Notes: generated by a model from the sequence alone, not told the origin. A DNA stretch of 64,000 bases from Candidatus Multivoradales bacterium (GCA_965223155.1 CBDCVR010000014.1:1-64000); one strand, 5' to 3'. Shown: positions 1-64,000, numbered from the stretch's first letter. Numbers and translations are program-made.

Positions 1-533
1 AGTTACAGGCGCGCTCCTGGGATGTCGTCGTATTGGAATTGGGGGTGTCCGATCAAAGCGGCCCGGAGCTCTTATCCTATATCGCCTCTCAGACCGCTGC
101 GCCTCCCGTCCTGATCTTCACGGCATACGCGGAGGGGCTATACGCCGTGAGCCTCCTGCGCCTGGGGGCGGCGGGATATCTAACGAAACAAGCCGGGGCG
201 CAAGAACTCATCACCGCCCTGCGGCGCGTGGCGAACGGGCAACGCTATATTAGCCCAACGCTCGCGGAGCGCCTCGCGGCGCAGGTTGAGAGGCAGCCGG
301 AGCAAACGCGGCGCGCCGCGCTGTCCGATCGCGAATTTCAGGTGTTGTGTTTGATTGCGTCGGGCAACACCATCTCCGAGATCGCCGCGGCGTTATCCGT
401 CAGCGTGGCGACGGTAAGCACACACCGCAGGCGCTTGCTGGACAAGATGGGCTTGCGGCATAATGCTGACCTCATCCACTACGCCCTCTGGCATCAGTTA
501 GTGCCGTGGCGCCCGGACGCCATCATGCCATAG
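1..533 (+). CDS. NarL/LuxR-family response regulator (5' end outside window)
   Basis: Frame is open from the window start (LQARSWDVVVLELG); receiver T and K motifs (FTAY, YLTK); LuxR HTH LSDREFQVLCLIASG...TVSTHRRRLLDKMGL. Confidence 0.9.
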   Translation, partial: LQARSWDVVVLELGVSDQSGPELLSYIASQTAAPPVLIFTAYAEGLYAVSLLRLGAAGYLTKQAGAQELITALRRVANGQRYISPTLAERLAAQVERQPEQTRRAALSDREFQVLCLIASGNTISEIAAALSVSVATVSTHRRRLLDKMGLRHNADLIHYALWHQLVPWRPDAIMP

Positions 534-542
534 CTTCCCGCC

Positions 543-562
543 TTGTCATAAAAATATGACAA
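543..562. promoter_or_regulatory. Perfect inverted repeat TTGTCATA-AAAA-TATGACAA, candidate operator
   Basis: 8-bp perfect arms with a 4-bp spacer in AT-rich intergenic DNA upstream of the ORF at 693. Confidence 0.5.
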
Positions 563-692
563 CGAAATCGAAAATTTTATGAAAGCATGTATCATTCACA
601 GATGCTATCATGTTGCTCCTAATAAAAAGCTAATAAAAGAATCAATCTAGTTCTAACACCAGGTAGTTGGATGTTGGAACAAAGGAGCGCGC

Positions 693-956
693 ATGGCCAT
701 GGAGAGGCTTCGGCTCGATGAGACTTTTCACCCTGAAGATGCGGCGGCGTGGTATCGCAACGCCGAGGTCGGCGACCGCATCTTGATCGATTTGCCGGGT
801 CGCGCCTGCGCGCTGCAACTCATGGCTTGCCCGAACCAGTTGGTCTGTTGGTGGCCTGAGGGCGGACGCGGCGTATCGATACCGCTGGAGCAAGTGGCGC
901 CCCGGCTGGAGATGCTTTCAAACGTCCGACGCGCTGCATCGCTTGTTTCGACTTGA
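693..956 (+). CDS. Small hypothetical protein (87 aa)
   Basis: Strong RBS AAAGGAG before the ATG; no recognisable family. Confidence 0.6.
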   Translation: MAMERLRLDETFHPEDAAAWYRNAEVGDRILIDLPGRACALQLMACPNQLVCWWPEGGRGVSIPLEQVAPRLEMLSNVRRAASLVST

Positions 957-1508
957 CGCACTTGCAAATTTTCGTCTACTTGTCCGCGTCTTCGCCCTGT
1001 GTTTACATTGATCTAATCACTGATCAGCCCTGCAAGTCGCCCCTCTAACTCGCCGCCGCCAACGCCCGCGTGGCGACGGCAACGCCTGGGACCGCCAATC
1101 ACAGTCCCAGCGCAAAAGCGAAACTAAATGACATTAGCAAGGCGTCGCCTCGTAGGGCCAGTCATCCCATTCCAAGGGTTTCATTCATCGCCAATTTCAG
1201 GCATCATAACGAAGACAAATGGCAGGTGTTATATCCGGGGAAATCGCCGCGCCAACTCCTTCCACCAAGGCTACTTGCCAGGAAGAGATCAGGGCATGAG
1301 CTGCTGTATCAATGCCAAACATTACCGGATTGGGTAAGTACTCGACAAAGACCATTGCCAATATCTCAAGTTTCCTCAGTGTACAAGTCAACGGTTTCCT
1401 TGACCTTCACACTTAGAAAACTTAAGATGTAGTTTTACCAATGGCATCGAGGCGCTGCTGGAAACTTATCGCTTCCAACTCCGATACCCCGTCTGCCACG
1501 GTAGCGCG

Positions 1509-4500
1509 TTACGGCAATTGCAGGTCGATGATCTCGGTACTGCCGCTCACCTCGTTGGTAATCACCAACAAGGGCTCGCCGCTAGGGCTATTGGCAGCCG
1601 GGATGAACGTCAGACCTTCCGGCCCCAGGCCGCCAGCGGCCGGGTTGGATTGGTCGTCATCCCCGTCGCACCCGCCGTCGCCGTTCACATCGATACATTC
1701 CAGCACATCGAAGTTACGGGTCTGGATGTAGCGCGTGAAGACCGGCGCGCGGGGATTGGACAGGTCGTAAACCATCACGCCGCCGACCCGTTCGAGGCCA
1801 ATAAAGGCGTAGGGGACGCCATTGACCTCGCCAACGACAACGCCCTCCGGTTCTGGCCCTTTGTCGTCGCTGCGCGCATCAAACGAATCATTCTCGTCAT
1901 TATTGGCGTTAAAATGATCGGGAATGAGGTCAGCCGTGATCGACTCAAACTGGTCGGACGAATCCCACACCAGGTTGCCCGTGGCATCCCAGACGCTAAA
2001 AGAGCGCGCGCCGTAGGCGTAGAAGCGATCGACATCGCCGTCACCGTCGATGTCACCCAGGGTGCTGGTGGTGAGCAAGCGGCCGAGCTGGGCCTCCTGC
2101 TGCAAGTCAGCGGCATTGGGAAAGATATCGGGGTCGAGCATTAAATCATCGCCCCGCAGCTCCTCGCTGAAGCCATCGTAGTCGCGCGCATCCCCCTCAT
2201 TGGCGGTGAGCCAAAACACCTCGCCATTCGCTTCAACAGCCGTAATGGCGTCCGGCTGGTACATGCCCAGCACCGGCCAATTTTGGAGGTTAATCGCGCC
2301 ATCCTCGTTGCTGGCGTCCAGGCGATTGCCAGGCCCAAAGCTAATGATGCCGAGCGTCGGCGCCACGGGCGTAGCGGCCAATAATACCGTGCCGTCGAGG
2401 GGGATAGCGCCCTCAGCCACGCCGAAATCGTTGTCGTTGAGCACGGCCAGTTGACCCTCTGGCAAAAGCGCCAACCCTTCCGGCTTATCGCCGGCCAAGT
2501 AGCCGATCGAGGGCAGATTGAGCACCTTACGTTTATGCACCGGCCGGATGCCGGCCTCGGCCAGTTGGTCAGCCGTGTGCTGCTCCAACGTCAGGCCCGC
2601 CAGCGGCGTGGGCGCGCCAGCGGCAAGCAGGTCCGTAGCGCCGCTGAAGTCGACCTCGAAAATGTACTTTTTCGAGGTCGCTGTCGCGCCCGAGTCGCGC
2701 TCGATCACAAACATGCGGCCAGTCTCCGGATCGTAGACGGCATCGCCGATCTTATCCACTCGGCCCTCATCAACGCCGCGCTCGCGGTTGCGTTCGAGGA
2801 GATAGAGATACTCGCGCACCGGGGCGCCATCGGCGGGATTGATGCCGAGGATGCGAATGACATCCGAATGCCGGATGCTGGCGTCGGGATTATCCAGCGG
2901 CGTCTGGATGAAGGCGTAGAGGATGCCCGCATCCGTATCCAGCGCCATGCCCTCAAAACCCCGGTTGGCGCGGCGGTTGGCGTACACCGCCGGCAGCATC
3001 TCCTGGCCAAACGTTCCAGCCGCCTGACCGACGAGGGCCGCCGTGCCCGCCGGCACGTAGCGAGCAATCAAGCTGCTCGCGCCATCGCCGTCCAGGTCGC
3101 CGTCGAAGTGATAGATGGCTGGCCGATACTCATCCACCATCCAAAAATCGCCAGCCGGGCTGCGGAGAATGCCCTCCAAGTCGCCGCCGAAGGCGTCGAA
3201 GGCGAGCGGGGCGCCAAACAAGTCGACAGGCTCTTCATCAACGTCATTGGGCAAGTTGGGCAAGCCGGTAATCGGCGTGACGCCATCGCTGCGGAACAGA
3301 AAAATCGGCGCCTGCATGGTGAGCGCCCCCGTGTCGGGATTGACGTCAAAGGGCACGACGCGCGCCTGGTAATCCGGCAGCGCAAAGGGGCGTTCGTTGA
3401 CGCCGTCGTTGTCGACATCCAGGGTGTCGGGATTGGGGCCGCGATCCGGCACGGTCAAGAACCGGTAGTTGCCAGTGGCCCCGTCCATGCCGTCAAACCA
3501 CAGGCCCGAAAAGCCGCCCAACAAGATGTCCTGGCCCCCGGCAGTCGTGCCCAGAACCGGCAAATTGGTGAAGGGAATATTCTGCACCTGCGGCGCGCCC
3601 CGGCTGTAATCCTTGAAGCCCAGGGCAATGATGTCGACGACCGTTGCCGTGGCAATGTCGATAATCGCCACAGCATTGTTTTCCTGCAACGTCACCGCGG
3701 CCGTGCTGCCGTCGGGCGTGACAGCAATATACTCGGGCTCCAGATCCTGCGCCACGCTAGCGCCAGGGCCGAAGATGCGCACGCCGCGGTTGCGCAGCAT
3801 GGCGGCCTTGTCATTGAAGGCGGCGAAATCGGCCGTCATCACCTGGAAGGTCGTGGTGTCGATGATGGAGACAGCGCCTTCGGGATCGACGGTATAATCG
3901 TCATTGGGCTCGCCTTCATTGGCGACCAATGCCTTACTGCCGTCAGGCGTAAACACGACCATGTCCGGCAGGGCGCCGACTGTGACGTCGCCAACCATGG
4001 CGCCGTCGGCGTTGAAAAACTTGACGCTTCCCGGATCAGTCGCCGGATCCGCCTGCACGGCCACGGCGATCAGGCCATTATGCGCCGCCACACTGTTGGG
4101 CGCACCGCCGACATCGAGCGCGCTCAACGGCTGTGGATTCGACGGGTTGCTGACGTCGTAGACCTCGACCGTTTCCGCGCCGCCATTGACGATGAAGAGC
4201 CGGTTGCTGCTCGCGTCGAAAGCGGAGATTTCAGCGGCGGGGCCGTCGAAAACGCCAGTGTTGATGCTCGCAAGCGGGGCGGGCAGGATATCGAAAACCG
4301 TGTCTGCGCGCTGGCTCAAGTCCTGGATGCGCTCATCGCCGCTCGGCGGAGTTTCCGCCATGCCGAAGGGCGTATCGGCGAAATGGGCAGCGAGGTGCTC
4401 GGCCATGGCGTCCTGCTCGGAGCCGTCCGGCGCAAAAGTGGCGGCTCCCGTGCGCGCCGCCTCATCGGCCTGCGCCAGATCGACGCGAGCGCGAGCCGGG

Positions 4501-7067
4501 AACGGGTAGTTATCGCCCCCGTCCGCCATGAAATTCAGCGTCACCACGCGAAACGTCCGGGCCGCATCGCCCACCACTTGTCCGGCTTCCACGACCTTGT
4601 CGAGCAAAAAGCCATTGGGGTCGACGACGGCGAGGGAGCGAATGCGCTCGCCGGGCTGCGTTTCAGCGCCCGCATCATCCGTCTGGCGAGCTGGCCTCTG
4701 TGGGTCAAAGCTAAAGCGCAAGCCCGCCACCTGCGGGAACTGCCCCGGCGTATCGCCGGGTTCCGAGGCTGCTACGGCATGCTCCGCCAGGGTCTTCAAC
4801 TCCTGCGCCGTGATCGTCAGGAGGGTCAGGCCGTTGTTAAAACGCAGCGAATTTTCAATATCGAGCTGCGAGATTTGTCCCGCTTCCTTGCCGGATAAGG
4901 CATTCGCCTGAGTCGGCAACAGCTCGCCCGTATCCCCGTCAATAAAGCCGATTTCAGCGCGAATGCCGCCGCCGTTCTTAATCGAGATGACCGTCGCGGC
5001 GTCCGTCTGCCTGGCCATCGCCAAGTTGGCGTCGGCCGTCAGGTTGCCGAGGTTGGTTTCCTCCGTGCGCACGAAATCGCGGCGGCCTTCGAGAAAGACC
5101 ATACTGCGCCCGAAGACATTGCCGTCCTTGTCGGTGACCACACCTTCGATGGCGTCGGTCAAGCGCTTGACCTGCGCCCCCTTCGCGCCGTCGGCAAATG
5201 GCGCATCGAGATTGCCCCACAGCGACTGCACGCCGTCGCTGTCCGTGGGATAGGCGTCATTGACCGCCGGGTTCAAATGATCGGCGAGGAGGACGCCATT
5301 GGCGTCGAAATCCACCACCAGCCGCCCGACGTAGGCATATTCGCCAGGCGTGCTGACGATCAGCGCCGGGTCGCCGTCCAGATTGGTCGTGACAATGGGA
5401 TAGGCGCGATCGGCCGTATCGCCGCTTCGCAGCCGCTCCGTATTGTTGGCCAGCAGCGTATCCCCGCCCCCGGCCACAGCGATGTCCACGCCGCTCAGCA
5501 GCGGTATCAGCTCTTCTTCGAGGCTGATTTGCTGCAAATGCGTCACCAAGATGATTTTGTCGATATCGTCAGCCGTTCCCAGCGCGCCGTCATCGCCTTG
5601 GCGCGCCGTATCGATCGCCGGTTGCAAAATGCTCGCTAGCGCTACCATGTCATCACTGCCGCCCCCTGGCTCTCGCACCTGCACGCCGCCCGGCGACGTA
5701 ATCGAGTCGAGTTTAGGCGTCGTGCCGCCGATCACCGCCGCTCGTTCACCATTGCCGAGGTCGATGATGGTGTATGGCGCAATCTTAGGCGCGGCGCCAG
5801 CCGCGCCGAGATCGTCCGGCGTCGACTGAAAGGCGGTGTTGGGCAGGACTTGATTGGTGAACAAACCACTGAGATTGCCGTCGCCGGCAAAGTCCAAGTT
5901 GGCGCTGAGGTAGGGGAATTGCGCGCCCAACCAACGGACATCGCCCAGCGTATCGCCGCGAATATCGGTCCCGATAATATCGCTTAAAATAGAAGTTCCG
6001 GCGTCGAACTCGTGATTGCCGAGGGCCGAGGCGTCAAAGCCGATGATGTTCATAATGGTGATATCGGCGCGTCCGCCGGCTTCGCGGATATTGTTCAACG
6101 ACCCGTCGGGCAGCCCGAACAGCGTGTCGTGAACGCCCTGAAACACCGGGCGCAGCGCCCCGTCGCCAGCAGCCGAAAAGAACGGCCCTGGAATATAGTT
6201 GTCGCCCGCCGAAAGCAGAATCGAGGGGCCAGAAGCGTCCTGCTCCAGGGCCTCGACCACCGCCGCAAAGTTGGGGGCGTCGCCGACGGCGTCAACGCCG
6301 CCTTCCAAGTCAGAGGCGTGCAGGAGCTGCAAGCGAGAGTCAGCCAGCGTGTCAACCACGACATCGTCGAAGCCTATATTAATATCGACGACAATGGTTT
6401 GCGTTGGGGTCTCAACCTCGATCACGAGGCCGCCATCCCCGAGCGTCACAACAATCGTCACCAGCGCGTCGAGCACCGCATCGAGTCCCTCGCCATTAGC
6501 GGCGAAATTCGAGTCGCTAAACAGATCAATTTGTTCGAGATCGCGCAGCCCGGCGACGCGCATCTCATTGGCCAGGTTGGCGATGATCGTTACTGATGCC
6601 GCCTCGACATCGGCGGCGGCGAAAGGCTGCGTCGGCCCCCAGCCGTCGAAAATGGCCGTGAGATCGGCGACGCCCGCGGCCAGCTTTATCACCAGGTCCG
6701 TGAGGCCCGTGACGTGCGCCGTAACGGCATTGCCTATGATCGTTGCGACGTAGGAGTAGAGCGTCAATTGCCCATCTTCACTCACCGCCCGAATGAACAA
6801 AGGCGCTTGCGCCTCGATGTCGACCGTGAACGCGCCGTTGGCGTCCGTGACGACAGGGGTGGACGTGGTCCCTCGCCCATTGACAATGACCACCGTGGCG
6901 TTGACCAGGGCGCGACCGTTGGCGACGATGCCGGACACGGTAATCGTGTCGTTGTCACCGTCGTCGTCTGAACATCCAGCCACCATCAAGGCAATGGCAA
7001 TAAGTACGGCAAGATAGAACCACAACCCGCGCCGATGCGCGCCATAGGGCTTGTGAGACATAGACAT
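1509..7067 (-). CDS. Multidomain alkaline phosphatase lipoprotein: metallophosphoesterase/5'-nucleotidase plus choice-of-anchor-I beta-propeller with inserted phytase-like domain
   Basis: Lipobox MVAGC; LLHASDLEG, SAGDN, ALGNHEFD, NGGGIR, GQFPQVAG; AEISAFD, ANEGEP, DLEPEYI, RSDDKGPEPEG; insert with GFSGL, PDRGPN, DEYRPAI, NRGFEG, DKPEGL, NDNDFG. Confidence 0.88.
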   Translation of the reverse strand: MSMSHKPYGAHRRGLWFYLAVLIAIALMVAGCSDDDGDNDTITVSGIVANGRALVNATVVIVNGRGTTSTPVVTDANGAFTVDIEAQAPLFIRAVSEDGQLTLYSYVATIIGNAVTAHVTGLTDLVIKLAAGVADLTAIFDGWGPTQPFAAADVEAASVTIIANLANEMRVAGLRDLEQIDLFSDSNFAANGEGLDAVLDALVTIVVTLGDGGLVIEVETPTQTIVVDINIGFDDVVVDTLADSRLQLLHASDLEGGVDAVGDAPNFAAVVEALEQDASGPSILLSAGDNYIPGPFFSAAGDGALRPVFQGVHDTLFGLPDGSLNNIREAGGRADITIMNIIGFDASALGNHEFDAGTSILSDIIGTDIRGDTLGDVRWLGAQFPYLSANLDFAGDGNLSGLFTNQVLPNTAFQSTPDDLGAAGAAPKIAPYTIIDLGNGERAAVIGGTTPKLDSITSPGGVQVREPGGGSDDMVALASILQPAIDTARQGDDGALGTADDIDKIILVTHLQQISLEEELIPLLSGVDIAVAGGGDTLLANNTERLRSGDTADRAYPIVTTNLDGDPALIVSTPGEYAYVGRLVVDFDANGVLLADHLNPAVNDAYPTDSDGVQSLWGNLDAPFADGAKGAQVKRLTDAIEGVVTDKDGNVFGRSMVFLEGRRDFVRTEETNLGNLTADANLAMARQTDAATVISIKNGGGIRAEIGFIDGDTGELLPTQANALSGKEAGQISQLDIENSLRFNNGLTLLTITAQELKTLAEHAVAASEPGDTPGQFPQVAGLRFSFDPQRPARQTDDAGAETQPGERIRSLAVVDPNGFLLDKVVEAGQVVGDAARTFRVVTLNFMADGGDNYPFPARARVDLAQADEAARTGAATFAPDGSEQDAMAEHLAAHFADTPFGMAETPPSGDERIQDLSQRADTVFDILPAPLASINTGVFDGPAAEISAFDASSNRLFIVNGGAETVEVYDVSNPSNPQPLSALDVGGAPNSVAAHNGLIAVAVQADPATDPGSVKFFNADGAMVGDVTVGALPDMVVFTPDGSKALVANEGEPNDDYTVDPEGAVSIIDTTTFQVMTADFAAFNDKAAMLRNRGVRIFGPGASVAQDLEPEYIAVTPDGSTAAVTLQENNAVAIIDIATATVVDIIALGFKDYSRGAPQVQNIPFTNLPVLGTTAGGQDILLGGFSGLWFDGMDGATGNYRFLTVPDRGPNPDTLDVDNDGVNERPFALPDYQARVVPFDVNPDTGALTMQAPIFLFRSDGVTPITGLPNLPNDVDEEPVDLFGAPLAFDAFGGDLEGILRSPAGDFWMVDEYRPAIYHFDGDLDGDGASSLIARYVPAGTAALVGQAAGTFGQEMLPAVYANRRANRGFEGMALDTDAGILYAFIQTPLDNPDASIRHSDVIRILGINPADGAPVREYLYLLERNRERGVDEGRVDKIGDAVYDPETGRMFVIERDSGATATSKKYIFEVDFSGATDLLAAGAPTPLAGLTLEQHTADQLAEAGIRPVHKRKVLNLPSIGYLAGDKPEGLALLPEGQLAVLNDNDFGVAEGAIPLDGTVLLAATPVAPTLGIISFGPGNRLDASNEDGAINLQNWPVLGMYQPDAITAVEANGEVFWLTANEGDARDYDGFSEELRGDDLMLDPDIFPNAADLQQEAQLGRLLTTSTLGDIDGDGDVDRFYAYGARSFSVWDATGNLVWDSSDQFESITADLIPDHFNANNDENDSFDARSDDKGPEPEGVVVGEVNGVPYAFIGLERVGGVMVYDLSNPRAPVFTRYIQTRNFDVLECIDVNGDGGCDGDDDQSNPAAGGLGPEGLTFIPAANSPSGEPLLVITNEVSGSTEIIDLQLP

Positions 7068-7149
7068 AGGCTGACACTCCTCATCGCAATCGTGTCATCA
7101 GCAAACAGCGACCAAGGTTTGAGACAAACAGCCGAGCTTATCAAGCGTT

Positions 7150-7190
7150 TATGAAGTTAGAGTTAGGATATGGTTTGAATACGGTGAGGA
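7150..7190 (-). promoter_or_regulatory. Putative Pho-box array (4 units, 11-bp period)
   Basis: Minus-strand octamers TCCTCACC, TTCAAACC, TCCTAACT, ACTTCATA at 7183, 7172, 7161, 7150, upstream of the phosphatase. Confidence 0.55.
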
Positions 7191-7337
7191 TTTTTCGCGC
7201 GCCCATACGGTCAAGACGGCTTCCGATTATGACGCAGCATCGGGTCAAGGGCCTTGCATCAACAGGCCCGCGAAGGGAAATCGACAATCCCGATGCGACG
7301 CCATAGCGGGTTTAAATGAGATTGTCTATGACAATGT

Positions 7338-8618
7338 CTATTTGGGTAACAGCTTCTGCACGTCCCGCGCCATCTCTTCCAGAACCTTCTCAGGTTCATC
7401 GATGCGGCTGCCGGAGACGATGGACTGCATGTCATCAAAAATTACCTTGGTAATTTTCAACCCGTTCTTGCCGGGAAAGGCGTACCAGGTGCGCAGCAGC
7501 GGCAGTTGCTTCACGGCCGTGAAGTTGTTCGGATGCTCAGCGTAAAAATCCTTGAGGTAGACCTCGTTGGCCTTCTTGTTGGGCGGCATGTAGCCGGTGG
7601 TTTGCGCCACCACCGCGGCGCCGCGGCCGGAAGTGGCGAATTTGAGGAAGGTCCAGGCGGCGTTTTGCTTGGCCGGGTCCGTGGTCAGGAGCATGCCGGC
7701 GTTGCCGCCAGCGGGCAAACCCACGACATCGGGGTTGCCGTCTTTCAGCTCGTAGCCGGGAAAGAGCGCGGTCTTGAGTTCGAACTTGTCGCCTTTTTCC
7801 TCGGTGATCTTGGCCAAGCGCGAGGTGGACCAGAAAAACATGCCCATTTGCCCGGCGGAAAAAGGCGCGACAGCCTCTTTGACACTGTAGTTGGGCATCT
7901 TGCATGCTTTGGCCAGTTTGGCGAAGGTCTGCATAGCCAGTTTGCCGGTGTCGTTGCCGAAGTTGACGCTCTTTTCGTCCGCCGTCAGCATGGTGTTGTC
8001 GCGCGACCAGTTGAGCGCCTGCCAGAACCAGTTGCCGGTGATATTCCAGCCCCAAAACATGGTGTCGACCTCGGGAACGTTAGCTTCGATCATCTTGCAC
8101 AACTCGATGACTTCATCCCAGGTTTTGGGCAGCTCTTTGCTCCACCCCGCTTTTTTGACGATGTCCATGTTGTAGTAGGCAATGGGGAGCGAGATGGAGA
8201 AGGGCAGACCGTAGACCTGGCCGTCAAACTTGCTGAGGTCTAACATGGCCTGGTGATAGCCGTCTTTGAAGAACTGATCGCCTTCTTCTTGAATGAAGGG
8301 TTCGAGCGATTGCGCAATGCCTTTTTCCACCAAAATGCGTTGGCGATTGAGCCCCTGGAAGGTGATGTCCGGGGCTTTTTTGGTGATGGCCTCTTTGAGG
8401 ACTTTTTGCGAGCCGTCTTCGTAGGACTCGTAGGGCGAACGGAATTTGACTTTAATATTGGGGTGATCCTTTTCGAATTCTTCCCCAATAATCTTGTACG
8501 TCTCATTGAACAAGACGCCGTAGGGGTATTGCACTTCGATGGTGATGTCTTCTGCGGAGGCGGCGCTGGCGAAAGCCAGGAACACAGCGCTCAATAGGAA
8601 TAGCAGTCGATGCAGCAT
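7338..8618 (-). CDS. ABC substrate-binding protein, family 1 (UgpB-like, organophosphate ester)
   Basis: True start MLHRLLF after RBS AAGGAG; signal peptide; YGLPFSISLPIAYYN, AWTFLKF, TTGYMPPN. Confidence 0.85.
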   Translation of the reverse strand: MLHRLLFLLSAVFLAFASAASAEDITIEVQYPYGVLFNETYKIIGEEFEKDHPNIKVKFRSPYESYEDGSQKVLKEAITKKAPDITFQGLNRQRILVEKGIAQSLEPFIQEEGDQFFKDGYHQAMLDLSKFDGQVYGLPFSISLPIAYYNMDIVKKAGWSKELPKTWDEVIELCKMIEANVPEVDTMFWGWNITGNWFWQALNWSRDNTMLTADEKSVNFGNDTGKLAMQTFAKLAKACKMPNYSVKEAVAPFSAGQMGMFFWSTSRLAKITEEKGDKFELKTALFPGYELKDGNPDVVGLPAGGNAGMLLTTDPAKQNAAWTFLKFATSGRGAAVVAQTTGYMPPNKKANEVYLKDFYAEHPNNFTAVKQLPLLRTWYAFPGKNGLKITKVIFDDMQSIVSGSRIDEPEKVLEEMARDVQKLLPK

Positions 8619-8635
8619 GCTGGAATCTCCTTTTC

Positions 8636-9460
8636 TCACTTCATGCCAGTGAAGGTAATGCCTTCGATGAAACGCCGCTGCGCCAATAAGAAGGCGATCA
8701 CCAGCGGCGCGATGATGATGGCGGCGGTCGCCATCAGAGGACCGTAACTCGAGCCCCATTCCTCGTTGCGAAAATTGGCCACGCCTAGCGGCGGGGTGTA
8801 GAACGTCTCGCTCGACAGCACAATCAGGGGCCAGAAATAATCGTTCCAGTGCGCCACCACGGAGAAAATGCCAAAGGCGATGAGGGCCGGGATGGCGGTG
8901 GGCAACATGACGCGCCAGACGATGCCGAATTCGCTGATGCCGTCCATGCGGGCGGCGTCGACGAGGTCGTCGGGCACGGTTTTGAAAAACTGCCGCATGA
9001 GAAAAATGCCGAAGACCGAAATCGTCCATGGGACGATGAGGGCGGCGTAGGAATCGAGAATGCCAATCTTGAAAAACAGCAAGTACAGTGGAATGGCGAT
9101 GGTGTGGGGCGGAATGAGCAGGCATAGCAACACCAGGACGAAGACGGCGTCGCGGCCCCACCAGCGCAGCTTGGCCAGGGCGTAGGCGCATGGCAGGGCG
9201 ATCAGCACCTGGAGCAAGAAGATGGTGACGGTGACGAAGAGGCCGTTAAGCATGTAGCGCAACAAAGGCTGTTCGGTAAGGGCTTCGCGATAGTTGGCGA
9301 AGTCCGGCATATTGGGCCAAAGCTGCAGCGTCGCCTGATAGATCTCACTCTCGTCTTTGATCGAGGTGGAGAGCATCTCGACAAACGGGGCGAGAATGAC
9401 GACAGCCCCGGCTGCTAGTATCACATGTTTAAGCAGCTCGATGACCCAGTGGCGTTTCAT
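8636..9460 (-). CDS. CUT1 ABC permease (UgpE-like)
   Basis: EAA-like loop DLVDAARMDG; HWNDYFWPL. Confidence 0.9.
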   Translation of the reverse strand: MKRHWVIELLKHVILAAGAVVILAPFVEMLSTSIKDESEIYQATLQLWPNMPDFANYREALTEQPLLRYMLNGLFVTVTIFLLQVLIALPCAYALAKLRWWGRDAVFVLVLLCLLIPPHTIAIPLYLLFFKIGILDSYAALIVPWTISVFGIFLMRQFFKTVPDDLVDAARMDGISEFGIVWRVMLPTAIPALIAFGIFSVVAHWNDYFWPLIVLSSETFYTPPLGVANFRNEEWGSSYGPLMATAAIIIAPLVIAFLLAQRRFIEGITFTGMK

Positions 9461-10398
9461 GAGTAGTGCACCCGCCTCTCGATAAAAAAGACTTTGACCA
9501 GCGTCAGGATGAAAATGAAGATTAAAAACACCACCGTGAGTCCAGCGGCGTAGCTGGAGCGGAAAAATTCAAAGGCTTCCTGGTAGATGGCGTAGACGAG
9601 CACCATGGAGGCGTTGTCCGGGCCGCCCTGGGTCAGGACGTGCACGGTGTCGAAGACTTGGAACGAGCGGATAGCGCTGATCACCACCACGAACATGGTG
9701 ACGGGCGACAACAACGGCCAGGTGACGGTCCAAAAGCGATCCCAGGCGGTGCGGGCGCCGTCGACTTCCAGGGCGTCGTAGAGATCCCGCGGAATCGAGG
9801 TGAGGCCGGCCATAAAGAGCACCATGTTAAAGCCGATAGTCTGCCAGATGGCGATGGCGCACAGCGCGAAAAGCGCTGTTTCTTTGGTCGTGAGCCAGAA
9901 GGGACTGTCGATGCCAAAGAAGCTCAGCGTCAGGGCGAGCAGGCCGAATTTGGGGTGCAGCAAAAACTCCCAGACGATGGCCATGGCGATGAGCGTAGAC
10001 ATGACAGGCAGAAAATACACCGAGCGCCAAATGCCTTTGCCAATCGATAAGGACTCGATCAGCAGCGCGGCGCCGAGTCCCAACACCACCGATCCCGGCA
10101 CCACAATGGCGGCGTAAATGAAGGTGTTGAGCAGGGCTTTGCGGAACGTTTCCTCGCCTAGCATCTCGCGGTAGTTGTCGGCGCCGACCCAGGCGAAGTC
10201 CGCATCGCCGAGGCTCCAGTCGGTAAACGATAGCGCCACCACAGCGATGACGGGCGCGACGAGCAGCACGGTCATGAGGAAGAGGGCGGGGAGCGACAGA
10301 GCCCAGCCCGTGAGGTGATCGAGGGCGCGGCGGCTCAGGCTCAGCTTGACGTCAGGCGCCGCTATTGGCAGATCGAGGACTGCAGTCGGCTTAGCCAC
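9457..10398 (-). CDS. CUT1 ABC permease (UgpA-like)
   Basis: IPRDLYDALEVDGA, SFQVFD, TQGGP; GTG start overlapping the ATPase stop is inferred. Confidence 0.88.
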   Translation of the reverse strand: MAKPTAVLDLPIAAPDVKLSLSRRALDHLTGWALSLPALFLMTVLLVAPVIAVVALSFTDWSLGDADFAWVGADNYREMLGEETFRKALLNTFIYAAIVVPGSVVLGLGAALLIESLSIGKGIWRSVYFLPVMSTLIAMAIVWEFLLHPKFGLLALTLSFFGIDSPFWLTTKETALFALCAIAIWQTIGFNMVLFMAGLTSIPRDLYDALEVDGARTAWDRFWTVTWPLLSPVTMFVVVISAIRSFQVFDTVHVLTQGGPDNASMVLVYAIYQEAFEFFRSSYAAGLTVVFLIFIFILTLVKVFFIERRVHYS

Positions 10399-11554
10399 GC
10401 ACGCGCTCCTGTTGCTCGGTCGCTGCGAGGCTTGCCGGCAGGCGGCCGCCATCGGCGTCGAAGAGCAACACATCCATTGCGTCAAAGGTAATATCAAGGC
10501 GATCGCCCACCCGCACTCGCGGCAACAGCGCCGGTGGGATGCGGGCGATGACCGGCTCCGGGCTGTCGGAGTGCTCCAGGTGCACGAGCCCGTCGGAGCC
10601 TAAATTTTCCGTGTGCGTCACTGCGGCGCTACCGCTGTCGCCCCGCGGTTCGGCGACGGACATGGCCTCGGGGCGAACGCCAGCTTGTAGGCGCGCGCCG
10701 GGCGCCGCCTCGGTATCCATGGCGAAGCGCATGCCCGCGATATCGATGGTTTTGGCGTCCACGACGCTGGCCGTAAAGCGGTTGATTTTCGGGCTGCCGA
10801 TAAATTCCGCCACGCGCAGATCGGCGGGATGGCGGTAGATGTCGTCCGGCGCGCCGACCTGAATAAGATCGCCGTCCATCATCACGGCGACGCGATCCGA
10901 CATGGTCATGGCCTCGGCCTGATCGTGCGTCACGTAAATAAAGGTCACACCGATGCGGCGATGCAGTTGGGCGATTTCGGCGCGCATGTGCACCCGCAGT
11001 TTGGCGTCGAGATTAGAGAGCGGCTCGTCCATGAGAAAGGCGACTGGACGGCGCACCATGGCGCGGCCAACCGCGACGCGCTGGCGCTGGCCGCCGGAGA
11101 GCTGTCCGGGCTTGCGATGCAGCAAATGGGCGATATCGAGGGTCTCGGCCGCGTCGCGCACCTCGGCGGCAATGCCGCGCTCAAGGGCGGCTCGGCGCGG
11201 CGTCAAGCGCCCGAGCAGCGGCAAGCGGTGATGGAAGCCCAGACGCCGCATGCGCAGAGGCACGGCGATATTGTCAAAGACGCTGAGATGGGGATAGAGG
11301 GCATAGGATTGAAAGACCATGGCGAGGTCGCGGTCGCGCGGCCGCAGGTGGTCCACCGGGCGCTCGCCAATGCGCAGCGAACCGCTGCTTTGCTGTTCTA
11401 AACCGGCGATAATGCGTAGCAAGGTCGACTTGCCGCAGCCCGATGGGCCGACGAGCGTGAGGAATTCGCCGTCTTCGATCTCGAGGCTGATGTCGCGCAG
11501 CACCTGAGTGGCGCCAAAATTTTTGCTGATGTGATGCAGCGATACTTGAGCCAT
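10391..11554 (-). CDS. ABC ATPase (UgpC/MalK-like)
   Basis: GPSGCGKST, LSGGQRQR, DEPLSNLD, TOBE-like C-terminus. Confidence 0.92.
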   Translation of the reverse strand: MAQVSLHHISKNFGATQVLRDISLEIEDGEFLTLVGPSGCGKSTLLRIIAGLEQQSSGSLRIGERPVDHLRPRDRDLAMVFQSYALYPHLSVFDNIAVPLRMRRLGFHHRLPLLGRLTPRRAALERGIAAEVRDAAETLDIAHLLHRKPGQLSGGQRQRVAVGRAMVRRPVAFLMDEPLSNLDAKLRVHMRAEIAQLHRRIGVTFIYVTHDQAEAMTMSDRVAVMMDGDLIQVGAPDDIYRHPADLRVAEFIGSPKINRFTASVVDAKTIDIAGMRFAMDTEAAPGARLQAGVRPEAMSVAEPRGDSGSAAVTHTENLGSDGLVHLEHSDSPEPVIARIPPALLPRVRVGDRLDITFDAMDVLLFDADGGRLPASLAATEQQERVRG

Positions 11555-11631
11555 GGGGCGTATCTCGTGGCGCATGTGGGTTAACGTCTCTATCGGGGTG
11601 TCCTTAGCATGACATAGGTTTATGGGCGTAG

Positions 11632-11661
11632 GATAAAGACCAGGTTAAGAAATGATGAAGA
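11632..11661 (-). promoter_or_regulatory. Putative Pho box (3 units, 11-bp period)
   Basis: Minus-strand TCTTCATC-N3-TCTTAACC-N3-TCTTTATC upstream of the ABC operon. Confidence 0.7.
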
Positions 11662-11739
11662 CGAGGTGGTTTCGTCTTATCGAGACTGAACTCATTGCTG
11701 GGGTTTAACCATGGCGTCGAGGCGCTGTTGGAAACTCAT

Positions 11740-13380
11740 TTAGTTGGCGGCGCCACTCCAATCGAGCCGCATATCCCAGCGGAAGGCGCGAGACGGCGGC
11801 AGCGTCGGAGCGGTGCGATTGTCCACGTGTTGGTAGACGTTTGGAGGCGGCGTCACGGTGGCGTCGCGGCCATAGATGAAATCTTGGTCGTCGACGATGA
11901 CGCGGTAGGCTTTATTCAACATCAGGGCGCGTTGTCTCGACGGCGTGATCAGGTCGTAGACGTCCCTGGCTTGTTCGACGTTTTGGCGATTGACGGAGCC
12001 GTCCGGGTGAAACCAGCGCTGAAACATTTCCGCATTGCTGCGAAATTCGCCGCCGCCGCCGACGCGCTCAAAATAAGTGGCGATTTCACCGCGTGTTTCG
12101 CCGTGATTCGGGGCGTCCGGCATGCCTTTGAGATTGATGTAGCCCCAACCCTTAGCGCCGTCGATTTTGCGGGCGAAGCTGAAGGTCTTGTCAATGGTGG
12201 CGCCGACGGAACTGTGACAACCCATGCAAAAGAAATTTTCCTCATAGGTGCTCACGCGCAAGCGCCCTGTTTTGTCTTCGATAAATCCTTGAATCGACCA
12301 GCCGCTGCCATTGTCTAGGCCGTGATGCCCCACGTTGTGATAGCCCGGCAGGTTGCCCGCTTCTTTCTCGAATGATTCAAGTTGATAGCGCCGCGCGTAA
12401 ACGGACTTGGAATAATGCCGCCATTTGCGCATATAACGCACTTCTTTCATGCGCGTCGAGACGGTGATTTCGTCGTTGTCGCCGATCCCGACATACCTGA
12501 CAGTGTGCATAAATTCCGTGTGCGCCGGATAGATGTGCGGCGTGACTTGGGCCCCTGCCGCCGCGCCAACGTATTGGTCGACTTGGGTAATGCGGTCGAT
12601 GACGCCGAGCGCCGCATCGCCATTGAGATCCCGCCCTACGCGGCGTTCGTCAACGGGGAGCGAGCCGATAGCGTTGACGCCCTTGATATTGGCTTCCAGA
12701 ATGGCGAGGTTCGCTTTGTAGATGTCGGGCGAATAGTGGCCTTGCGCGTCCGTGCGATACGCTTCCGGCAGGCGGATCATCACGTCATCGGTCGAACCAT
12801 TGGTGGGCCAAAAGGTGCTGGGCAAGGGCTTGTAATTAAAAGCGGCCCAGCGGCTGCCGTCCCTGGCGAAGCCCTGTTCGTCAAAGGCGTCTGCGCCCTG
12901 GTGCAGATTCGCCAAATCCGGTATCCAGCCCTGAAACTGCGCGGCTCGCAGCCGGTCCGGCAGCTCGGAGTAATTGTCCTGATTGATATAGGCGAGGATC
13001 GCCGCGTCGCTGATTTGCGCCACGCGTTCAGAGCGATCCTCAAACAAGTTGTTCCAGCGATTCGTCATGCCTAGATCGCTAAAGCTATAGGCCACTTGCA
13101 GATCGCCGTCATTCATGACGTTTTCGCGCCCTGCGATGGCGTTTTGGTGGCAGATGTAGCACGGGTTGTAGCGGCCTTCGGTGCGCGTGTAGCACTGCGG
13201 CGGAATGATCGCTTCCCGGTTGTAGACGGTTTTCAGGGGGTGCACATCGGGGGCGAACGGGATAATGGCGGGGCGCTCCCGCAGCGCTTGTAGAACTTGC
13301 TCATGCCATGCGGCGGGCGTTTGGGCGTTGGCAGCGTAAGTCAGGCAGAGGATGCAGCAGGCCAGGATGAGGCGATACAT
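11740..13380 (-). CDS. Secreted protein with two CxxCH motifs (putative dihaem cytochrome c)
   Basis: Signal peptide; CYICH and CMGCH. Confidence 0.75.
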   Translation of the reverse strand: MYRLILACCILCLTYAANAQTPAAWHEQVLQALRERPAIIPFAPDVHPLKTVYNREAIIPPQCYTRTEGRYNPCYICHQNAIAGRENVMNDGDLQVAYSFSDLGMTNRWNNLFEDRSERVAQISDAAILAYINQDNYSELPDRLRAAQFQGWIPDLANLHQGADAFDEQGFARDGSRWAAFNYKPLPSTFWPTNGSTDDVMIRLPEAYRTDAQGHYSPDIYKANLAILEANIKGVNAIGSLPVDERRVGRDLNGDAALGVIDRITQVDQYVGAAAGAQVTPHIYPAHTEFMHTVRYVGIGDNDEITVSTRMKEVRYMRKWRHYSKSVYARRYQLESFEKEAGNLPGYHNVGHHGLDNGSGWSIQGFIEDKTGRLRVSTYEENFFCMGCHSSVGATIDKTFSFARKIDGAKGWGYINLKGMPDAPNHGETRGEIATYFERVGGGGEFRSNAEMFQRWFHPDGSVNRQNVEQARDVYDLITPSRQRALMLNKAYRVIVDDQDFIYGRDATVTPPPNVYQHVDNRTAPTLPPSRAFRWDMRLDWSGAAN

Positions 13381-13409
13381 CTTTGTGAGACCTTATTGTT
13401 GGGTAGACA

Positions 13410-13434
13410 ACGCCTGCCCCGTACGGGCAGGCGT
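13410..13434. terminator. Intercistronic stem-loop
   Basis: ACGCCTGCCC-N5-GGGCAGGCGT, a perfect 10-bp stem with no U-tract. Confidence 0.45.
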
Positions 13435-13465
13435 CAAGTGATCGGATACGTCGATGTGAGGGACG

Positions 13466-14920
13466 TTACGGCAATGTTGCCGCCGGCGGGGGTACGACGT
13501 TGGTGAGGTCGAACAGCCAGACCGCATCGCCAAAGCCCTCGGGCACGTTCGCCAGGTTGGTGCTATCCGGATGTTGCACCGCCAGGGCGAACTCATTCGG
13601 TTTGGCGGGATTGAAGATCATGCCGGTCGATTCGGCGCCATCCGCTTGCAGGCTCATAAAGTGATCGAGAGACTCGGCCACCCCGTCATTATCGACGTCG
13701 CGGACAAACCAGATGTCGCCGCCGACATCCGAACTGTTCGGGGCATCCTCGATAATATAGATGTTGCCATTGGCCTGCAGGGCGAGGTTGTCAGGGGAGT
13801 TGAGGACGCCGGTGGTGCTGGGGAAGCCCAGGTTCTTCGGCGTATCGGCGTTGGCCAAGATGCCTACGATGGCTTTTTGCCGATTGATGATCTCGACGGA
13901 GTAAATGGTATTTTCGGAGGTCATCGCAATGTAGAGGACTTCATGGCCATTAGCCAATCTGCTGACGACCATATCCTCTGGGCGGCCATACGGCGTGCCG
14001 CCCATTTCGTCGGCGGAGACCCGCCCGCCGCGCGTGTCATCATTGACACGTGGATCGTTGGTCGGACCATTGCGGTGCGGATCCGTAGGCGTCCGCGACC
14101 GGCCCGATCGCCACGTGATCCGCTTCCAAGTTGCGGGGCCCGTGCGAATCGCATTTTCATTCGACGGATCGTTCCAGAGGTCCGCTGGCTCACCGTCAAA
14201 GGCGTCGACGCTCAGCACAAACGTCACCCCCTCTGTGTAGTCGCCAGCCTTGTTCATGACAAATTTGTAGATCGAGCCTGAGTTCCACTCGTCAATGTAA
14301 TAAATGGCCCGCGGATCCCGCTTGCTGAAGTTGATGCCTTCATGCGCCACATTGGCGATGCTATCCAATTCCCGAATTTCAATATCAGCAGGGTCAGCCA
14401 TCGGATTCATCACTTCGATAATCCGGCCTTCCGCCGTCCATTCTTCACCCAAGAAGAGCGTGCCGTTGGGAGTGAAGCGCGCCGGGTCGAAGGCGCCGTA
14501 GTCGTTGGACCAGTCCCCCACAGCGCCGTTTTCGTCGCCTTTAAAGAGCATCACGGTGGTGCGATTGGCGATATCGTGCCGCGAGGCGCCCGCGCCAAAT
14601 GGGGTTTCATGCGGGATGAATAAGTAGTTGCCGGTGGGATCATAGGCGAGCATATCAAACATCGACGATGAGTTGCCCGCATCCACCCGGAGAATGGATT
14701 GGCTGGCGTCAGCCTCAACTTCCGCTAAACTGAGCAAGTTTTCCTGGGTCAATCCAGGGGGCGTTTGCCAGGGCGAGTGGAGTTCGTTGATGTGGTTGGG
14801 CGACGCAACCGCGGATGATTGCGTCAAGGGGTTGAAAAAGATGTCCGTTCCGGCCATGGCGGCCGGCGCGCAAGCGAGCGCGATTGCGGCGGCTAAGCCG
14901 CCAAGCATAGACGTACGCAT
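13466..14920 (-). CDS. PhoX/DUF839-like phosphatase, divergent
   Basis: TPNGTLFLGEE, HEG, RPED, SPDNL, IEDA, ESTG, VQHP motifs; Sec-type signal. Confidence 0.8.
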   Translation of the reverse strand: MRTSMLGGLAAAIALACAPAAMAGTDIFFNPLTQSSAVASPNHINELHSPWQTPPGLTQENLLSLAEVEADASQSILRVDAGNSSSMFDMLAYDPTGNYLFIPHETPFGAGASRHDIANRTTVMLFKGDENGAVGDWSNDYGAFDPARFTPNGTLFLGEEWTAEGRIIEVMNPMADPADIEIRELDSIANVAHEGINFSKRDPRAIYYIDEWNSGSIYKFVMNKAGDYTEGVTFVLSVDAFDGEPADLWNDPSNENAIRTGPATWKRITWRSGRSRTPTDPHRNGPTNDPRVNDDTRGGRVSADEMGGTPYGRPEDMVVSRLANGHEVLYIAMTSENTIYSVEIINRQKAIVGILANADTPKNLGFPSTTGVLNSPDNLALQANGNIYIIEDAPNSSDVGGDIWFVRDVDNDGVAESLDHFMSLQADGAESTGMIFNPAKPNEFALAVQHPDSTNLANVPEGFGDAVWLFDLTNVVPPPAATLP

Positions 14921-15005
14921 ACTGGGAGTCCTTCATACCACGTAACCATGGGAGCCATATCCTCGGAAGGATGTTCAAAAGGGATGAGAGACTCTAAAAA
15001 ATATT

Positions 15006-15263
15006 AATTAAGAATATGTCAAGAAATAAATAGAACAATATGAATAAAACGTTAATATTAAGTGAAGTTAAGATACCATATAGAGCTGGTTAGCATTGTA
15101 TTAACACAAGACAATATGAGACTTGTTTCCAGTATAGAGTATGGATGATTTACAAAAGGGTTAGGGCTTTGATACGGCGGATTTGATAGACGCCAAGGCG
15201 CTTCTAACACATTATTCTCCCTCCTCTTAACCTTACTGATCAAATCTTCACGAATTTATAACC
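15006..15263. promoter_or_regulatory. AT-rich divergent promoter region with Pho-box-like units in both directions
   Basis: Minus strand TCTTAATT (15006) and TCTTGACA (15017), with weaker units continuing at 11-bp steps to 15061; plus strand TCTTAACC (15225), TCTTCACG (15245), TTATAACC (15256). Confidence 0.5.
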
Positions 15264-15347
15264 GAAAAAAAACATCGCTATCGTACCATCTCATCAGGCG
15301 AAGACGGTTACCTGCCATCGCATAAGCGGAATAGAAGTCAAGCCCTG

Positions 15348-16562
15348 ATGCACACATTATCCTCGATTGGACCTCAGCATAGCGAGGCGCTGCGGCGGCA
15401 TTTCTGCATGGTCACCGAAACCTATGCGCCTGAAATCAATGGCGTAGCCTTGACGCTTGAGCGCCTGGCGACCGGTTTGATGGCGCGCGGACATGGCGTT
15501 TCCGTCGTCTGCCCGCGGCAACCGCAGATCGATCGCCCCAACACCGGCGGCAGCCCGCTGTTCACTCTGACGCGCGGTTTGCCGCTGCCGGGTTATCAGG
15601 GACTGCGCTTTGGCCTCCCGGCCGGGAAATTGCTGCGGAGCCAGTGGCGGCGGCGCCGTCCCGATGTGGTGTATGTGGCGACGGAGGGACCACTGGGTTG
15701 GTCGGCGATGCAAACGGCGCGGCGGCTGCGCATTCCGGTCATCAGCGGCTTTCACACCAATTTCGATCGGTACGTCCAATACTATGGCGCGGGCTGTTTG
15801 CAAGGCATGATCGCCCGCTATCTGCGCGCCTTTCACAACCGCACCCTGCGCACCCTGACGCCGAGCGAAGATTTGCGCCAGCGGCTGCTCGGCCTGGGCG
15901 TCAAGGAGGCGCAGGTGCTGAGCCGCGGCGTGGACTGCCAGCGGTTTGATCCAGCGCGCCGCAGCGCTGAGCTGCGCGCCCGGTGGGGCGTCGCGACCTG
16001 CGACCTCGCGGCGCTCTACGTGGGGCGCGTGGCGCCGGAGAAAAATTTACAGCTCGCCGTCGACGCCTATCGCGCCATGCAACGCCATCCGGCAGCCGCT
16101 AAGTTAGTCATCGTCGGGGATGGGCCGCTGCGCAAAGCCTTGCAAAAAGCGCATCCCGATCTCATCTACTGCGGCGTGCAAACCGGCGAGGCGCTCGCCG
16201 AGCATTACGCCTCGGCCGACATCTTTCTCTTTCCCAGCGAAACGGAGACGTTTGGCAATGTGACGTTGGAGGCCATGGCCAGCGGGCTGGCTGTCGTGGC
16301 CTATAACTATGCTGCGGCGCGGATGCACATCACCGACGGCGAAACGGGGGTGCTGGCGCCCTATGGCGACGCCCCCGCCTTTGTCGACGCTGCGGCGCGG
16401 CTGGCTCGCGATGAGGGGCTGCGTCAACAAACGCGCCGCCAGGCGCGCGCCTATGCGATGCAGATCGATTGGCAGCGCGTCGTCGAACACTTTGAAGGGT
16501 TGCTGACTGACGTCTTACCCGGCAAGGCGGCGCATGATCCGGCTCCATCTCTCACACGGTAA
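15348..16562 (+). CDS. GT4 glycosyltransferase (Agt/SqdX/MgtA-like glycolipid synthase)
   Basis: VTETYAPEINGVA, ATEGPLG, FHTNF, YVGRVAPEKN, FPSETETFGNVTLEAMASG. Confidence 0.88.
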   Translation: MHTLSSIGPQHSEALRRHFCMVTETYAPEINGVALTLERLATGLMARGHGVSVVCPRQPQIDRPNTGGSPLFTLTRGLPLPGYQGLRFGLPAGKLLRSQWRRRRPDVVYVATEGPLGWSAMQTARRLRIPVISGFHTNFDRYVQYYGAGCLQGMIARYLRAFHNRTLRTLTPSEDLRQRLLGLGVKEAQVLSRGVDCQRFDPARRSAELRARWGVATCDLAALYVGRVAPEKNLQLAVDAYRAMQRHPAAAKLVIVGDGPLRKALQKAHPDLIYCGVQTGEALAEHYASADIFLFPSETETFGNVTLEAMASGLAVVAYNYAAARMHITDGETGVLAPYGDAPAFVDAAARLARDEGLRQQTRRQARAYAMQIDWQRVVEHFEGLLTDVLPGKAAHDPAPSLTR

Positions 16563-16579
16563 CGCAGACAGGAGGACAT

Positions 16580-18889
16580 ATGTTCGTAGGCGAAGCTCTA
16601 TCCAGATGGACGGCGTGTCTTGGCATGAACTCGGCGGCGTCTTGCGCCTGGGGCGCAGCGGATGTCTGGCTATTGCTGTTGCTGACGCTCCTGGCTGCCG
16701 TCGCGATGGCGGCCGGCCGCAGGCTCACCGTGACGCTGCTGACGATGCGGGCCGTGGCCTTCGCACCCACGCTGTCGCGGCGCCTGGCGCGATGGGTCCA
16801 ATCGCACGCCTATTCCGAAGACGCCTTTTTCGCCGCTGATGGCGCGGAAGGCCCCTGGATTGTGAGGCGCCAACAGGCCCTCGAACGCCTGGCCAACCAT
16901 TTTCAGGCGCAGGGCGTCAAGTCGAGAGCCTGGGGCGACCACATTCGCGAGAGCTTCTCCGACTTGCGTTTTACCGACGCCAACCGCGTGCCCTTCCCTT
17001 TTATGAAGGTGATGCGCGACAAATTTAGCCTGTGCTCGGTGGTGACGGCATCAGACGGACCGAAATTGCGCGACCTCGATGACCAGTGGACCCTGGACGT
17101 CAGCGGCTCCTACGGCGTCAACGTGGCCGGTTACGACCGCTACAAGGCCTGGATGCAACGGGGCTGGGAACGCGTCAAAGCGCTAGGGCCGGTGCTGGGG
17201 CCCCTGCACCCCGTGGTGGCCGAGAACATCGACATCCTCAAATCCATCTCCAAGCTCGATGAAGTGTCCTTCCACATGAGCGGCACCGAGGCGGTAATGG
17301 CCGCTGTGCGCCTGGCCCGTTTTAATACCCGCCGCAAGCTGGTCGTGTGCTTTTCAGGCGCCTATCACGGCTGGTGGGACGGCGTGCAACCCGGCCTGGG
17401 CAGCGAGCGGGAGATCAGCGATTGCCTGACCCTCAAGGACTTGCATCCGGCCTCGCTCGACGTCATTCGCTTGCGCGCCAAAGACATCGCCGGGGTGTTG
17501 GTCAACCCCGTGCAGTCGTTCCACCCCAATTCGCCGCCGCCCAGCGATGCGGTGCTGCTCACCAGCAACATGCGCCAAACCCAGGACGCCAATGCGCGCT
17601 ATGGGCAGTGGCTCAAAGAGTTGCGCGAGGTGTGCCGGGCGTGCGACATCCCGCTGGTTTTCGACGAGGTCTACTCCGGTTTTCGCCTTGCCCCAGGCGG
17701 CGCGCAGGCCTATTTCGGCGTGCAGGCCGACATCGTCGTATACGGCAAAACCGTGGCCGGCGGCATGCCCATCGGTGTGGTCTGCGGCAAGAAAGACCTG
17801 ATGCGGCGCTTTGATCCCGAGCGCCCTATGCGCATCGCCTATGTCATTGGCACCTTTTCCGCCCACCCGCTGGTGATGGGCGCGATGAACGAATTTTTGC
17901 GCTGGGTCACACAACCGGAAGCGGCCCAGCTCTACGACGACGCCAATACGCAATGCGCAGCGTGGGCGGGCGAAACCAATGCGCAACTAGCGGCGGCCGA
18001 CGCGCCGATTCGCATCGTCAATCTGGCCACGGTGTGGACGGTGCTCTTTAAGGCGCCGAGCCGCTATAACTGGTTGCTGCAATATTACTTGCGCGCCGAA
18101 GGCGTAGCGCTGAGCTGGGTGGGAACGGGCCGCTGCCTCAGCAGTTTAGACTTTACGCCAGAGGACTATCAAGAATTACAAGGCAAATTTTTAAATGCCG
18201 CGCAACAAATGAAACGCGACGGCTGGTGGTTGAGTGAACAGGAGCAACCAGGAAGGGAGAAGAAAATGAAGTTTCGACTGATTTGGGAAATGCTTGGAAG
18301 TTTGGCGCCAGTCCCAAAACCTTTGCACAGTTTTTACGCTGAGGTCATGCGGCGTAAGCATGATGACCATGTCGCCTCTCACAGCCATGCCCTCAACCAA
18401 TTTTTACATATTGTTAGTTCAAGCGTATTTATCTATTGTTACTTCTTACTGTTCACCAACCTAACCATGGCCGTTTGCTTTAGCTTGGCCGCGTTGTTTG
18501 TGCGGCAATTTGGCCACGCCATTGTCGAGCCGCCATGCCACGACAAAGAAGAGTTTCTCCTCGGGTTTAACACGCGCAACAAAACCCTGATCGTCGCCGG
18601 CTACCTCGCCATTCCCATCATCAACATGCTTGGTGCAGAGAGCTGGACATGGGCGGCCTTTATGGGTAAACTGCCGGCCATCGCGCAACAATGGTTTGGC
18701 TTGACGGCGCTGGTGGTGTTGGGGCGGGTGCTCTATCTGATCAAGGCCTACAACTTCCGATTATCGATGGTCTGGTTTGTCAAGCTGATCACCGATCCCT
18801 TTACCGATATCGTGGCCTACTCGCCCCGCTATCTCAACGCCTATCAGCTGCTATTGCCAATGTCTTTTCGCAAGGGTGGGCATAAATGA
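16580..18889 (+). CDS. Class-III PLP aminotransferase (HemL-like fold) fused to Mpo1/DUF962-like membrane domain
   Basis: SGTEAVMAAVRLAR, FSGAYHGW, FDEVYSGFR, YGKT (PLP Lys), GTFSAHP; C-terminal HVASHSHALNQFLH and RQFGHAIVEP with transmembrane helices. Confidence 0.82.
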   Translation: MFVGEALSRWTACLGMNSAASCAWGAADVWLLLLLTLLAAVAMAAGRRLTVTLLTMRAVAFAPTLSRRLARWVQSHAYSEDAFFAADGAEGPWIVRRQQALERLANHFQAQGVKSRAWGDHIRESFSDLRFTDANRVPFPFMKVMRDKFSLCSVVTASDGPKLRDLDDQWTLDVSGSYGVNVAGYDRYKAWMQRGWERVKALGPVLGPLHPVVAENIDILKSISKLDEVSFHMSGTEAVMAAVRLARFNTRRKLVVCFSGAYHGWWDGVQPGLGSEREISDCLTLKDLHPASLDVIRLRAKDIAGVLVNPVQSFHPNSPPPSDAVLLTSNMRQTQDANARYGQWLKELREVCRACDIPLVFDEVYSGFRLAPGGAQAYFGVQADIVVYGKTVAGGMPIGVVCGKKDLMRRFDPERPMRIAYVIGTFSAHPLVMGAMNEFLRWVTQPEAAQLYDDANTQCAAWAGETNAQLAAADAPIRIVNLATVWTVLFKAPSRYNWLLQYYLRAEGVALSWVGTGRCLSSLDFTPEDYQELQGKFLNAAQQMKRDGWWLSEQEQPGREKKMKFRLIWEMLGSLAPVPKPLHSFYAEVMRRKHDDHVASHSHALNQFLHIVSSSVFIYCYFLLFTNLTMAVCFSLAALFVRQFGHAIVEPPCHDKEEFLLGFNTRNKTLIVAGYLAIPIINMLGAESWTWAAFMGKLPAIAQQWFGLTALVVLGRVLYLIKAYNFRLSMVWFVKLITDPFTDIVAYSPRYLNAYQLLLPMSFRKGGHK

Positions 18890-19407
18890 GTTCTTTGAGT
18901 CTAGGCATTTCGGCGGTCCTGCTGAGTCTGGAACGGATCTGCTACGTCTGGGCCTGGCGCGCGCCCGATTCCTTTCGCAAATTTTGCGAGCATCGGGCCG
19001 TCGCCCCGTTTGGCGAGCCGACCCAGGTTCTACAGAAGCTCTTTTACGGGTTCAAAGCGATTCAGCTAACGGTGTTTTTCGGCTGGTGCTATTGGTACGG
19101 CGGCCACAGCGGCGAGGCCCTGTGGACGGCCATTGGCAGCGCTTTGATTCTCATCGGCCAGGCGCTCAATTTCTGCGTGTTTTATCGCCTGGGCCGAGTC
19201 GGCGTCTTTTACGGCGTTAAATTCGGCTACCATGTGCCCTGGTGTCGAAAATTCCCGTTTTCCCTGCTGCAACATCCCCAATACGTCGGCGCCTTGGTCT
19301 CCATCTGGGGCTTTTTCTTGGCCATGCGCTTTCCGTATGAGGATTGGTTTATGCTGCCGACCCTCGAAACGGTGTACTACGCCGTGGCGACCCGTTTAGA
19401 GCGGTGA
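18886..19407 (+). CDS. Phospholipid N-methyltransferase (PEMT/PLMT, eukaryote-like)
   Basis: GQALNFCVFYRLGRVGVFYGVKFG...FPFSLLQHPQYVG; ATGA overlap with the upstream gene. Confidence 0.82.
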   Translation: MSSLSLGISAVLLSLERICYVWAWRAPDSFRKFCEHRAVAPFGEPTQVLQKLFYGFKAIQLTVFFGWCYWYGGHSGEALWTAIGSALILIGQALNFCVFYRLGRVGVFYGVKFGYHVPWCRKFPFSLLQHPQYVGALVSIWGFFLAMRFPYEDWFMLPTLETVYYAVATRLER

Positions 19408-19408
19408 G

Positions 19409-20674
19409 CTACAGACATCCGTCTTCAGCCAACTGTTGTTGTTCCTCGGCCGACAGGCCGAGCAGCTCGCCAAACACATAGGCGTTGTGTTGCCCCACCT
19501 GCGGGGCTGGTCCCCGGATCTGGGGCGGCGTCTCGCTGAGTTTCCAGGGGATGCTGTGCATGTATTCGACGCCGGTAAATGGGTGATCGATCTGCTCATG
19601 CGTGCGCCGCGCCTGCAGATGCGCATCCTCGCCGCGCCCCGCCACCGTGCGCAGGGGCATGGCCGCCAGACCCGCCGCCTGTAATTGCCGCGCCGCCGCC
19701 TCGACGTCTTGGGTTTGCGTCCACGCCGCAATCTCTGCTTCAAGCGCCTCGCGATGTTCTTGGCGCCCAGCCAGGGTCTCAAAACGCGGATCTTGCGCCA
19801 GTTGCGGTCGCCCCATGACGCGGCACAGCGACCGCCACTCCGCCTCCGAACGCGCCGCCAAGGCCAGCCAGACATCATCGCCGCGGCATGGGAAATAGCC
19901 GTGCGGCGCCATCATCGGATGGGCATTGCCCTGCGGCCCCGGCGCGCGCTGGTTCATCGTGGCCTCGGCAAATCCCTCAGCCAGCAGCGTGGTGGTCGCC
20001 TCCCAGGCCGACAGGTCGATAAACTGCCCCTCGCCTGTGCGCTGCCGATGGAACAAAGCCAGCAACAGCGCGTAGACGCCGAACATGCCGGCGTTCCAGT
20101 CCGCGTAGGCAATATCGATGTGTTGGGGCTCGGCGTCGCCCTCAAAGCCGATAAGGCTGGCGAAACCGGAGAGACCGTGCAGATTAAACGCATAGGCGCG
20201 GGTGTCGCGGTATGGTCCGTGCTGCCCGGCGACGCTAATCGACAGCATGATCAGATCCGGCCGCGCCTGCGTCAAGGCGTCATAGTGCAGATTGTACTTG
20301 GGCAGCACGTCGGGCGTAAAATTATCGACGACGATATCGCTGATCGCCGCCAGGCGGCGAATCAAGTCTGCGCCGCGCTCAGTGGTGAAATTGATCGTCA
20401 CCCCAAGCTTGCCGCGGTTCACGGCGTGAAACCACGTATTGCACTCGCGCGCCTCGGTCCAGGGCTTGCCGCGCATCGGATTGTACGGCCCCGGGCCATA
20501 ACGCAGCAAATCCACCCGCTCCTGCGACTCGATTTTAATCACCTCGGCGCCGAAATCCGCCAACACGTGCCCCGGTATGGCGCCGGCCCAGGCCGTGCCG
20601 AAATCGAGCACGCGAATGCCTTTAAGCGCCCCGCTTTGTTTCAGCGCCTCCCATGACGGCGTCATCATCACCAC
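19409..20674 (-). CDS. Family III CoA-transferase (CaiB/BaiF)
   Basis: LKGIRVLDF, LADFGAEVIKIE, NRGK, DIVVDNF. Confidence 0.9.
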   Translation of the reverse strand: MVMMTPSWEALKQSGALKGIRVLDFGTAWAGAIPGHVLADFGAEVIKIESQERVDLLRYGPGPYNPMRGKPWTEARECNTWFHAVNRGKLGVTINFTTERGADLIRRLAAISDIVVDNFTPDVLPKYNLHYDALTQARPDLIMLSISVAGQHGPYRDTRAYAFNLHGLSGFASLIGFEGDAEPQHIDIAYADWNAGMFGVYALLLALFHRQRTGEGQFIDLSAWEATTTLLAEGFAEATMNQRAPGPQGNAHPMMAPHGYFPCRGDDVWLALAARSEAEWRSLCRVMGRPQLAQDPRFETLAGRQEHREALEAEIAAWTQTQDVEAAARQLQAAGLAAMPLRTVAGRGEDAHLQARRTHEQIDHPFTGVEYMHSIPWKLSETPPQIRGPAPQVGQHNAYVFGELLGLSAEEQQQLAEDGCL

Positions 20675-21152
20675 TCCCGGCTCCTCTCACGTCCACACCG
20701 CCAAGCCCATCGCCTCCAGGTTCTCTCGCGCCTATCTCTAGCGCAGGCTCGCCGTGAAGTCAAGCCCGCGGCGAGCGCCATGTGCTCCCCATACCATCAC
20801 CTCATGCAACCACCCCACACAATCAACGGTTGACAAGGCGGCGGTTTCCCGAGACAATTGGCTGCAAGTGGCTCAATCTGTTAGAGATGCATCGCGGCGC
20901 GGTCCTGTTGTCCACGATGACGCCTGATCTGGCGCCAAGGGCGAACCCGACGCCACGGCGGGTGTCTTCTGACAATAACTAAACAATTTAGCGGTATACT
21001 TATCATATATGATGGCCGTGACCCGGCAATCCATCGATCGCCAGGTCAAAACTGAAAACCTCATACCGATCATTGCCGCTTCGGGTTATTGCTTCATCAT
21101 GTTACGATGATAGCATTATAAGTCAAAGTTTAGCGGCGAGGAGGTAGCCAGC

Positions 21153-22712
21153 TTGACAAACACGTTCAGATGCTCCGACGACGGTTTGGATGCGCTACTC
21201 GACGTCATGCCTCCGCACATTCGGGAGGCATTCGAAATCCACCCCCAACGCGAGGACCTGATCGAGATTATCCTCGACCTCGGACGCCCGCCCGAAGCCC
21301 GCACCCCAGGCAAGATGACCGCCTTGGCTCCCAATCCGGTGGAACGCGATGATATCGACCATGTGGTCAAGCGCATCGGCGCCTTTGGCAAAGACAATCG
21401 CGCCGGCATTGAGCGCACGCTGCACCGCATCTCCGCCATCCGCAATCGCGTGGGAACGGTGATCGGCCTGACCTGCCGGGTCGGCCGGGCGGTGCGCGGC
21501 ACGGTGGACATCTTGCGCGACGTGATCGAACTCGAGCGCTCGATTCTCTTGCTCGGGCGCCCCGGCGTGGGCAAAACCACGATTTTGCGCGAAGCGGCGC
21601 GCGTCTTGGCCGACGATCTCAACAAACGCGTGGTGATCGTGGACACTTCTAACGAGATCGCGGGCGACGGCGACATCCCACACCCCGGCATCGGCCGCGC
21701 CCGGCGCATGCAAGTGGCGACGCCGAGCGATCAGCACGCGGTGATGATCGAGGCGGTGGAAAATCACATGCCCGAGGTTATCGTCATTGACGAAATCGGC
21801 ACCGAGGCCGAGGCCCTGGCGGCGCGCACCATTGCCGAGCGCGGCGTGCAGCTCATCGCCACGGCGCACGGCAACGCCCTCGATAATTTGATGCAAAACC
21901 CGACGCTCTCCGACCTCGTCGGCGGCATTCAAGCGGTCACCCTGGGCGATGACGAGGCGCGGCGCCGCGGCACGCGCAAAACCGTGCTGGAGCGCAAGGC
22001 GCCGCCGACGTTTGAGGTGCTGGTGGAAATTCAGGAGCGCGACCGCCTGGCGGTGCACCACGATGTGGCGCACGTCGTCGACATGTCGCTGCGGGGCCTG
22101 CCCCTGCGGGCGGAGTTACGCTTACGCGATGAAGATGGCAAGGTGGAAATTCGCCAGGCGCCGGCGCCGGCGCCGGCCGAGACGCGCATGGCGCAGGTCA
22201 CCGAGTTGCGGCCAGCGGCGGGGCCAAGGCTGCGCTTACCCAATCGCAAGACCTTGCGCATCTTTCCCTATGCGGTTAATCGCAGCCGTCTCGACCAGGC
22301 AATTCGCATCTGCCAGGCGTCGGTGCAAGTCGTCAACAATGTCGATGAAGCGGACATGATTTTGATGCTCAAATCACACGAGCGACACCAGCCCAAGCGG
22401 CTGCAATTCGCCTTGTCGCAGGGCATGCCGTTACACGTGCTGCGCAACAACACCGTGACGCAAATTACCTACTTTCTGCGCTCTATTGCGGAGCAGCGCG
22501 AGCCTCAGCCCGAGCGCGACGCCGCGATGCGGGAAGTGGAACTGGCGGTGCGCGACGTGATGGAAAACCGTCGCCCGGTGGAACTGGCGCCGCAAAAAAC
22601 CTCGGTGCGGCGCTTGCAACATCAGTTTGCCGAAGGCTACGGCTTAAACACGGAGAGCACCGGCTCGGAGCCGCGCCGCCGGGTGGTGATCTATCCAGCC
22701 GCGGGTGTATAG
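21153..22712 (+). CDS. Ycf45/SpoIIIAA-like AAA ATPase with C-terminal R3H domain
   Basis: [39 protein letters not shown]. Confidence 0.9.
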
Positions 22713-22758
22713 ACGGCATGCAAGAGACGGAGTGAGAAGGGCCCGATTGACGTGAACG

Positions 22759-24009
22759 TCAATCGGGCTCCCAACTGTGGAAATCTACTGACAGGGGGGC
22801 TGGCGTGGCGCGTTCCGCAGCGGGCTCCGGCCACCAACGATCCTCGTACTCACCCCACATTTGCTTCAAGTAGGGCATCACCTCTTTAGCGAACAGATCC
22901 GTGTTGCGTTGCGTCACTTCCGGCGGCATGTTGCCGAAGTGGCAAAGCGCCATGAGGTGCCCCACGCGCATACTCTTCAGCGCCTCGCCCAACTGCTCGC
23001 GCACCGTGCTCGGGCTGCCGGCGATGACGTAGCCCTGATCGACAAAATCCTTGAACGTCAAATCGGCCCGCGCCTTGGCCGCAGCCAGACCGAACTGCGG
23101 TTTAAAGCCGCGGCGCAACGTCGCCTGAGTGCGATAACCCGGCGCATCCGCAAAGCCTTCGTAGACGTGCAGGCAGCGATTGTAGAAATAATCCGCATAC
23201 GGCCCGTAAATGCGCTCGGCCTCGGCGTCCGTCTCCGCCACGCCAACGAGCTGCAGGAAGCCGACGCGGTAGGGATTGGGCTCAATGCCGCGCTGGTCCA
23301 CCACTTCCCAAAAGCCATCCAGGACTTCCTTGCCGCGCTTGTAGCCATAGTAGCTCAAGTAGCAGTAGCAATAATCATTATCTAGGCACCAATCCCAGGT
23401 CTCGATGCTGCCGCCGCCAGGAATCCAGATCGGCGGGTGCGGCTTTTGCAGCGGCCGGGGCCAGATATTGACGTAGCGCAACTGCGTGTACTTGCCGTTG
23501 AAGCTAAAGGGATCGGGGCGCGTCCAGGATTGGATGATGAGATCGTGCGCCTCGCGGTATTTGTCCCGCAGCGCCATGGGCGACTCGCCGTAGGCGAAAT
23601 TCGTATCCATCGAACTGCCCACTGGGAATCCAGCCACCAGGCGGCCGCCGCTCATCACATCGAGCATAGCGAACTCTTCGGCCACGCGCAGCGGCGGATT
23701 GTAGAGCGCAATGCTGTTGCCCAGCACGATCAGCGCCGACTGCGACGTGCGCCGCGTCAAGGCCGCGGCCATCAGATTCGGCGACGGCATGAGGCCGTAG
23801 GCGTTGGCGTGGTGCTCATTGACGCACAGGCCATCAAAGCCGGCCTTTTCAGCAAATTCCAGCTCGTCTAGATAATCGTTGTAGATCACATGCCCCTTTT
23901 CCGGGTCGTACAAGTCGCTGGGCACATCCACCCAGACGCTGCGGTATTTCTCTTTGAAGTCATCCGGTAAATACGGATAGGGCATGAGGTGAAACCAATT
24001 CACTTTCAT
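22759..24009 (-). CDS. LLM-class flavin/F420-dependent oxidoreductase
   Basis: GFDGLCVNEHH, PLRVAEEFAMLD, PRPLQKPHPPIW. Confidence 0.9.
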   Translation of the reverse strand: MKVNWFHLMPYPYLPDDFKEKYRSVWVDVPSDLYDPEKGHVIYNDYLDELEFAEKAGFDGLCVNEHHANAYGLMPSPNLMAAALTRRTSQSALIVLGNSIALYNPPLRVAEEFAMLDVMSGGRLVAGFPVGSSMDTNFAYGESPMALRDKYREAHDLIIQSWTRPDPFSFNGKYTQLRYVNIWPRPLQKPHPPIWIPGGGSIETWDWCLDNDYCYCYLSYYGYKRGKEVLDGFWEVVDQRGIEPNPYRVGFLQLVGVAETDAEAERIYGPYADYFYNRCLHVYEGFADAPGYRTQATLRRGFKPQFGLAAAKARADLTFKDFVDQGYVIAGSPSTVREQLGEALKSMRVGHLMALCHFGNMPPEVTQRNTDLFAKEVMPYLKQMWGEYEDRWWPEPAAERATPAPLSVDFHSWEPD

Positions 24010-24372
24010 CGGCCATCTCCTGTGTGGCTAGGGCGCTCCATGGACCCATATCCCGCTCGCGCGTCGATTGCAAACGTTGACTGCCCATGGCTTGTATCAC
24101 AATCGCGCGCCAGGCGCAAGGCGCCACCCTAAGGCGCTAGCCGTTCTCGCTCCCTACGGCGGCTGCGCCTTTACCGGCCCCGCCGGCATGAGCAAGTCCA
24201 CCTTCGCCGCCGCCTTCCACCGCGCTGGCGACGCCATTTTCAGCGATCTGCAGCAAGCGCCGCGACATCGCCAGAAACCGTTTTGGGCTTGACGCGAGCA
24301 TCGCGTTGCATAAGATAGTGGCGGTGTTTTATGTCGCTACTACTTTGATATCTCTAGATATGGAGGAAAAGC

Positions 24373-25392
24373 ATGCAACGGTTGTTCAAAATCACAGCGC
24401 TATTGGGAGTGGCCACGCTGGTGTGGTTCGGCGCGGCGCAAGCCGGCAAAGACCTCGACGCCATCAAGGCCAATGGCGTGATTAAATGCGGCGTCAGCAC
24501 CGGGCTGGCGGGTTTTTCCATTGCCGACAGCAAGGGCAATTACACCGGCCTCGACGCCGAATTTTGCAAAGCCCTGGCCGCCGCCGTGCTGGGCGACGCC
24601 TCGAAAGTCACGTACGCGCCGCTCTCGGCGCAGCAGCGCTTCACCGCCCTGCAGTCGGGCGAGGTCGACCTGTTGAGCCGCAACACCACCTGGACCCTGA
24701 CGCGCGACGCCTCGCTCGGCCTGGTGTTCGCCGGGGTGCTGTTCTACGACGGCCAGGGTTTTATGGTGCCCCAAAGCCTCGGGGTAAAAAGCGCTAAAGA
24801 ACTCGACGGCGCCGAGGTCTGCGTGCAGACCGGCACCACCACGGAGCTCAATCTGGCTGACTATTTCCGGGCCAACGGCATGAACTTTAAGCCCGTGGTG
24901 TTCGAAAATCTGGAAGAATCCAAGACCGCCTTTTTCAATGGCCGCTGCCAGGTCTACACCACCGACCGCTCCGGCCTCGCCTCCATCCGCTCGGCCGACG
25001 CCCCCAATGCGGACGACTACATTATCCTGCCCGAAACCATCTCCAAAGAGCCCCTGGGCCCCGTGGTGCGGCGCGGCGATGACGAGTGGTTCACCATGGT
25101 CAAATGGATGGTCTACGCCCTCATTGAAGCCGAGGAAAAAGGCGTCACCAGCCAAAACGTCGACGAGATGAAAAATAGCAAAGACCCAGCCATCCAGCGT
25201 CTACTTGGCGTCTCGGGCGACATGGGCTCCTTGATCGGGCTCGACAACGACTGGGCCGTGCGCGCCATTAAAGCTGTGGGCAATTACGGCGAACTCTACA
25301 CCCGCAACGTGCTGCCCATTGGCCTGCCGCGCGAAGGCCCCAACGCCCTCTGGACGCAGGGCGGCATGATGTACGCCATGCCTGTGCGTTAA
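24373..25392 (+). CDS. aapJ: General L-amino acid ABC substrate-binding protein
   Basis: RFTALQSGEVDLLSRNTTWT, YDGQGF, ISKEPLGP, VGNYGE. Confidence 0.88.
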   Translation: MQRLFKITALLGVATLVWFGAAQAGKDLDAIKANGVIKCGVSTGLAGFSIADSKGNYTGLDAEFCKALAAAVLGDASKVTYAPLSAQQRFTALQSGEVDLLSRNTTWTLTRDASLGLVFAGVLFYDGQGFMVPQSLGVKSAKELDGAEVCVQTGTTTELNLADYFRANGMNFKPVVFENLEESKTAFFNGRCQVYTTDRSGLASIRSADAPNADDYIILPETISKEPLGPVVRRGDDEWFTMVKWMVYALIEAEEKGVTSQNVDEMKNSKDPAIQRLLGVSGDMGSLIGLDNDWAVRAIKAVGNYGELYTRNVLPIGLPREGPNALWTQGGMMYAMPVR

Positions 25393-25410
25393 GGCAAGAG
25401 GAAGACCGGC

Positions 25411-26612
25411 ATGGCTCGCACGACGACCGGCACACCCAGGCAGGCGCCGCCGCCATCGCGCGGCTCGCTGTGGCATAACGAACGCTTCCGCAACGCGCTC
25501 TATCAGGCGCTGGCGCTCGCCTGCCTCATCGCCCTGGCGGCCTTCCTCATCTCCAATGCGCTGACCAATCTCAGCGAGCGTTCCATCCGCACCGGTTTCG
25601 ACTTTCTCGAGCGCGAGGCCGGCTTTCGCATTGGCGAAAGCCTGATTCCCTACAGCGCCCAGAGCAGCTACGGCCGCGCCTATGTCGTCGGCGTGCTCAA
25701 CACCTTGCGCGTCGCCGTCATCGGCATCGCGATGGCCACCCTCATCGGCATTCTGCTGGGCATCGCCCGCCTGTCGCCCAACTGGCTCATCGTGCAACTC
25801 GCCACAGCGTACGTCGAAACCGTGCGCAACATTCCGCTGCTGTTGCAACTGTTTTTCTGGTACGCCGTGGTCACCGGCATCCTGCCGCCGGTGCGCCAGG
25901 CCCGTCACCCTGCTGCCGGGCGTCTACCTCAGCAAGAGCGGTCTCATGTTTCCCGCCCTCGCGCCCGACCCCATCTATCGCTTCGTCATGGGCGCGCTAG
26001 TCATCGGCGTCGCCCTGGCCTGGCTGCTGGCCTACCTCGCCAAACGCCGCCAACAACGCACCGGACAGCGGCGCGCGGTCTTCCTTCCGGCTTTGGCCTG
26101 CATCATCGCCCTGCCCCTGCTGACTTGGCTGGCGGGCGGCGCGCCGACTGGTCTGGACGTCCCGACCTTAACGCGCTTTTACGTTTCAAGGCGGCAATAG
26201 CATCACGCCGGAATTTTTGGCGCTTCTCTTTGGGCTGACGACCTACACGGCGGCGTTTATCGCGGAAAACGTGCGCGGCGGCATCCAGGCTGTGCCCTGG
26301 GGCCAGACCGAAGCGGCCGCGGCCCTGGGCTTGCGGCGCGGCGCCGCGATGCGCCTGGTCATCTTGCCCCAGGCCCTGCGCATCATCATTCCGCCGACCA
26401 CGAGCCAGTACCTCAATCTCACCAAAAACAGCTCACTCGCCGTCGCCATCGGCTATCCCGACCTGGTCTCGGTCACTAATACATCGCTGAACCAAACCGG
26501 CCAGGCCATCGAGTGCATCGCTATCATGATGGCGGTGTACCTCTCCATCAGCCTGACCATTTCCCTCTGCATGAACGCCTACAACCGCTACGTCGCCTTG
26601 GTGGAGCGCTAA
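25411..26612 (+). CDS. aapQ: Amino acid ABC permease with two apparent frameshifts (~25902, ~26178)
   Basis: Three consecutive frames join into one AapQ-like protein; both shifts lie in short base runs, so probably sequencing error. Confidence 0.8.
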
Positions 26613-26615
26613 GAG

Positions 26616-27722
26616 ATGCGACAGCCGTCTACATCAACAACGATCTCGCAGCCAACGCGGCCGCCGGCAACCGCCATCGGCCCTATCGCCTGGCTGCGCC
26701 AAAATCTCTTTAGCAGTTGGTTCAACGCCCTGCTCACCGTGCTGGCGCTCTTGCTGCTCTACAAAGTCCTGCCGCCGCTAATACACTGGCTGGCCATCGA
26801 CGCCGTCTGGGGCGCGGCCGAGCCCGCGGCATGCAAAGCGGCGCATGGCGCCTGCTGGGCCATGATTCACGAAAAATACCGCCTCATTCTCTTTGGCCGC
26901 TATCCCTACGACGAGCAGTGGCGGCCGATGCTCGGCATTCTCATGCTCGTAGGGTTGATCGGGCTGAGTTGCAACCGCAACTTCTGGCGCCTGTGGCTGC
27001 TCGACGTCTGGGTCGGCGGCCTAGCGGTGTGGTTCGCCCTCATGTGGGGCGGCGTCTTCGACCTGTCCTTCGTGCCCAATAACTTATGGGGCGGCCTGCC
27101 ACTGACCCTCATGCTCACCATCATCGGCCTGGCCGTGGCCTTCCCCGTCTCCATCATCTTGGCCCTCGGACGCCGCTCCAAGCTGCCGATCATCCGCCTC
27201 ATGTGCATCGTCTACATCGAACTGATCCGCGGCGTACCGCTCATCAGCCTGCTGTTCATGGCCTCGTTCATGCTGCCGCTCTTCCTGCCCACTGGCGTCA
27301 ATTTCGACGAAGTCCTGCGCGCCCAGGTGGCCATCATCATGTTCTCCGCCGCCTACCTGGCCGAGGCCATTCGCGGCGGTCTGCAGGCCATGCCCCAGGG
27401 CCAGTACGAAGCCGCCCACGCCCTGGGCCTGACCTACTGGCAGACGCAGCGCAAAATCATTTTGCCGCAGGCGCTCAAAATTTCGATTCCATCGATTGTC
27501 AACATTTTCATTGGGCTCTTTAAAGACACCTCCCTCGTTGCGATTGTCAGCCTCTCCGACCTGCTGCTGTCCATGCGCCAAGCCATCGCCGACATCGCCT
27601 GGCGCCGCTATTTCGTCGAGGGTTATTTATTTATTGCGGTGATTTATTTCTGCGTCTGTTTTTTCATGTCCAAGTACAGCAAATACCTGGAAAACCAGCT
27701 AGAGACCGGCCATCGGCGGTGA
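26616..27722 (+). CDS. aapM: Amino acid ABC permease
   Basis: WGGLPLT, IRGVPLI, GQYEAA, FKDTSL. Confidence 0.88.
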   Translation: MRQPSTSTTISQPTRPPATAIGPIAWLRQNLFSSWFNALLTVLALLLLYKVLPPLIHWLAIDAVWGAAEPAACKAAHGACWAMIHEKYRLILFGRYPYDEQWRPMLGILMLVGLIGLSCNRNFWRLWLLDVWVGGLAVWFALMWGGVFDLSFVPNNLWGGLPLTLMLTIIGLAVAFPVSIILALGRRSKLPIIRLMCIVYIELIRGVPLISLLFMASFMLPLFLPTGVNFDEVLRAQVAIIMFSAAYLAEAIRGGLQAMPQGQYEAAHALGLTYWQTQRKIILPQALKISIPSIVNIFIGLFKDTSLVAIVSLSDLLLSMRQAIADIAWRRYFVEGYLFIAVIYFCVCFFMSKYSKYLENQLETGHRR

Positions 27723-27741
27723 TGAGCAAGGGGAAAGCGAG

Positions 27742-28499
27742 ATGAGCGAATCGACATCCAACCACGCCATGGTCGACCTGCGCGGCGTCAACAAATGGTT
27801 TGGCCAGTTCCACGTGCTCAAAGACATCAACCTAAGCATCGCGAGGAGCGAGCGCATCGTCATCTGCGGACCCTCGGGATCGGGCAAATCGACCCTCATC
27901 CGCTGCATCAATCGCCTGGAGGAACACCAGCAAGGCCGCATCCTCGTCGACGGCGTCGAGCTGACCAACGACCTCAAAAACATCGACGCCATCCGGCGCG
28001 AAGTCGGCATGGTGTTTCAGCACTTCAATTTATATTTCCCCACCTGACCGTGTTGGAGAACTGCACCCTGTCCCCCATCTGGGTGCGCGGCCTGCCCAAA
28101 CGAGACGCCGACGACCTCGCCATGGAGTATTTAGAACGCGTGCAAATCCCGGAGCAAGCCGACAAATACCCCGGCCAGCTCTCCGGCGGCCAGCAGCAGC
28201 GCGTCGCCATCGCCCGCGCGCTGTGCATGCAGCCCAACGTCATGCTCTTTGACGAACCCACCTCGGCGCTCGACCCGGAGATGATCGCCGAGGTGCTCGA
28301 CGTCATGATCGACCTGGCCGAATCCGGCATGACCATGCTATGCGTCACGCACGAAATGGGCTTCGCCCGCAAAGTGGCGGACCGCGTGGTGTTCATGGAC
28401 GGCGGCGAGATCATCGAGGCGAACGAGCCCGAGGCGTTTTTCAGCAACCCGCAGTCGGATCGCACGAAGTTGTTTTTGAGCCAGATTTTGTCGCATTGA
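27742..28499 (+). CDS. aapP: Amino acid ABC ATPase with apparent frameshift at ~28033
   Basis: GPSGSGKST in one frame; [25 protein letters not shown] in the next; extra TA within HFNLFPH. Confidence 0.85.
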
Positions 28500-28500
28500 C
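28482..28500 (+). repeat. 19-bp direct repeat, copy 1 (3' end of aapP)
   Basis: CAGATTTTGTCGCATTGAC, identical at 29739-29757. Confidence 0.9.
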
Positions 28501-28547
28501 AAGAGGCTCCCATCGCAGCCGCCATCACCTCAAACCAGAGAAACTTA

Positions 28548-29720
28548 ATGAATTACTTCCCCCTGACTACCGAACAGCAAGCGTGGAAAGACCGGACCGC
28601 TGAGATTGCCGAGCGCGACATCGCGCCGCGAGCTGCAGATTACGACCGGAAGGCGCAATTTCCCCAGGAGTCGCTCAATACCCTGCGGGACGCCGACTTA
28701 TGGGCAATACGAGTGCCGAAACAATATGGCGGTCTCGGCCTCGATCTCGTGACGACTTGCTTAATTGTCGAGGAAATATCGAAAAAGTGCCCTTCGACGG
28801 CCATGTGCTACAAAATGCACTTGGAAGCCGTTGAGGCCATCAGTCTGATTCCCACACCTTACCAGCTTGAGCGCTACATCCAACCGCTGCTGCAAGGCGA
28901 GATGTTCGCCGCCGCGCCAGGCGGCGAGCCCCACGGCCCGTCCGGCGACGATTGGACGCCCGTGCGCCAGAAGGTCACCACCTTGCCCAGAGTTCAAGGC
29001 GGCTTTCACATCGACCACGTGCGCAAATCGTATGTCACCTCGGCCGGGTATGCGACGCACTACGTGATGTTTTGCCGCGTCGAGGGCGGCCGAACAGAGG
29101 GCCCGCCGGAACTCTTGATCTTCAAGAACGACGAGGTCGAGTGGCAAACGATTGGCGAGTGGAACGGCCTGGGCATGCGCGGCAACTGCAGCGTGCCGAT
29201 GATCTTCAACGGCATTGTGCCGGAAGCCAACCTGGTGGGTATCGAGCTGTCGGACAAAAGCGAGCCGGTCATGACCAAATACATGGCGCCCTGCCAAATT
29301 CTAACCTACGGCGCGGCCTACCTGGGCATTGCGTCGGGGGCCTTTGACATCGCCTGCGCCGAAGGCGACAGACGTTACCCCAGCGGCGCGCGCCGGCTCG
29401 ACAGCCCCATCAACCAGCGGCGCATGGCGGAGATGAGCGCTCAAATCGAGGCCGCCAGAGCGCTATTGCACGTGGCGGCGGCCATGGCGGACTCCGGGCG
29501 GGCGCCATCGGTGCTGCCCTACTTGCAAGCCAAAGCCGTCTGCTCAGAAGTCGGCGTGCGCGTGACCACAGAGCTGATGACCATGTTCGGCGGCACGGCT
29601 TTCGCGAGCCGCTTGCCCTTTGAGCGATACTTCCGGGACGCCCGCGCGGGCCTGGTCATGGGAGTGGCCAACGATACAGCTTACGACACGATCGGAACGC
29701 TACTGTTTCCGGGGAGCTGA
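28548..29720 (+). CDS. Acyl-CoA dehydrogenase-family flavoprotein
   Basis: VPKQYGGLG, WNGLGMRGN, ERYFRDAR. Confidence 0.9.
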   Translation: MNYFPLTTEQQAWKDRTAEIAERDIAPRAADYDRKAQFPQESLNTLRDADLWAIRVPKQYGGLGLDLVTTCLIVEEISKKCPSTAMCYKMHLEAVEAISLIPTPYQLERYIQPLLQGEMFAAAPGGEPHGPSGDDWTPVRQKVTTLPRVQGGFHIDHVRKSYVTSAGYATHYVMFCRVEGGRTEGPPELLIFKNDEVEWQTIGEWNGLGMRGNCSVPMIFNGIVPEANLVGIELSDKSEPVMTKYMAPCQILTYGAAYLGIASGAFDIACAEGDRRYPSGARRLDSPINQRRMAEMSAQIEAARALLHVAAAMADSGRAPSVLPYLQAKAVCSEVGVRVTTELMTMFGGTAFASRLPFERYFRDARAGLVMGVANDTAYDTIGTLLFPGS

Positions 29721-29738
29721 CCTCAAGAGAGTTGGAGT

Positions 29739-29757
29739 CAGATTTTGTCGCATTGAC
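29739..29757 (+). repeat. 19-bp direct repeat, copy 2
   Basis: CAGATTTTGTCGCATTGAC. Confidence 0.9.
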
Positions 29758-29768
29758 GAGGGGCAGAC

Positions 29769-30029
29769 ATGGCGAATCATCAATTCTTGCTGATGTTAAC
29801 GGGCGTATCCGAAATGACGCCTGAACTTGCAGACCAATTGTATGAAGCAACAGGCGGCGACATCGAATTCAACATGCGTGATGGCGTCGTTGTTTTAGAG
29901 TTTGATCGCGCCGCGGCTTCACTCCAGGACGCCGTGCTGTCGGCCATTGAGCAGGTGGAAGGCAGTGGAATCGGCGTGCGAGTCGTACGGGTGGCGCCGG
30001 TTGACCCCGAGCGTCATCCTGCGGCTTGA
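29769..30029 (+). CDS. Small hypothetical protein resembling the N-terminal domain of antitoxin-like DNA-binding proteins
   Basis: RBS GAGGGG; LADQLYEA...LEFDRAAASLQDAVLSAIEQV; no HTH follows. Confidence 0.6.
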   Translation: MANHQFLLMLTGVSEMTPELADQLYEATGGDIEFNMRDGVVVLEFDRAAASLQDAVLSAIEQVEGSGIGVRVVRVAPVDPERHPAA

Positions 30030-30046
30030 CCGCAGGATCCAGAGGG

Positions 30047-30100
30047 CCCGCTGGCGCCGCCAGTAATCAGCGCCACTTTCCCCTCTAACTGCCCCGCCAT
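30047..30100 (-). pseudogene. 5' fragment of an SDR gene
   Basis: RBS GAGGGG, then MAGQLEGKVALITGGASG, after which similarity is lost. Confidence 0.7.
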
Positions 30101-30238
30101 ACCAATCCCCTCTTCTCATTCTTCTCTTCGCGTCCTTCGCGGATCCTGCTTATACAACCTCCGCACAGCCGAAAGTCAATGGCGCGAGCACCACCATATG
30201 CTACAATCATGACGCCAATCTAAACGAGAGGAACCACC

Positions 30239-30577
30239 ATGGCCATCAACCTGCAAATGGAAGCGCCGCCGCTTCATGAAGACGCCTCAGGGGCGCTGCG
30301 CGTCGGGAATTCCCACGTGCTGTTGGACCTGGTGATCCGCGCTTTTCAAGACGGCGCCACCCCCGAAACGATCCACCAACGCTATCCGACCGCGGGGTTG
30401 CCGGATATTTACGCCGTGATCGCCTACTACCTGCGGCACCCGGCGGATATTGACGCCTATCTCGCTGAACGCGACCAACACGCCCGCGACGTCCGTCAGC
30501 GTATCGAACGGCATCAAGGCGACTTGGCGGGTCTACGCGACCGGCTCGCCGCCCGCCGGGGCTCTACTTCAGGGTGA
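30239..30577 (+). CDS. DUF433 antitoxin
   Basis: LRVGNSHVLLDLVI...GATPETI..YP..L.DIYAVIAYY. Confidence 0.85.
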   Translation: MAINLQMEAPPLHEDASGALRVGNSHVLLDLVIRAFQDGATPETIHQRYPTAGLPDIYAVIAYYLRHPADIDAYLAERDQHARDVRQRIERHQGDLAGLRDRLAARRGSTSG

Positions 30578-30580
30578 GCT

Positions 30581-30934
30581 GTGTTACGTCTGTTAAGCGA
30601 TGAAAATTTCAACGGAGATATCGTCCGCGGCCTTCTGCTTCAGCATCCCGGTCTCAATCTGCGCCGTGTGCAAGATGTGGGGTTGGAGGGCGCAGAAGAT
30701 CCTGCCATACTTGTATGGGCTGCTGAAAATGATCGCATTTTGGTGACCCACGACCGCGCGACCATGCCCGCCTTTGCCTACGAGCGAGTTGCTGCGGGAC
30801 AGACCATGCCGGGGATTTTCATCTTGAATGACCGCATTGCGATTCGTCAGGCAATTGAGGAATTATTGATGCTTGATGCATGTAGTGAGCAGGCGGAGTG
30901 GGTGGGGTTAGTGGTTTATTTGCCTTGGGTTTAA
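30581..30934 (+). CDS. DUF5615 PIN-like toxin
   Basis: LLSDENF, DPAILVWA, RILVTHD. Confidence 0.85.
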   Translation: MLRLLSDENFNGDIVRGLLLQHPGLNLRRVQDVGLEGAEDPAILVWAAENDRILVTHDRATMPAFAYERVAAGQTMPGIFILNDRIAIRQAIEELLMLDACSEQAEWVGLVVYLPWV

Positions 30935-30942
30935 GTTGGGTT

Positions 30943-31712
30943 TCACGACGAACTTAAGCAACGAAAGCCCAAGCGGCTGTAGCGGAAGTCGGGCGAGATC
31001 GCGTCGCGATGTACGGCCTGCACGACCTCTGCGGCGCCACCCCAGCTCCCGCCTCGAACAACGCGATGGCCACCCGCTTCTGTAACACCGTCAGACTCTA
31101 CTGCAACGCGTAACTGATCATCTGGATAATCCTGGCACCACTCCCATACATTACCTAGCATATCATAGAGCCCCCAGGCATTCGGCTGCTTGAGACCCAC
31201 ATCATGCGTTTCATCGCCGCTGTTCTCGCCATACCATGCAATAGAGTCCAAATCTTCATCATAGCGCATAGTCGCCGTCCCGGCTCGATATGCGTACTCC
31301 CACTGCGCTTCGGTCGGCAAGGTCAATGTCAACTCAGGCAACTGCCGATTGAATGCGGCTAGAAATGCCTGGCAGTCCCCCCAGCTCACATTCTCCACCG
31401 GTCGCTTTGCACCCTTGAACCAACTTGGATCATCACTCATAACAGCCTGCCACAGCTCTTGTGTACACGGCGTGTCAAACAGCCAGAACCCTCTGGCACT
31501 GCTACGTCATGCGGTGATTGTTCCCAGGGAAACTGCCTCTCTTCGTTCTCTGGCAAGCCCATAATAAAACGGCCGGGCGGCATCCATCGCATGCGCTGCT
31601 CCACCTCGCCGATGCGGAAGGCGCACCACGGGCCATAGGCGTCTTGCCCCCAGGCCGAGGCCCAGACTGGTGGACAGCCGGTTGCAAGGGGATGTGAAGT
31701 GAGAGTGGCCAT
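30943..31712 (-). pseudogene. FGE-sulfatase (SUMF1) domain protein, frameshifted at ~31495
   Basis: PVWASAWGQDAYG, MRWMPPGRFIMG, then in a shifted frame GFWLFDTPCTQELW, PVENVSW, LPTEAQWEYA, GLYDMLGNVWEWC, LGFR. Confidence 0.8.
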
Positions 31713-31794
31713 AGGATTGTGAACCTGATATTGGTTAGATCACACAAGCTGACTGCAAATCAACTACCACCCGCAGAGCGGGTGGTTTGATCAT

Positions 31795-31930
31795 GCCCCC
31801 CGGAGGGGGGCGTTTCTTGTGAAGAACCCCCTCAAGGGGGGCATAACCAAGTAAGCCCCTCAAGGAGCTCAGGGGACTTGAGTCAGCCCCTCAAGGGGCT
31901 CTACTATCTGGGGATGGCCCCAAAGGGGCC
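31795..31930. repeat. Array of 5 palindromic repeats (consensus GCCCC-TCAA-GGGGC) with unique 13-15 bp spacers
   Basis: Units at 31795, 31827, 31854, 31885, 31916; period 28-31 bp. Confidence 0.9.
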
Positions 31931-31959
31931 TAGACCCGCCTCGCTGTCACCTGATAATC

Positions 31960-32400
31960 TTAGATGTTCTCACCTAAACGCAATTGCTCATCTTCCCGTT
32001 GATCGGCCTCATCCTGATTCCGGATATACCTGCGAATCATCTCTTCGTCTAGCCCGACGGTGCTCACGCAGTAGCCCTTCGACCAGAAATGGGACCCCGT
32101 AAAGTTGCGCTTCCGGCCAAGATACTCCCGGTGAATTCGAATCGCCGACTTCCCTTTGAGACGACCGATCGCTGTCGCCACACTATATTTCGGCGGGATG
32201 CTCAGGCATAAATGCACGTGATCCCGCATCGCATGCCCTTCGATCAGCTCGATCTCAAATTGCTCGCAAAGCTCTCGCAGTATGCGGCCGATGTCTTTAC
32301 GAAGCCTACCGAAGATTGCTTTCTGTCGATATTTCGGTACGATAACCACATGGTAACGGCAGCACCATTTCACGTGGCTTTGCCGGCGCCATTCTCTCAT
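31960..32400 (-). CDS. tnpA: IS200/IS605 Y1 HUH transposase
   Basis: YHVVIVPKYR, DHVH, LKGKS, FWSKGY, IRRYIRNQ; RBS AAGGAG. Confidence 0.95.
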   Translation of the reverse strand: MREWRRQSHVKWCCRYHVVIVPKYRQKAIFGRLRKDIGRILRELCEQFEIELIEGHAMRDHVHLCLSIPPKYSVATAIGRLKGKSAIRIHREYLGRKRNFTGSHFWSKGYCVSTVGLDEEMIRRYIRNQDEADQREDEQLRLGENI

Positions 32401-32401
32401 G

Positions 32402-32451
32402 GTGGTTTCTCCTTTCGATGGCCTTGGCGGGTCCACCGAAGGAGAAACCAC
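32402..32451 (-). promoter_or_regulatory. RBS-sequestering stem-loop in the tnpA leader
   Basis: TGGTTTCTCCTT...AAGGAGAAACCA inverted repeat covering the Shine-Dalgarno; typical of IS200. Confidence 0.8.
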
Positions 32452-32518
32452 ATCTGACGCCTACAATCAACGCCGGAACGGCAGAGCCTATGGGAGTCTC
32501 ACCGCCAGAGGCGGTGGC

Positions 32519-32671
32519 TTACCAGGGTCTAGTTACAACCACCTGCAACTCAATCTCAGCCTCTTCGACTACCAACTTGGGTTCCAAGACATCACCTTGC
32601 ACCTGAGCCAAGGCCAGCTCGCGACGAAGCTCGGCGATCAAATCAGATAGGGGAATACGGGACTCAGCCAT
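32519..32671 (-). pseudogene. Trypco2-like (trypsin co-occurring domain 2) gene truncated by the IS
   Basis: Manual translation MAESRIPLSDLIAELRRELALAQVQGDVLEPKLVVEEAEIELQVVVT runs into the IS left end. Confidence 0.72.
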
Positions 32672-32688
32672 CGAGACGCCTTTCATCC

Positions 32689-33015
32689 TCAAATGACAAT
32701 AACTCGTTCCGCCTCATCATGATCTGGGCGAACAATATGAATGCGCACCTTGCAGTTGAGACGGGCTAGAAAACGCATGAGACGCTCAACGCTATAATAC
32801 GAAAACTTCCCGCTCTTGAGCCTCGACACTTCCGGTTGTTTAACGCCTAGGATTTTGGCCGCCTCCGTCTGAGTCATCTGCTGCTTTTCCAGAATACGGA
32901 AGATTTCCGCGCCGAGTTCAGCTTTGAGTAGCTCTTCTTTGGCCTCCTCATCTGAGAAGCCTAAATCTTTAAAAATGTTGCTGGAGCCCTCTTCAATCAC
33001 TATGTTTTCATCCAT
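32689..33015 (-). CDS. XRE-family HTH protein (orphan HigA-like antitoxin)
   Basis: GSSNIFKDLGF, MTQTEAAKILGVKQPEVSRL, SVERL. Confidence 0.85.
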   Translation of the reverse strand: MDENIVIEEGSSNIFKDLGFSDEEAKEELLKAELGAEIFRILEKQQMTQTEAAKILGVKQPEVSRLKSGKFSYYSVERLMRFLARLNCKVRIHIVRPDHDEAERVIVI

Positions 33016-33107
33016 ACTCAGTTCTCGTTCAGCGGGGTCGCACTATCCACCTACCCTTTGCTGGTTACTCGTCATGTCACCCGCATTGTAACACAACCCG
33101 CCATCCC

Positions 33108-33536
33108 TCACCCCTCGCGCCCGTAATCCCACGACACCACCCGATGCGGCGCGACCTCGATATACGCCGACCCAGGAGACGCCTCTTGCGACCGCTGATC
33201 CTCCGGCACGCCGCGCAGGCGCTCGGCCTCGCGCCGCAGCCGCAGCAGGTTCTCGGCGTCCGTATACACACGAGCGCGCCCCTGAATCATCACGCCTTTG
33301 ATGTCGCGCATCGTGCTGCCGCTCTCCAGCGCCAGACTCACCTGCGAATTGCGCTCGATATTTTTGACCTTCTGCGTCTCCGCCCGGCAGCCCAGGTAGA
33401 CGTTGTCCCCCAGGCGAAAATAGCCCAGCGGCACGCTGTGGGGAAAGCCGTCGCGGCCTATCGTAGAAAGCATGATCCAACCGGGTTTGCTGTCGAGAAA
33501 CTCGTGCACTTCCTGAGGCGTCATCTTGGCCGGCAT
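33108..33536 (-). CDS. Pyridoxamine 5'-phosphate oxidase-like (PPOX, probably F420-dependent)
   Basis: LSTIGRDGFPHSVP, KVKNIERNSQVSL, VVSWDY. Confidence 0.85.
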   Translation of the reverse strand: MPAKMTPQEVHEFLDSKPGWIMLSTIGRDGFPHSVPLGYFRLGDNVYLGCRAETQKVKNIERNSQVSLALESGSTMRDIKGVMIQGRARVYTDAENLLRLRREAERLRGVPEDQRSQEASPGSAYIEVAPHRVVSWDYGREG

Positions 33537-33705
33537 GTGGCGTTGCTCCTCTGCTTCACAAGGTCTGCGCGTCGATTCAACTCGCCCTGATTATAGCAGA
33601 GCGGCGCGCGCCATCGGCGTGGTCCCAACTGGATTTTTCCCGGCAAACGCGCCATACTGAGACTCGCATCGAGACATATCTGATACATACGTACAGGAGA
33701 CGACA

Positions 33706-34803
33706 ATGGACGTGGGCATGATGATGATCTTCGCCAGCTACGGCTGGGACAATACGAGCGACGCGCAGGTGTGGGACGAAGAACTCAAGCTGGCCCGCAT
33801 CGCCGCGGACAGCGGCTTTGATGCGCTGTGGTCGGCTGAGCACCATTTCTTTGACTACTCCTTTTGCCCGGACAACCTGCAGCTCATGACCTATCTGGCC
33901 GGGCAGTTTTCCGATATCGATTTCGGCACCGCCGCAGTGATCCTGCCCTGGCACGACCCGCTGCGCGTCGCCGAGCAGGCCGCTATGCTCGACATGCTGT
34001 GCAAGGGCCGCCTGCGCTTCGGCATGGGCCGGGGCCTGGCGCGCCGCGAGTTCACCGCCTTTCGGGGCACCATGGACGAGTCCCGCGAGCGCTTTGACGA
34101 AGCCGCGCCGATGATCGTCAACGCCCTGCGCCATGGCTTTATCGAGGGCGACGGCAAATACTACCCGCAGCCCAAAATCGACATCCGGCCGCGGCCCCAG
34201 CACAGCTTTGACGGGCGCGTTTACGCTGTGGCGTCGAGCGAGGATTCCGTCCTCTCCGCCGCCCGCCTCGGAGCCCACATGGTGATGTTCTCGGATCGCC
34301 CCTGGCCCATGCGCCTGCCGGCCGTCGAGCGCTTTCGCGAGCTGTCCCGCACCTTTCACGGCGACCAAGCCGCGCCCTCGCTCATGATCACGGATTTTTG
34401 CCTGTGCGGCCCCTCCCTGGCCGAGACCGAGGCGCAGGCGCGGCGCTACATGGGCAAGTTCGTGGAGAGCAATTTTCATCACTACGAACTGCTCAGCGAC
34501 CACTTTTCGCAGGTCAAGGGCTACGACGCCTATGCGCAAAAGGCGGAGATCGCCAGGCAGAGCGGCCTCGACGGCGCGACGGAGGGGTTTATGAAGGCGG
34601 CCATCTGGGGCACGCCGGACCGCATTTTGCGCGCCTTGGAGGAACGGCGCGAGGTGCTCGGCGATTTCGAGCTAAACGTGGCCTGGCGCTTTGGCGGCAT
34701 TCCGTATGACGTGGCGGAGCGCGGCCTGCGGCTGTTCGCCAAAGAGGTGCTGCCGGTGCTGAAGAGCTGGACGGCGACCGGGGCGGCGCAGGCTGCCGAT
34801 TAA
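33706..34803 (+). CDS. LLM-class flavin/F420-dependent oxidoreductase
   Basis: GFDALWSAEHHF, PLRVAEQAAMLD, FGMGRG. Confidence 0.9.
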   Translation: MDVGMMMIFASYGWDNTSDAQVWDEELKLARIAADSGFDALWSAEHHFFDYSFCPDNLQLMTYLAGQFSDIDFGTAAVILPWHDPLRVAEQAAMLDMLCKGRLRFGMGRGLARREFTAFRGTMDESRERFDEAAPMIVNALRHGFIEGDGKYYPQPKIDIRPRPQHSFDGRVYAVASSEDSVLSAARLGAHMVMFSDRPWPMRLPAVERFRELSRTFHGDQAAPSLMITDFCLCGPSLAETEAQARRYMGKFVESNFHHYELLSDHFSQVKGYDAYAQKAEIARQSGLDGATEGFMKAAIWGTPDRILRALEERREVLGDFELNVAWRFGGIPYDVAERGLRLFAKEVLPVLKSWTATGAAQAAD

Positions 34804-34922
34804 CGGGAGGACGGCGGATATGGAAGCTGGATGAGGTGATTTATAAGCGGCTGCACGAACCGGCTGCGCCACCGGGTGTCCCACTATCGAGCTTATGGGA
34901 ACACAACATACGGAGGACCGTT

Positions 34923-35485
34923 ATGTCAAAAGCGCAACCCACTCTGCAAACCGACCGTTTACTGTTGCGTCCACCGGCCACGGCGTTTTGCCCGACCTGC
35001 AACGCTTAATCGGCGCTTGGGAAATCGCGGACACGACGTTGAATATTCCGCATCCCTACGAAGACGGCATGGCGGAGGCGTGGTTCAAGGAGCAGGCCGA
35101 GCGTTATGAAAACGGCCAAGGCGCGCATTTTTGCATTTTTCGGCGGACCGATCAGACCCTGATGGGCGGCATTAGCCTGATCCTCGCTGCGCGTCATCAG
35201 CGCGCTGATCTCGGCTATTGGATCGGCGCGCCATTTTGGGGCCAGGGATACTGCACCGAGGCGGCCCGCGCCACCCTCGCCTACGGCTTCGAGGCGCTCG
35301 GCTTGAACCGTATTGAGGCCATGCACTTTACCCGCAATCCAGCTTCCGGACGGGTGATGCAAAAAATCGGCATGATCTACGAAGGCTGTCTGCGGCAACG
35401 CGTGCGCCGCTGGGAGCAGTTTGAAGATGTGGCGATGTACAGCATCTTAAACCAAGATTTTGTTGACGCACTGGAGACAAGATGA
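34923..35485 (+). CDS. RimJ/RimL GNAT acetyltransferase with apparent frameshift at ~34975-34990
   Basis: RBS GGAGG plus MSKAQPTLQTDRLLLRP in one frame; LGYWIG.PFWGQGY and NPASGRVMQKIGM in another. Confidence 0.8.
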
Positions 35486-35946
35486 CGACTTCAGACACGT
35501 GTTTGGCCTGCCGCCTCACGGCCGGCGACGAGCCGCTGCCAGGGGGACGCATCTGGGCCACAGACCACTGGGTGGTGGAGCACTGTATTGGGCCGCTCGG
35601 CGTGGGCGCGTTGATCGTCAAGCCCTTGCGGCACTGTCTGCACCTCGGCGACCTGACGCCGGACGAGGCGCAAGAACTCGGCCCACTGCTGCAACGCGTG
35701 GCGCATGTGGTCCAAGAGCTAGCGCAGGCCGACCAGGTCTACACCTGCCTGTGGTCGCACGCCAGTTGGCAGCCCGTGCACATTCACTTTGTCGTGCAGC
35801 CAGTGCGCCGCGAACTGCGGCAAACCTATCCCAAACAGGGGCCAGCTCTACAAGCGGCGATGTTTCAAGATGGACCACTTCCCGACCCCGAGGCGGTCGA
35901 GGCATTTTGTCGAGAGGCTCGGCAACGTCTCGGGCTCAAGCCTTAA
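35482..35946 (+). CDS. HIT-family hydrolase
   Basis: N-terminal CLAC; HIHF triad; ATGA overlap with the upstream gene. Confidence 0.8.
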   Translation: MTTSDTCLACRLTAGDEPLPGGRIWATDHWVVEHCIGPLGVGALIVKPLRHCLHLGDLTPDEAQELGPLLQRVAHVVQELAQADQVYTCLWSHASWQPVHIHFVVQPVRRELRQTYPKQGPALQAAMFQDGPLPDPEAVEAFCREARQRLGLKP

Positions 35947-37066
35947 AGCGGGGCCACAGACGCCCCGTACGCTGCATATAATCGCGGTAGGCCTCGCCAA
36001 AATGCGCCAGCATCATGCGCTCCTCCGGCTCGATACGCGTGTAGAATTGCGCCACGATCCCCACGCTGACCAGGCCAATAAGGCTGTTGGCCGCCACCAA
36101 GGCGGCGCACACATAAAAGCCGCTCAGAACCGCGTACATCGGATGCCGCACCCACTGATAGGCGCCGTGCGTCACCAACGTCTGATCTTGCCGCACTTGC
36201 AGCAGGCGGGACCAATTGGCCCCCAGGCTGCGATGCACCCAGACCAGTAGCAGCAAACTCGCCACCGCTCCGATGACGCCGAGCCAGCGCAGCGCCGCCG
36301 GCAGCGCCAGGGCGAAGTGCGCCATGCGGGGTTGATCAAAGCCATAGAGCAAAATGAAGACCCACATGGCCAGCAAGAGCAGCCGCAGCGCCACGAGGCC
36401 AGCGGGGCTTTCATACGAGCGCGGCGCCTCGGCGCTTCCTTCGTCACCTCCCCTGGTCCCCTCCCCAGCGCCTCCCCTGGCGCCCAATATCCCCTGCGTC
36501 GACTGCTTCGAGCTGAAATAGCGCCGAATTAGGTTCATCGCGATGTAGAGGACGAGAAAGCAGACAAAGAACGGGCTCTGATGATCAACTTGATCGGCGA
36601 GCGGCGGCAGGGCGCGCCACCACGGCAGCAATAGCAACAGGACGCCGATAATCCACAGGGGCGTGCCGCCGCTCGGGGCCAGCGCCAGCCAGGCCGATTG
36701 TTGCTGCAACTGCGCCTGGCGCAGCCGGTACGCCACATCGGCAAGCCCCACGGCCAGGCCGCACGGGATCAAAATCGAAATGCGGGCCAGGGTCGCGACC
36801 GTCAACACCGCCCCCCACAGCCACACTGGCAACAACACCAGTTGGCCGCCGTTGGCCTCGGCGAAGAGAAACAAGATTTTGTCGTCCTCCGCGCGGTATT
36901 GCCAAACGCGGAAGGCGAGATCGAGCAGCGTGAGAATGGCGCCGGCCGTGAGGGCTAACGCCGTGGTGTTGGGCTGCTCGCCGCCGCCCGCGACAAGAGC
37001 GGCGACAAACGCCGCCATGCCCGCGATGAACAGCCCGAATCGGTTAAAGAATTTCAAACGCATCAT
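35936..37066 (-). CDS. ICMT-family membrane methyltransferase with N-terminal membrane extension
   Basis: LGANWS, LVTHGAYQWVRHPMY, EERMM..FG..Y..Y. Confidence 0.82.
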   Translation of the reverse strand: MMRLKFFNRFGLFIAGMAAFVAALVAGGGEQPNTTALALTAGAILTLLDLAFRVWQYRAEDDKILFLFAEANGGQLVLLPVWLWGAVLTVATLARISILIPCGLAVGLADVAYRLRQAQLQQQSAWLALAPSGGTPLWIIGVLLLLLPWWRALPPLADQVDHQSPFFVCFLVLYIAMNLIRRYFSSKQSTQGILGARGGAGEGTRGGDEGSAEAPRSYESPAGLVALRLLLLAMWVFILLYGFDQPRMAHFALALPAALRWLGVIGAVASLLLLVWVHRSLGANWSRLLQVRQDQTLVTHGAYQWVRHPMYAVLSGFYVCAALVAANSLIGLVSVGIVAQFYTRIEPEERMMLAHFGEAYRDYMQRTGRLWPRFKA

Positions 37067-37148
37067 GCCTGCCTCCCGTCGCAGCCCGCCTGGTTATAAT
37101 GCGCTATAATAACTACTTTTTGGGATGGCGAATAGAAGGAATTTGCCT

Positions 37149-37307
37149 ATGGTTCGGGATATTGCCGTCTCACCGATCCGCCTCCAAGACATTGAGGCGA
37201 TGGAAGCGCACGGCGTACGCCGCGAAATTGTCGACGGCCAGTGGAGGCCCATGACTGAGGATCATATGGCGCGAATTCCGGCTGACAACAGCGGTGAACA
37301 AGGCTAA
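37149..37307 (+). pseudogene. Possible N-terminal fragment of a Uma2-family endonuclease
   Basis: DIEAMEAHGVRREIVDGQW resembles the Uma2 N-terminus; stops early. Confidence 0.45.
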
Positions 37308-37352
37308 AATGAGCTCTCGGCATCTTAATTTCACTGGGCGAGGACGACATCG

Positions 37353-38063
37353 GTGAGCGAGAACAAACAGCGGTTGTGGGCCTGGGATCTATCGGCGTAT
37401 GTCTACGGCTGGGCCTATAACCGGGTCGCCCACCAGATCGACGCCGATATGCTGGCCTATCTCGGCGCGCGCCTCACCGACGCCACCGTGGTGGATTGCG
37501 GCTGCGGTCCTGGCGTGGTGAGTGAAAAGCTCTTGCAAGCGGGAGCGGCGCGCCTGCTGGCCATCGATTCCAACGCCGCCATGATTGCGCAAACGCGCGC
37601 CCGACTGGCGACCGCCTGCGACGCGGGTCGAGCGATCACGCGCTGCATGTCGCACGAGGGCCAGGCGTTGCTGACGCTGCGCCAAGAGGCGTTGGGCGAT
37701 CAGGGCTTTGACATTATTCTATTCAAACGCAGCCTTTACATGCCGCGGCCGCGCGCTCTGGAAACCCTGCGCGCCGCCGCGGCCGCCTTGCAAAAAGGCG
37801 GCGTCATCGTGGTGATGCACCCCGAGCGCTCGCTGCGGCGCTATGTCTTCGCCCCACCCTTTGGCCTGACGCGCTATTCCGTGTTTCATCTGACCAACCG
37901 CTTGGTGTCCCGCGCCGCGGAATTTGTCGGCGCCGAGGAATACACGCTGTATTCACACGACGACTTGCTAGTGTTGATGCGCGAAGCCGCGCCCGGCGCC
38001 ATCGTGCGCACGATTCCAAGCCAACAACGCCCCTTCAACCTCGTGGCGCTGCACGGGTCATGA
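37353..38063 (+). CDS. Class I SAM-dependent methyltransferase
   Basis: VVDCGCGPG, LAIDSN, FDIIL. Confidence 0.82.
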   Translation: MSENKQRLWAWDLSAYVYGWAYNRVAHQIDADMLAYLGARLTDATVVDCGCGPGVVSEKLLQAGAARLLAIDSNAAMIAQTRARLATACDAGRAITRCMSHEGQALLTLRQEALGDQGFDIILFKRSLYMPRPRALETLRAAAAALQKGGVIVVMHPERSLRRYVFAPPFGLTRYSVFHLTNRLVSRAAEFVGAEEYTLYSHDDLLVLMREAAPGAIVRTIPSQQRPFNLVALHGS

Positions 38064-38087
38064 GCTGCATATTTGAATCGAGATCGC

Positions 38088-38975
38088 ATGCAAAAAATCA
38101 AACTTCTCTACAATCCCGCCTCAGGCGACACCGCTTTTCCAAGGCACTTAGACCAAGTCATCGCCATCTTTCAAGCTGCTGGCTATCAGGTCATGCCGTA
38201 TCGCAGCATGAATCCAGGCGATCTTGAACGAGGTCTATGGGATGTGGACAGCACGTATGCATTTTGTCTGGCCGCCGGTGGTGATGGCACTGTGCATCAA
38301 GTGATCAACGCCATGATGAAGCAGGAGATCGATTTGCCGCTCGGCATCTTGCCGACAGGCACCTACAATGAAGTCGCCCGCTATCTTCACATGCCCCTAG
38401 ATATCGAATCATGTTGCCGCGTCATTCTCCAACAAAATATTCGTCGCAGCGACATCGGAAAAGTAAATGACCATTACTTCATCAATGCAGCAGGTGGCGG
38501 CTTCTTTACGGATGTCTCACATAACATTGACATCAAATTTAAGAATTTACTAGGCAGATTGGCATATTATCTAAAAGGCATTGAACAACTGCCAGATTTG
38601 CGAAGTTTTAAATTGCGCTTTAGCTATGACCAGACTCAGTTTGAAGAAGAAGTCTTCCTGTTTCTCGTGCTCAACGGCAATTCCGTCGCCGGCATTGACA
38701 AGTGGTCGCGCCGGGCGTCTATCTGTGACGGACGCTTTGATGTGCTCGTGTTTCGCGTCTGCAGCCTGCCGCAAATGGCTAGCCTGTTTATCAAAATTTT
38801 GCGTGGAGAGCATTTACATGATCCGCATGTGATTTATTTTCAGACTGACAACCTGCATGTCTCATTACTTAATCGCGAATATTGCCCAACGGATATTGAC
38901 GGCGAGAAGAGTCCACCTTGTCCTTTACAGATTACGTTACTGCCGAAAAAAATTCGTTTATTTACTCGCCACTAG
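38088..38975 (+). CDS. YegS/DgkB-family lipid kinase
   Basis: YNPASG, AGGDGT, LPTGTYN, DIDGE; noticeably lower GC. Confidence 0.88.
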   Translation: MQKIKLLYNPASGDTAFPRHLDQVIAIFQAAGYQVMPYRSMNPGDLERGLWDVDSTYAFCLAAGGDGTVHQVINAMMKQEIDLPLGILPTGTYNEVARYLHMPLDIESCCRVILQQNIRRSDIGKVNDHYFINAAGGGFFTDVSHNIDIKFKNLLGRLAYYLKGIEQLPDLRSFKLRFSYDQTQFEEEVFLFLVLNGNSVAGIDKWSRRASICDGRFDVLVFRVCSLPQMASLFIKILRGEHLHDPHVIYFQTDNLHVSLLNREYCPTDIDGEKSPPCPLQITLLPKKIRLFTRH

Positions 38976-38985
38976 AAGAACAACG

Positions 38986-39984
38986 ATGCGGGTTTCCATC
39001 TTACTGCCGATGCGCAACGCCGCCGCCACGCTGCCGGCTTGCCTGCGCAGCATCCAGCGCCAAAGCGAGCCCAACTGGGAATGCGTCATCGTCGACGACG
39101 GCTCCCGAGACGATTCAGCCCATCTGGCTCGCGGCTTCGCGGCGCGCGATGCGCGCTTTCGCCTCATCGAGACGCCGCCTCGCGGCCTGGTCGAGGCGCT
39201 CAAGACCGGCCTGCGCCATTGCCATAGTCCGCTCATCGCCCGCATGGACGCCGACGACCTCATGCATCGCCACCGCCTGGCCCTACAAGCCCGCCTGCTC
39301 GACGCGCAGGCGCCGCTGGCCGCCGTGGGCTGCCACGTGCGCCTCTTTCCGCGCCAGCATTTACGCGATGGCCGCCTGGCCTACGAACGCTGGCTCAACC
39401 GCATCACCTCCGAGCGCCGCTTGCGCGAAGACGCCTTTGTCGAATGCCCGATCGCCCATCCCACGCTGATGATGCGTCGCGACGCGCTAAACGGCTTCGG
39501 CTACCGCGACTGCGGCTGGCCCGAGGATTACGACCTCATACTGCGCCTGCTCACCAGCGGCTGCCGCCTTGGCGTCGTCCCCAAGCGTTTGCTGAGTTGG
39601 CGCGATCATCCCACGCGGCTCTCCCGCACCAGCCCGACCTATAGCATCGCGCAGTTTACCGCCTGCAAGGCGGCATTTCTCGCCAGCTCGTTTCTCGCCG
39701 CAAGCGACACCTATACCCTGTGGGGCTACGGCGGCACCGGCAAAGCCCTGCGGCGCGCCTTGGCCAAGCATGGCAAACACCCGGCGTATATCGTGGAGTT
39801 GCACCCGCGCCGTTTGGGCAAGACAATACATAGCGCGCCAGTCATTCCGCCTGAAGCCCTGACGCAAACGCCCAGGCATCCGGTCGTCGTGTCAGTAGCG
39901 GGTGAGCAGGGGCGCGAGGAAATTCGAGCCGCCATGCAAAAGATGGGATTTCGGGAATTGCAGGATTTCGTCTGCGCCGCGTAG
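38986..39984 (+). CDS. GT2 glycosyltransferase
   Basis: VDDGSRD, ARMDADD, HPT, EDYDL. Confidence 0.9.
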   Translation: MRVSILLPMRNAAATLPACLRSIQRQSEPNWECVIVDDGSRDDSAHLARGFAARDARFRLIETPPRGLVEALKTGLRHCHSPLIARMDADDLMHRHRLALQARLLDAQAPLAAVGCHVRLFPRQHLRDGRLAYERWLNRITSERRLREDAFVECPIAHPTLMMRRDALNGFGYRDCGWPEDYDLILRLLTSGCRLGVVPKRLLSWRDHPTRLSRTSPTYSIAQFTACKAAFLASSFLAASDTYTLWGYGGTGKALRRALAKHGKHPAYIVELHPRRLGKTIHSAPVIPPEALTQTPRHPVVVSVAGEQGREEIRAAMQKMGFRELQDFVCAA

Positions 39985-40046
39985 GGGGAAATGGCGCGTC
40001 CCCTCTGCGTAAAGCAGAGAAGACACGCCTCAGCACAATTTAACGC

Positions 40047-41744
40047 CTATTGGCCATACAGGGCATTACGCAGCACCTTGCCCGGCAGGGCGCCGGTCAA
40101 CTCGCCGTGTTCGACCAAGACTTCGCCGTTCACCACCGTGTACTCGATGCCCTCGGCTTGCTCGCGAATGCGCCAGCCGTTGTTCGGGAAGTCGTGCACG
40201 ATGTCCTCCGTCACTGGCGAAATCGTATTCGCATCCCAAATGGCCAGGTCTGCCGCCAGCCCCGGTTGGATCAAGCCGCGATCGTAGATGCCAAACGCCG
40301 TGGCGGAGTTGAAGGTGATCTGGTTCACCGCTTGCTCCAGCGACATAATGCCCTTATCGCGCACCCAGTAGCCGAGCAGGCGCGTGCTGAAGCTGACGCC
40401 GCTATCGAACTGCACATGCGCGCCGCCGTCCGACAGCCCCACGACCGTGTAGGGGCTCGATAGGATCTGGCCCAAGGCGTCGCCATCGACATTGATTTCC
40501 GTCAGCACGAAGACCGTGTCGAGTTCTTCTTCGACCATAATATCGAGGAAGGTATCCAGCGGATCTTTGCCCAGCGAAGCGGCGATCTCGGCCACGGTTT
40601 TGCCCTTGAGGCCCTGGTTCTTCGCCAGCTTCGGCGTTTCCACCACCATCAGATCCCAGCGTCTGGAAAAGACGGCGCTGGGGCCGAGCGGCACATCAAA
40701 ATCGCCGCGCAGTTTTTCGCGCAGGGCGTGATCGCTGTAGGCCTGCAGTTTTTCCTGGTCATCCTGGCTCACCATCAGCGAGTGCCAGTGCGTCAGACCG
40801 CGGAACACCTGGCAATTGTGGCCGTCAAAGCGATTCTTAATCTGGTTCGGCGACGCCATCGGGAAGGCGCGGCTGCCAGCTTTCGCCACTTCTTCCACCA
40901 CCGACAGATGCTCTTTCCAGTACTCCGGCGCACGGGCGCTTTGCAGGATCGAGTTGTACATAATCCGGCGGCCGCAGGCATTCGAGAGCTTGGTCATGAG
41001 GCGATCTTTAATCTCCGGCCCGGCGCCGCCGCCGCACTGGATGACGCCTGTGCCCACCTCGCGCAACACATCCACCACGGCGAACAATTCGTCTTCCGGG
41101 GCGCAAGCGCCGGAAATGCGCCGTCCGGCAAGATCGTAGTGGCCGCGGTTGCGGGTGATCGACATGCCCAGCGCGCCCGCTTCCAAGCCGTCGCGGATCA
41201 ACGCCTTCATCAGGTCGACTTGCTCCGGCGTCGCCGCCCGGTTCTCTTCCTGGCTCGCCTCGCCCATGGCGTAGTAGCGCACCGCCGAGTGCGGAATCAA
41301 GGTGCCGGCATTAATGCCCAACCGCGCGCCCACGGCGTCCATGTACTCGGGAAACGTCGTCCAGTTCCAATTCACCCCGGCGTTGAGCACGTCCATGGGA
41401 ATGGCTTCGACATAGGACAACTGGCCGGCAATGCGCTCGCGATCTTCCGGTTTGGCGGGCGCCAGGCCCAGCGAGCAATTGCCGAAGATCACCGTAGTCG
41501 AGCCGTGATAGCACGAAAACGAGCAGTTCGGATCCCACAACACCTGCGCGTCGTAGTGGCAGTGGTTGTCGATAAACCCAGGCGACACCACCAGGCCATC
41601 GGCATTGATGACGCGTTTGGCCTGCGCATTGAGCTTGCCCACTTCGACGATTTTGCCATTCTTTACGGCGACGTCACCATGAAAACTCGGCCCGCCGGAA
41701 CCGTCAATGACGCGGGCATTTTGAATCAATAGATCGAACGCCAT
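40047..41744 (-). CDS. Amidohydrolase (N-acyl-D-amino-acid deacylase family)
   Basis: PGFIDNHCHYD, GNC, SDGGAH, GLAADL. Confidence 0.9.
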   Translation of the reverse strand: MAFDLLIQNARVIDGSGGPSFHGDVAVKNGKIVEVGKLNAQAKRVINADGLVVSPGFIDNHCHYDAQVLWDPNCSFSCYHGSTTVIFGNCSLGLAPAKPEDRERIAGQLSYVEAIPMDVLNAGVNWNWTTFPEYMDAVGARLGINAGTLIPHSAVRYYAMGEASQEENRAATPEQVDLMKALIRDGLEAGALGMSITRNRGHYDLAGRRISGACAPEDELFAVVDVLREVGTGVIQCGGGAGPEIKDRLMTKLSNACGRRIMYNSILQSARAPEYWKEHLSVVEEVAKAGSRAFPMASPNQIKNRFDGHNCQVFRGLTHWHSLMVSQDDQEKLQAYSDHALREKLRGDFDVPLGPSAVFSRRWDLMVVETPKLAKNQGLKGKTVAEIAASLGKDPLDTFLDIMVEEELDTVFVLTEINVDGDALGQILSSPYTVVGLSDGGAHVQFDSGVSFSTRLLGYWVRDKGIMSLEQAVNQITFNSATAFGIYDRGLIQPGLAADLAIWDANTISPVTEDIVHDFPNNGWRIREQAEGIEYTVVNGEVLVEHGELTGALPGKVLRNALYGQ

Positions 41745-41887
41745 GCTGCATCCTCCTGGTCATTCCTGCTATTCATACCCTGTGCGGCTTTGTACAGCTA
41801 ACGATATCACGACCCCAGTCGTTTTGCTTGGGATTTGTCTATACACGCATTGCGGCCTCAGGTCAATTGGAATTGGCAACGACAACG

Positions 41888-42706
41888 CTAGATCATAAAC
41901 GCCATCTGCCTCACAATCGTTTCGCCCAAGGCAAGATCCCCTTCGATCTGCACCTTGCCTGCCTGTAGCGTGCCCCCCGGTTCCCAGCGGCCGCAGCCAA
42001 GACGGGTAAACGTCTCGACATCCATACGCAACCGCACGGTCAGGGCATTCGGCGGCGCCTCCAACATCTTAGCTCGCTTGTCCTCGACGACGATAGCGAT
42101 CGTACAACCGGCAGCGCCGCTCACCTCAAACACCACGGTCGCGCCATCGGGCGCCTGCGCCTTGCGGCCCACCACGAACGGCATGGCCGAGGCGCAGCGT
42201 CCGACCGAGAGCTCCGCCACCGGCCCGTCGAGATGACCAGGCTGTTGCAGGGCGCCGCGCATATCTTGCTCATGCGTCCAGGCGTCAAAGGCGCGAATTT
42301 CGATGAGACTCTGCACCGTTCCCGGCCCAATCGGGGTCATGGTTTCGGCGGCGAAATCATCGTCGCTCAGAGCCCGCAACACCGTCAGGCGCTCGGCCGT
42401 CAGCTCGCGGAATTCCGCCAGCACCTCGGGGCCGGATTTTGAGCGACGATAGTCGACCGTGGCTTCATTGCGCTCGCCCATCTCATTTTTCACATGACTC
42501 ACGTCGCGCGGCGTATGCGTCGTCGTCGGCCGTCCGAGCAGTCCGTGCTCCCCGGCGCAAAGATGCGATAGTTGATCCTGCACCGACCAATTCGGACAGT
42601 CAGTGGGCGTCTGCCACTGTTCGTCCGTTAAATTGGCGCACAACGCATCGATCGAGCGCCATACCGCCTCCATTTTGTCTACGACTTCTTGACCCATAAC
42701 CGTCAC
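41888..42706 (-). CDS. MDMPI/DinB-like (maleylpyruvate isomerase family) protein with SCP2-like C-terminus
   Basis: TPTDCPNWSVQDQLSHL, FDAWTHEQD. Confidence 0.85.
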   Translation of the reverse strand: MTVMGQEVVDKMEAVWRSIDALCANLTDEQWQTPTDCPNWSVQDQLSHLCAGEHGLLGRPTTTHTPRDVSHVKNEMGERNEATVDYRRSKSGPEVLAEFRELTAERLTVLRALSDDDFAAETMTPIGPGTVQSLIEIRAFDAWTHEQDMRGALQQPGHLDGPVAELSVGRCASAMPFVVGRKAQAPDGATVVFEVSGAAGCTIAIVVEDKRAKMLEAPPNALTVRLRMDVETFTRLGCGRWEPGGTLQAGKVQIEGDLALGETIVRQMAFMI

Positions 42707-43486
42707 CTACCCCTTCACCACCCCGACAAGAAATTGCACCTCAATCTCAGCGCGCACACCATTCCCTCCACAAACAGCCCGGCAGCGGCTTCGCGCATCG
42801 CCGCCTCGAATGCCGCCTCGCCAATGTGCTGGATAGCCAGAAAGGCAGGACCAATTGAGGACAGCGCTCGGGCCGCCAAATCGGGATCCGGGAATTCCCA
42901 GTGCAGGCGAACGCTCGTGCGCTCGCCTGGCTCCAAACCGGCATCGGCCATGAGCTGTTCCGCCACGCCGGGGCGGCCAATTTGGATCATGGCGCCGGTG
43001 TTGGCGCGTTCCGCCTCGCTGGTCTGGCCCATCACCGCGAACAACGGGAACGCCTCCATGCGTCGCTGCGCGCCCCAAAAGCTCAATCCCACCTTGCCGC
43101 CAGGGCGCACCACCCGGCAGGCTTCCCGCAGAGCGTCGAGACAGTTGCCCCAAATGCCCCGGAAGCTGGTCGCCACATCAAAGCTGTCGGTCTCAAACGG
43201 CAGCTGAAACATATCGCCCAACTCTGACGTCCGGCTGCGGTGTGCGCGCCGAGGCAATCGCCGCCAGGCGTTTCGAGGCGTCAAGGCCGGACACGACGGC
43301 GCCTCGTTCGGCCGCCAAGCGCAGCGCTAAACCGCTGCCGCAGGCAATGTCGAGATACCGTGTCTCCTGCCCGACGCCGGTCTGCTCCAGCAGATGAAGA
43401 TATTCTCGCCAGTGCATATTTTCGAATAAATAGGCCGCTTCAACGGCCCGTCGTCCCCAACCCTCGTCGACGCGTTGCCAATCCAT
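42707..43486 (-). CDS. Class I SAM methyltransferase with two apparent frameshifts (~43218, ~42762)
   Basis: LDIACGSG / GDMFQLPFETDSFDV / GVRAEIEVQFL in successive frames. Confidence 0.78.
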
Positions 43487-43504
43487 CTGTGCTCCCTGAC
43501 TTCA

Positions 43505-44482
43505 TCACTTCTCAGACCGATGCATGGGAATGCGGTAGTACAGCTCAAACTCGCCGCTGCCGCGGTCAAACTCCAAACGCTCGTCAAAACCGTACGGCGT
43601 CGGGCTAAACACCTTGCGCGCCCGCGTGGGATTGACCCGGTGATGCGTCTCCACCCGGTCGCTAAACGTCACCGTGTCCCCGTCCACTTCCAGGTGATAG
43701 TCGTGCATGCCGCCGCCATCGGTGTAGACGCGCGCGTTGAAATCGCCCGACTCCGCATCGACCCCGATCATCACAAAAGCGGTGTGAATATCCTTGCGGC
43801 CATCCGGCAAGGGATAGGCGACCGCCATGCGAAAGCCGAGGAAACGACCGTTGACTTCCCACGCGCCGACCGCTTCTTTGTGAAAATTCTCGCCGCCGTC
43901 GGTGGACTCCACATCGCCGCGAAAATGGCCTATGAAAAATTTCAGTTTTTGCAGCAGACCACTGCCCGTATCGTGGTCGTGCACCGGGTCAAAGCGGAAC
44001 GACTGCGCCTCGCCCGGCGTCGCCAACAGCGTGCCTTCCGCCGCGGCGCGGCCCGCGAACTCCAACACGTGGCGCCAGTCGTCCTCGCGGATGAACTCGG
44101 CGAACATATCGCTGCGCTGTCCCACCCGCAACGTCGCCACGGGCGCGTGCTTGCAGGGCCCCTGGCATTCCGTCGTCGTGATCGGCAAGCCGTGCGCCGC
44201 CTCGGCGGCGTCCAGCGCCTCAGCCCCGGCGTCGAACTTTTGCCGCTGCCGGCACGGACGCCCCATGCAGAGAAACAAGTGCGCCTCGCCGCTGTCAAAA
44301 TGCCGCCGGGCGCGCTCTAGCGCCGCGTCGAGTTCGGCGGCGCTCGGCGTCTGCCCCTCGCGCGCCAGCTCCGCCGCAAACGCCTCGCGCGCCTCCGGCG
44401 TCCAACTGCCCTGCACGCGCACCACAAAGGCCAGCGTCAGCGCATCGAGAGGGTCGACATCCGTGGTCAGGTGTTGCGTCAT
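43505..44482 (-). CDS. Thioredoxin-like [2Fe-2S] ferredoxin domain fused to a beta-barrel (nitrobindin/DUF1579-like) domain
   Basis: LCMGRPC...ECQGPCKHAP; C-terminal LKFFIGHFRG...NGRFL. Confidence 0.65.
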   Translation of the reverse strand: MTQHLTTDVDPLDALTLAFVVRVQGSWTPEAREAFAAELAREGQTPSAAELDAALERARRHFDSGEAHLFLCMGRPCRQRQKFDAGAEALDAAEAAHGLPITTTECQGPCKHAPVATLRVGQRSDMFAEFIREDDWRHVLEFAGRAAAEGTLLATPGEAQSFRFDPVHDHDTGSGLLQKLKFFIGHFRGDVESTDGGENFHKEAVGAWEVNGRFLGFRMAVAYPLPDGRKDIHTAFVMIGVDAESGDFNARVYTDGGGMHDYHLEVDGDTVTFSDRVETHHRVNPTRARKVFSPTPYGFDERLEFDRGSGEFELYYRIPMHRSEK

Positions 44483-46032
44483 GATTGCGTCCTTTCCAAT
44501 TTCATCCAATCTGCGATGCGCTCGGCGATCATCATCGCCGTCGCGTTGGTATTGGCTCGCACCACATCCGGCATAATCGAGGTATCGACGACTCGCAGTC
44601 CCTGCAGACCGTGAACCCGCCCGTATTGATCCACCACCGCCATAGCGTCCGAGGCAGGTCCCATTTTACACGTTCCCGCCAAATGATGCGCGGTGGAGAT
44701 GTGGGTCAAAATCCATTGATCGAGGGCTTCGTCCGAGGCCAAATCCGCGTCGGTGGGGGCGAGGCGCTCGATGATCATGTCCCGCAGGGCCTCGGACTCG
44801 GCCAATTGCATGACCAGCCGCACGCCGTGGCGCATGCGCTCGCGGTCCCATGCGTGCTCCATAAAGCGGTAGTTCAGTTGCGGCTGCACGTGCGGATCAG
44901 TGGAGGTCAGGCGAATTTCGCCAGCGCCCACGGCGCTCTCCAGAATTAGCACGAAACGGCTGCCCAGGGGCTCGGAATTGACAAAACTGCCGCCGCGCGG
45001 ATCGGTAAACCAGGAGGGCATAATTTGCATGTCATTGCGCGAATCCGAGCCGGGCGTGGTGTAGCGCAGCGCCAGTTGAATGCGCGGGCTATCCATGCCG
45101 GCGAGATACTCGTCTTTGACCCGAAACAGCACCGGCAGCAGCGGATGGTCGCGAAAATTCTGCCCCACCCCAGGCAGGTCATGCACCACGTTGACGCCGA
45201 GTTCGCGCAGATGCGCCGCCGGTCCCACGCCGGAGAGCATGAGCAGGTGCGGCGAGGCAATAGCCCCGGCGCTCAACACCACTTCTTTGCCCTCAACGGT
45301 AAAGCGCTCGCCCTGGCATTCCACCTCGACGCCCGTGACGCGCGCACCGTCGAAGATCAAGCGGCGGGCCATGACATTGGCTTTGACCGTCAGGTTGAGC
45401 CGATGCCGCGCTTGCGCCAGATAGGTCAGCGCCGTGCTCATGCGCACGCCGTCGATATTGTTCATGGGAAAGGGCCCGACCCCGGTGGAATCGGGGTGGT
45501 TCATATCCGTATCGGGGGGAAAATCCGCCTCCAGACACGCCTGGTGAAAGGCGGCGGGAAGCGGCTCCCAGCGCTCCGGCGCATGCATGCGCACCGGCAG
45601 CGGCCCATCGTTGCCGTGGTGCGGGCCGGTGTGGTCGCGGTCCGACTCCATCTTGCGAAAATAGGGCAAGACCTTGTCGTAGGCCCACTCGTCATTGCCC
45701 CAGGCGGCCCAGTTATCGTAATCTTCCGGCACGCCGCGCAGCAGCACCTGGCCGTTCATGGCGCTGGTGCCCCCGGTGGCTTTGCCCCTCGGGACTTCGA
45801 TGGGCTCGGACTGGTGTTCATTGGCGTTGCCGACAAACGACCAGTTATGCGGCCCGGTGAGCACCGGCGACAAGTTGTAGCCGTATTTCAGATCATCGGG
45901 CAGGTGCGCGAACTCCGGGTAATCCGGCCCCGCCTCTAGCAACAAGACCGAACACGACGGGTCTTCCGACAGACGCGACGCCAGCACGCCCCCCGATGAC
46001 CCAGCCCCAATCACAATGACGTCGTACTGCAT
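44479..46032 (-). CDS. GMC oxidoreductase (MftG/choline dehydrogenase-like)
   Basis: GAGSSG, RGKATGGTSAMNG, VGQNFRDHP, HLAGTCKMG, RANTN. Confidence 0.92.
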   Translation of the reverse strand: MQYDVIVIGAGSSGGVLASRLSEDPSCSVLLLEAGPDYPEFAHLPDDLKYGYNLSPVLTGPHNWSFVGNANEHQSEPIEVPRGKATGGTSAMNGQVLLRGVPEDYDNWAAWGNDEWAYDKVLPYFRKMESDRDHTGPHHGNDGPLPVRMHAPERWEPLPAAFHQACLEADFPPDTDMNHPDSTGVGPFPMNNIDGVRMSTALTYLAQARHRLNLTVKANVMARRLIFDGARVTGVEVECQGERFTVEGKEVVLSAGAIASPHLLMLSGVGPAAHLRELGVNVVHDLPGVGQNFRDHPLLPVLFRVKDEYLAGMDSPRIQLALRYTTPGSDSRNDMQIMPSWFTDPRGGSFVNSEPLGSRFVLILESAVGAGEIRLTSTDPHVQPQLNYRFMEHAWDRERMRHGVRLVMQLAESEALRDMIIERLAPTDADLASDEALDQWILTHISTAHHLAGTCKMGPASDAMAVVDQYGRVHGLQGLRVVDTSIMPDVVRANTNATAMMIAERIADWMKLERTQS

Positions 46033-46125
46033 GCCCTCCTCCTCTTTCCGCTGTCGTCAGTCGCTTGTATGTCAGGCAGACTAAGAACCTGGCGAGGGCT
46101 TGTCAAGTGAAAGCGTGTGGGGACG

Positions 46126-46761
46126 TCAGATCATGCGCTGGCCGCTGGCGTCATAAGCCTCGATCTTGCGAGTGGCGGCGGGACTACCGGGATACTCGGC
46201 CGCCAGCAGGGTCCAGACCATGGTGTCGCGCACCTCGCCGGACGGCGATATGGCGCGGCGGCGCAGCGTCGCCTCGTGCGTAAAACCGAGTTTGCGCGGC
46301 ACAGAGGCGCTCGCGACATTATCCGGATCGCAGTGAATTTCCACGCGCTGCACGTGGTCGATTACCATCGCCACCTGGGTGAGCGCAGCGCTCACTTCCG
46401 TGGCCAGGCCCCGGTTGATGTGGTCCTTGTGAATCCAGTAGCCGATTTCGCGCACGCCCCGGCCCAAGCGGGTGTGCAGGCCGGTGCTGCCGAGCACGCG
46501 CGTTTCATCCCGGTCAAAGATGCCGTAGACGTAATCGCGATCCAAATCAAAATCGCCCCGGTAGCGGCGCAACCGCGCGACTTTGTCGACCAGGTCTTCA
46601 GGCTCGTACAAGGCCCAGGGCAACCAGGCGCGCAGATGGTCTAAACTCTCGACAATCGCCGTTTGCATCAGAGGCGCATCGGCCGGCGTCCAGCAGCGCA
46701 GCACCAGGCGCTCGGTGTGAATGCGGTAGGCGGGTCCGCGTCTGTTGTCGGCGTCCGGCAT
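46126..46761 (-). CDS. RimJ/RimL GNAT acetyltransferase
   Basis: TERLVLR, EIGYW, NRGLATE, NVASASVPRKLGF. Confidence 0.88.
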   Translation of the reverse strand: MPDADNRRGPAYRIHTERLVLRCWTPADAPLMQTAIVESLDHLRAWLPWALYEPEDLVDKVARLRRYRGDFDLDRDYVYGIFDRDETRVLGSTGLHTRLGRGVREIGYWIHKDHINRGLATEVSAALTQVAMVIDHVQRVEIHCDPDNVASASVPRKLGFTHEATLRRRAISPSGEVRDTMVWTLLAAEYPGSPAATRKIEAYDASGQRMI

Positions 46762-46805
46762 GGCGTGCGCTCCACGTCAGGATGGAGAAAATGGACGGAA
46801 CATGG

Positions 46806-47075
46806 CTAAGCTGCGTGTAACGGGGCGAGTTCTTCAGGCTCCATAGCCGATAAGCCCAAAGACTCAAGAACTGTGTTGACTTGATCAACCGTGACATGGG
46901 CCGGCGCGGTAATCTCCAAACCAATGGGTTCACCGCTCGGCGCATAATCCACTAACACACCGGCTGAAGCCTCAACTGTCCGGTCGCTTTTCACACCTGC
47001 CCGTCGGGGGAGGTACAGATAAGCCGCTAACGGCCTCCCTTTGCGAAATGTGATTTCCAAGTAGCGCTCTTTCAT
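46806..47075 (-). CDS. DUF2283-like protein (putative antitoxin)
   Basis: AAYLYL...VLVDY...PIGLEI. Confidence 0.75.
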   Translation of the reverse strand: MKERYLEITFRKGRPLAAYLYLPRRAGVKSDRTVEASAGVLVDYAPSGEPIGLEITAPAHVTVDQVNTVLESLGLSAMEPEELAPLHAA

Positions 47076-47078
47076 GTT

Positions 47079-47333
47079 TTACCTATCTACTGGATACGCT
47101 GTAATGACGACTAATAATAACTCGATAGAGTCAGGCTCGACAATCACATGCCATACTTGCCGCCGATGCTGTGTGTCGATGAGCCAACGTCCCTCCACGG
47201 TATCGGCATGGTAAGACCTAGCGGTTTCTAACATTGCCCGCAAGTCAACTTCCGTAAAGTCTCGATCGACCATCCGTTTCTCGACATGGGGCGACAGTTC
47301 CAGCTCCCAATCCCACCATTCCGGCCATTGCAT
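47079..47333 (-). CDS. DUF4258-like protein (putative RelE-like toxin)
   Basis: SPHVEKRMVDR...LVVITAY. Confidence 0.75.
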   Translation of the reverse strand: MQWPEWWDWELELSPHVEKRMVDRDFTEVDLRAMLETARSYHADTVEGRWLIDTQHRRQVWHVIVEPDSIELLLVVITAYPVDR

Positions 47334-47489
47334 CGCGCCCTCACACAAACCAAGAGAAAACGATCGATTTCAATCGCGGTCTGGACATTTTAGGCCAGCC
47401 GTAGCCGAGACACAAGCTTAGCGCGTCTTGGCGTGTTGTCACCATGCCGATAATGGCTTGCTTCCCCCACACGGGCTGCTCCGGTTAGG

Positions 47490-47599
47490 TCATTGGCGAC
47501 ATGGATTCGCGCTCAACTCTTCTAACAGCGACCTCCTATCCATCAGCTCTGCCGTGTTCAGCCCGTCCGTGAACCAATCGTACACCGAGGCCAGTCGAG
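47490..47599 (-). pseudogene. Diverged C-terminal remnant of a cyclase-AAA-TPR gene
   Basis: LASVYDWFTDGLNTAELMDRRSLLEEL versus LAPVYEWFTEGFDTVDLIEAKPLLDEL near 48790-48870. Confidence 0.8.
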
Positions 47600-47600
47600 T

Positions 47601-48665
47601 TTACCCCATCTCAAGCGGCGTTATCTTCACTGTCCTGCCCGTAGAAGCCGCCTCGATGACGGCTTCTGTCACCTGCGTCACACGCAGGCCATCCAAACCG
47701 GAGGCGAGAGGCTGCCCATCATGCTCAATGGCCTGATTGAACGACTCCACTTGCCGTTTGTATAGAGCCAATGGGTCCGAGGGATAAGACGCCACCGTAT
47801 TAACCGTATCGCTGACGACCTCCAGCGACCCTTGGAACGTGGTGCGCAGGCAATCCCCTAACACGATTCGCCCGTGACTGCCATACACCGCGGCGTCATT
47901 TTTGGAGTCAGGTATTTTAAACCCACAACAAATCGTGGCGAGGGCGCCCCCATCGAACCTGAGGCACATCGTCGCCAACCGTTCCAGAGGGTTTGCCTGG
48001 CTCTGCCCATCCGTCAGGGCCGCCACTTCCACCACGCGTTGGTCGAGCAGAAAGTGCAGCGCATCAGTGCAGTGCGCCCCCTGGCCCATCATGGCCAATG
48101 CCGAGCCGATTCTGTCCGGCTCCCCCCACCAGGCGCTGCGTTGACCCGAGCGCAGCTCCATGATACGCTCGACGGAGAGATCGGCGACCCCGCGCAGGCC
48201 AATGCCCCACTGCGCTTGCGCCAGGGTGATGGTTCCCAGGACGCCTTCTCCCAGCAGCCGTCGCGCTTCTTGCAGTCCAGGGTGGTGCCGCAGGTGGAAT
48301 CCGACTCCTAGCTTCACGCCATCCGCCTGACACGCCTGCACCATCTCGACTGCTTCCTCAACCGTGACCGCCATGGGTTTCTCGACCAACACATGTTTCC
48401 CCGCCCGCGCCGCGATCATGGTGTACGGCGCATGCAGGAAATTGGGAGAGGCGATGAAGACTGCGTCGACGCGGGCGTCCGCCACGAGAGCTTCGACCGA
48501 CGCGTAGGCGGCTTGCGCCCCGTGTCGGTTCGCAAACGCCTCGGCCCGTTCTTGGTCCCGGCTGCAAGCGGCGACAAGACGCGCGCCTTCCGCCGCCCCT
48601 ATCGCCGGAGCCAGTAGGGTCTCGGCATGCGCGCCGGGACTGACGAGAGCCCATCCAATCGTCAT
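47601..48665 (-). CDS. Gfo/Idh/MocA oxidoreductase
   Basis: RBS GAAGGAG; AGKHVLVEKPMA, GFHLRHHP. Confidence 0.9.
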   Translation of the reverse strand: MTIGWALVSPGAHAETLLAPAIGAAEGARLVAACSRDQERAEAFANRHGAQAAYASVEALVADARVDAVFIASPNFLHAPYTMIAARAGKHVLVEKPMAVTVEEAVEMVQACQADGVKLGVGFHLRHHPGLQEARRLLGEGVLGTITLAQAQWGIGLRGVADLSVERIMELRSGQRSAWWGEPDRIGSALAMMGQGAHCTDALHFLLDQRVVEVAALTDGQSQANPLERLATMCLRFDGGALATICCGFKIPDSKNDAAVYGSHGRIVLGDCLRTTFQGSLEVVSDTVNTVASYPSDPLALYKRQVESFNQAIEHDGQPLASGLDGLRVTQVTEAVIEAASTGRTVKITPLEMG

Positions 48666-48757
48666 TGGATCATCTCCTTCATGTGCTGGTAAAAGGCGGA
48701 CAAGAAAACTCAACGGTCGCTCTCCATGTGGCAAAGCGCCGCCGTATTCTGTAGCGG

Positions 48758-51700
48758 TTAGGCCATCGGTGGTATTGATTCTGTACACAGCTCGTCCAAT
48801 AAAGGCTTTGCCTCTATCAAATCCACCGTGTCAAACCCCTCGGTGAACCATTCATAGACTGGGGCGAGCAAGTCGTAGGCATCCTGGCGCTTGCCCTGCG
48901 ACTGCCACAGGCGGGCCAGGCTGGTGGCGGCGCGCAGTTCCCAGGATTTGGCCTCTTGGCGACGGGCGATGTCCAGGGCCTGCTGGAAACAGGTTTCCGC
49001 CTGCGCCGCATCCGGGACGGCCTGGCGCAGCATCAAAGCCCCCTTGATGCGGTGCGTCTCCGCCTCGTACCAGCGCGCCTCTGTCTGCTCGGTCAACTCC
49101 AGCGCCTCGGCCACCATGTGCAAGCCTGCGTCGACCTGCCCCAGCGCGCCTAAGGCCTCCGCCAAGACGGGAAGCAATGCTGGCGGAGCCATACGGTTTT
49201 CCGTCGCCAGCACGTCCGCCACCCCCTGACGCATCAGCGTCACTCCCTCCTCGCCCTGGCCCTGAGCAGCTAGCGCCCAGCCCAGTATAAACCTTCCCTG
49301 GGGCGCATATTGCGCCAACGTGTGCTCGGTTGCCAGTGCGATGTTCGCCTCGGCCTGTTCCTGGCCCGCATGCGCCTCCCTCCGCAACATATGCAGAAGT
49401 GACGCAAAGTTCAGCGCCCCGGCGAGGGTTAGGGGATGCCCTAGCTCCCGCGCCAGGGCGCAGGCGGCCTGACTCCGCTTGAGGCCCTGGTCCGGATAGC
49501 CCAAAAGCCACAGGGTGACTGCGGCGGAGTATAGGCGCATCACCCCAGGGGCATTGCCATAGCGGAGCGCGAGCGTCCGCTGCGCCTCCGGATCGGTCAG
49601 GGCGGCCCCATGCTCTAGGTGCGGGCGGGCAGCGGTTAACGCACCCATGAAGGTCAAGGTGTAGCCAAATGACGTGTGCGCCACCAAGAGACGGGAGGCA
49701 TCGGGCTGGCGTTGAGCTAGGCTGAGGAGCTGTTCCCCCACCTCCCGCGCCATTGGCAATCTCCCTCCAGTTTGATAAAACCGCCACAGACCGCGCAGCG
49801 CAGGAAACAGCTGCTGGCGTCTCTCCCGCCTGCTGGCACAGCTCCCGGGCGCGGCTATAGGTCTGCTCCACCTCGGCGGCGGCATAGCCATGGGTGGCCA
49901 TCAATGCGGGGCCGAGCGCCATATGCAGGGCGAGTTCCTGCTGGGTGCGCTCGGGCGTCTCGGGCAGCGTCGCCAACAACTCTAGCCCGGTGCGCAGGTG
50001 ACGCACGGCTTCCTGATGGGCCGAGCGCCGCCCCGCGTGTTGCCCCGCCTGCTGCCAGTAGCCAATGGCCTGGTCGAGACAGGCCGCTTCGGTATAGTGA
50101 TGCGCCACCACCTCCGGCTGCGTCTCGACCACCTCGAGAAACCGCGCTTCCAGGAGCTGGGCCACCTGCTGGTGATACCCCTGCCGCGTATTGCGCAGCA
50201 ATGACGCATACGCCGCATCCTGGATTAAGGCGTGTTTGAAGAGATAGCGGGCCCGGGGCGGCCGGCCCCGCTGGTAGAGCAGTTCCGCCTGCACCAACTG
50301 CGCCAGCGCCGCTTGCAAGGTCGCCTCGTCCTGCCAGGAGAGCGCCTGGAGTATGGCATACGGAAACTCCCGCCCCAGCACCGACCCTAGCTGCGCCACC
50401 TCTTTGGCCGTGTTCATTTGGTCCAGCCGGGCCATCAGCGAATCCTGCAAAGTATCCGGGATCGCCACGCTCAAGAGCGGCCCGGTCAGCACATATTGCT
50501 CAGCTTCCTCCCGCAGCAGATCCGAGGTCAATAGCATCTTGGTCAGCTCTTCCACATAGAGGGGCACGCCATCGGTCTTGCCCACAATATGCGCCACGAC
50601 CTCTTCTGGGAGCGGCTTGCCGCAGGCCAGGCGGCTCACAAGCGCTTCCACCTGCGGCCGCTCCAAGCGGCTCAGGGTGATTGGGGTCAGGTGCGAACGA
50701 GCAGGCCAGGGCGACTCAAACTCGGACCGGTACGTGAGCACGTGTAGCATCGTGGCGGTGGGAGCCTGCTCAACCATCAGACTCAGGGTTTCCAGGGTCG
50801 AGGGGTCGGCCCAGTGCAGATCTTCCCACACCGCCAGCACGGGTTGGCGTTCCGCTTCTTCCAGCAGCCACGCCACCAGCATATCCTGCGTCTGTTGCCG
50901 CTGTTGTTGAGGACTCAAAGTCAGAGCAGCATAGCGGCCCTCGGGCAACGGCAACGAGAGCAGCGCAGCCATCAAGGGCGCCGCTTCCTCCAGCGGCAGA
51001 CCGGCGTCCACCAGCCCCTGTTCCAATTTCCCCAGACGCGTGTTGGCAGTGTCCTCCGGCTGCCAGCCGAGCGCCCGCTGCACCTGCTCGATGATGGGGT
51101 AAAAGGCGCTGTTGACATGATACGGCGAGCAGCGAAACGCAATGCGCGTGAAGCCCTCTTGGCGAACATGGTCTCGCAGCCCCTCAACCAGCGACGACTT
51201 GCCAATACCCGCTTCGCCACTGAGCAACACCACTTGCCCCAGACTCTCTTTGCTCTGCTCCCAACGTCGTAACAGCAGGCCAATTTCTTCGTCACGGCCC
51301 ACCAAGGCGTCAAATCCACCTGAGAGCATCGCCGCATGGTCATCGCGCTCCGCTTCACGCGGACTCACGACCGTGTAGAGCCTCATGGGCTCGGCTACGC
51401 CTTTGAGGTCGTGGGCGCCGAATTCCTCCAAGACAAACAAGCGTTGCGTAAGCTGCGCCGTCACCGGGCTAATCACCACGGCGTTGGCCTGAGCCAGACC
51501 TTCAAGCCGCGCCGCAATGTTGGGCGTCTCACCCAGCGCCAGGTTTTCGTGGCGGCCGCCGCCGCCCATTTCACCCACCACCACTGGGCCGGTATGAATG
51601 CCGATGCGCACGGCAAGTTCAACGTCATACGCTGTTTTGATACGCGTGTTGAGCGTAGCCATCGCCTCGACAATCCCCAATCCCGTATAGACGGCGCGCG

Positions 51701-52391
51701 GCGCATCATCTTCGTGCGCCACGGGGAAGCCAAAATAGATGAGCAGGCCATCGCCCAGATACTGCGCAATGTGCCCCTCATAACGCCCAATGACTTCGGC
51801 GGCTGTCTCTTGATAGGCGCGCACCACCTCGCGCAAATCTTCGGGATCGAGTTTACCAGAGAGATCGGTAGAGCCCACCAGGTCGCAGAACATCACGGTG
51901 AGCTGGCGCCGTTCGGCTTCCGGCGCGCTGCGGACCAGTTCCGGCTCGGCAATCCGCTCGTTAGGCAGGGGTTCAGGCGGCGCAGCCGCTTCCGCCATCG
52001 TTCCTGCGGGCGCTGTCCAAACCAACACCTTGCCGCCTGCATCGCGAGCCGCCTCGATCAACAGCAGTTCTTCCTTGATCTCCTCCAGCATGACGTCGTC
52101 AATGCCAAAGAGATATTTGAGGGTGCGATAAGTAGCCCGCCCGTTTCCTCGGAGCAGCCCTATCACGGCGGGCATCAGCGCCTGAAACCGACTCTCGGCA
52201 TCAGCTTCTCGCGGCGCAGACAGGGCAGAGCCAGGCGCCGAGATTAGCGCCGCACCGCATTGATCGCAGAATTTCGCATCGGCGGCATTCTCACGCCCAC
52301 AGGCCGGACACACAGGGGCAAATGGCGCGGCGCACTGATTGCAGAACTTGGCGTCCGAAGCGTTTTCATGCTGGCACTGGAGACATTGCAT
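48758..52391 (-). CDS. Double zinc-ribbon + class III adenylate/guanylate cyclase + AAA ATPase + TPR protein with apparent frameshift at ~49815
   Basis: Four CxxC pairs; ERRQLTVMFCDLVGST, YLGDG, RIGIHTG; GEAGIGKS; WELRAATSLARLW. Confidence 0.9.
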
Positions 52392-52415
52392 ACCGCGCTC
52401 CCACGCGTAGGGGAT

Positions 52416-54317
52416 TTAAAAATAAAATTGCCAGCCAATACTAGCAGTCATAAAAGCCTCACCGAAATCATTTCTGTGGTTAATTTCGATGTTGAACACG
52501 CTTTGCTGTGTCAACGCTATTCTCTGACCAAGCCCAATTTGATAAGCATTGGCGTCAATACCCTGAACATACCGGAGAAAACGGCCTGAGAGCCTCACTC
52601 GCCAGCGGTTCGACACATCCCAAAGAACACCCGCGCTCGATCCCACAGCAATCGCCATATATTGCTTAAAGCGGTCACCAAGATCAATCGCGCCTTCGCC
52701 GAAGGCATAGACCATACCGCGCTCCGATAGCCGATAGCTCACGCCAAGCCCCCCGTTCGCCTCGCCAACGATAGCGCTTTCACGCTCGGAAAACCGTTTC
52801 CGTTGCGCGCCGATGTTGACTTTCCAGGACCAGGGCTGCAAAAAGCGGTCGCGCAAGGGCGTCGAGACGAGGTCGATAAGTCCAAAGCGCTCCAGGTTGA
52901 TCTTGCCCCGGTTGAAATCATAGCGAAGCTCGACATGCAAAAATTCAAGCTGCGCGCCCGGTGGGTAACCGCCTGCAGGGTCGAGCAGATCATGATAGGC
53001 GTGCCGGTATTGCAACCCCACAAATGGCGCGTCATCCTCAAATCCCAATACAACTCCGAACCTGGAGGTTTTGTGCCCTTGATCCGGCCGCACGACAGGC
53101 GCCGGGATGTGAGGCGATTGATCGGGAACCTTTAGGGCGCTTCTCATCTTGAGTAAAGCCAGCGTCGTCCGCTCCTGCTCGTCCCCTGCATCCGAGTGTT
53201 TACGATAGCCCAGGTACTCTAGCGCCAATTCCACGACTTGAGCCTGCTCGACCGGGGTGAGCGCCAGCGTCTCCATACTCTCAGCGGCGATCTCACCCGC
53301 AGCTAAGCCTCGGGCCATGTCCTGAAGCCGAGCCTCCATGCCGTACAAGCGATGACGCAGGACCGTGCTTCGAGACGGACGATACCGCACCTGCTGGAGG
53401 AGTCCTGGAGCCGTCGTCACGGCGCGCACGGTGTCCGAGGGAATCGCCTGCAGAGAGAACTGATCGGTCAGCGTCAACGAGGGCCTCGCCACTTCGATTA
53501 ACGACAATAACTGATAAGAGCAATTCTCACGGTGAAAAAAATAGTCGAAATGCGCTGAGCGCAGCTCCCATACATGCATCAACAAGCGCCGTGTTTCCTC
53601 CGGGTTCAGAGTCAACTGGTATTCCCAGATATCGCGATTCTCGATGTCGCCGTATTCCCTGACCTTGCGATGATAGCGAGACACGGAAAAGCGCCCTGGA
53701 AACGCGCCAAACAGCCCCTTCACCGCATAAACAACGCCGCGCGCTTCATCCGTTTGCGCCGCGAAATTCACCGTAAAATCCAAAAGCCGCGTTTGCTCCG
53801 TGTGCGTCGCCGCGTCTATCCGCAGGAGGGTGTGGCCGAACATGGATGGCGGGTTATTCAGATAGGCTACGGGAAAAATCAACGTGACCCCGTGCGGGTC
53901 GATGGCCGAGAGCCAGTCGTCAAAGCGCGGACAAGATTGCTCCGGCAAGCGTTGGGGATCGAAGCCCAGCCTTTGTTTCAACCACTGGTATCGCGCGATA
54001 AAGACGCATTGAGGGTGCGCATCAGGTTCTGTGGGACGAACGCCAGCAAAAAACCGGGTCAAGGTCGCCTGAAGCTCTGCAGCGGGATCATGATTGCCGT
54101 TAGACGCATTGAAAAATGCCTCGGCGTCGACTGCGCTGTGCGCGCGTGAACGCAGCCAACCGGGCTGGTAATGGAGCAGCAGCGCCCACTCCCTGCTTTC
54201 CGCCAAGCGCAGTTGGCGAGCGCGTTGGATGAGTTCTTCTAGATAAGCCTGGTCCGCAGCATGCGCCGCCATCGCCAACACCAGGGCCAGCAACGCCTGC
54301 ATCAAAAGGCTTTTCAT
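52416..54317 (-). CDS. DUF4105 (Lnb-like) protein with C-terminal beta-barrel
   Basis: SMFGHTLLR, ENRDIWEY, YFF..NCSY; terminal Phe. Confidence 0.85.
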   Translation of the reverse strand: MKSLLMQALLALVLAMAAHAADQAYLEELIQRARQLRLAESREWALLLHYQPGWLRSRAHSAVDAEAFFNASNGNHDPAAELQATLTRFFAGVRPTEPDAHPQCVFIARYQWLKQRLGFDPQRLPEQSCPRFDDWLSAIDPHGVTLIFPVAYLNNPPSMFGHTLLRIDAATHTEQTRLLDFTVNFAAQTDEARGVVYAVKGLFGAFPGRFSVSRYHRKVREYGDIENRDIWEYQLTLNPEETRRLLMHVWELRSAHFDYFFHRENCSYQLLSLIEVARPSLTLTDQFSLQAIPSDTVRAVTTAPGLLQQVRYRPSRSTVLRHRLYGMEARLQDMARGLAAGEIAAESMETLALTPVEQAQVVELALEYLGYRKHSDAGDEQERTTLALLKMRSALKVPDQSPHIPAPVVRPDQGHKTSRFGVVLGFEDDAPFVGLQYRHAYHDLLDPAGGYPPGAQLEFLHVELRYDFNRGKINLERFGLIDLVSTPLRDRFLQPWSWKVNIGAQRKRFSERESAIVGEANGGLGVSYRLSERGMVYAFGEGAIDLGDRFKQYMAIAVGSSAGVLWDVSNRWRVRLSGRFLRYVQGIDANAYQIGLGQRIALTQQSVFNIEINHRNDFGEAFMTASIGWQFYF

Positions 54318-54325
54318 CTCATGAG

Positions 54326-54748
54326 CTACTGAGTGAGATAGGAATGAGCTGCTAATTCAAGTTCCAGTCTGGTCATCAATTGGTCAGGCGTGGTCTGGCC
54401 GGAATCAAACAGAGATGCAAAGCGATTCTTCGTCAACGCGAAAAACGCCTGTTGCTGCTCATCCGGCACGCCAAGGATAAAGCCGAGCGAAGATAAATGC
54501 TCACCATTGCCGACCGCCATCTCTGCTCGCAGGCGATCGAAATTGGCGTCTGCAAAAGCGATAGCTTTTTCTCTGGGCGTGGCGTTCTTATCCGCAATCG
54601 CGCCGCCAGTGGTGGAAGTGACCTCACTTGTCGCATCGGAGGTATTTTCGATGCTCCCTGTGGCGGTGTTCATCACGGCGCAGGAGGTCATCAGCAAGGC
54701 CAAGCCAAGAATGCCCATCCATATCGAGAAAGCTCGGCAGCATGTCAT
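54326..54748 (-). CDS. DUF3015-like lipoprotein
   Basis: Lipobox MTSC; LRAEMAVGNGEHLSSL. Confidence 0.75.
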   Translation of the reverse strand: MTCCRAFSIWMGILGLALLMTSCAVMNTATGSIENTSDATSEVTSTTGGAIADKNATPREKAIAFADANFDRLRAEMAVGNGEHLSSLGFILGVPDEQQQAFFALTKNRFASLFDSGQTTPDQLMTRLELELAAHSYLTQ

Positions 54749-54796
54749 ACGATATTGTCCTTGTTTGATGAGATTCGCGCAACAACCCCTTGAGCC

Positions 54797-55624
54797 TCAG
54801 TTCTCTCTCACCCCGCACAGGAAATCCCTGACAGTCTTGATAAAACGCTCCGGGAAAGCCGCGTGCATGCCGTGCCCGCTGTCCTCCCAGGTCTCCACCC
54901 GGCAGTTCGGCAGCAGCGACAACGAACGCGCCGTCCACGCCTCCGTCATAACGCCGCCCAGCGCCTGGTTGGCGGTCAGCAGCAAAGACGGCGGCGACGC
55001 CTTCCGCAACTGGCCTTCTACATCCCAGCCCGCGGTAGCGCGGCCGGTGACCGAGGCGCGCAGCACATCAATATCCATCATCAGCAACTGCTTTGCCTTG
55101 GTTGCAGCCGCCGACCTTGCGCCCCCGTTGTGTTGAAACACCGCCTCGGCCAGGGCCTCTTCGATTACCCCGGCCTCAAGCAGGTCAAGCTGCCAGCCGA
55201 ATCGCGATCGCGGCGTCCCAGCCTCGCCGCTCACTTCATGCGTGAACATGGGTGGGTCTTCGTAGACGACGGCCTTGACCATGTCTGGAATGGACGCCGC
55301 CACGCCCACTGCAGTCGTCGCGCCCAGCGAGTGTCCCACCACGTAAGTGGGCGCGCCAATGTAATGCTGGATCAGCGCCACGAGGTCAACGGCGTACAAA
55401 TCGCGGTGGTAGCCGCCGGGGAGGTGGCCCGACTTGCCATGGCCGCGCAAGTCCACGGCAAAACAGCGCCAGTCCGCCACAAAGGCCGAGACAATCGGCT
55501 CCCAGGTCGACCAGTCGCTAGTGACGCCATGAATGAATAGCAGGGGCGGCCCATGGTCCGCCCATTCGGCGACGTTGATCGCCACCTCGCCCGCATCGAA
55601 CTGCCGCTCCACAAATTCGCTCAT
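54797..55624 (-). CDS. Alpha/beta hydrolase
   Basis: FIHG, DLRGHG, GHSLG, SGH. Confidence 0.9.
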   Translation of the reverse strand: MSEFVERQFDAGEVAINVAEWADHGPPLLFIHGVTSDWSTWEPIVSAFVADWRCFAVDLRGHGKSGHLPGGYHRDLYAVDLVALIQHYIGAPTYVVGHSLGATTAVGVAASIPDMVKAVVYEDPPMFTHEVSGEAGTPRSRFGWQLDLLEAGVIEEALAEAVFQHNGGARSAAATKAKQLLMMDIDVLRASVTGRATAGWDVEGQLRKASPPSLLLTANQALGGVMTEAWTARSLSLLPNCRVETWEDSGHGMHAAFPERFIKTVRDFLCGVREN

Positions 55625-55883
55625 GCCGTTTCTCTCTCCAGGGGCTAATCGCCGCCTGACCCCAATCCCACCACACGATCGCGCCGCCCCTCAGGCGGCG
55701 CACGGGCCGCCCCCCCCAGGGACCAATCTCTCGAATGGTCGATAGTACCGGCTCTAAGGTCTGTGGTCAAGGTGATGGATGTGTTATCATCCCTTCATTC
55801 ACATGCCGCGCGTCCAAGCGCCGTGATCGCCCGCAGCGCCGATCTGCGCCACTAGCCCCAAACGCTGAAAAAGGAATCTCGCT

Positions 55884-56678
55884 ATGGATCTCGGGCTCTC
55901 AGGAAAATCCGTCATCGTCACCGGCGGCAGTTCGAATATCGGGCGCGCGATTGTGCTGCAGTTTGCCGAAGAAGGCGCCAACATCACCATTGGCGATATC
56001 GATCAGGAAGCGGCTGAGAGCGTCGCGGCGCTGGCGCTGCAACACGGCGCAGGCGGCGCCCAGGCGATCCGCACGGACGTCACGGAGCTGAGCCAGGTCG
56101 AGGCGATGTGCGCCGCCGCCGCCAATCGCTATGGCGCTATCGATGTCTTGGTGAACAACGTCGGCTGGGATCAACTCATGTTTTTCACCCAGACCACGCC
56201 GGAGTTTTGGGATAAAATCGTGCGGCTCAATTACATCGGCATGCTCAATTGCTGCAAAACGGTTCTGGAGACCATGATCCCGCAAAACAGCGGCGCCATC
56301 GTCTCCATCAGCTCCGACGCCGCGCGGCAGGGTGAACCGCGCGAGGCGGTATACGGCGGCATTAAAGCGGCGATCAACAGCGTCATGAAAACCCTGGCCA
56401 AGGAAAACGGCCGCTATGGCATCCGCTGCAACGCCGTGTGCCCGGGCGTGACAATTCCGGATGACGAGGAAGTGGGCCGCCACAGCATGTGGATCAACAA
56501 AGACGACATGTTTACCCCGGAGCAGCTCGACCGCGTGGCCAGAGCGCTACCCCTGCGCAAAGTTGGGCGGCCGCAAGACATCGCCAATGCCGTGGTTTTT
56601 CTCGCCTCGGCCAAGCGAGCGGGGCATATTACGGGACAGGTCTTGAGTGTGAGCGGCGGTTACAGTATGGTGGGGTAG
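55884..56678 (+). CDS. SDR oxidoreductase (BadH-like)
   Basis: TGGSSNIG, NNVGWD, YGGIK, VSGG. Confidence 0.9.
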   Translation: MDLGLSGKSVIVTGGSSNIGRAIVLQFAEEGANITIGDIDQEAAESVAALALQHGAGGAQAIRTDVTELSQVEAMCAAAANRYGAIDVLVNNVGWDQLMFFTQTTPEFWDKIVRLNYIGMLNCCKTVLETMIPQNSGAIVSISSDAARQGEPREAVYGGIKAAINSVMKTLAKENGRYGIRCNAVCPGVTIPDDEEVGRHSMWINKDDMFTPEQLDRVARALPLRKVGRPQDIANAVVFLASAKRAGHITGQVLSVSGGYSMVG

Positions 56679-56723
56679 ATATCACATCGACGGAAAAGGC
56701 GCAATCGATCAAGGAGGCTCGAG

Positions 56724-57038
56724 ATGGCTGAGCAACGCCCGGCAATTTACGACAGCAATCCCAAACTCGGCGAACTGCGCGATAACGTGCTCTTTGGCGA
56801 CGTCTGGGAACAAACCGATCTCTCCAAGCGCGACCGCAGTCTGGTCACCATTACGGCGCTCATCGCCCTGTACCGCACGGGCGAGTTGCGCGGCCACTTA
56901 AAGCGCGCTCTGGCCAATGGCGTGACCAGGGACGAAATTACCGGGGTGATGACGCACATGGCCTTTTACGCTGGCTGGCCAACCGCCGCCAATGCCGTGC
57001 AAGTGGCCAAAGAGGTATTTGACGAGGAGGGTGTTTAG
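56724..57038 (+). CDS. Carboxymuconolactone decarboxylase family protein
   Basis: LFGDVW, LSKRDRSLVT, HMAFYAGWP. Confidence 0.9.
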   Translation: MAEQRPAIYDSNPKLGELRDNVLFGDVWEQTDLSKRDRSLVTITALIALYRTGELRGHLKRALANGVTRDEITGVMTHMAFYAGWPTAANAVQVAKEVFDEEGV

Positions 57039-57116
57039 GCGCAGGGGCTTGTTAGCTCAACCTAGGCATCCTATTCGGCATCAAAGCGATCGTTTCACTC
57101 ACAGGAAGGACGCCCT

Positions 57117-58007
57117 ATGGACGTCTTGTCAATGACACAGGTTCCAACCCTTAAGCACCCGATCCTCATCCTGTCTTTTACCGGCTGGAATGATGCTGGC
57201 ACTGCAGCAACGTTCGCCACCAAGTTTTTGTTGCAGCGCCTGGCGGCCCGCAAGTTTGCAGATATCGATCCGGAAACGTTCTACAACTTTGTCGAACTCC
57301 GGCCAAACGTGCGCATCCGCAACGGCGAGCGCATCATTAACTGGCCAAAAAATGAGTTTTCCTACGCTAAAGATCCAGGCCTGTCGCAAGATGTGATCCT
57401 GGGCCTGGGGGTGGAGCCGCATTTGCGTTGGCGCTCGTACATGGACGCCATCATGGAAGTGGTCAAAGCCTGTAACGTCGAGTTGGTCGTCACGCTAGGC
57501 GCCTTGTTGGCGGATGTGCCCTATGCGCGTCCGGTGCGCATTACCGGTTTGACGAGCGAACCCGCGTTGTCGCGCCGCCTCAATTTGGGCGTGTCGAAGT
57601 ATGAGGGCCCCACGGGCATTGTCGGCGTGCTGCAAGACGCCTGCCGCCAGCACGGCCTGCCGGCAATCAGCATTTGGGCCAATGTGCCGCATTATATTTC
57701 CGCCACCCCTAATGTCAAAGCGGCGCTGGCGATCGTGCGGCGGGTGTTGACCTTGCTCGATTACAGCACCGATCTCTCCGATTTGGAGCGCGCTTCAGTG
57801 GAATTCGACAAGCGCATTGCCGATGTGCTGGCCTCGGATCCGAAAGTGGCCGATTACGTGCGCCGCCTGGAGGAGCGCGATGACGCCGAAGACCCCGAGG
57901 GCGATCAGGGCGACGACCTCGGCGCCTTGCCGAGCGGCGAAGAATTGGCGCGGGAACTCGAACAGTTCTTGCGCGAACAACGGCGCCCTCCGGATGAGGA
58001 CGCGTAG
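57117..58007 (+). CDS. PAC2-family (proteasome assembly chaperone-like) protein
   Basis: FTGWNDAG, EPHLRW, LGALLADVP, YEGPTGI, WANVPHY. Confidence 0.88.
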   Translation: MDVLSMTQVPTLKHPILILSFTGWNDAGTAATFATKFLLQRLAARKFADIDPETFYNFVELRPNVRIRNGERIINWPKNEFSYAKDPGLSQDVILGLGVEPHLRWRSYMDAIMEVVKACNVELVVTLGALLADVPYARPVRITGLTSEPALSRRLNLGVSKYEGPTGIVGVLQDACRQHGLPAISIWANVPHYISATPNVKAALAIVRRVLTLLDYSTDLSDLERASVEFDKRIADVLASDPKVADYVRRLEERDDAEDPEGDQGDDLGALPSGEELARELEQFLREQRRPPDEDA

Positions 58008-58013
58008 CGCCCG

Positions 58014-59060
58014 GTGACGACGATGCGCCAGGTGTGCATTCCCCGCTATGGGCCGCCGGAGGTGCTGCGTCTGCAGGACGCGCCGGAGCCGCCGCTGACG
58101 CCGACAGATGTGCGCATTGCCGTGCATGCCAGTGGGGTGAATTTCGCCGATGTGATGGCCCGCCAGGGGCTGTATCCGGATTGCCCGAAACCGCCGGTGG
58201 TGGTGGGCTATGAAGTGGCCGGGCGGGTGATCGAAGCCGGGGCCGAGGCGACAGGCGTGGCCACTGGCCAGCGCGTCGTGGCGCTGACGCGGTTTGGCGG
58301 CTATGCGGATCAAGTTGTCGTCCCGTGGCGCCAGGTGTTCGCGCTGCCTGACGATATGCCGTTCACCGACGCCGCGGCGCTGCCGGTGAATTACCTCACC
58401 GCCTATCTGGCGCTGTATGTGTGCGGCCATTTGCAAACCAGCGAGCGCGTGCTCATCCATGGCGCCGGCGGCGGGGTGGGGCTCGCCGCCATGCAGCTTT
58501 GCCGCTTGCGCGACGCCGAAATTTACGCCACGGCCTCCGTGCGCAAGCACGATTTTTTGCGCCAGCACGGCGCCCATCACACCTTTACGTATGATCCCAA
58601 AGCACTGCGTCAGGGCATTCATGACGCCACTGCAGGCCGCGGCGTCGACATCGCGCTCGATCCCCACGGGGGCCGCTCGTTCGCCGAGAGCTACCGGCTC
58701 CTGGCGCCGCTGGGCCGCTTGATCATGTTCGGGGTGTCAAGCCTGAGTCCGGGTTTGCGCCGCCATCCCCTGACGGCGCTCTGGCATCTCCTGCGCATGC
58801 CCTGGTTTCATCCCATCCGGCTGTTGAACGACAATGCCGCTGTCATCGGCGTCAACCTGGGACATCTGTGGGAGGAACAGACGCTGTTGACACAGGCAAT
58901 GACGCATCTCTTGTCGCTGTATCAAGAGGGGCGCATTCGTCCCGTGATTGCGCGTCAGTTTGACCTGTCCGACGCGTCTGCAGCGCATCAGTATATACAC
59001 GAGCGGCAAAATATCGGCAAAGTGCTGCTCGTTTCGCATTCTGGAGCAGATGGGCCATAA
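58014..59060 (+). CDS. MDR-family NADPH:quinone oxidoreductase (VAT-1-like)
   Basis: GVNFAD, GYEVAG, IHGAGGGVG, NIGKV. Confidence 0.88.
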   Translation: MTTMRQVCIPRYGPPEVLRLQDAPEPPLTPTDVRIAVHASGVNFADVMARQGLYPDCPKPPVVVGYEVAGRVIEAGAEATGVATGQRVVALTRFGGYADQVVVPWRQVFALPDDMPFTDAAALPVNYLTAYLALYVCGHLQTSERVLIHGAGGGVGLAAMQLCRLRDAEIYATASVRKHDFLRQHGAHHTFTYDPKALRQGIHDATAGRGVDIALDPHGGRSFAESYRLLAPLGRLIMFGVSSLSPGLRRHPLTALWHLLRMPWFHPIRLLNDNAAVIGVNLGHLWEEQTLLTQAMTHLLSLYQEGRIRPVIARQFDLSDASAAHQYIHERQNIGKVLLVSHSGADGP

Positions 59061-59130
59061 AGTCTATTGGTATACGCTCGATGATCACATGCCCGAAGGC
59101 GAGCGCGCCCTCCAAAATACCGCCGGCTCT

Positions 59131-59162
59131 TTAATCTATTTTTCATCTTGGCGTTCTACAAT
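59131..59162 (+). promoter_or_regulatory. OmpR/PhoB-type tandem box plus -10 element
   Basis: TTAATCT (59131) and TTCATCT (59142), 11 bp apart, followed by TACAAT (59157). Confidence 0.5.
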
Positions 59163-59214
59163 TCTCCTTGAACCATCATTCGAACCACTGTCTCATGGAG
59201 AAGGAGATATCGCC

Positions 59215-60009
59215 ATGATGAAACCCACGCGTCAACTCTCTTTTGTTTGCATCGCTCTCGTCGCTCTGTTGTTGCTTGCCGCCCCGCTAGGTTGGGCCAA
59301 CGATGATCACGACGATGATGATGAAACGCCTTTCGATGAAGCGAAGATTTTTTTCGAACTCAATCATACTGATGGCGATTTAGGCATTCACGCCCTGATC
59401 GACGGCGAGCCCTGGAAGCGGCTGAAAATCGAGGACCACAAAGAAAGAGAGATCCTCAAAGTGCAAGTGCATGGGCGGTTGAAACGGCAAGGGCTAACCG
59501 AGCTGTTTTTTGAGAGCGCCGAGCCGGGATTTGATGAATTGTCGCCCGAAGCCTTCTTTCGCCGCTTCAAGGAGGGCACTTATGAAGTCGAGGGGTTGAC
59601 CCTTGAGGGCGAAGAGCTAGAGAGCGAGGTCGAACTCACCCATCTCATGCCGGCGCCGCCGGGCAATGTCATGGTCTCCGGCATAGCCGCGGCCGCAGAC
59701 TGTGATGCCGATGACCTCCCAGCGGTTCCCGACGGTGATCCGGTGATCATCAGTTGGGAGGCGGTAACTCATTCGCACCCTGATCTAGGTCGAAAGGATG
59801 AGCCGATCGACGTCGTCCAATATCAACTGGTGGTCGAGCGAGAGGAGCCGACCACGTTGGTGTTTAGCGTCGACCTACCGCCTGAGGTCACGGAACTGAC
59901 AATTCCTGCAGGCTTTATCGCGCTCGGCGATGAATTCAAATACGAAATCCTGGTGCGAGAGGAAGGTGGCAATCAAACGGCGATTGAAAGCTGCTTCGAG
60001 ATCGATTAG
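59215..60009 (+). CDS. Secreted acidic hypothetical protein (Fn3-like C-terminus)
   Basis: RBS AAGGAG; signal peptide; NDDHDDDDE. Confidence 0.75.
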   Translation: MMKPTRQLSFVCIALVALLLLAAPLGWANDDHDDDDETPFDEAKIFFELNHTDGDLGIHALIDGEPWKRLKIEDHKEREILKVQVHGRLKRQGLTELFFESAEPGFDELSPEAFFRRFKEGTYEVEGLTLEGEELESEVELTHLMPAPPGNVMVSGIAAAADCDADDLPAVPDGDPVIISWEAVTHSHPDLGRKDEPIDVVQYQLVVEREEPTTLVFSVDLPPEVTELTIPAGFIALGDEFKYEILVREEGGNQTAIESCFEID

Positions 60010-60020
60010 CCCCGCATGGC

Positions 60021-60056
60021 GGATACGGCTTTGGGGGCCCCCTGAAAGCCGTATCC
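60021..60056. terminator. Stem-loop after the secreted protein gene
   Basis: GGATACGGCTTT...AAAGCCGTATCC, 12-bp stem. Confidence 0.55.
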
Positions 60057-60107
60057 AAGTATGCTATGATGATGAGGATGTAGTATACGGGTGAAAAGGA
60101 GAAGACG

Positions 60108-60773
60108 TTGCGAGTGTTGATTATCGAAGACTCTTCACGCCTGCGCCGCTCCTTGTGCAATGGCTTGCGACATGAGGGATTTGTTGCGGACGCCGCTGGC
60201 GACGGCCGCGAAGGGCTCTGTTACGCGGAGGTCTATCCTTACGACGCCATTGTCTTGGACATCATGATGCCGCATATGGATGGCTTAACGGTGCTCAAAA
60301 CGCTGCGGGCGCAGGGGGATGATACGCATATTCTGATCCTCTCAGCCAAAGATCAGCTTGAAGATCGCCTGAAGGGATTGGATTTAGGCGCAGATGACTA
60401 TCTCGTCAAACCCTTTGCCTTTGAAGAACTTTGCTCGCGCTTGCGCGCTTTGGTGCGCCGCCGCTATCAGGCGAAGGCCCCGGTCATTCATCTCGACGAT
60501 CTGTTGGTCGACACCGCGCAGCGCCAGGCATGCCTGGGTGAAGCGACGCTTGCTCTCACCCGCCAGGAGTACGCCCTGTTGGAGCGGCTGGCGCTCAGCC
60601 GCGGCCGCGTTTTGTCCCGCGACCTGTTGCGCGATCAGCTCTACGCCAGCGATGCGGATGTGGGCAGCAACGTCATCGACGTGGTGATTTGCACGCTGCG
60701 GCGTAAAATTAAAACCGCGGGCGGGCCGTCCGTCATTCAAACGATCCGCGGGCAAGGCTATCTGATTGCCTAA
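60108..60773 (+). CDS. OmpR-family response regulator
   Basis: IIED, LDIMMP, GADDYLVKPF, TIRGQGY. Confidence 0.93.
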   Translation: MRVLIIEDSSRLRRSLCNGLRHEGFVADAAGDGREGLCYAEVYPYDAIVLDIMMPHMDGLTVLKTLRAQGDDTHILILSAKDQLEDRLKGLDLGADDYLVKPFAFEELCSRLRALVRRRYQAKAPVIHLDDLLVDTAQRQACLGEATLALTRQEYALLERLALSRGRVLSRDLLRDQLYASDADVGSNVIDVVICTLRRKIKTAGGPSVIQTIRGQGYLIA

Positions 60774-60788
60774 AGTCATGGAGGTGTA

Positions 60789-62318
60789 ATGCGTTCCATC
60801 CGCAGTCGCTTGACGATGCTGTTAGTCGTGGGCGCGAGCGTCCTGCTGGTGGCAACGGGCGTCTTGATCGGCTCCGTCCTCAACGCGCATTTGCTAGATG
60901 AATTCGACCAGGTGTTGCTGGGCAAGGCGAAGCTGCTGATGGCGCTGATCGAAGATGAAGGCGACGTCATCGAGTTTGACTTTTCCGCCGACATCATGCC
61001 GGAATTTGCTCACACCGAGCATCCCGACTACTTTCATCTCTGGCTCCAATCCGATACGCGCGTCGACAAATCGCCCTCCCTCGGCGCGCATGAGTTGCCC
61101 CGCTCGCCAGGGCTTGACCCACGCCCGATCTATCGCAATTTTACCTTGCCCAATGGCCGCCATGGCCGCCTGGTTCAAGTTGCATTTATCCCCCAACTGG
61201 AGCAACCGGATCCTGAGGATGAGGATGAAGATGAATCCGAGAAGAACCAGGCGCAGGCCAAGGGCCAAAATGAGGCGGACGAAGGAGACGAAGACGACGA
61301 TGACGACGATGAAGACGATGAAGATCATCAGATTGAAGCGCTCGATCCCAGACAATTCCCGGATCGCGCCGCCACGCTGATCGTCGCCCGCGACCGCACG
61401 CGGCTCGACGCACTCATGCGCAAGCTCAATCTGTTTTTGGCTGGCCTGCTGCTCGGGCTCCTGGCGATTATCATGGCGCTGGTGCGCGTCGCCTTGCGCG
61501 TGGGCCTGCGGCCGCTAGACGATATGGGGCAACAAGCCTCACAGCTCGATATCGACTCGCTCACCACTGGCATCCAATTGCATACCGAGACCGCCGAGCT
61601 GACGCCAGTGGTGGCGCAGCTCAACGCCTTGCTCTACCGGCTGGACGCCGCCTTTAGCCGGGAGCGCCAGTTTAGCAGCGACGTGGCGCATGAACTGCGC
61701 ACGCCGTTGGCGGAATTGCGTATGCTGACCGAAGTCGGGGGACGCTGGCCCGATGACCGCCAGGCGGTCGAGCAATACTTTGCGGATGCGCACGCCATCT
61801 GCGAGCAAATGGAGCGCGTGGTGATCAGCCTGCTCACCCTGGCGCGTTGTGAACGAGGCGCGCAGCCGGTGCGCCTGGCGCCGATTGATCTCAACGACAT
61901 CGTCTCCGCCAGTTGGCAAAGCGTGGCGCAAACGGCGACGGAAAGAGCACAGCGCCTGGAATGTCAGATTCCCCCGGCGTGCGCCATTACATCGGATTAC
62001 GACATGCTGTTGCTGGTCTTGAGCAATCTTATGGGCAACGCCGTTCTGCACAGCGCGCCGTCGAGCCTCATCCGTTGCGAAGCGATGCAAAACGGCGATA
62101 AAACCGCGCTCACCATCAGCAATCCGGCGAAGGATTTGACCGCGGCGGATGTCCATCACGTGTTTGAGCGCTTTTGGCGCAAAGACACGGCTCGCTCCGA
62201 CGGCGGGCATTCCGGTCTGGGACTCGCCATCGTCAAAGCCTTCGCCGATCTCCTCAACACCGATATCCAGGCGCGCCTAGATGAGGAACAGGCATTTTCC
62301 ATTCGCCTGTCGCTCTAA
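60789..62318 (+). CDS. Sensor histidine kinase with an acidic tract in the periplasmic domain
   Basis: Two transmembrane helices; HELRTPL; NLMGNA; GLGLAIV. Confidence 0.92.
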   Translation: MRSIRSRLTMLLVVGASVLLVATGVLIGSVLNAHLLDEFDQVLLGKAKLLMALIEDEGDVIEFDFSADIMPEFAHTEHPDYFHLWLQSDTRVDKSPSLGAHELPRSPGLDPRPIYRNFTLPNGRHGRLVQVAFIPQLEQPDPEDEDEDESEKNQAQAKGQNEADEGDEDDDDDDEDDEDHQIEALDPRQFPDRAATLIVARDRTRLDALMRKLNLFLAGLLLGLLAIIMALVRVALRVGLRPLDDMGQQASQLDIDSLTTGIQLHTETAELTPVVAQLNALLYRLDAAFSRERQFSSDVAHELRTPLAELRMLTEVGGRWPDDRQAVEQYFADAHAICEQMERVVISLLTLARCERGAQPVRLAPIDLNDIVSASWQSVAQTATERAQRLECQIPPACAITSDYDMLLLVLSNLMGNAVLHSAPSSLIRCEAMQNGDKTALTISNPAKDLTAADVHHVFERFWRKDTARSDGGHSGLGLAIVKAFADLLNTDIQARLDEEQAFSIRLSL

Positions 62319-63034
62319 CCCTCCCGCGTCAGTTGCCAGCTCCCGCGCCGTGTCGGCATTTGCAGCGCCCGATCCAGGGCTTTGAGAAACTGCGAACGCG
62401 GCCACTCCCGCGCGCCAAAACGCTCTAAATGCTCAGTGTAGACCTGGCAATCGATCAATGCAAACGCCCAGTTCTGCAGCCGCTGCGCCAGGTGGACAAA
62501 CGCCACTTTGGAGGCGTCGCTGCGGCGCGCAAACATCGATTCGCCAAAAAACGCCCCGCCCAAAGACAGGCCGTACAAGCCGCCCGCCAGCTCGCCCGCC
62601 GCCCATGCCTCGATCGAGTGGGCAAATCCGAGTTCGTGCAACCGGCAGTACGCCTCGATCATCTCCGGCGTGATCCACGTGCCGTCCTGATAGGGGCGCG
62701 GCGTGGCGCTGCAGGCGCGCATGACCTGTTCGAACGCCGTATCGTAGCGCACTTCGTACACGCCCTTGTTGCACGTTTTGCGCAAACTGCGCGACACGTA
62801 CAACTCGGACGGCGGCAGGACCATGCGGGGATCCGGCGAAAACCACAGCATGGGCCAGGCGTCGCCATGCGGCCAGGGAAAAATGCCTTGCGCATAAGCC
62901 AGCAGCACGCGTTGGGGATGCAAATCACCCCCAACGGCCAACAAGCCGCTAGCGTCGGCGTCATTGGGATCCGGAAAGACATATTGCTCGGTCAGGCGAT
63001 AAACCGGCACGCGGAGGCTCCATCTGGCAATCAT
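62315..63034 (-). CDS. aat: Leucyl/phenylalanyl-tRNA--protein transferase
   Basis: GLLAVGGDL, GIFPW, WFSPDPR, FFGESMF, DASKVA, LIDCQ; the start may be the GTG at ~63010. Confidence 0.93.
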   Translation of the reverse strand: MIARWSLRVPVYRLTEQYVFPDPNDADASGLLAVGGDLHPQRVLLAYAQGIFPWPHGDAWPMLWFSPDPRMVLPPSELYVSRSLRKTCNKGVYEVRYDTAFEQVMRACSATPRPYQDGTWITPEMIEAYCRLHELGFAHSIEAWAAGELAGGLYGLSLGGAFFGESMFARRSDASKVAFVHLAQRLQNWAFALIDCQVYTEHLERFGAREWPRSQFLKALDRALQMPTRRGSWQLTREG

Positions 63035-63152
63035 CGCGACATCAATGATGAGACTATGAAAGCTTAAGGATTTTTAAGTTTAAACCATGTGATCCGATAA
63101 AATCTTTAGCAACAAATATTGATTAACATTTCATGAAAAGAGAAAATTTGTT

Positions 63153-63440
63153 TTGAGCGTATTGCATAAAACCAGCGCGATCGTCGTTATCGCCTTTGTC
63201 ATGATAGGAGTAGGAGTTTGGAACAGGGCTTCTTCTTATCAAGATGCTAAGACTGAGATGCTTAAGTTTTGTGGAGGTAACAGCAAATGTAAAAAATCAC
63301 TAAACGATATTCTTGATACCTGCTTTAATCTGAATTATAACAGGACAATCAATCAACATCCAAGCAGTTTAGAGCACGCTGCTTTTGTCCAATGCGTACA
63401 GCGGGCAGATAGCAGCGAATTTCTCATGCTGCATCGTTAA
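63153..63440 (+). CDS. Low-GC small membrane-anchored Cys-containing hypothetical protein
   Basis: N-terminal hydrophobic segment, 4 Cys, TTG start. Confidence 0.5.
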   Translation: MSVLHKTSAIVVIAFVMIGVGVWNRASSYQDAKTEMLKFCGGNSKCKKSLNDILDTCFNLNYNRTINQHPSSLEHAAFVQCVQRADSSEFLMLHR

Positions 63441-63528
63441 TCTTATCGTGGGTGATAGCATCAAGCTGATGTTTGGGCTTGCATGCCTCAGCTTGATGGG
63501 TCCAACATCCACTCCAGAAGGCATAGAC

Positions 63529-63792
63529 ATGCAGAAATATATGGTTCAACCGGGAGACACACTAAACACTATCGCCAAAGCCTACTATGGCCATGCCAAT
63601 CGAGCCAAAGACATTGCCAGGGCGAACGGCATTAGAAACCCCCGTCATATCAAAGTGGGGTGGAAACTCGTACTCCCCGATATATCTCATGCTGCACTCT
63701 CTATCTCTACCAAGCGCATTCACGGCGACTGCGAGGGTCTGAAAGACCGCCAATTCTATCTGCAACGCGCCAAAGACGCGCTTCAAGCTTAA
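63529..63792 (+). CDS. LysM domain protein (possibly truncated)
   Basis: YMVQPGDTLNTIAKAYYG...IARANGIRNPRHIKVGWKLVLP. Confidence 0.8.
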   Translation: MQKYMVQPGDTLNTIAKAYYGHANRAKDIARANGIRNPRHIKVGWKLVLPDISHAALSISTKRIHGDCEGLKDRQFYLQRAKDALQA

Positions 63793-63810
63793 AGCCTCGC
63801 CGCCTCGGAC

Positions 63811-63835
63811 GGGGCGCGACAGCGCATCGCGCCCC
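63811..63835. terminator. Stem-loop between convergent genes
   Basis: GGGGCGCGA-N7-TCGCGCCCC. Confidence 0.5.
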
Positions 63836-63852
63836 ATGCTGCACCGGATCAT

Positions 63853-64000
63853 CTACACCACGGCGCAAGCGCCGCCATCAATGTTGACCGAGGCGCCAGT
63901 GATAAACGCCGCCCGGTTTGACGCGAGAAACGCCACAAGATCACCCACTTCTTCCGCCTCGCCCACACGCCCAACAGGCACGCGTTGTCCGACCTCTTCG
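63853..64000 (-). CDS. SDR oxidoreductase, C-terminal part
   Basis: Manual translation VPVGRVGEAEEVGDLVAFLASNRAAFITGASVNIDGG. Confidence 0.85.
   Translation of the reverse strand, partial: EEVGQRVPVGRVGEAEEVGDLVAFLASNRAAFITGASVNIDGGACAVV

Follow-up and report, generated by a model that had tools for sequence, protein, structure and literature searches.

The window analysed here, a 64,000-nt stretch of DNA from Candidatus Multivoradales bacterium (GCA_965223155.1, CBDCVR010000014.1:1-64000), carries an insertion sequence of the IS200 group of approximately 774 bp, located at about 31758-32531 on the minus strand and present in a single copy in its own genome according to a DNA search; the Y1_Tnp domain likewise gave one match in this genome. 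The row of hairpins at 31795-31930 lies inside the element, with the tnpA stop codon on one side and the transposase-binding right-end hairpin on the other. The features are, in the order in which they are read on the tnpA-sense strand:

32532..32535, minus strand: tetranucleotide TAAC, the putative target, outside the element and directly 5' of its left end
32500..32516, minus strand: left-end subterminal hairpin CACCGCC-tct-GGCGGTG, seen in the sequence and kept in relatives
32402..32451, minus strand: leader stem of 13 bp (arms 32402-32414 and 32439-32451, 100% complementary) that pairs the AAGGAG ribosome-binding site just 5' of the ATG
31960..32400, minus strand: tnpA, 146 aa from the ATG (MREW...), with the ATG at 32400 and the stop at 31960, assigned by Pfam and NCBIfam
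31916..31930, minus strand: module 1, the outermost, 29 nt past the stop, GGCCCC-ttt-GGGGCC (plus strand GGCCCC-AAA-GGGGCC); RNA -11.2 and DNA -6.0 kcal/mol; paired in 5 of 5 sequences (the window and its four closest relatives)
31885..31900, minus strand: module 2, AGCCCC-ttga-GGGGCT (plus strand AGCCCC-TCAA-GGGGCT); RNA -10.3 kcal/mol; paired in 5 of 5 sequences
31854..31869, minus strand: module 3, AGCTCC-ttga-GGGGCT, whose sense strand holds a single T·G pair (plus strand AGCCCC-TCAA-GGAGCT); RNA -7.3 and DNA -2.1 kcal/mol
31827..31840, minus strand: module 4, CCCCC-ttga-GGGGG (plus strand CCCCC-TCAA-GGGGG); RNA -8.6 kcal/mol; paired in 5 of 5 sequences
31795..31811, minus strand: module 5, or H1, the accessory hairpin next to the right-end hairpin, GCCCCCC-tcc-GGGGGGC (plus strand GCCCCCC-GGA-GGGGGGC); RNA -14.5 kcal/mol
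31787..31794, minus strand: 8-nt linker joining H1 to the terminal hairpin, sense-strand sequence ATGATCAA, read directly
31766..31786, minus strand: right-end subterminal hairpin ACCACCCGC-tct-GCGGGTGGT, 9 bp, resembling the left-end hairpin; RNA -16.3 and DNA -10.7 kcal/mol
31758..31765, minus strand: right-end tail AGTTGATT, up to the cleavage site; copies and relatives diverge after ...agttgatt, and loose contig ends fall at 31757/31758

The ends of the element were pinned by contigs of four public runs, which fit the window up to 31757/31758 and 32535/32536 and are mutually unlike beyond these points; a single 764-nt contig of run X1 covers 31758-32521 with 5 differences. Since these contig ends fix the boundaries, and since the flanks of multi-copy relatives part ways only 8-9 nt past the terminal hairpin, the array is located within the element. 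Relatives demonstrate the mobility of such elements, with nine copies in Singulisphaera and several in other MAGs, and the contigs of the window element diverge at both ends in the four runs. Both ends bear subterminal hairpins and are devoid of terminal inverted repeats. Members of the IS200/IS605 family are known to insert 3' of a fixed tetranucleotide, and TAAC, which stands directly before the left end both in the window and, within this sub-clade, in 13 of the 14 relatives read (L090 carries TCAC), is probably the insertion target; no unoccupied site was recovered.

TnpA matched Pfam Y1_Tnp at 1.1e-38 and the NCBIfam equivalog transpos_IS200 at 139.8 bits (cut-off 55), and its translation carries the HUH motif DHVHL as well as the catalytic tyrosine motif YIRNQ. 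The 774 bp contain no ORF besides tnpA, which is the only gene of the element. A homologous leader stem was seen in relatives, and the left-end hairpin may bind the transposase and act as a terminator, a role taken over from IS200 as described in the accessible part of PMC4513863. At the other end, the linker between H1 and the terminal hairpin is kept as (c)atcctcaa or tcatcaa in relatives, and its TCAA is complementary to the TTGA of the right-end tail; by analogy with the IS608 mechanism, as far as the available part of PMC3201880 sets it out, this linker is a candidate guide sequence. As a member of the IS200 group, the element is new and of an ordinary kind.

A first-pass annotation made from the DNA alone had described the row as a CRISPR-like mini-array of regularly spaced palindromes, and its observation of regularly spaced palindromes proved accurate. 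The five palindromes and four spacers that it quoted were confirmed letter for letter, the position of the Y1_Tnp ORF places the hairpins between the tnpA stop and the terminal hairpin at 31766-31786 as it had claimed, and a repeat search (families D1/D2) recovered the regular period, with start-to-start spacings of 28, 31 and 30 nt. The spacers of the window copy are also mutually unrelated, as it had stated, and TRF finds no tandem repeat there; the periodicity of the window is one of structure and not of sequence, with a unit that is recognisable only by its hairpin and its period. In module 3, the single C·A mismatch on the plus strand corresponds to a G·T pair on the minus strand, and a C>T difference at 31857 in runs X1, X3, X15, and X16 restores AGCTCC/GGAGCT, which is also the form found in relatives.

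Three observations set the row apart from a chance occurrence: its folding, the scarcity of such clusters in the genome, and the recurrence of the architecture in relatives. A 213-nt stretch folds with a z-score of -6.98 as RNA and -6.56 as DNA, with 0 of 200 shuffles folding as well, and the individual modules range from -7.3 to -14.5 kcal/mol as RNA compared to -2.1 to -7.8 kcal/mol as DNA. Strict G/C hairpins occur at 1.48 per kb across the genome (4.0 Mb, 66.5% G+C), and only seven 125-nt windows in this genome contain four of them, two of which are this locus.

Distribution of the hairpin modules among relatives

Relatives were taken as the best 80 of 338 confirmed matches on genome contigs and the best 80 of 500 matches on metagenome contigs, giving 154 records, window included, that kept the full 3' end of tnpA. 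The right-end hairpin was recognised automatically in 129 of these 154 records, corresponding to 100 distinct sequences between stop codon and hairpin; the 25 unrecognised records include truncated contigs and three close relatives with one mismatch in the hairpin (L088, L090, and L091). Among the 100 distinct arrays of these best-80 sets, 2 had no module, 33 had one, 26 had two, 16 had three, 3 had four, 11 had five, 5 had six, and 4 had seven, these counts, from a caller anchored on the right-end hairpin, being approximate since it sometimes includes an unrelated hairpin just past the stop codon. Neighbouring modules lie 27-30 nt apart, centre to centre, in 234 of the 258 pairs in the same arrays, and the family-wide consensus following a module in the best-80 sets is TTCC.

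Relatives with modules at the same position come from many phyla, and modules ahead of the right-end hairpin were also present in an ISMex34-family element, an element of a Desulfosarcina plasmid, and an Enterococcus faecium element with 48% identity. One relative on a Salmonella plasmid (L170) has its first hairpin cut by another insertion and is hence uninformative. Copies that share a genome share the array too, while their flanks differ; in Singulisphaera the arrays of nine full copies are 99-100% identical, each array match adjoins a tnpA match, and no solo array away from tnpA was found in that genome. In the 4.0 Mb of the window's own genome, CCCCTCAAGGGG occurs twice, both times in the array, and GCCCCTCAAGGGGC occurs once. 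A check for the unit outside IS copies, as proposed in the first-pass annotation, accordingly returned none, with the motif confined to the array in the own genome and arrays found only beside tnpA in Singulisphaera. Across 401 genomes from this phylum, DNA matches beyond the own genome were confined to weak, partial ones in four genomes, and no close copy turned up. The hairpin row is a family trait, inherited and built into the element.

Within the row, H1 stands apart from the outer modules. In 85 of 98 distinct arrays of the best-80 sets it keeps a distance of 24 nt to the loop of the terminal hairpin, and the loop of H1 itself begins with T in 94 of 98 cases in these sets, as does that of the terminal hairpin in 98 of 100, compared to 65 of 160 outer modules. 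That H1 is an ancient accessory hairpin, near-universal and held in a fixed register beside the right-end hairpin, is well supported.

The outer modules appear to have another history, which is still legible in a sister clade. TRF detected periods of 28 and 56-58 nt in the sister-clade elements L106 and L092, the linkers in this clade are near-copies of each other and of the linker between H1 and the terminal hairpin (CTCCTGCAACAGT vs CATCCTCAA), and sister elements differ by entire 28-nt units, with three in L101, four in L103, six in L092, and seven also seen. The units are thus arranged head to tail and vary in copy number between relatives, as tandem repeats do. On a quick TnpA tree of 80 rows, which left out duplicates and records lacking a recognised right-end hairpin or having an incomplete or interrupted tnpA, the number of modules changes at least 25 times, and arrays of at least four modules are found in two separate TnpA clades. 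Because of the 28-nt and 56-58-nt periods, the alike spacers, and the whole-unit differences, an origin of the outer modules by duplication is well supported, the four in the window being old tandem duplicates of a 28-nt unit of hairpin plus linker whose linkers have since diverged. Ordinary tandem-repeat slippage accounts for these duplications.

Conservation of the stems on the tnpA-sense strand

The four closest relatives among the best-80 sets (L088-L091, 87-91% TnpA identity) carry the same five modules as the window, position for position. When these were aligned with the window, 39 of 67 spacer columns and 6 of 18 loop columns were variable, compared to 8 of 60 columns in the module stems and 1 of 18 in the stem of the right-end hairpin. 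All module helices are 100% paired across the five sequences; each of the seven one-sided stem changes gives a U·G pair on the tnpA-sense strand, and one compensatory double change, from C-G to U-A, was found in H1 of L091. Sliding the partners by 1-3 columns reduced pairing to 42-64%. A shuffle control on the five-sequence alignment was not significant (108/500), because the stems hardly vary.

The same pattern extends across the family, where 98 of the 127 distinct 6-bp cores in the best-80 sets are perfect. A further 17 cores have one internal odd pair, which is G·T on the sense strand in 12, C·A in none, and another mismatch in 5, with the reservation that 3 of the 12 G·T cores represent a conserved hairpin near the stop codon and not typical modules. 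As judged from these comparisons, it is well supported that selection maintains all five modules as hairpins on the tnpA-sense strand.

The tnpA-sense strand is at once the mRNA strand and, by the known mechanism of the family, the strand that transposes. We considered the strand bias of the wobble pairs as a means to discriminate between RNA and DNA as the folded molecule and rejected it, since sense-strand G·T pairs are also present in genuine right-end hairpins (L118, L119, L154, and L067); the bias thus identifies a strand but does not tell RNA from DNA.

Possible roles of the hairpin row

The first-pass annotation had taken the row for a TnpA-built, possibly expandable array that could record captured sequence, and a related idea is that of an omega-RNA-like scaffold or guide for a nuclease of the TnpB/IscB type. 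What speaks for such readings is solely the outward look of the row, namely regular short palindromes with dissimilar spacers, located at the end in which TnpB elements carry their guide-RNA sequence. Expansion itself was borne out over evolutionary time by the range of 0-7 modules in the 100 arrays of the best-80 sets and the at least 25 changes on the tree. Nothing links the duplications to TnpA, however, slippage being sufficient, and the proposed capture of sequence is contradicted by the spacers, which are inherited among the relatives with 87-91% TnpA identity, are copies of each other (CTCCTGCAACAGT-like) in the sister clade, and are 99-100% identical in the nine copies of one genome. 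The comparison of homologues that the annotation had called for hence gave a divided answer, as the number of units varies across the family, whereas the spacers of the closest relatives are inherited position for position, with no sign of capture. Similarly, the invariance that it had named as evidence against an active array holds among copies within one genome, but not among lineages.

Other searches agree with this picture. With up to one mismatch, the four spacers had no other match in the own genome save one chance-level match of a single spacer with one mismatch. Only the window spacer GACTCAAGTC has a significant match between clades, to Singulisphaera-type arrays (0/200 shuffles), the other four window linkers giving nothing beyond chance in the same comparison. 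The stated lack of tnpB was corroborated by zero matches of the TnpB zinc-ribbon profile PF07282 in the own genome (98.66% complete), the control being positive in 8 of 14 genomes, and the stated lack of cas genes holds as far as covered, with none Cas-like among 18 ORFs of at least 110 aa in 21-43 kb and 7 ORFs beside the element. An Rfam search of 31000-33200 returned chance-level hits only (18.6-22.4 bits against gathering scores of 32-76). A variable number of modules would moreover ill suit a fixed ribonucleoprotein, as the guide-scaffold idea requires. With spacers that are inherited or duplicated, arrays that are invariant among copies, and no cas, tnpB, or Rfam match in these searches, we rejected the CRISPR-like recording reading, and it is highly improbable that either version applies. 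Over evolutionary time the array has expanded, and the row can lengthen or shorten, but it does not record captured sequence. The two further suggestions of the annotation, a role as a TnpA decoy and the production of small RNAs, are conceivable.

On balance we consider it probable that the hairpins form a structured 3' segment of the IS200-group element that works in cis as a stack of stem-loops in the tnpA 3' UTR. Their identity as a structured 3' segment inside the element is well supported; their role is most likely that of a barrier and stabiliser in the tnpA 3' UTR and of an accessory to the right end, by analogy with known palindromes. The tnpA transcript would fold into a row of very stable 3'-UTR stem-loops, which would hinder transcription through the right end and on into the adjacent gene as well as shield the 3' end of the tnpA mRNA, while H1 would additionally provide a frame for both the guide linker and the terminal hairpin of the right end, and the number of modules would drift via repeat slippage with no sequence being captured. 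Precedents exist in that the left-end hairpin of IS200 is described as a bidirectional terminator in the accessible part of PMC4513863, and that REPs, when located in 3' UTRs, lend stability to the mRNA and are able to terminate transcription, according to the available part of PMC6006769. REP/BIME palindromes may thus be the nearest analogue for how the stack works. Terminator-like sites numbered 9, compared to 1.6 ± 1.2 in shuffles; on the sense strand, two of them are the right-end hairpin and module 3, and on the other strand one is module 5. The modules are probably not canonical intrinsic terminators, since the consensus that follows them is only TTCC and lacks a U-tract. In two RNA libraries, contigs extend from tnpA across the array and stop at 31757/31761, but these are weak evidence, coming from relatives of about 90% identity, possibly from DNA, and being, as contigs, silent on transcript ends, strand, and level; as their stop coincides with the end of the element, it says nothing on termination. 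As a counterpoint, the fixed register of H1 and its loop resembling that of the terminal hairpin point to a DNA-level role linked to TnpA rather than a role in RNA.

The main rival to the RNA stack is accordingly worded at the level of single-stranded DNA: H1, and perhaps the outer modules, would fold on the top strand at the replication fork and act as an accessory in recognition of the right end, tuning excision. We regard this as unlikely, yet as an alternative to be taken seriously. H1 could occupy the second hairpin site of a TnpA dimer, the TnpA of IS608 being a dimer with two hairpin sites according to the accessible part of PMC3597680, or it could alternatively protect the guide linker and right-end hairpin from competing pairing as well as from SSB, for which the linkers of 11-16 nt are probably too short. 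Such a role agrees with the 24-nt register of H1 (85 of 98 arrays of the best-80 sets), with its T-first loop that is like the terminal hairpin and unlike the outer modules (94 of 98 and 98 of 100 vs 65 of 160), with stems kept about as strongly as the right-end hairpin (8/60 vs 1/18 variable columns), with the pairing bias falling on the transposing strand, and with the complementarity between the TCAA of the linker and the TTGA of the tail. It agrees less well with the weakness of the outer hairpins as DNA (-2.1 to -6.0 kcal/mol), with a module number ranging from 1 to 7, which would be odd for a precise nucleoprotein architecture, and with module stems (CCCC/GGGG) that are unlike both end hairpins.

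A more modest possibility, which we find rather improbable, is that only H1 and the terminal hairpin matter and that modules 1-4 are tolerated, slowly decaying slippage products of a 28-nt repeat, i.e., a neutral minisatellite. Copy number indeed changes frequently (at least 25 times on 80 rows), close elements differ by entire units, the largest class is that with a single module (33 of 100 in the best-80 sets), and the loops of the outer modules are unconstrained. Decay without selection ought, however, to break stems as fast as spacers, and the five sequences show a deficit of stem-breaking changes: the spacers have diverged at 39 of 67 columns, yet the four outer-module stems remain fully paired, each one-sided stem change results in a wobble pair, the sole compensatory double change lies in H1, and family-wide there are 12 sense-strand wobble pairs against no C·A. 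It is also conceivable, if quite improbable, that the right end of this large subfamily is a two-hairpin site, in which H1 and the terminal hairpin, held in their 24-nt register, are recognised jointly by a single TnpA dimer, and that the outer modules, with their guide-like linkers, are nested pseudo-ends or decoys whose gain and loss is driven by the transposase and sets the rate of transposition. The outer modules would then titrate TnpA or offer alternative cleavage registers, and the row, if this were true, would give a single-strand transposon an evolvable rheostat of its own.

Relation to known systems

Like IS200 of Salmonella and E. coli, the element measures about 0.7-0.8 kb, has tnpA as its sole gene, encodes a Y1/HUH transposase, and combines similar subterminal hairpins at its two ends with a leader stem that sequesters the ribosome-binding site (for IS200: PMC4513863, accessible part). 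In contrast, the same part of PMC4513863 describes two left-end inverted repeats and no series of hairpins at the right end, where the family of the window has H1 plus 0-6 modules. The REP/BIME palindromes and REPtrons share with the row short G+C-rich palindromes that are often clustered and tied to a Y1 HUH enzyme, as described in the available part of PMC6006769. Unlike in REPtrons, the transposase of the window is an IS200-type enzyme rather than a RAYT, with 24.1 bits for REP_Tyr_transpos (cut-off 80), and the palindromes travel within a mobile element instead of being dispersed. A REPtron identity was therefore ruled out by the score below the cut-off and the confinement of the palindrome to the array. 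The class 3 described in 2018 resembles the family in its occurrence in Planctomycetes, Acidobacteria, and Proteobacteria and in having several hairpins beside a Y1 gene, but the available text of PMC6006769 gives NHVH and YV..EQ motifs and hairpins at high genomic copy number for this class. The TnpA of the window instead has DHVH and YIRNQ, as in class 1 (IS200-type) in the same text, and its hairpins are confined to the element.

In the literature searched, the nearest precedent for additional hairpins at a right end, their effect unknown, comes from IS605 elements of Halanaerobium hydrogeniformans, whose right end has three potential hairpins, one of which is thought to be functional, and in which a 28-nt insert separates two types of right end (PMC7290912, accessible part). 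These hairpins are not a periodic series of one module, and copy-number variation is not described in that part of PMC7290912; the elements carry tnpB there, so that their right end probably encodes a guide RNA. The guide RNAs of TnpB and IscB (omega-RNA/reRNA) are similar to the row in being structured, in deriving from an IS200/IS605 right end, and in stopping at the boundary of the element, whereas the window element and its genome are without tnpB, and the row is a variable series of simple hairpins with no Rfam match in the region searched. CRISPR arrays also consist of regularly spaced, partly palindromic units, but their near-identical direct repeats of ~23-47 nt differ from the palindromes of the window, which are 14-17 nt long and 71-92% alike, and the "spacers" of the window are 13-15 nt, inherited, and invariant among copies, with no cas genes in the ORFs scanned.

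In a search of full-text literature not extending to the 2015 family review or to ISfinder/TnPedia, we found no description of a periodic hairpin series or of a strictly placed accessory hairpin in IS200 right ends, so an earlier description is possible; the part seen of one preprint (10.64898/2026.09.22.753630) does not mention IS200. For specialists, the finding is a modest refinement rather than a surprise. Few transposons are as small or as widespread as the IS200-type elements, and it is at right ends of this kind that TnpB elements evolved their guide RNAs. A large tnpA-only subfamily, spanning Acidobacteria, Planctomycetes, Proteobacteria, and Firmicutes, has a strictly positioned accessory hairpin together with a row of selected stem-loops that varies in copy number. 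For annotation, this means that periodic palindromes of this kind beside a Y1 transposase belong to the element, not to a CRISPR array or a new RNA gene. For the biology of such elements, the row offers a testable handle on the control of read-through, of mRNA fate, or of right-end recognition.

Genes flanking the insertion

The IS200-group element is set among accessory genes that form a small island of lower G+C, with a DUF433 and DUF5615 gene pair on one side and an HTH_37 pair on the other. The genes around it are as follows.

30239-30934 (+): DUF433 and DUF5615 genes, adjacent, with 3 nt between them
30943-31712 (-): FGE-sulfatase-type gene, apparently split in two overlapping ORFs (31437-31712 and 30943-31440)
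32519-32692 (-): 57-aa ORF with a partial Trypco2 domain match
32689-33015 (-): HTH_37/Cro-type gene, upstream of the 57-aa ORF

The domain match of the 57-aa ORF is limited to positions 1-43 of the 78 in the Trypco2 profile and its stop falls within the left end of the element, and a Trypco2-type gene thus seems to have been cut by the insertion; beyond the right end of the element, no obvious continuation of the Trypco2 domain was found in the sequence there. The HTH_37/Cro-type gene overlaps this ORF by 4 nt, suggesting that the two formed a small two-gene module. The FGE-sulfatase-type gene, which starts (31712) 46 nt past the right end, carries its Pfam match only in the second ORF, from profile position 84 onward, and is probably a frameshifted pseudogene. 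The DUF433 and DUF5615 pair resembles a toxin-antitoxin pair.

Insertion sites and damaged right ends among relatives

In one Phycisphaerales MAG, every copy of a related element (L055-L062) was located within short G/T-rich tandem repeats on both flanks, with gggtttc/ggatttc-like repeats on one side and their complement on the other, which suggests a strong preference for insertion into a satellite-like repeat. Right ends were cut or replaced in some copies (L065, L078, L079, L081, and L041). Identical foreign sequence directly follows the tnpA stop in both L065 and L079, whilst L081 ends 6 nt past the second module and L041 breaks within the third. In an IS200-family relative with 43% identity on a Salmonella enterica plasmid (L170), a hairpin at 860-885, starting GCCCCCC TTATAG, resembles H1, the innermost accessory hairpin, and is interrupted by the end of an IS4-family element.

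Folding, duplication and sharing of array modules

Since the modules share a single palindrome type, modules 2 and 3 as well as 4 and 5 (31795-31900) are predicted to be able to cross-pair into two long composite hairpins, and these pairings were used in the minimum-energy folds of a 213-nt stretch with the array, both as RNA and as DNA. Two of the linkers also form small palindromes of their own, linker 2 as GAC-tcaa-GTC and linker 4 as TTCTT-cac-AAGAA. Outside the window, strict G/C hairpins are clustered four to a 125-nt interval at three more places in the same genome (C15:823287-823395, C15:216921-217035, and C14:1082740-1082845).

In the sister-clade arrays (L092, 1538-1685; L106, 1090-1266), two hairpin types, GCCCCC/GGGGGC and GCCCTC/GAGGGC, alternate, and a 56-58-nt period outscores the 28-nt period, indicating that duplication often took two modules together.

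The second linker of the window (31875-31884), GACTCAAGTC, recurs unchanged where the third linker of Singulisphaera-type arrays begins (L025/L028-L030), a 10-nt match reached by none of 200 shuffles, and the two clades are widely separated on the TnpA tree. The common linker may represent an old shared unit, or it may stem from a swap of segments between right ends or from both arrays having converged towards a small palindrome.
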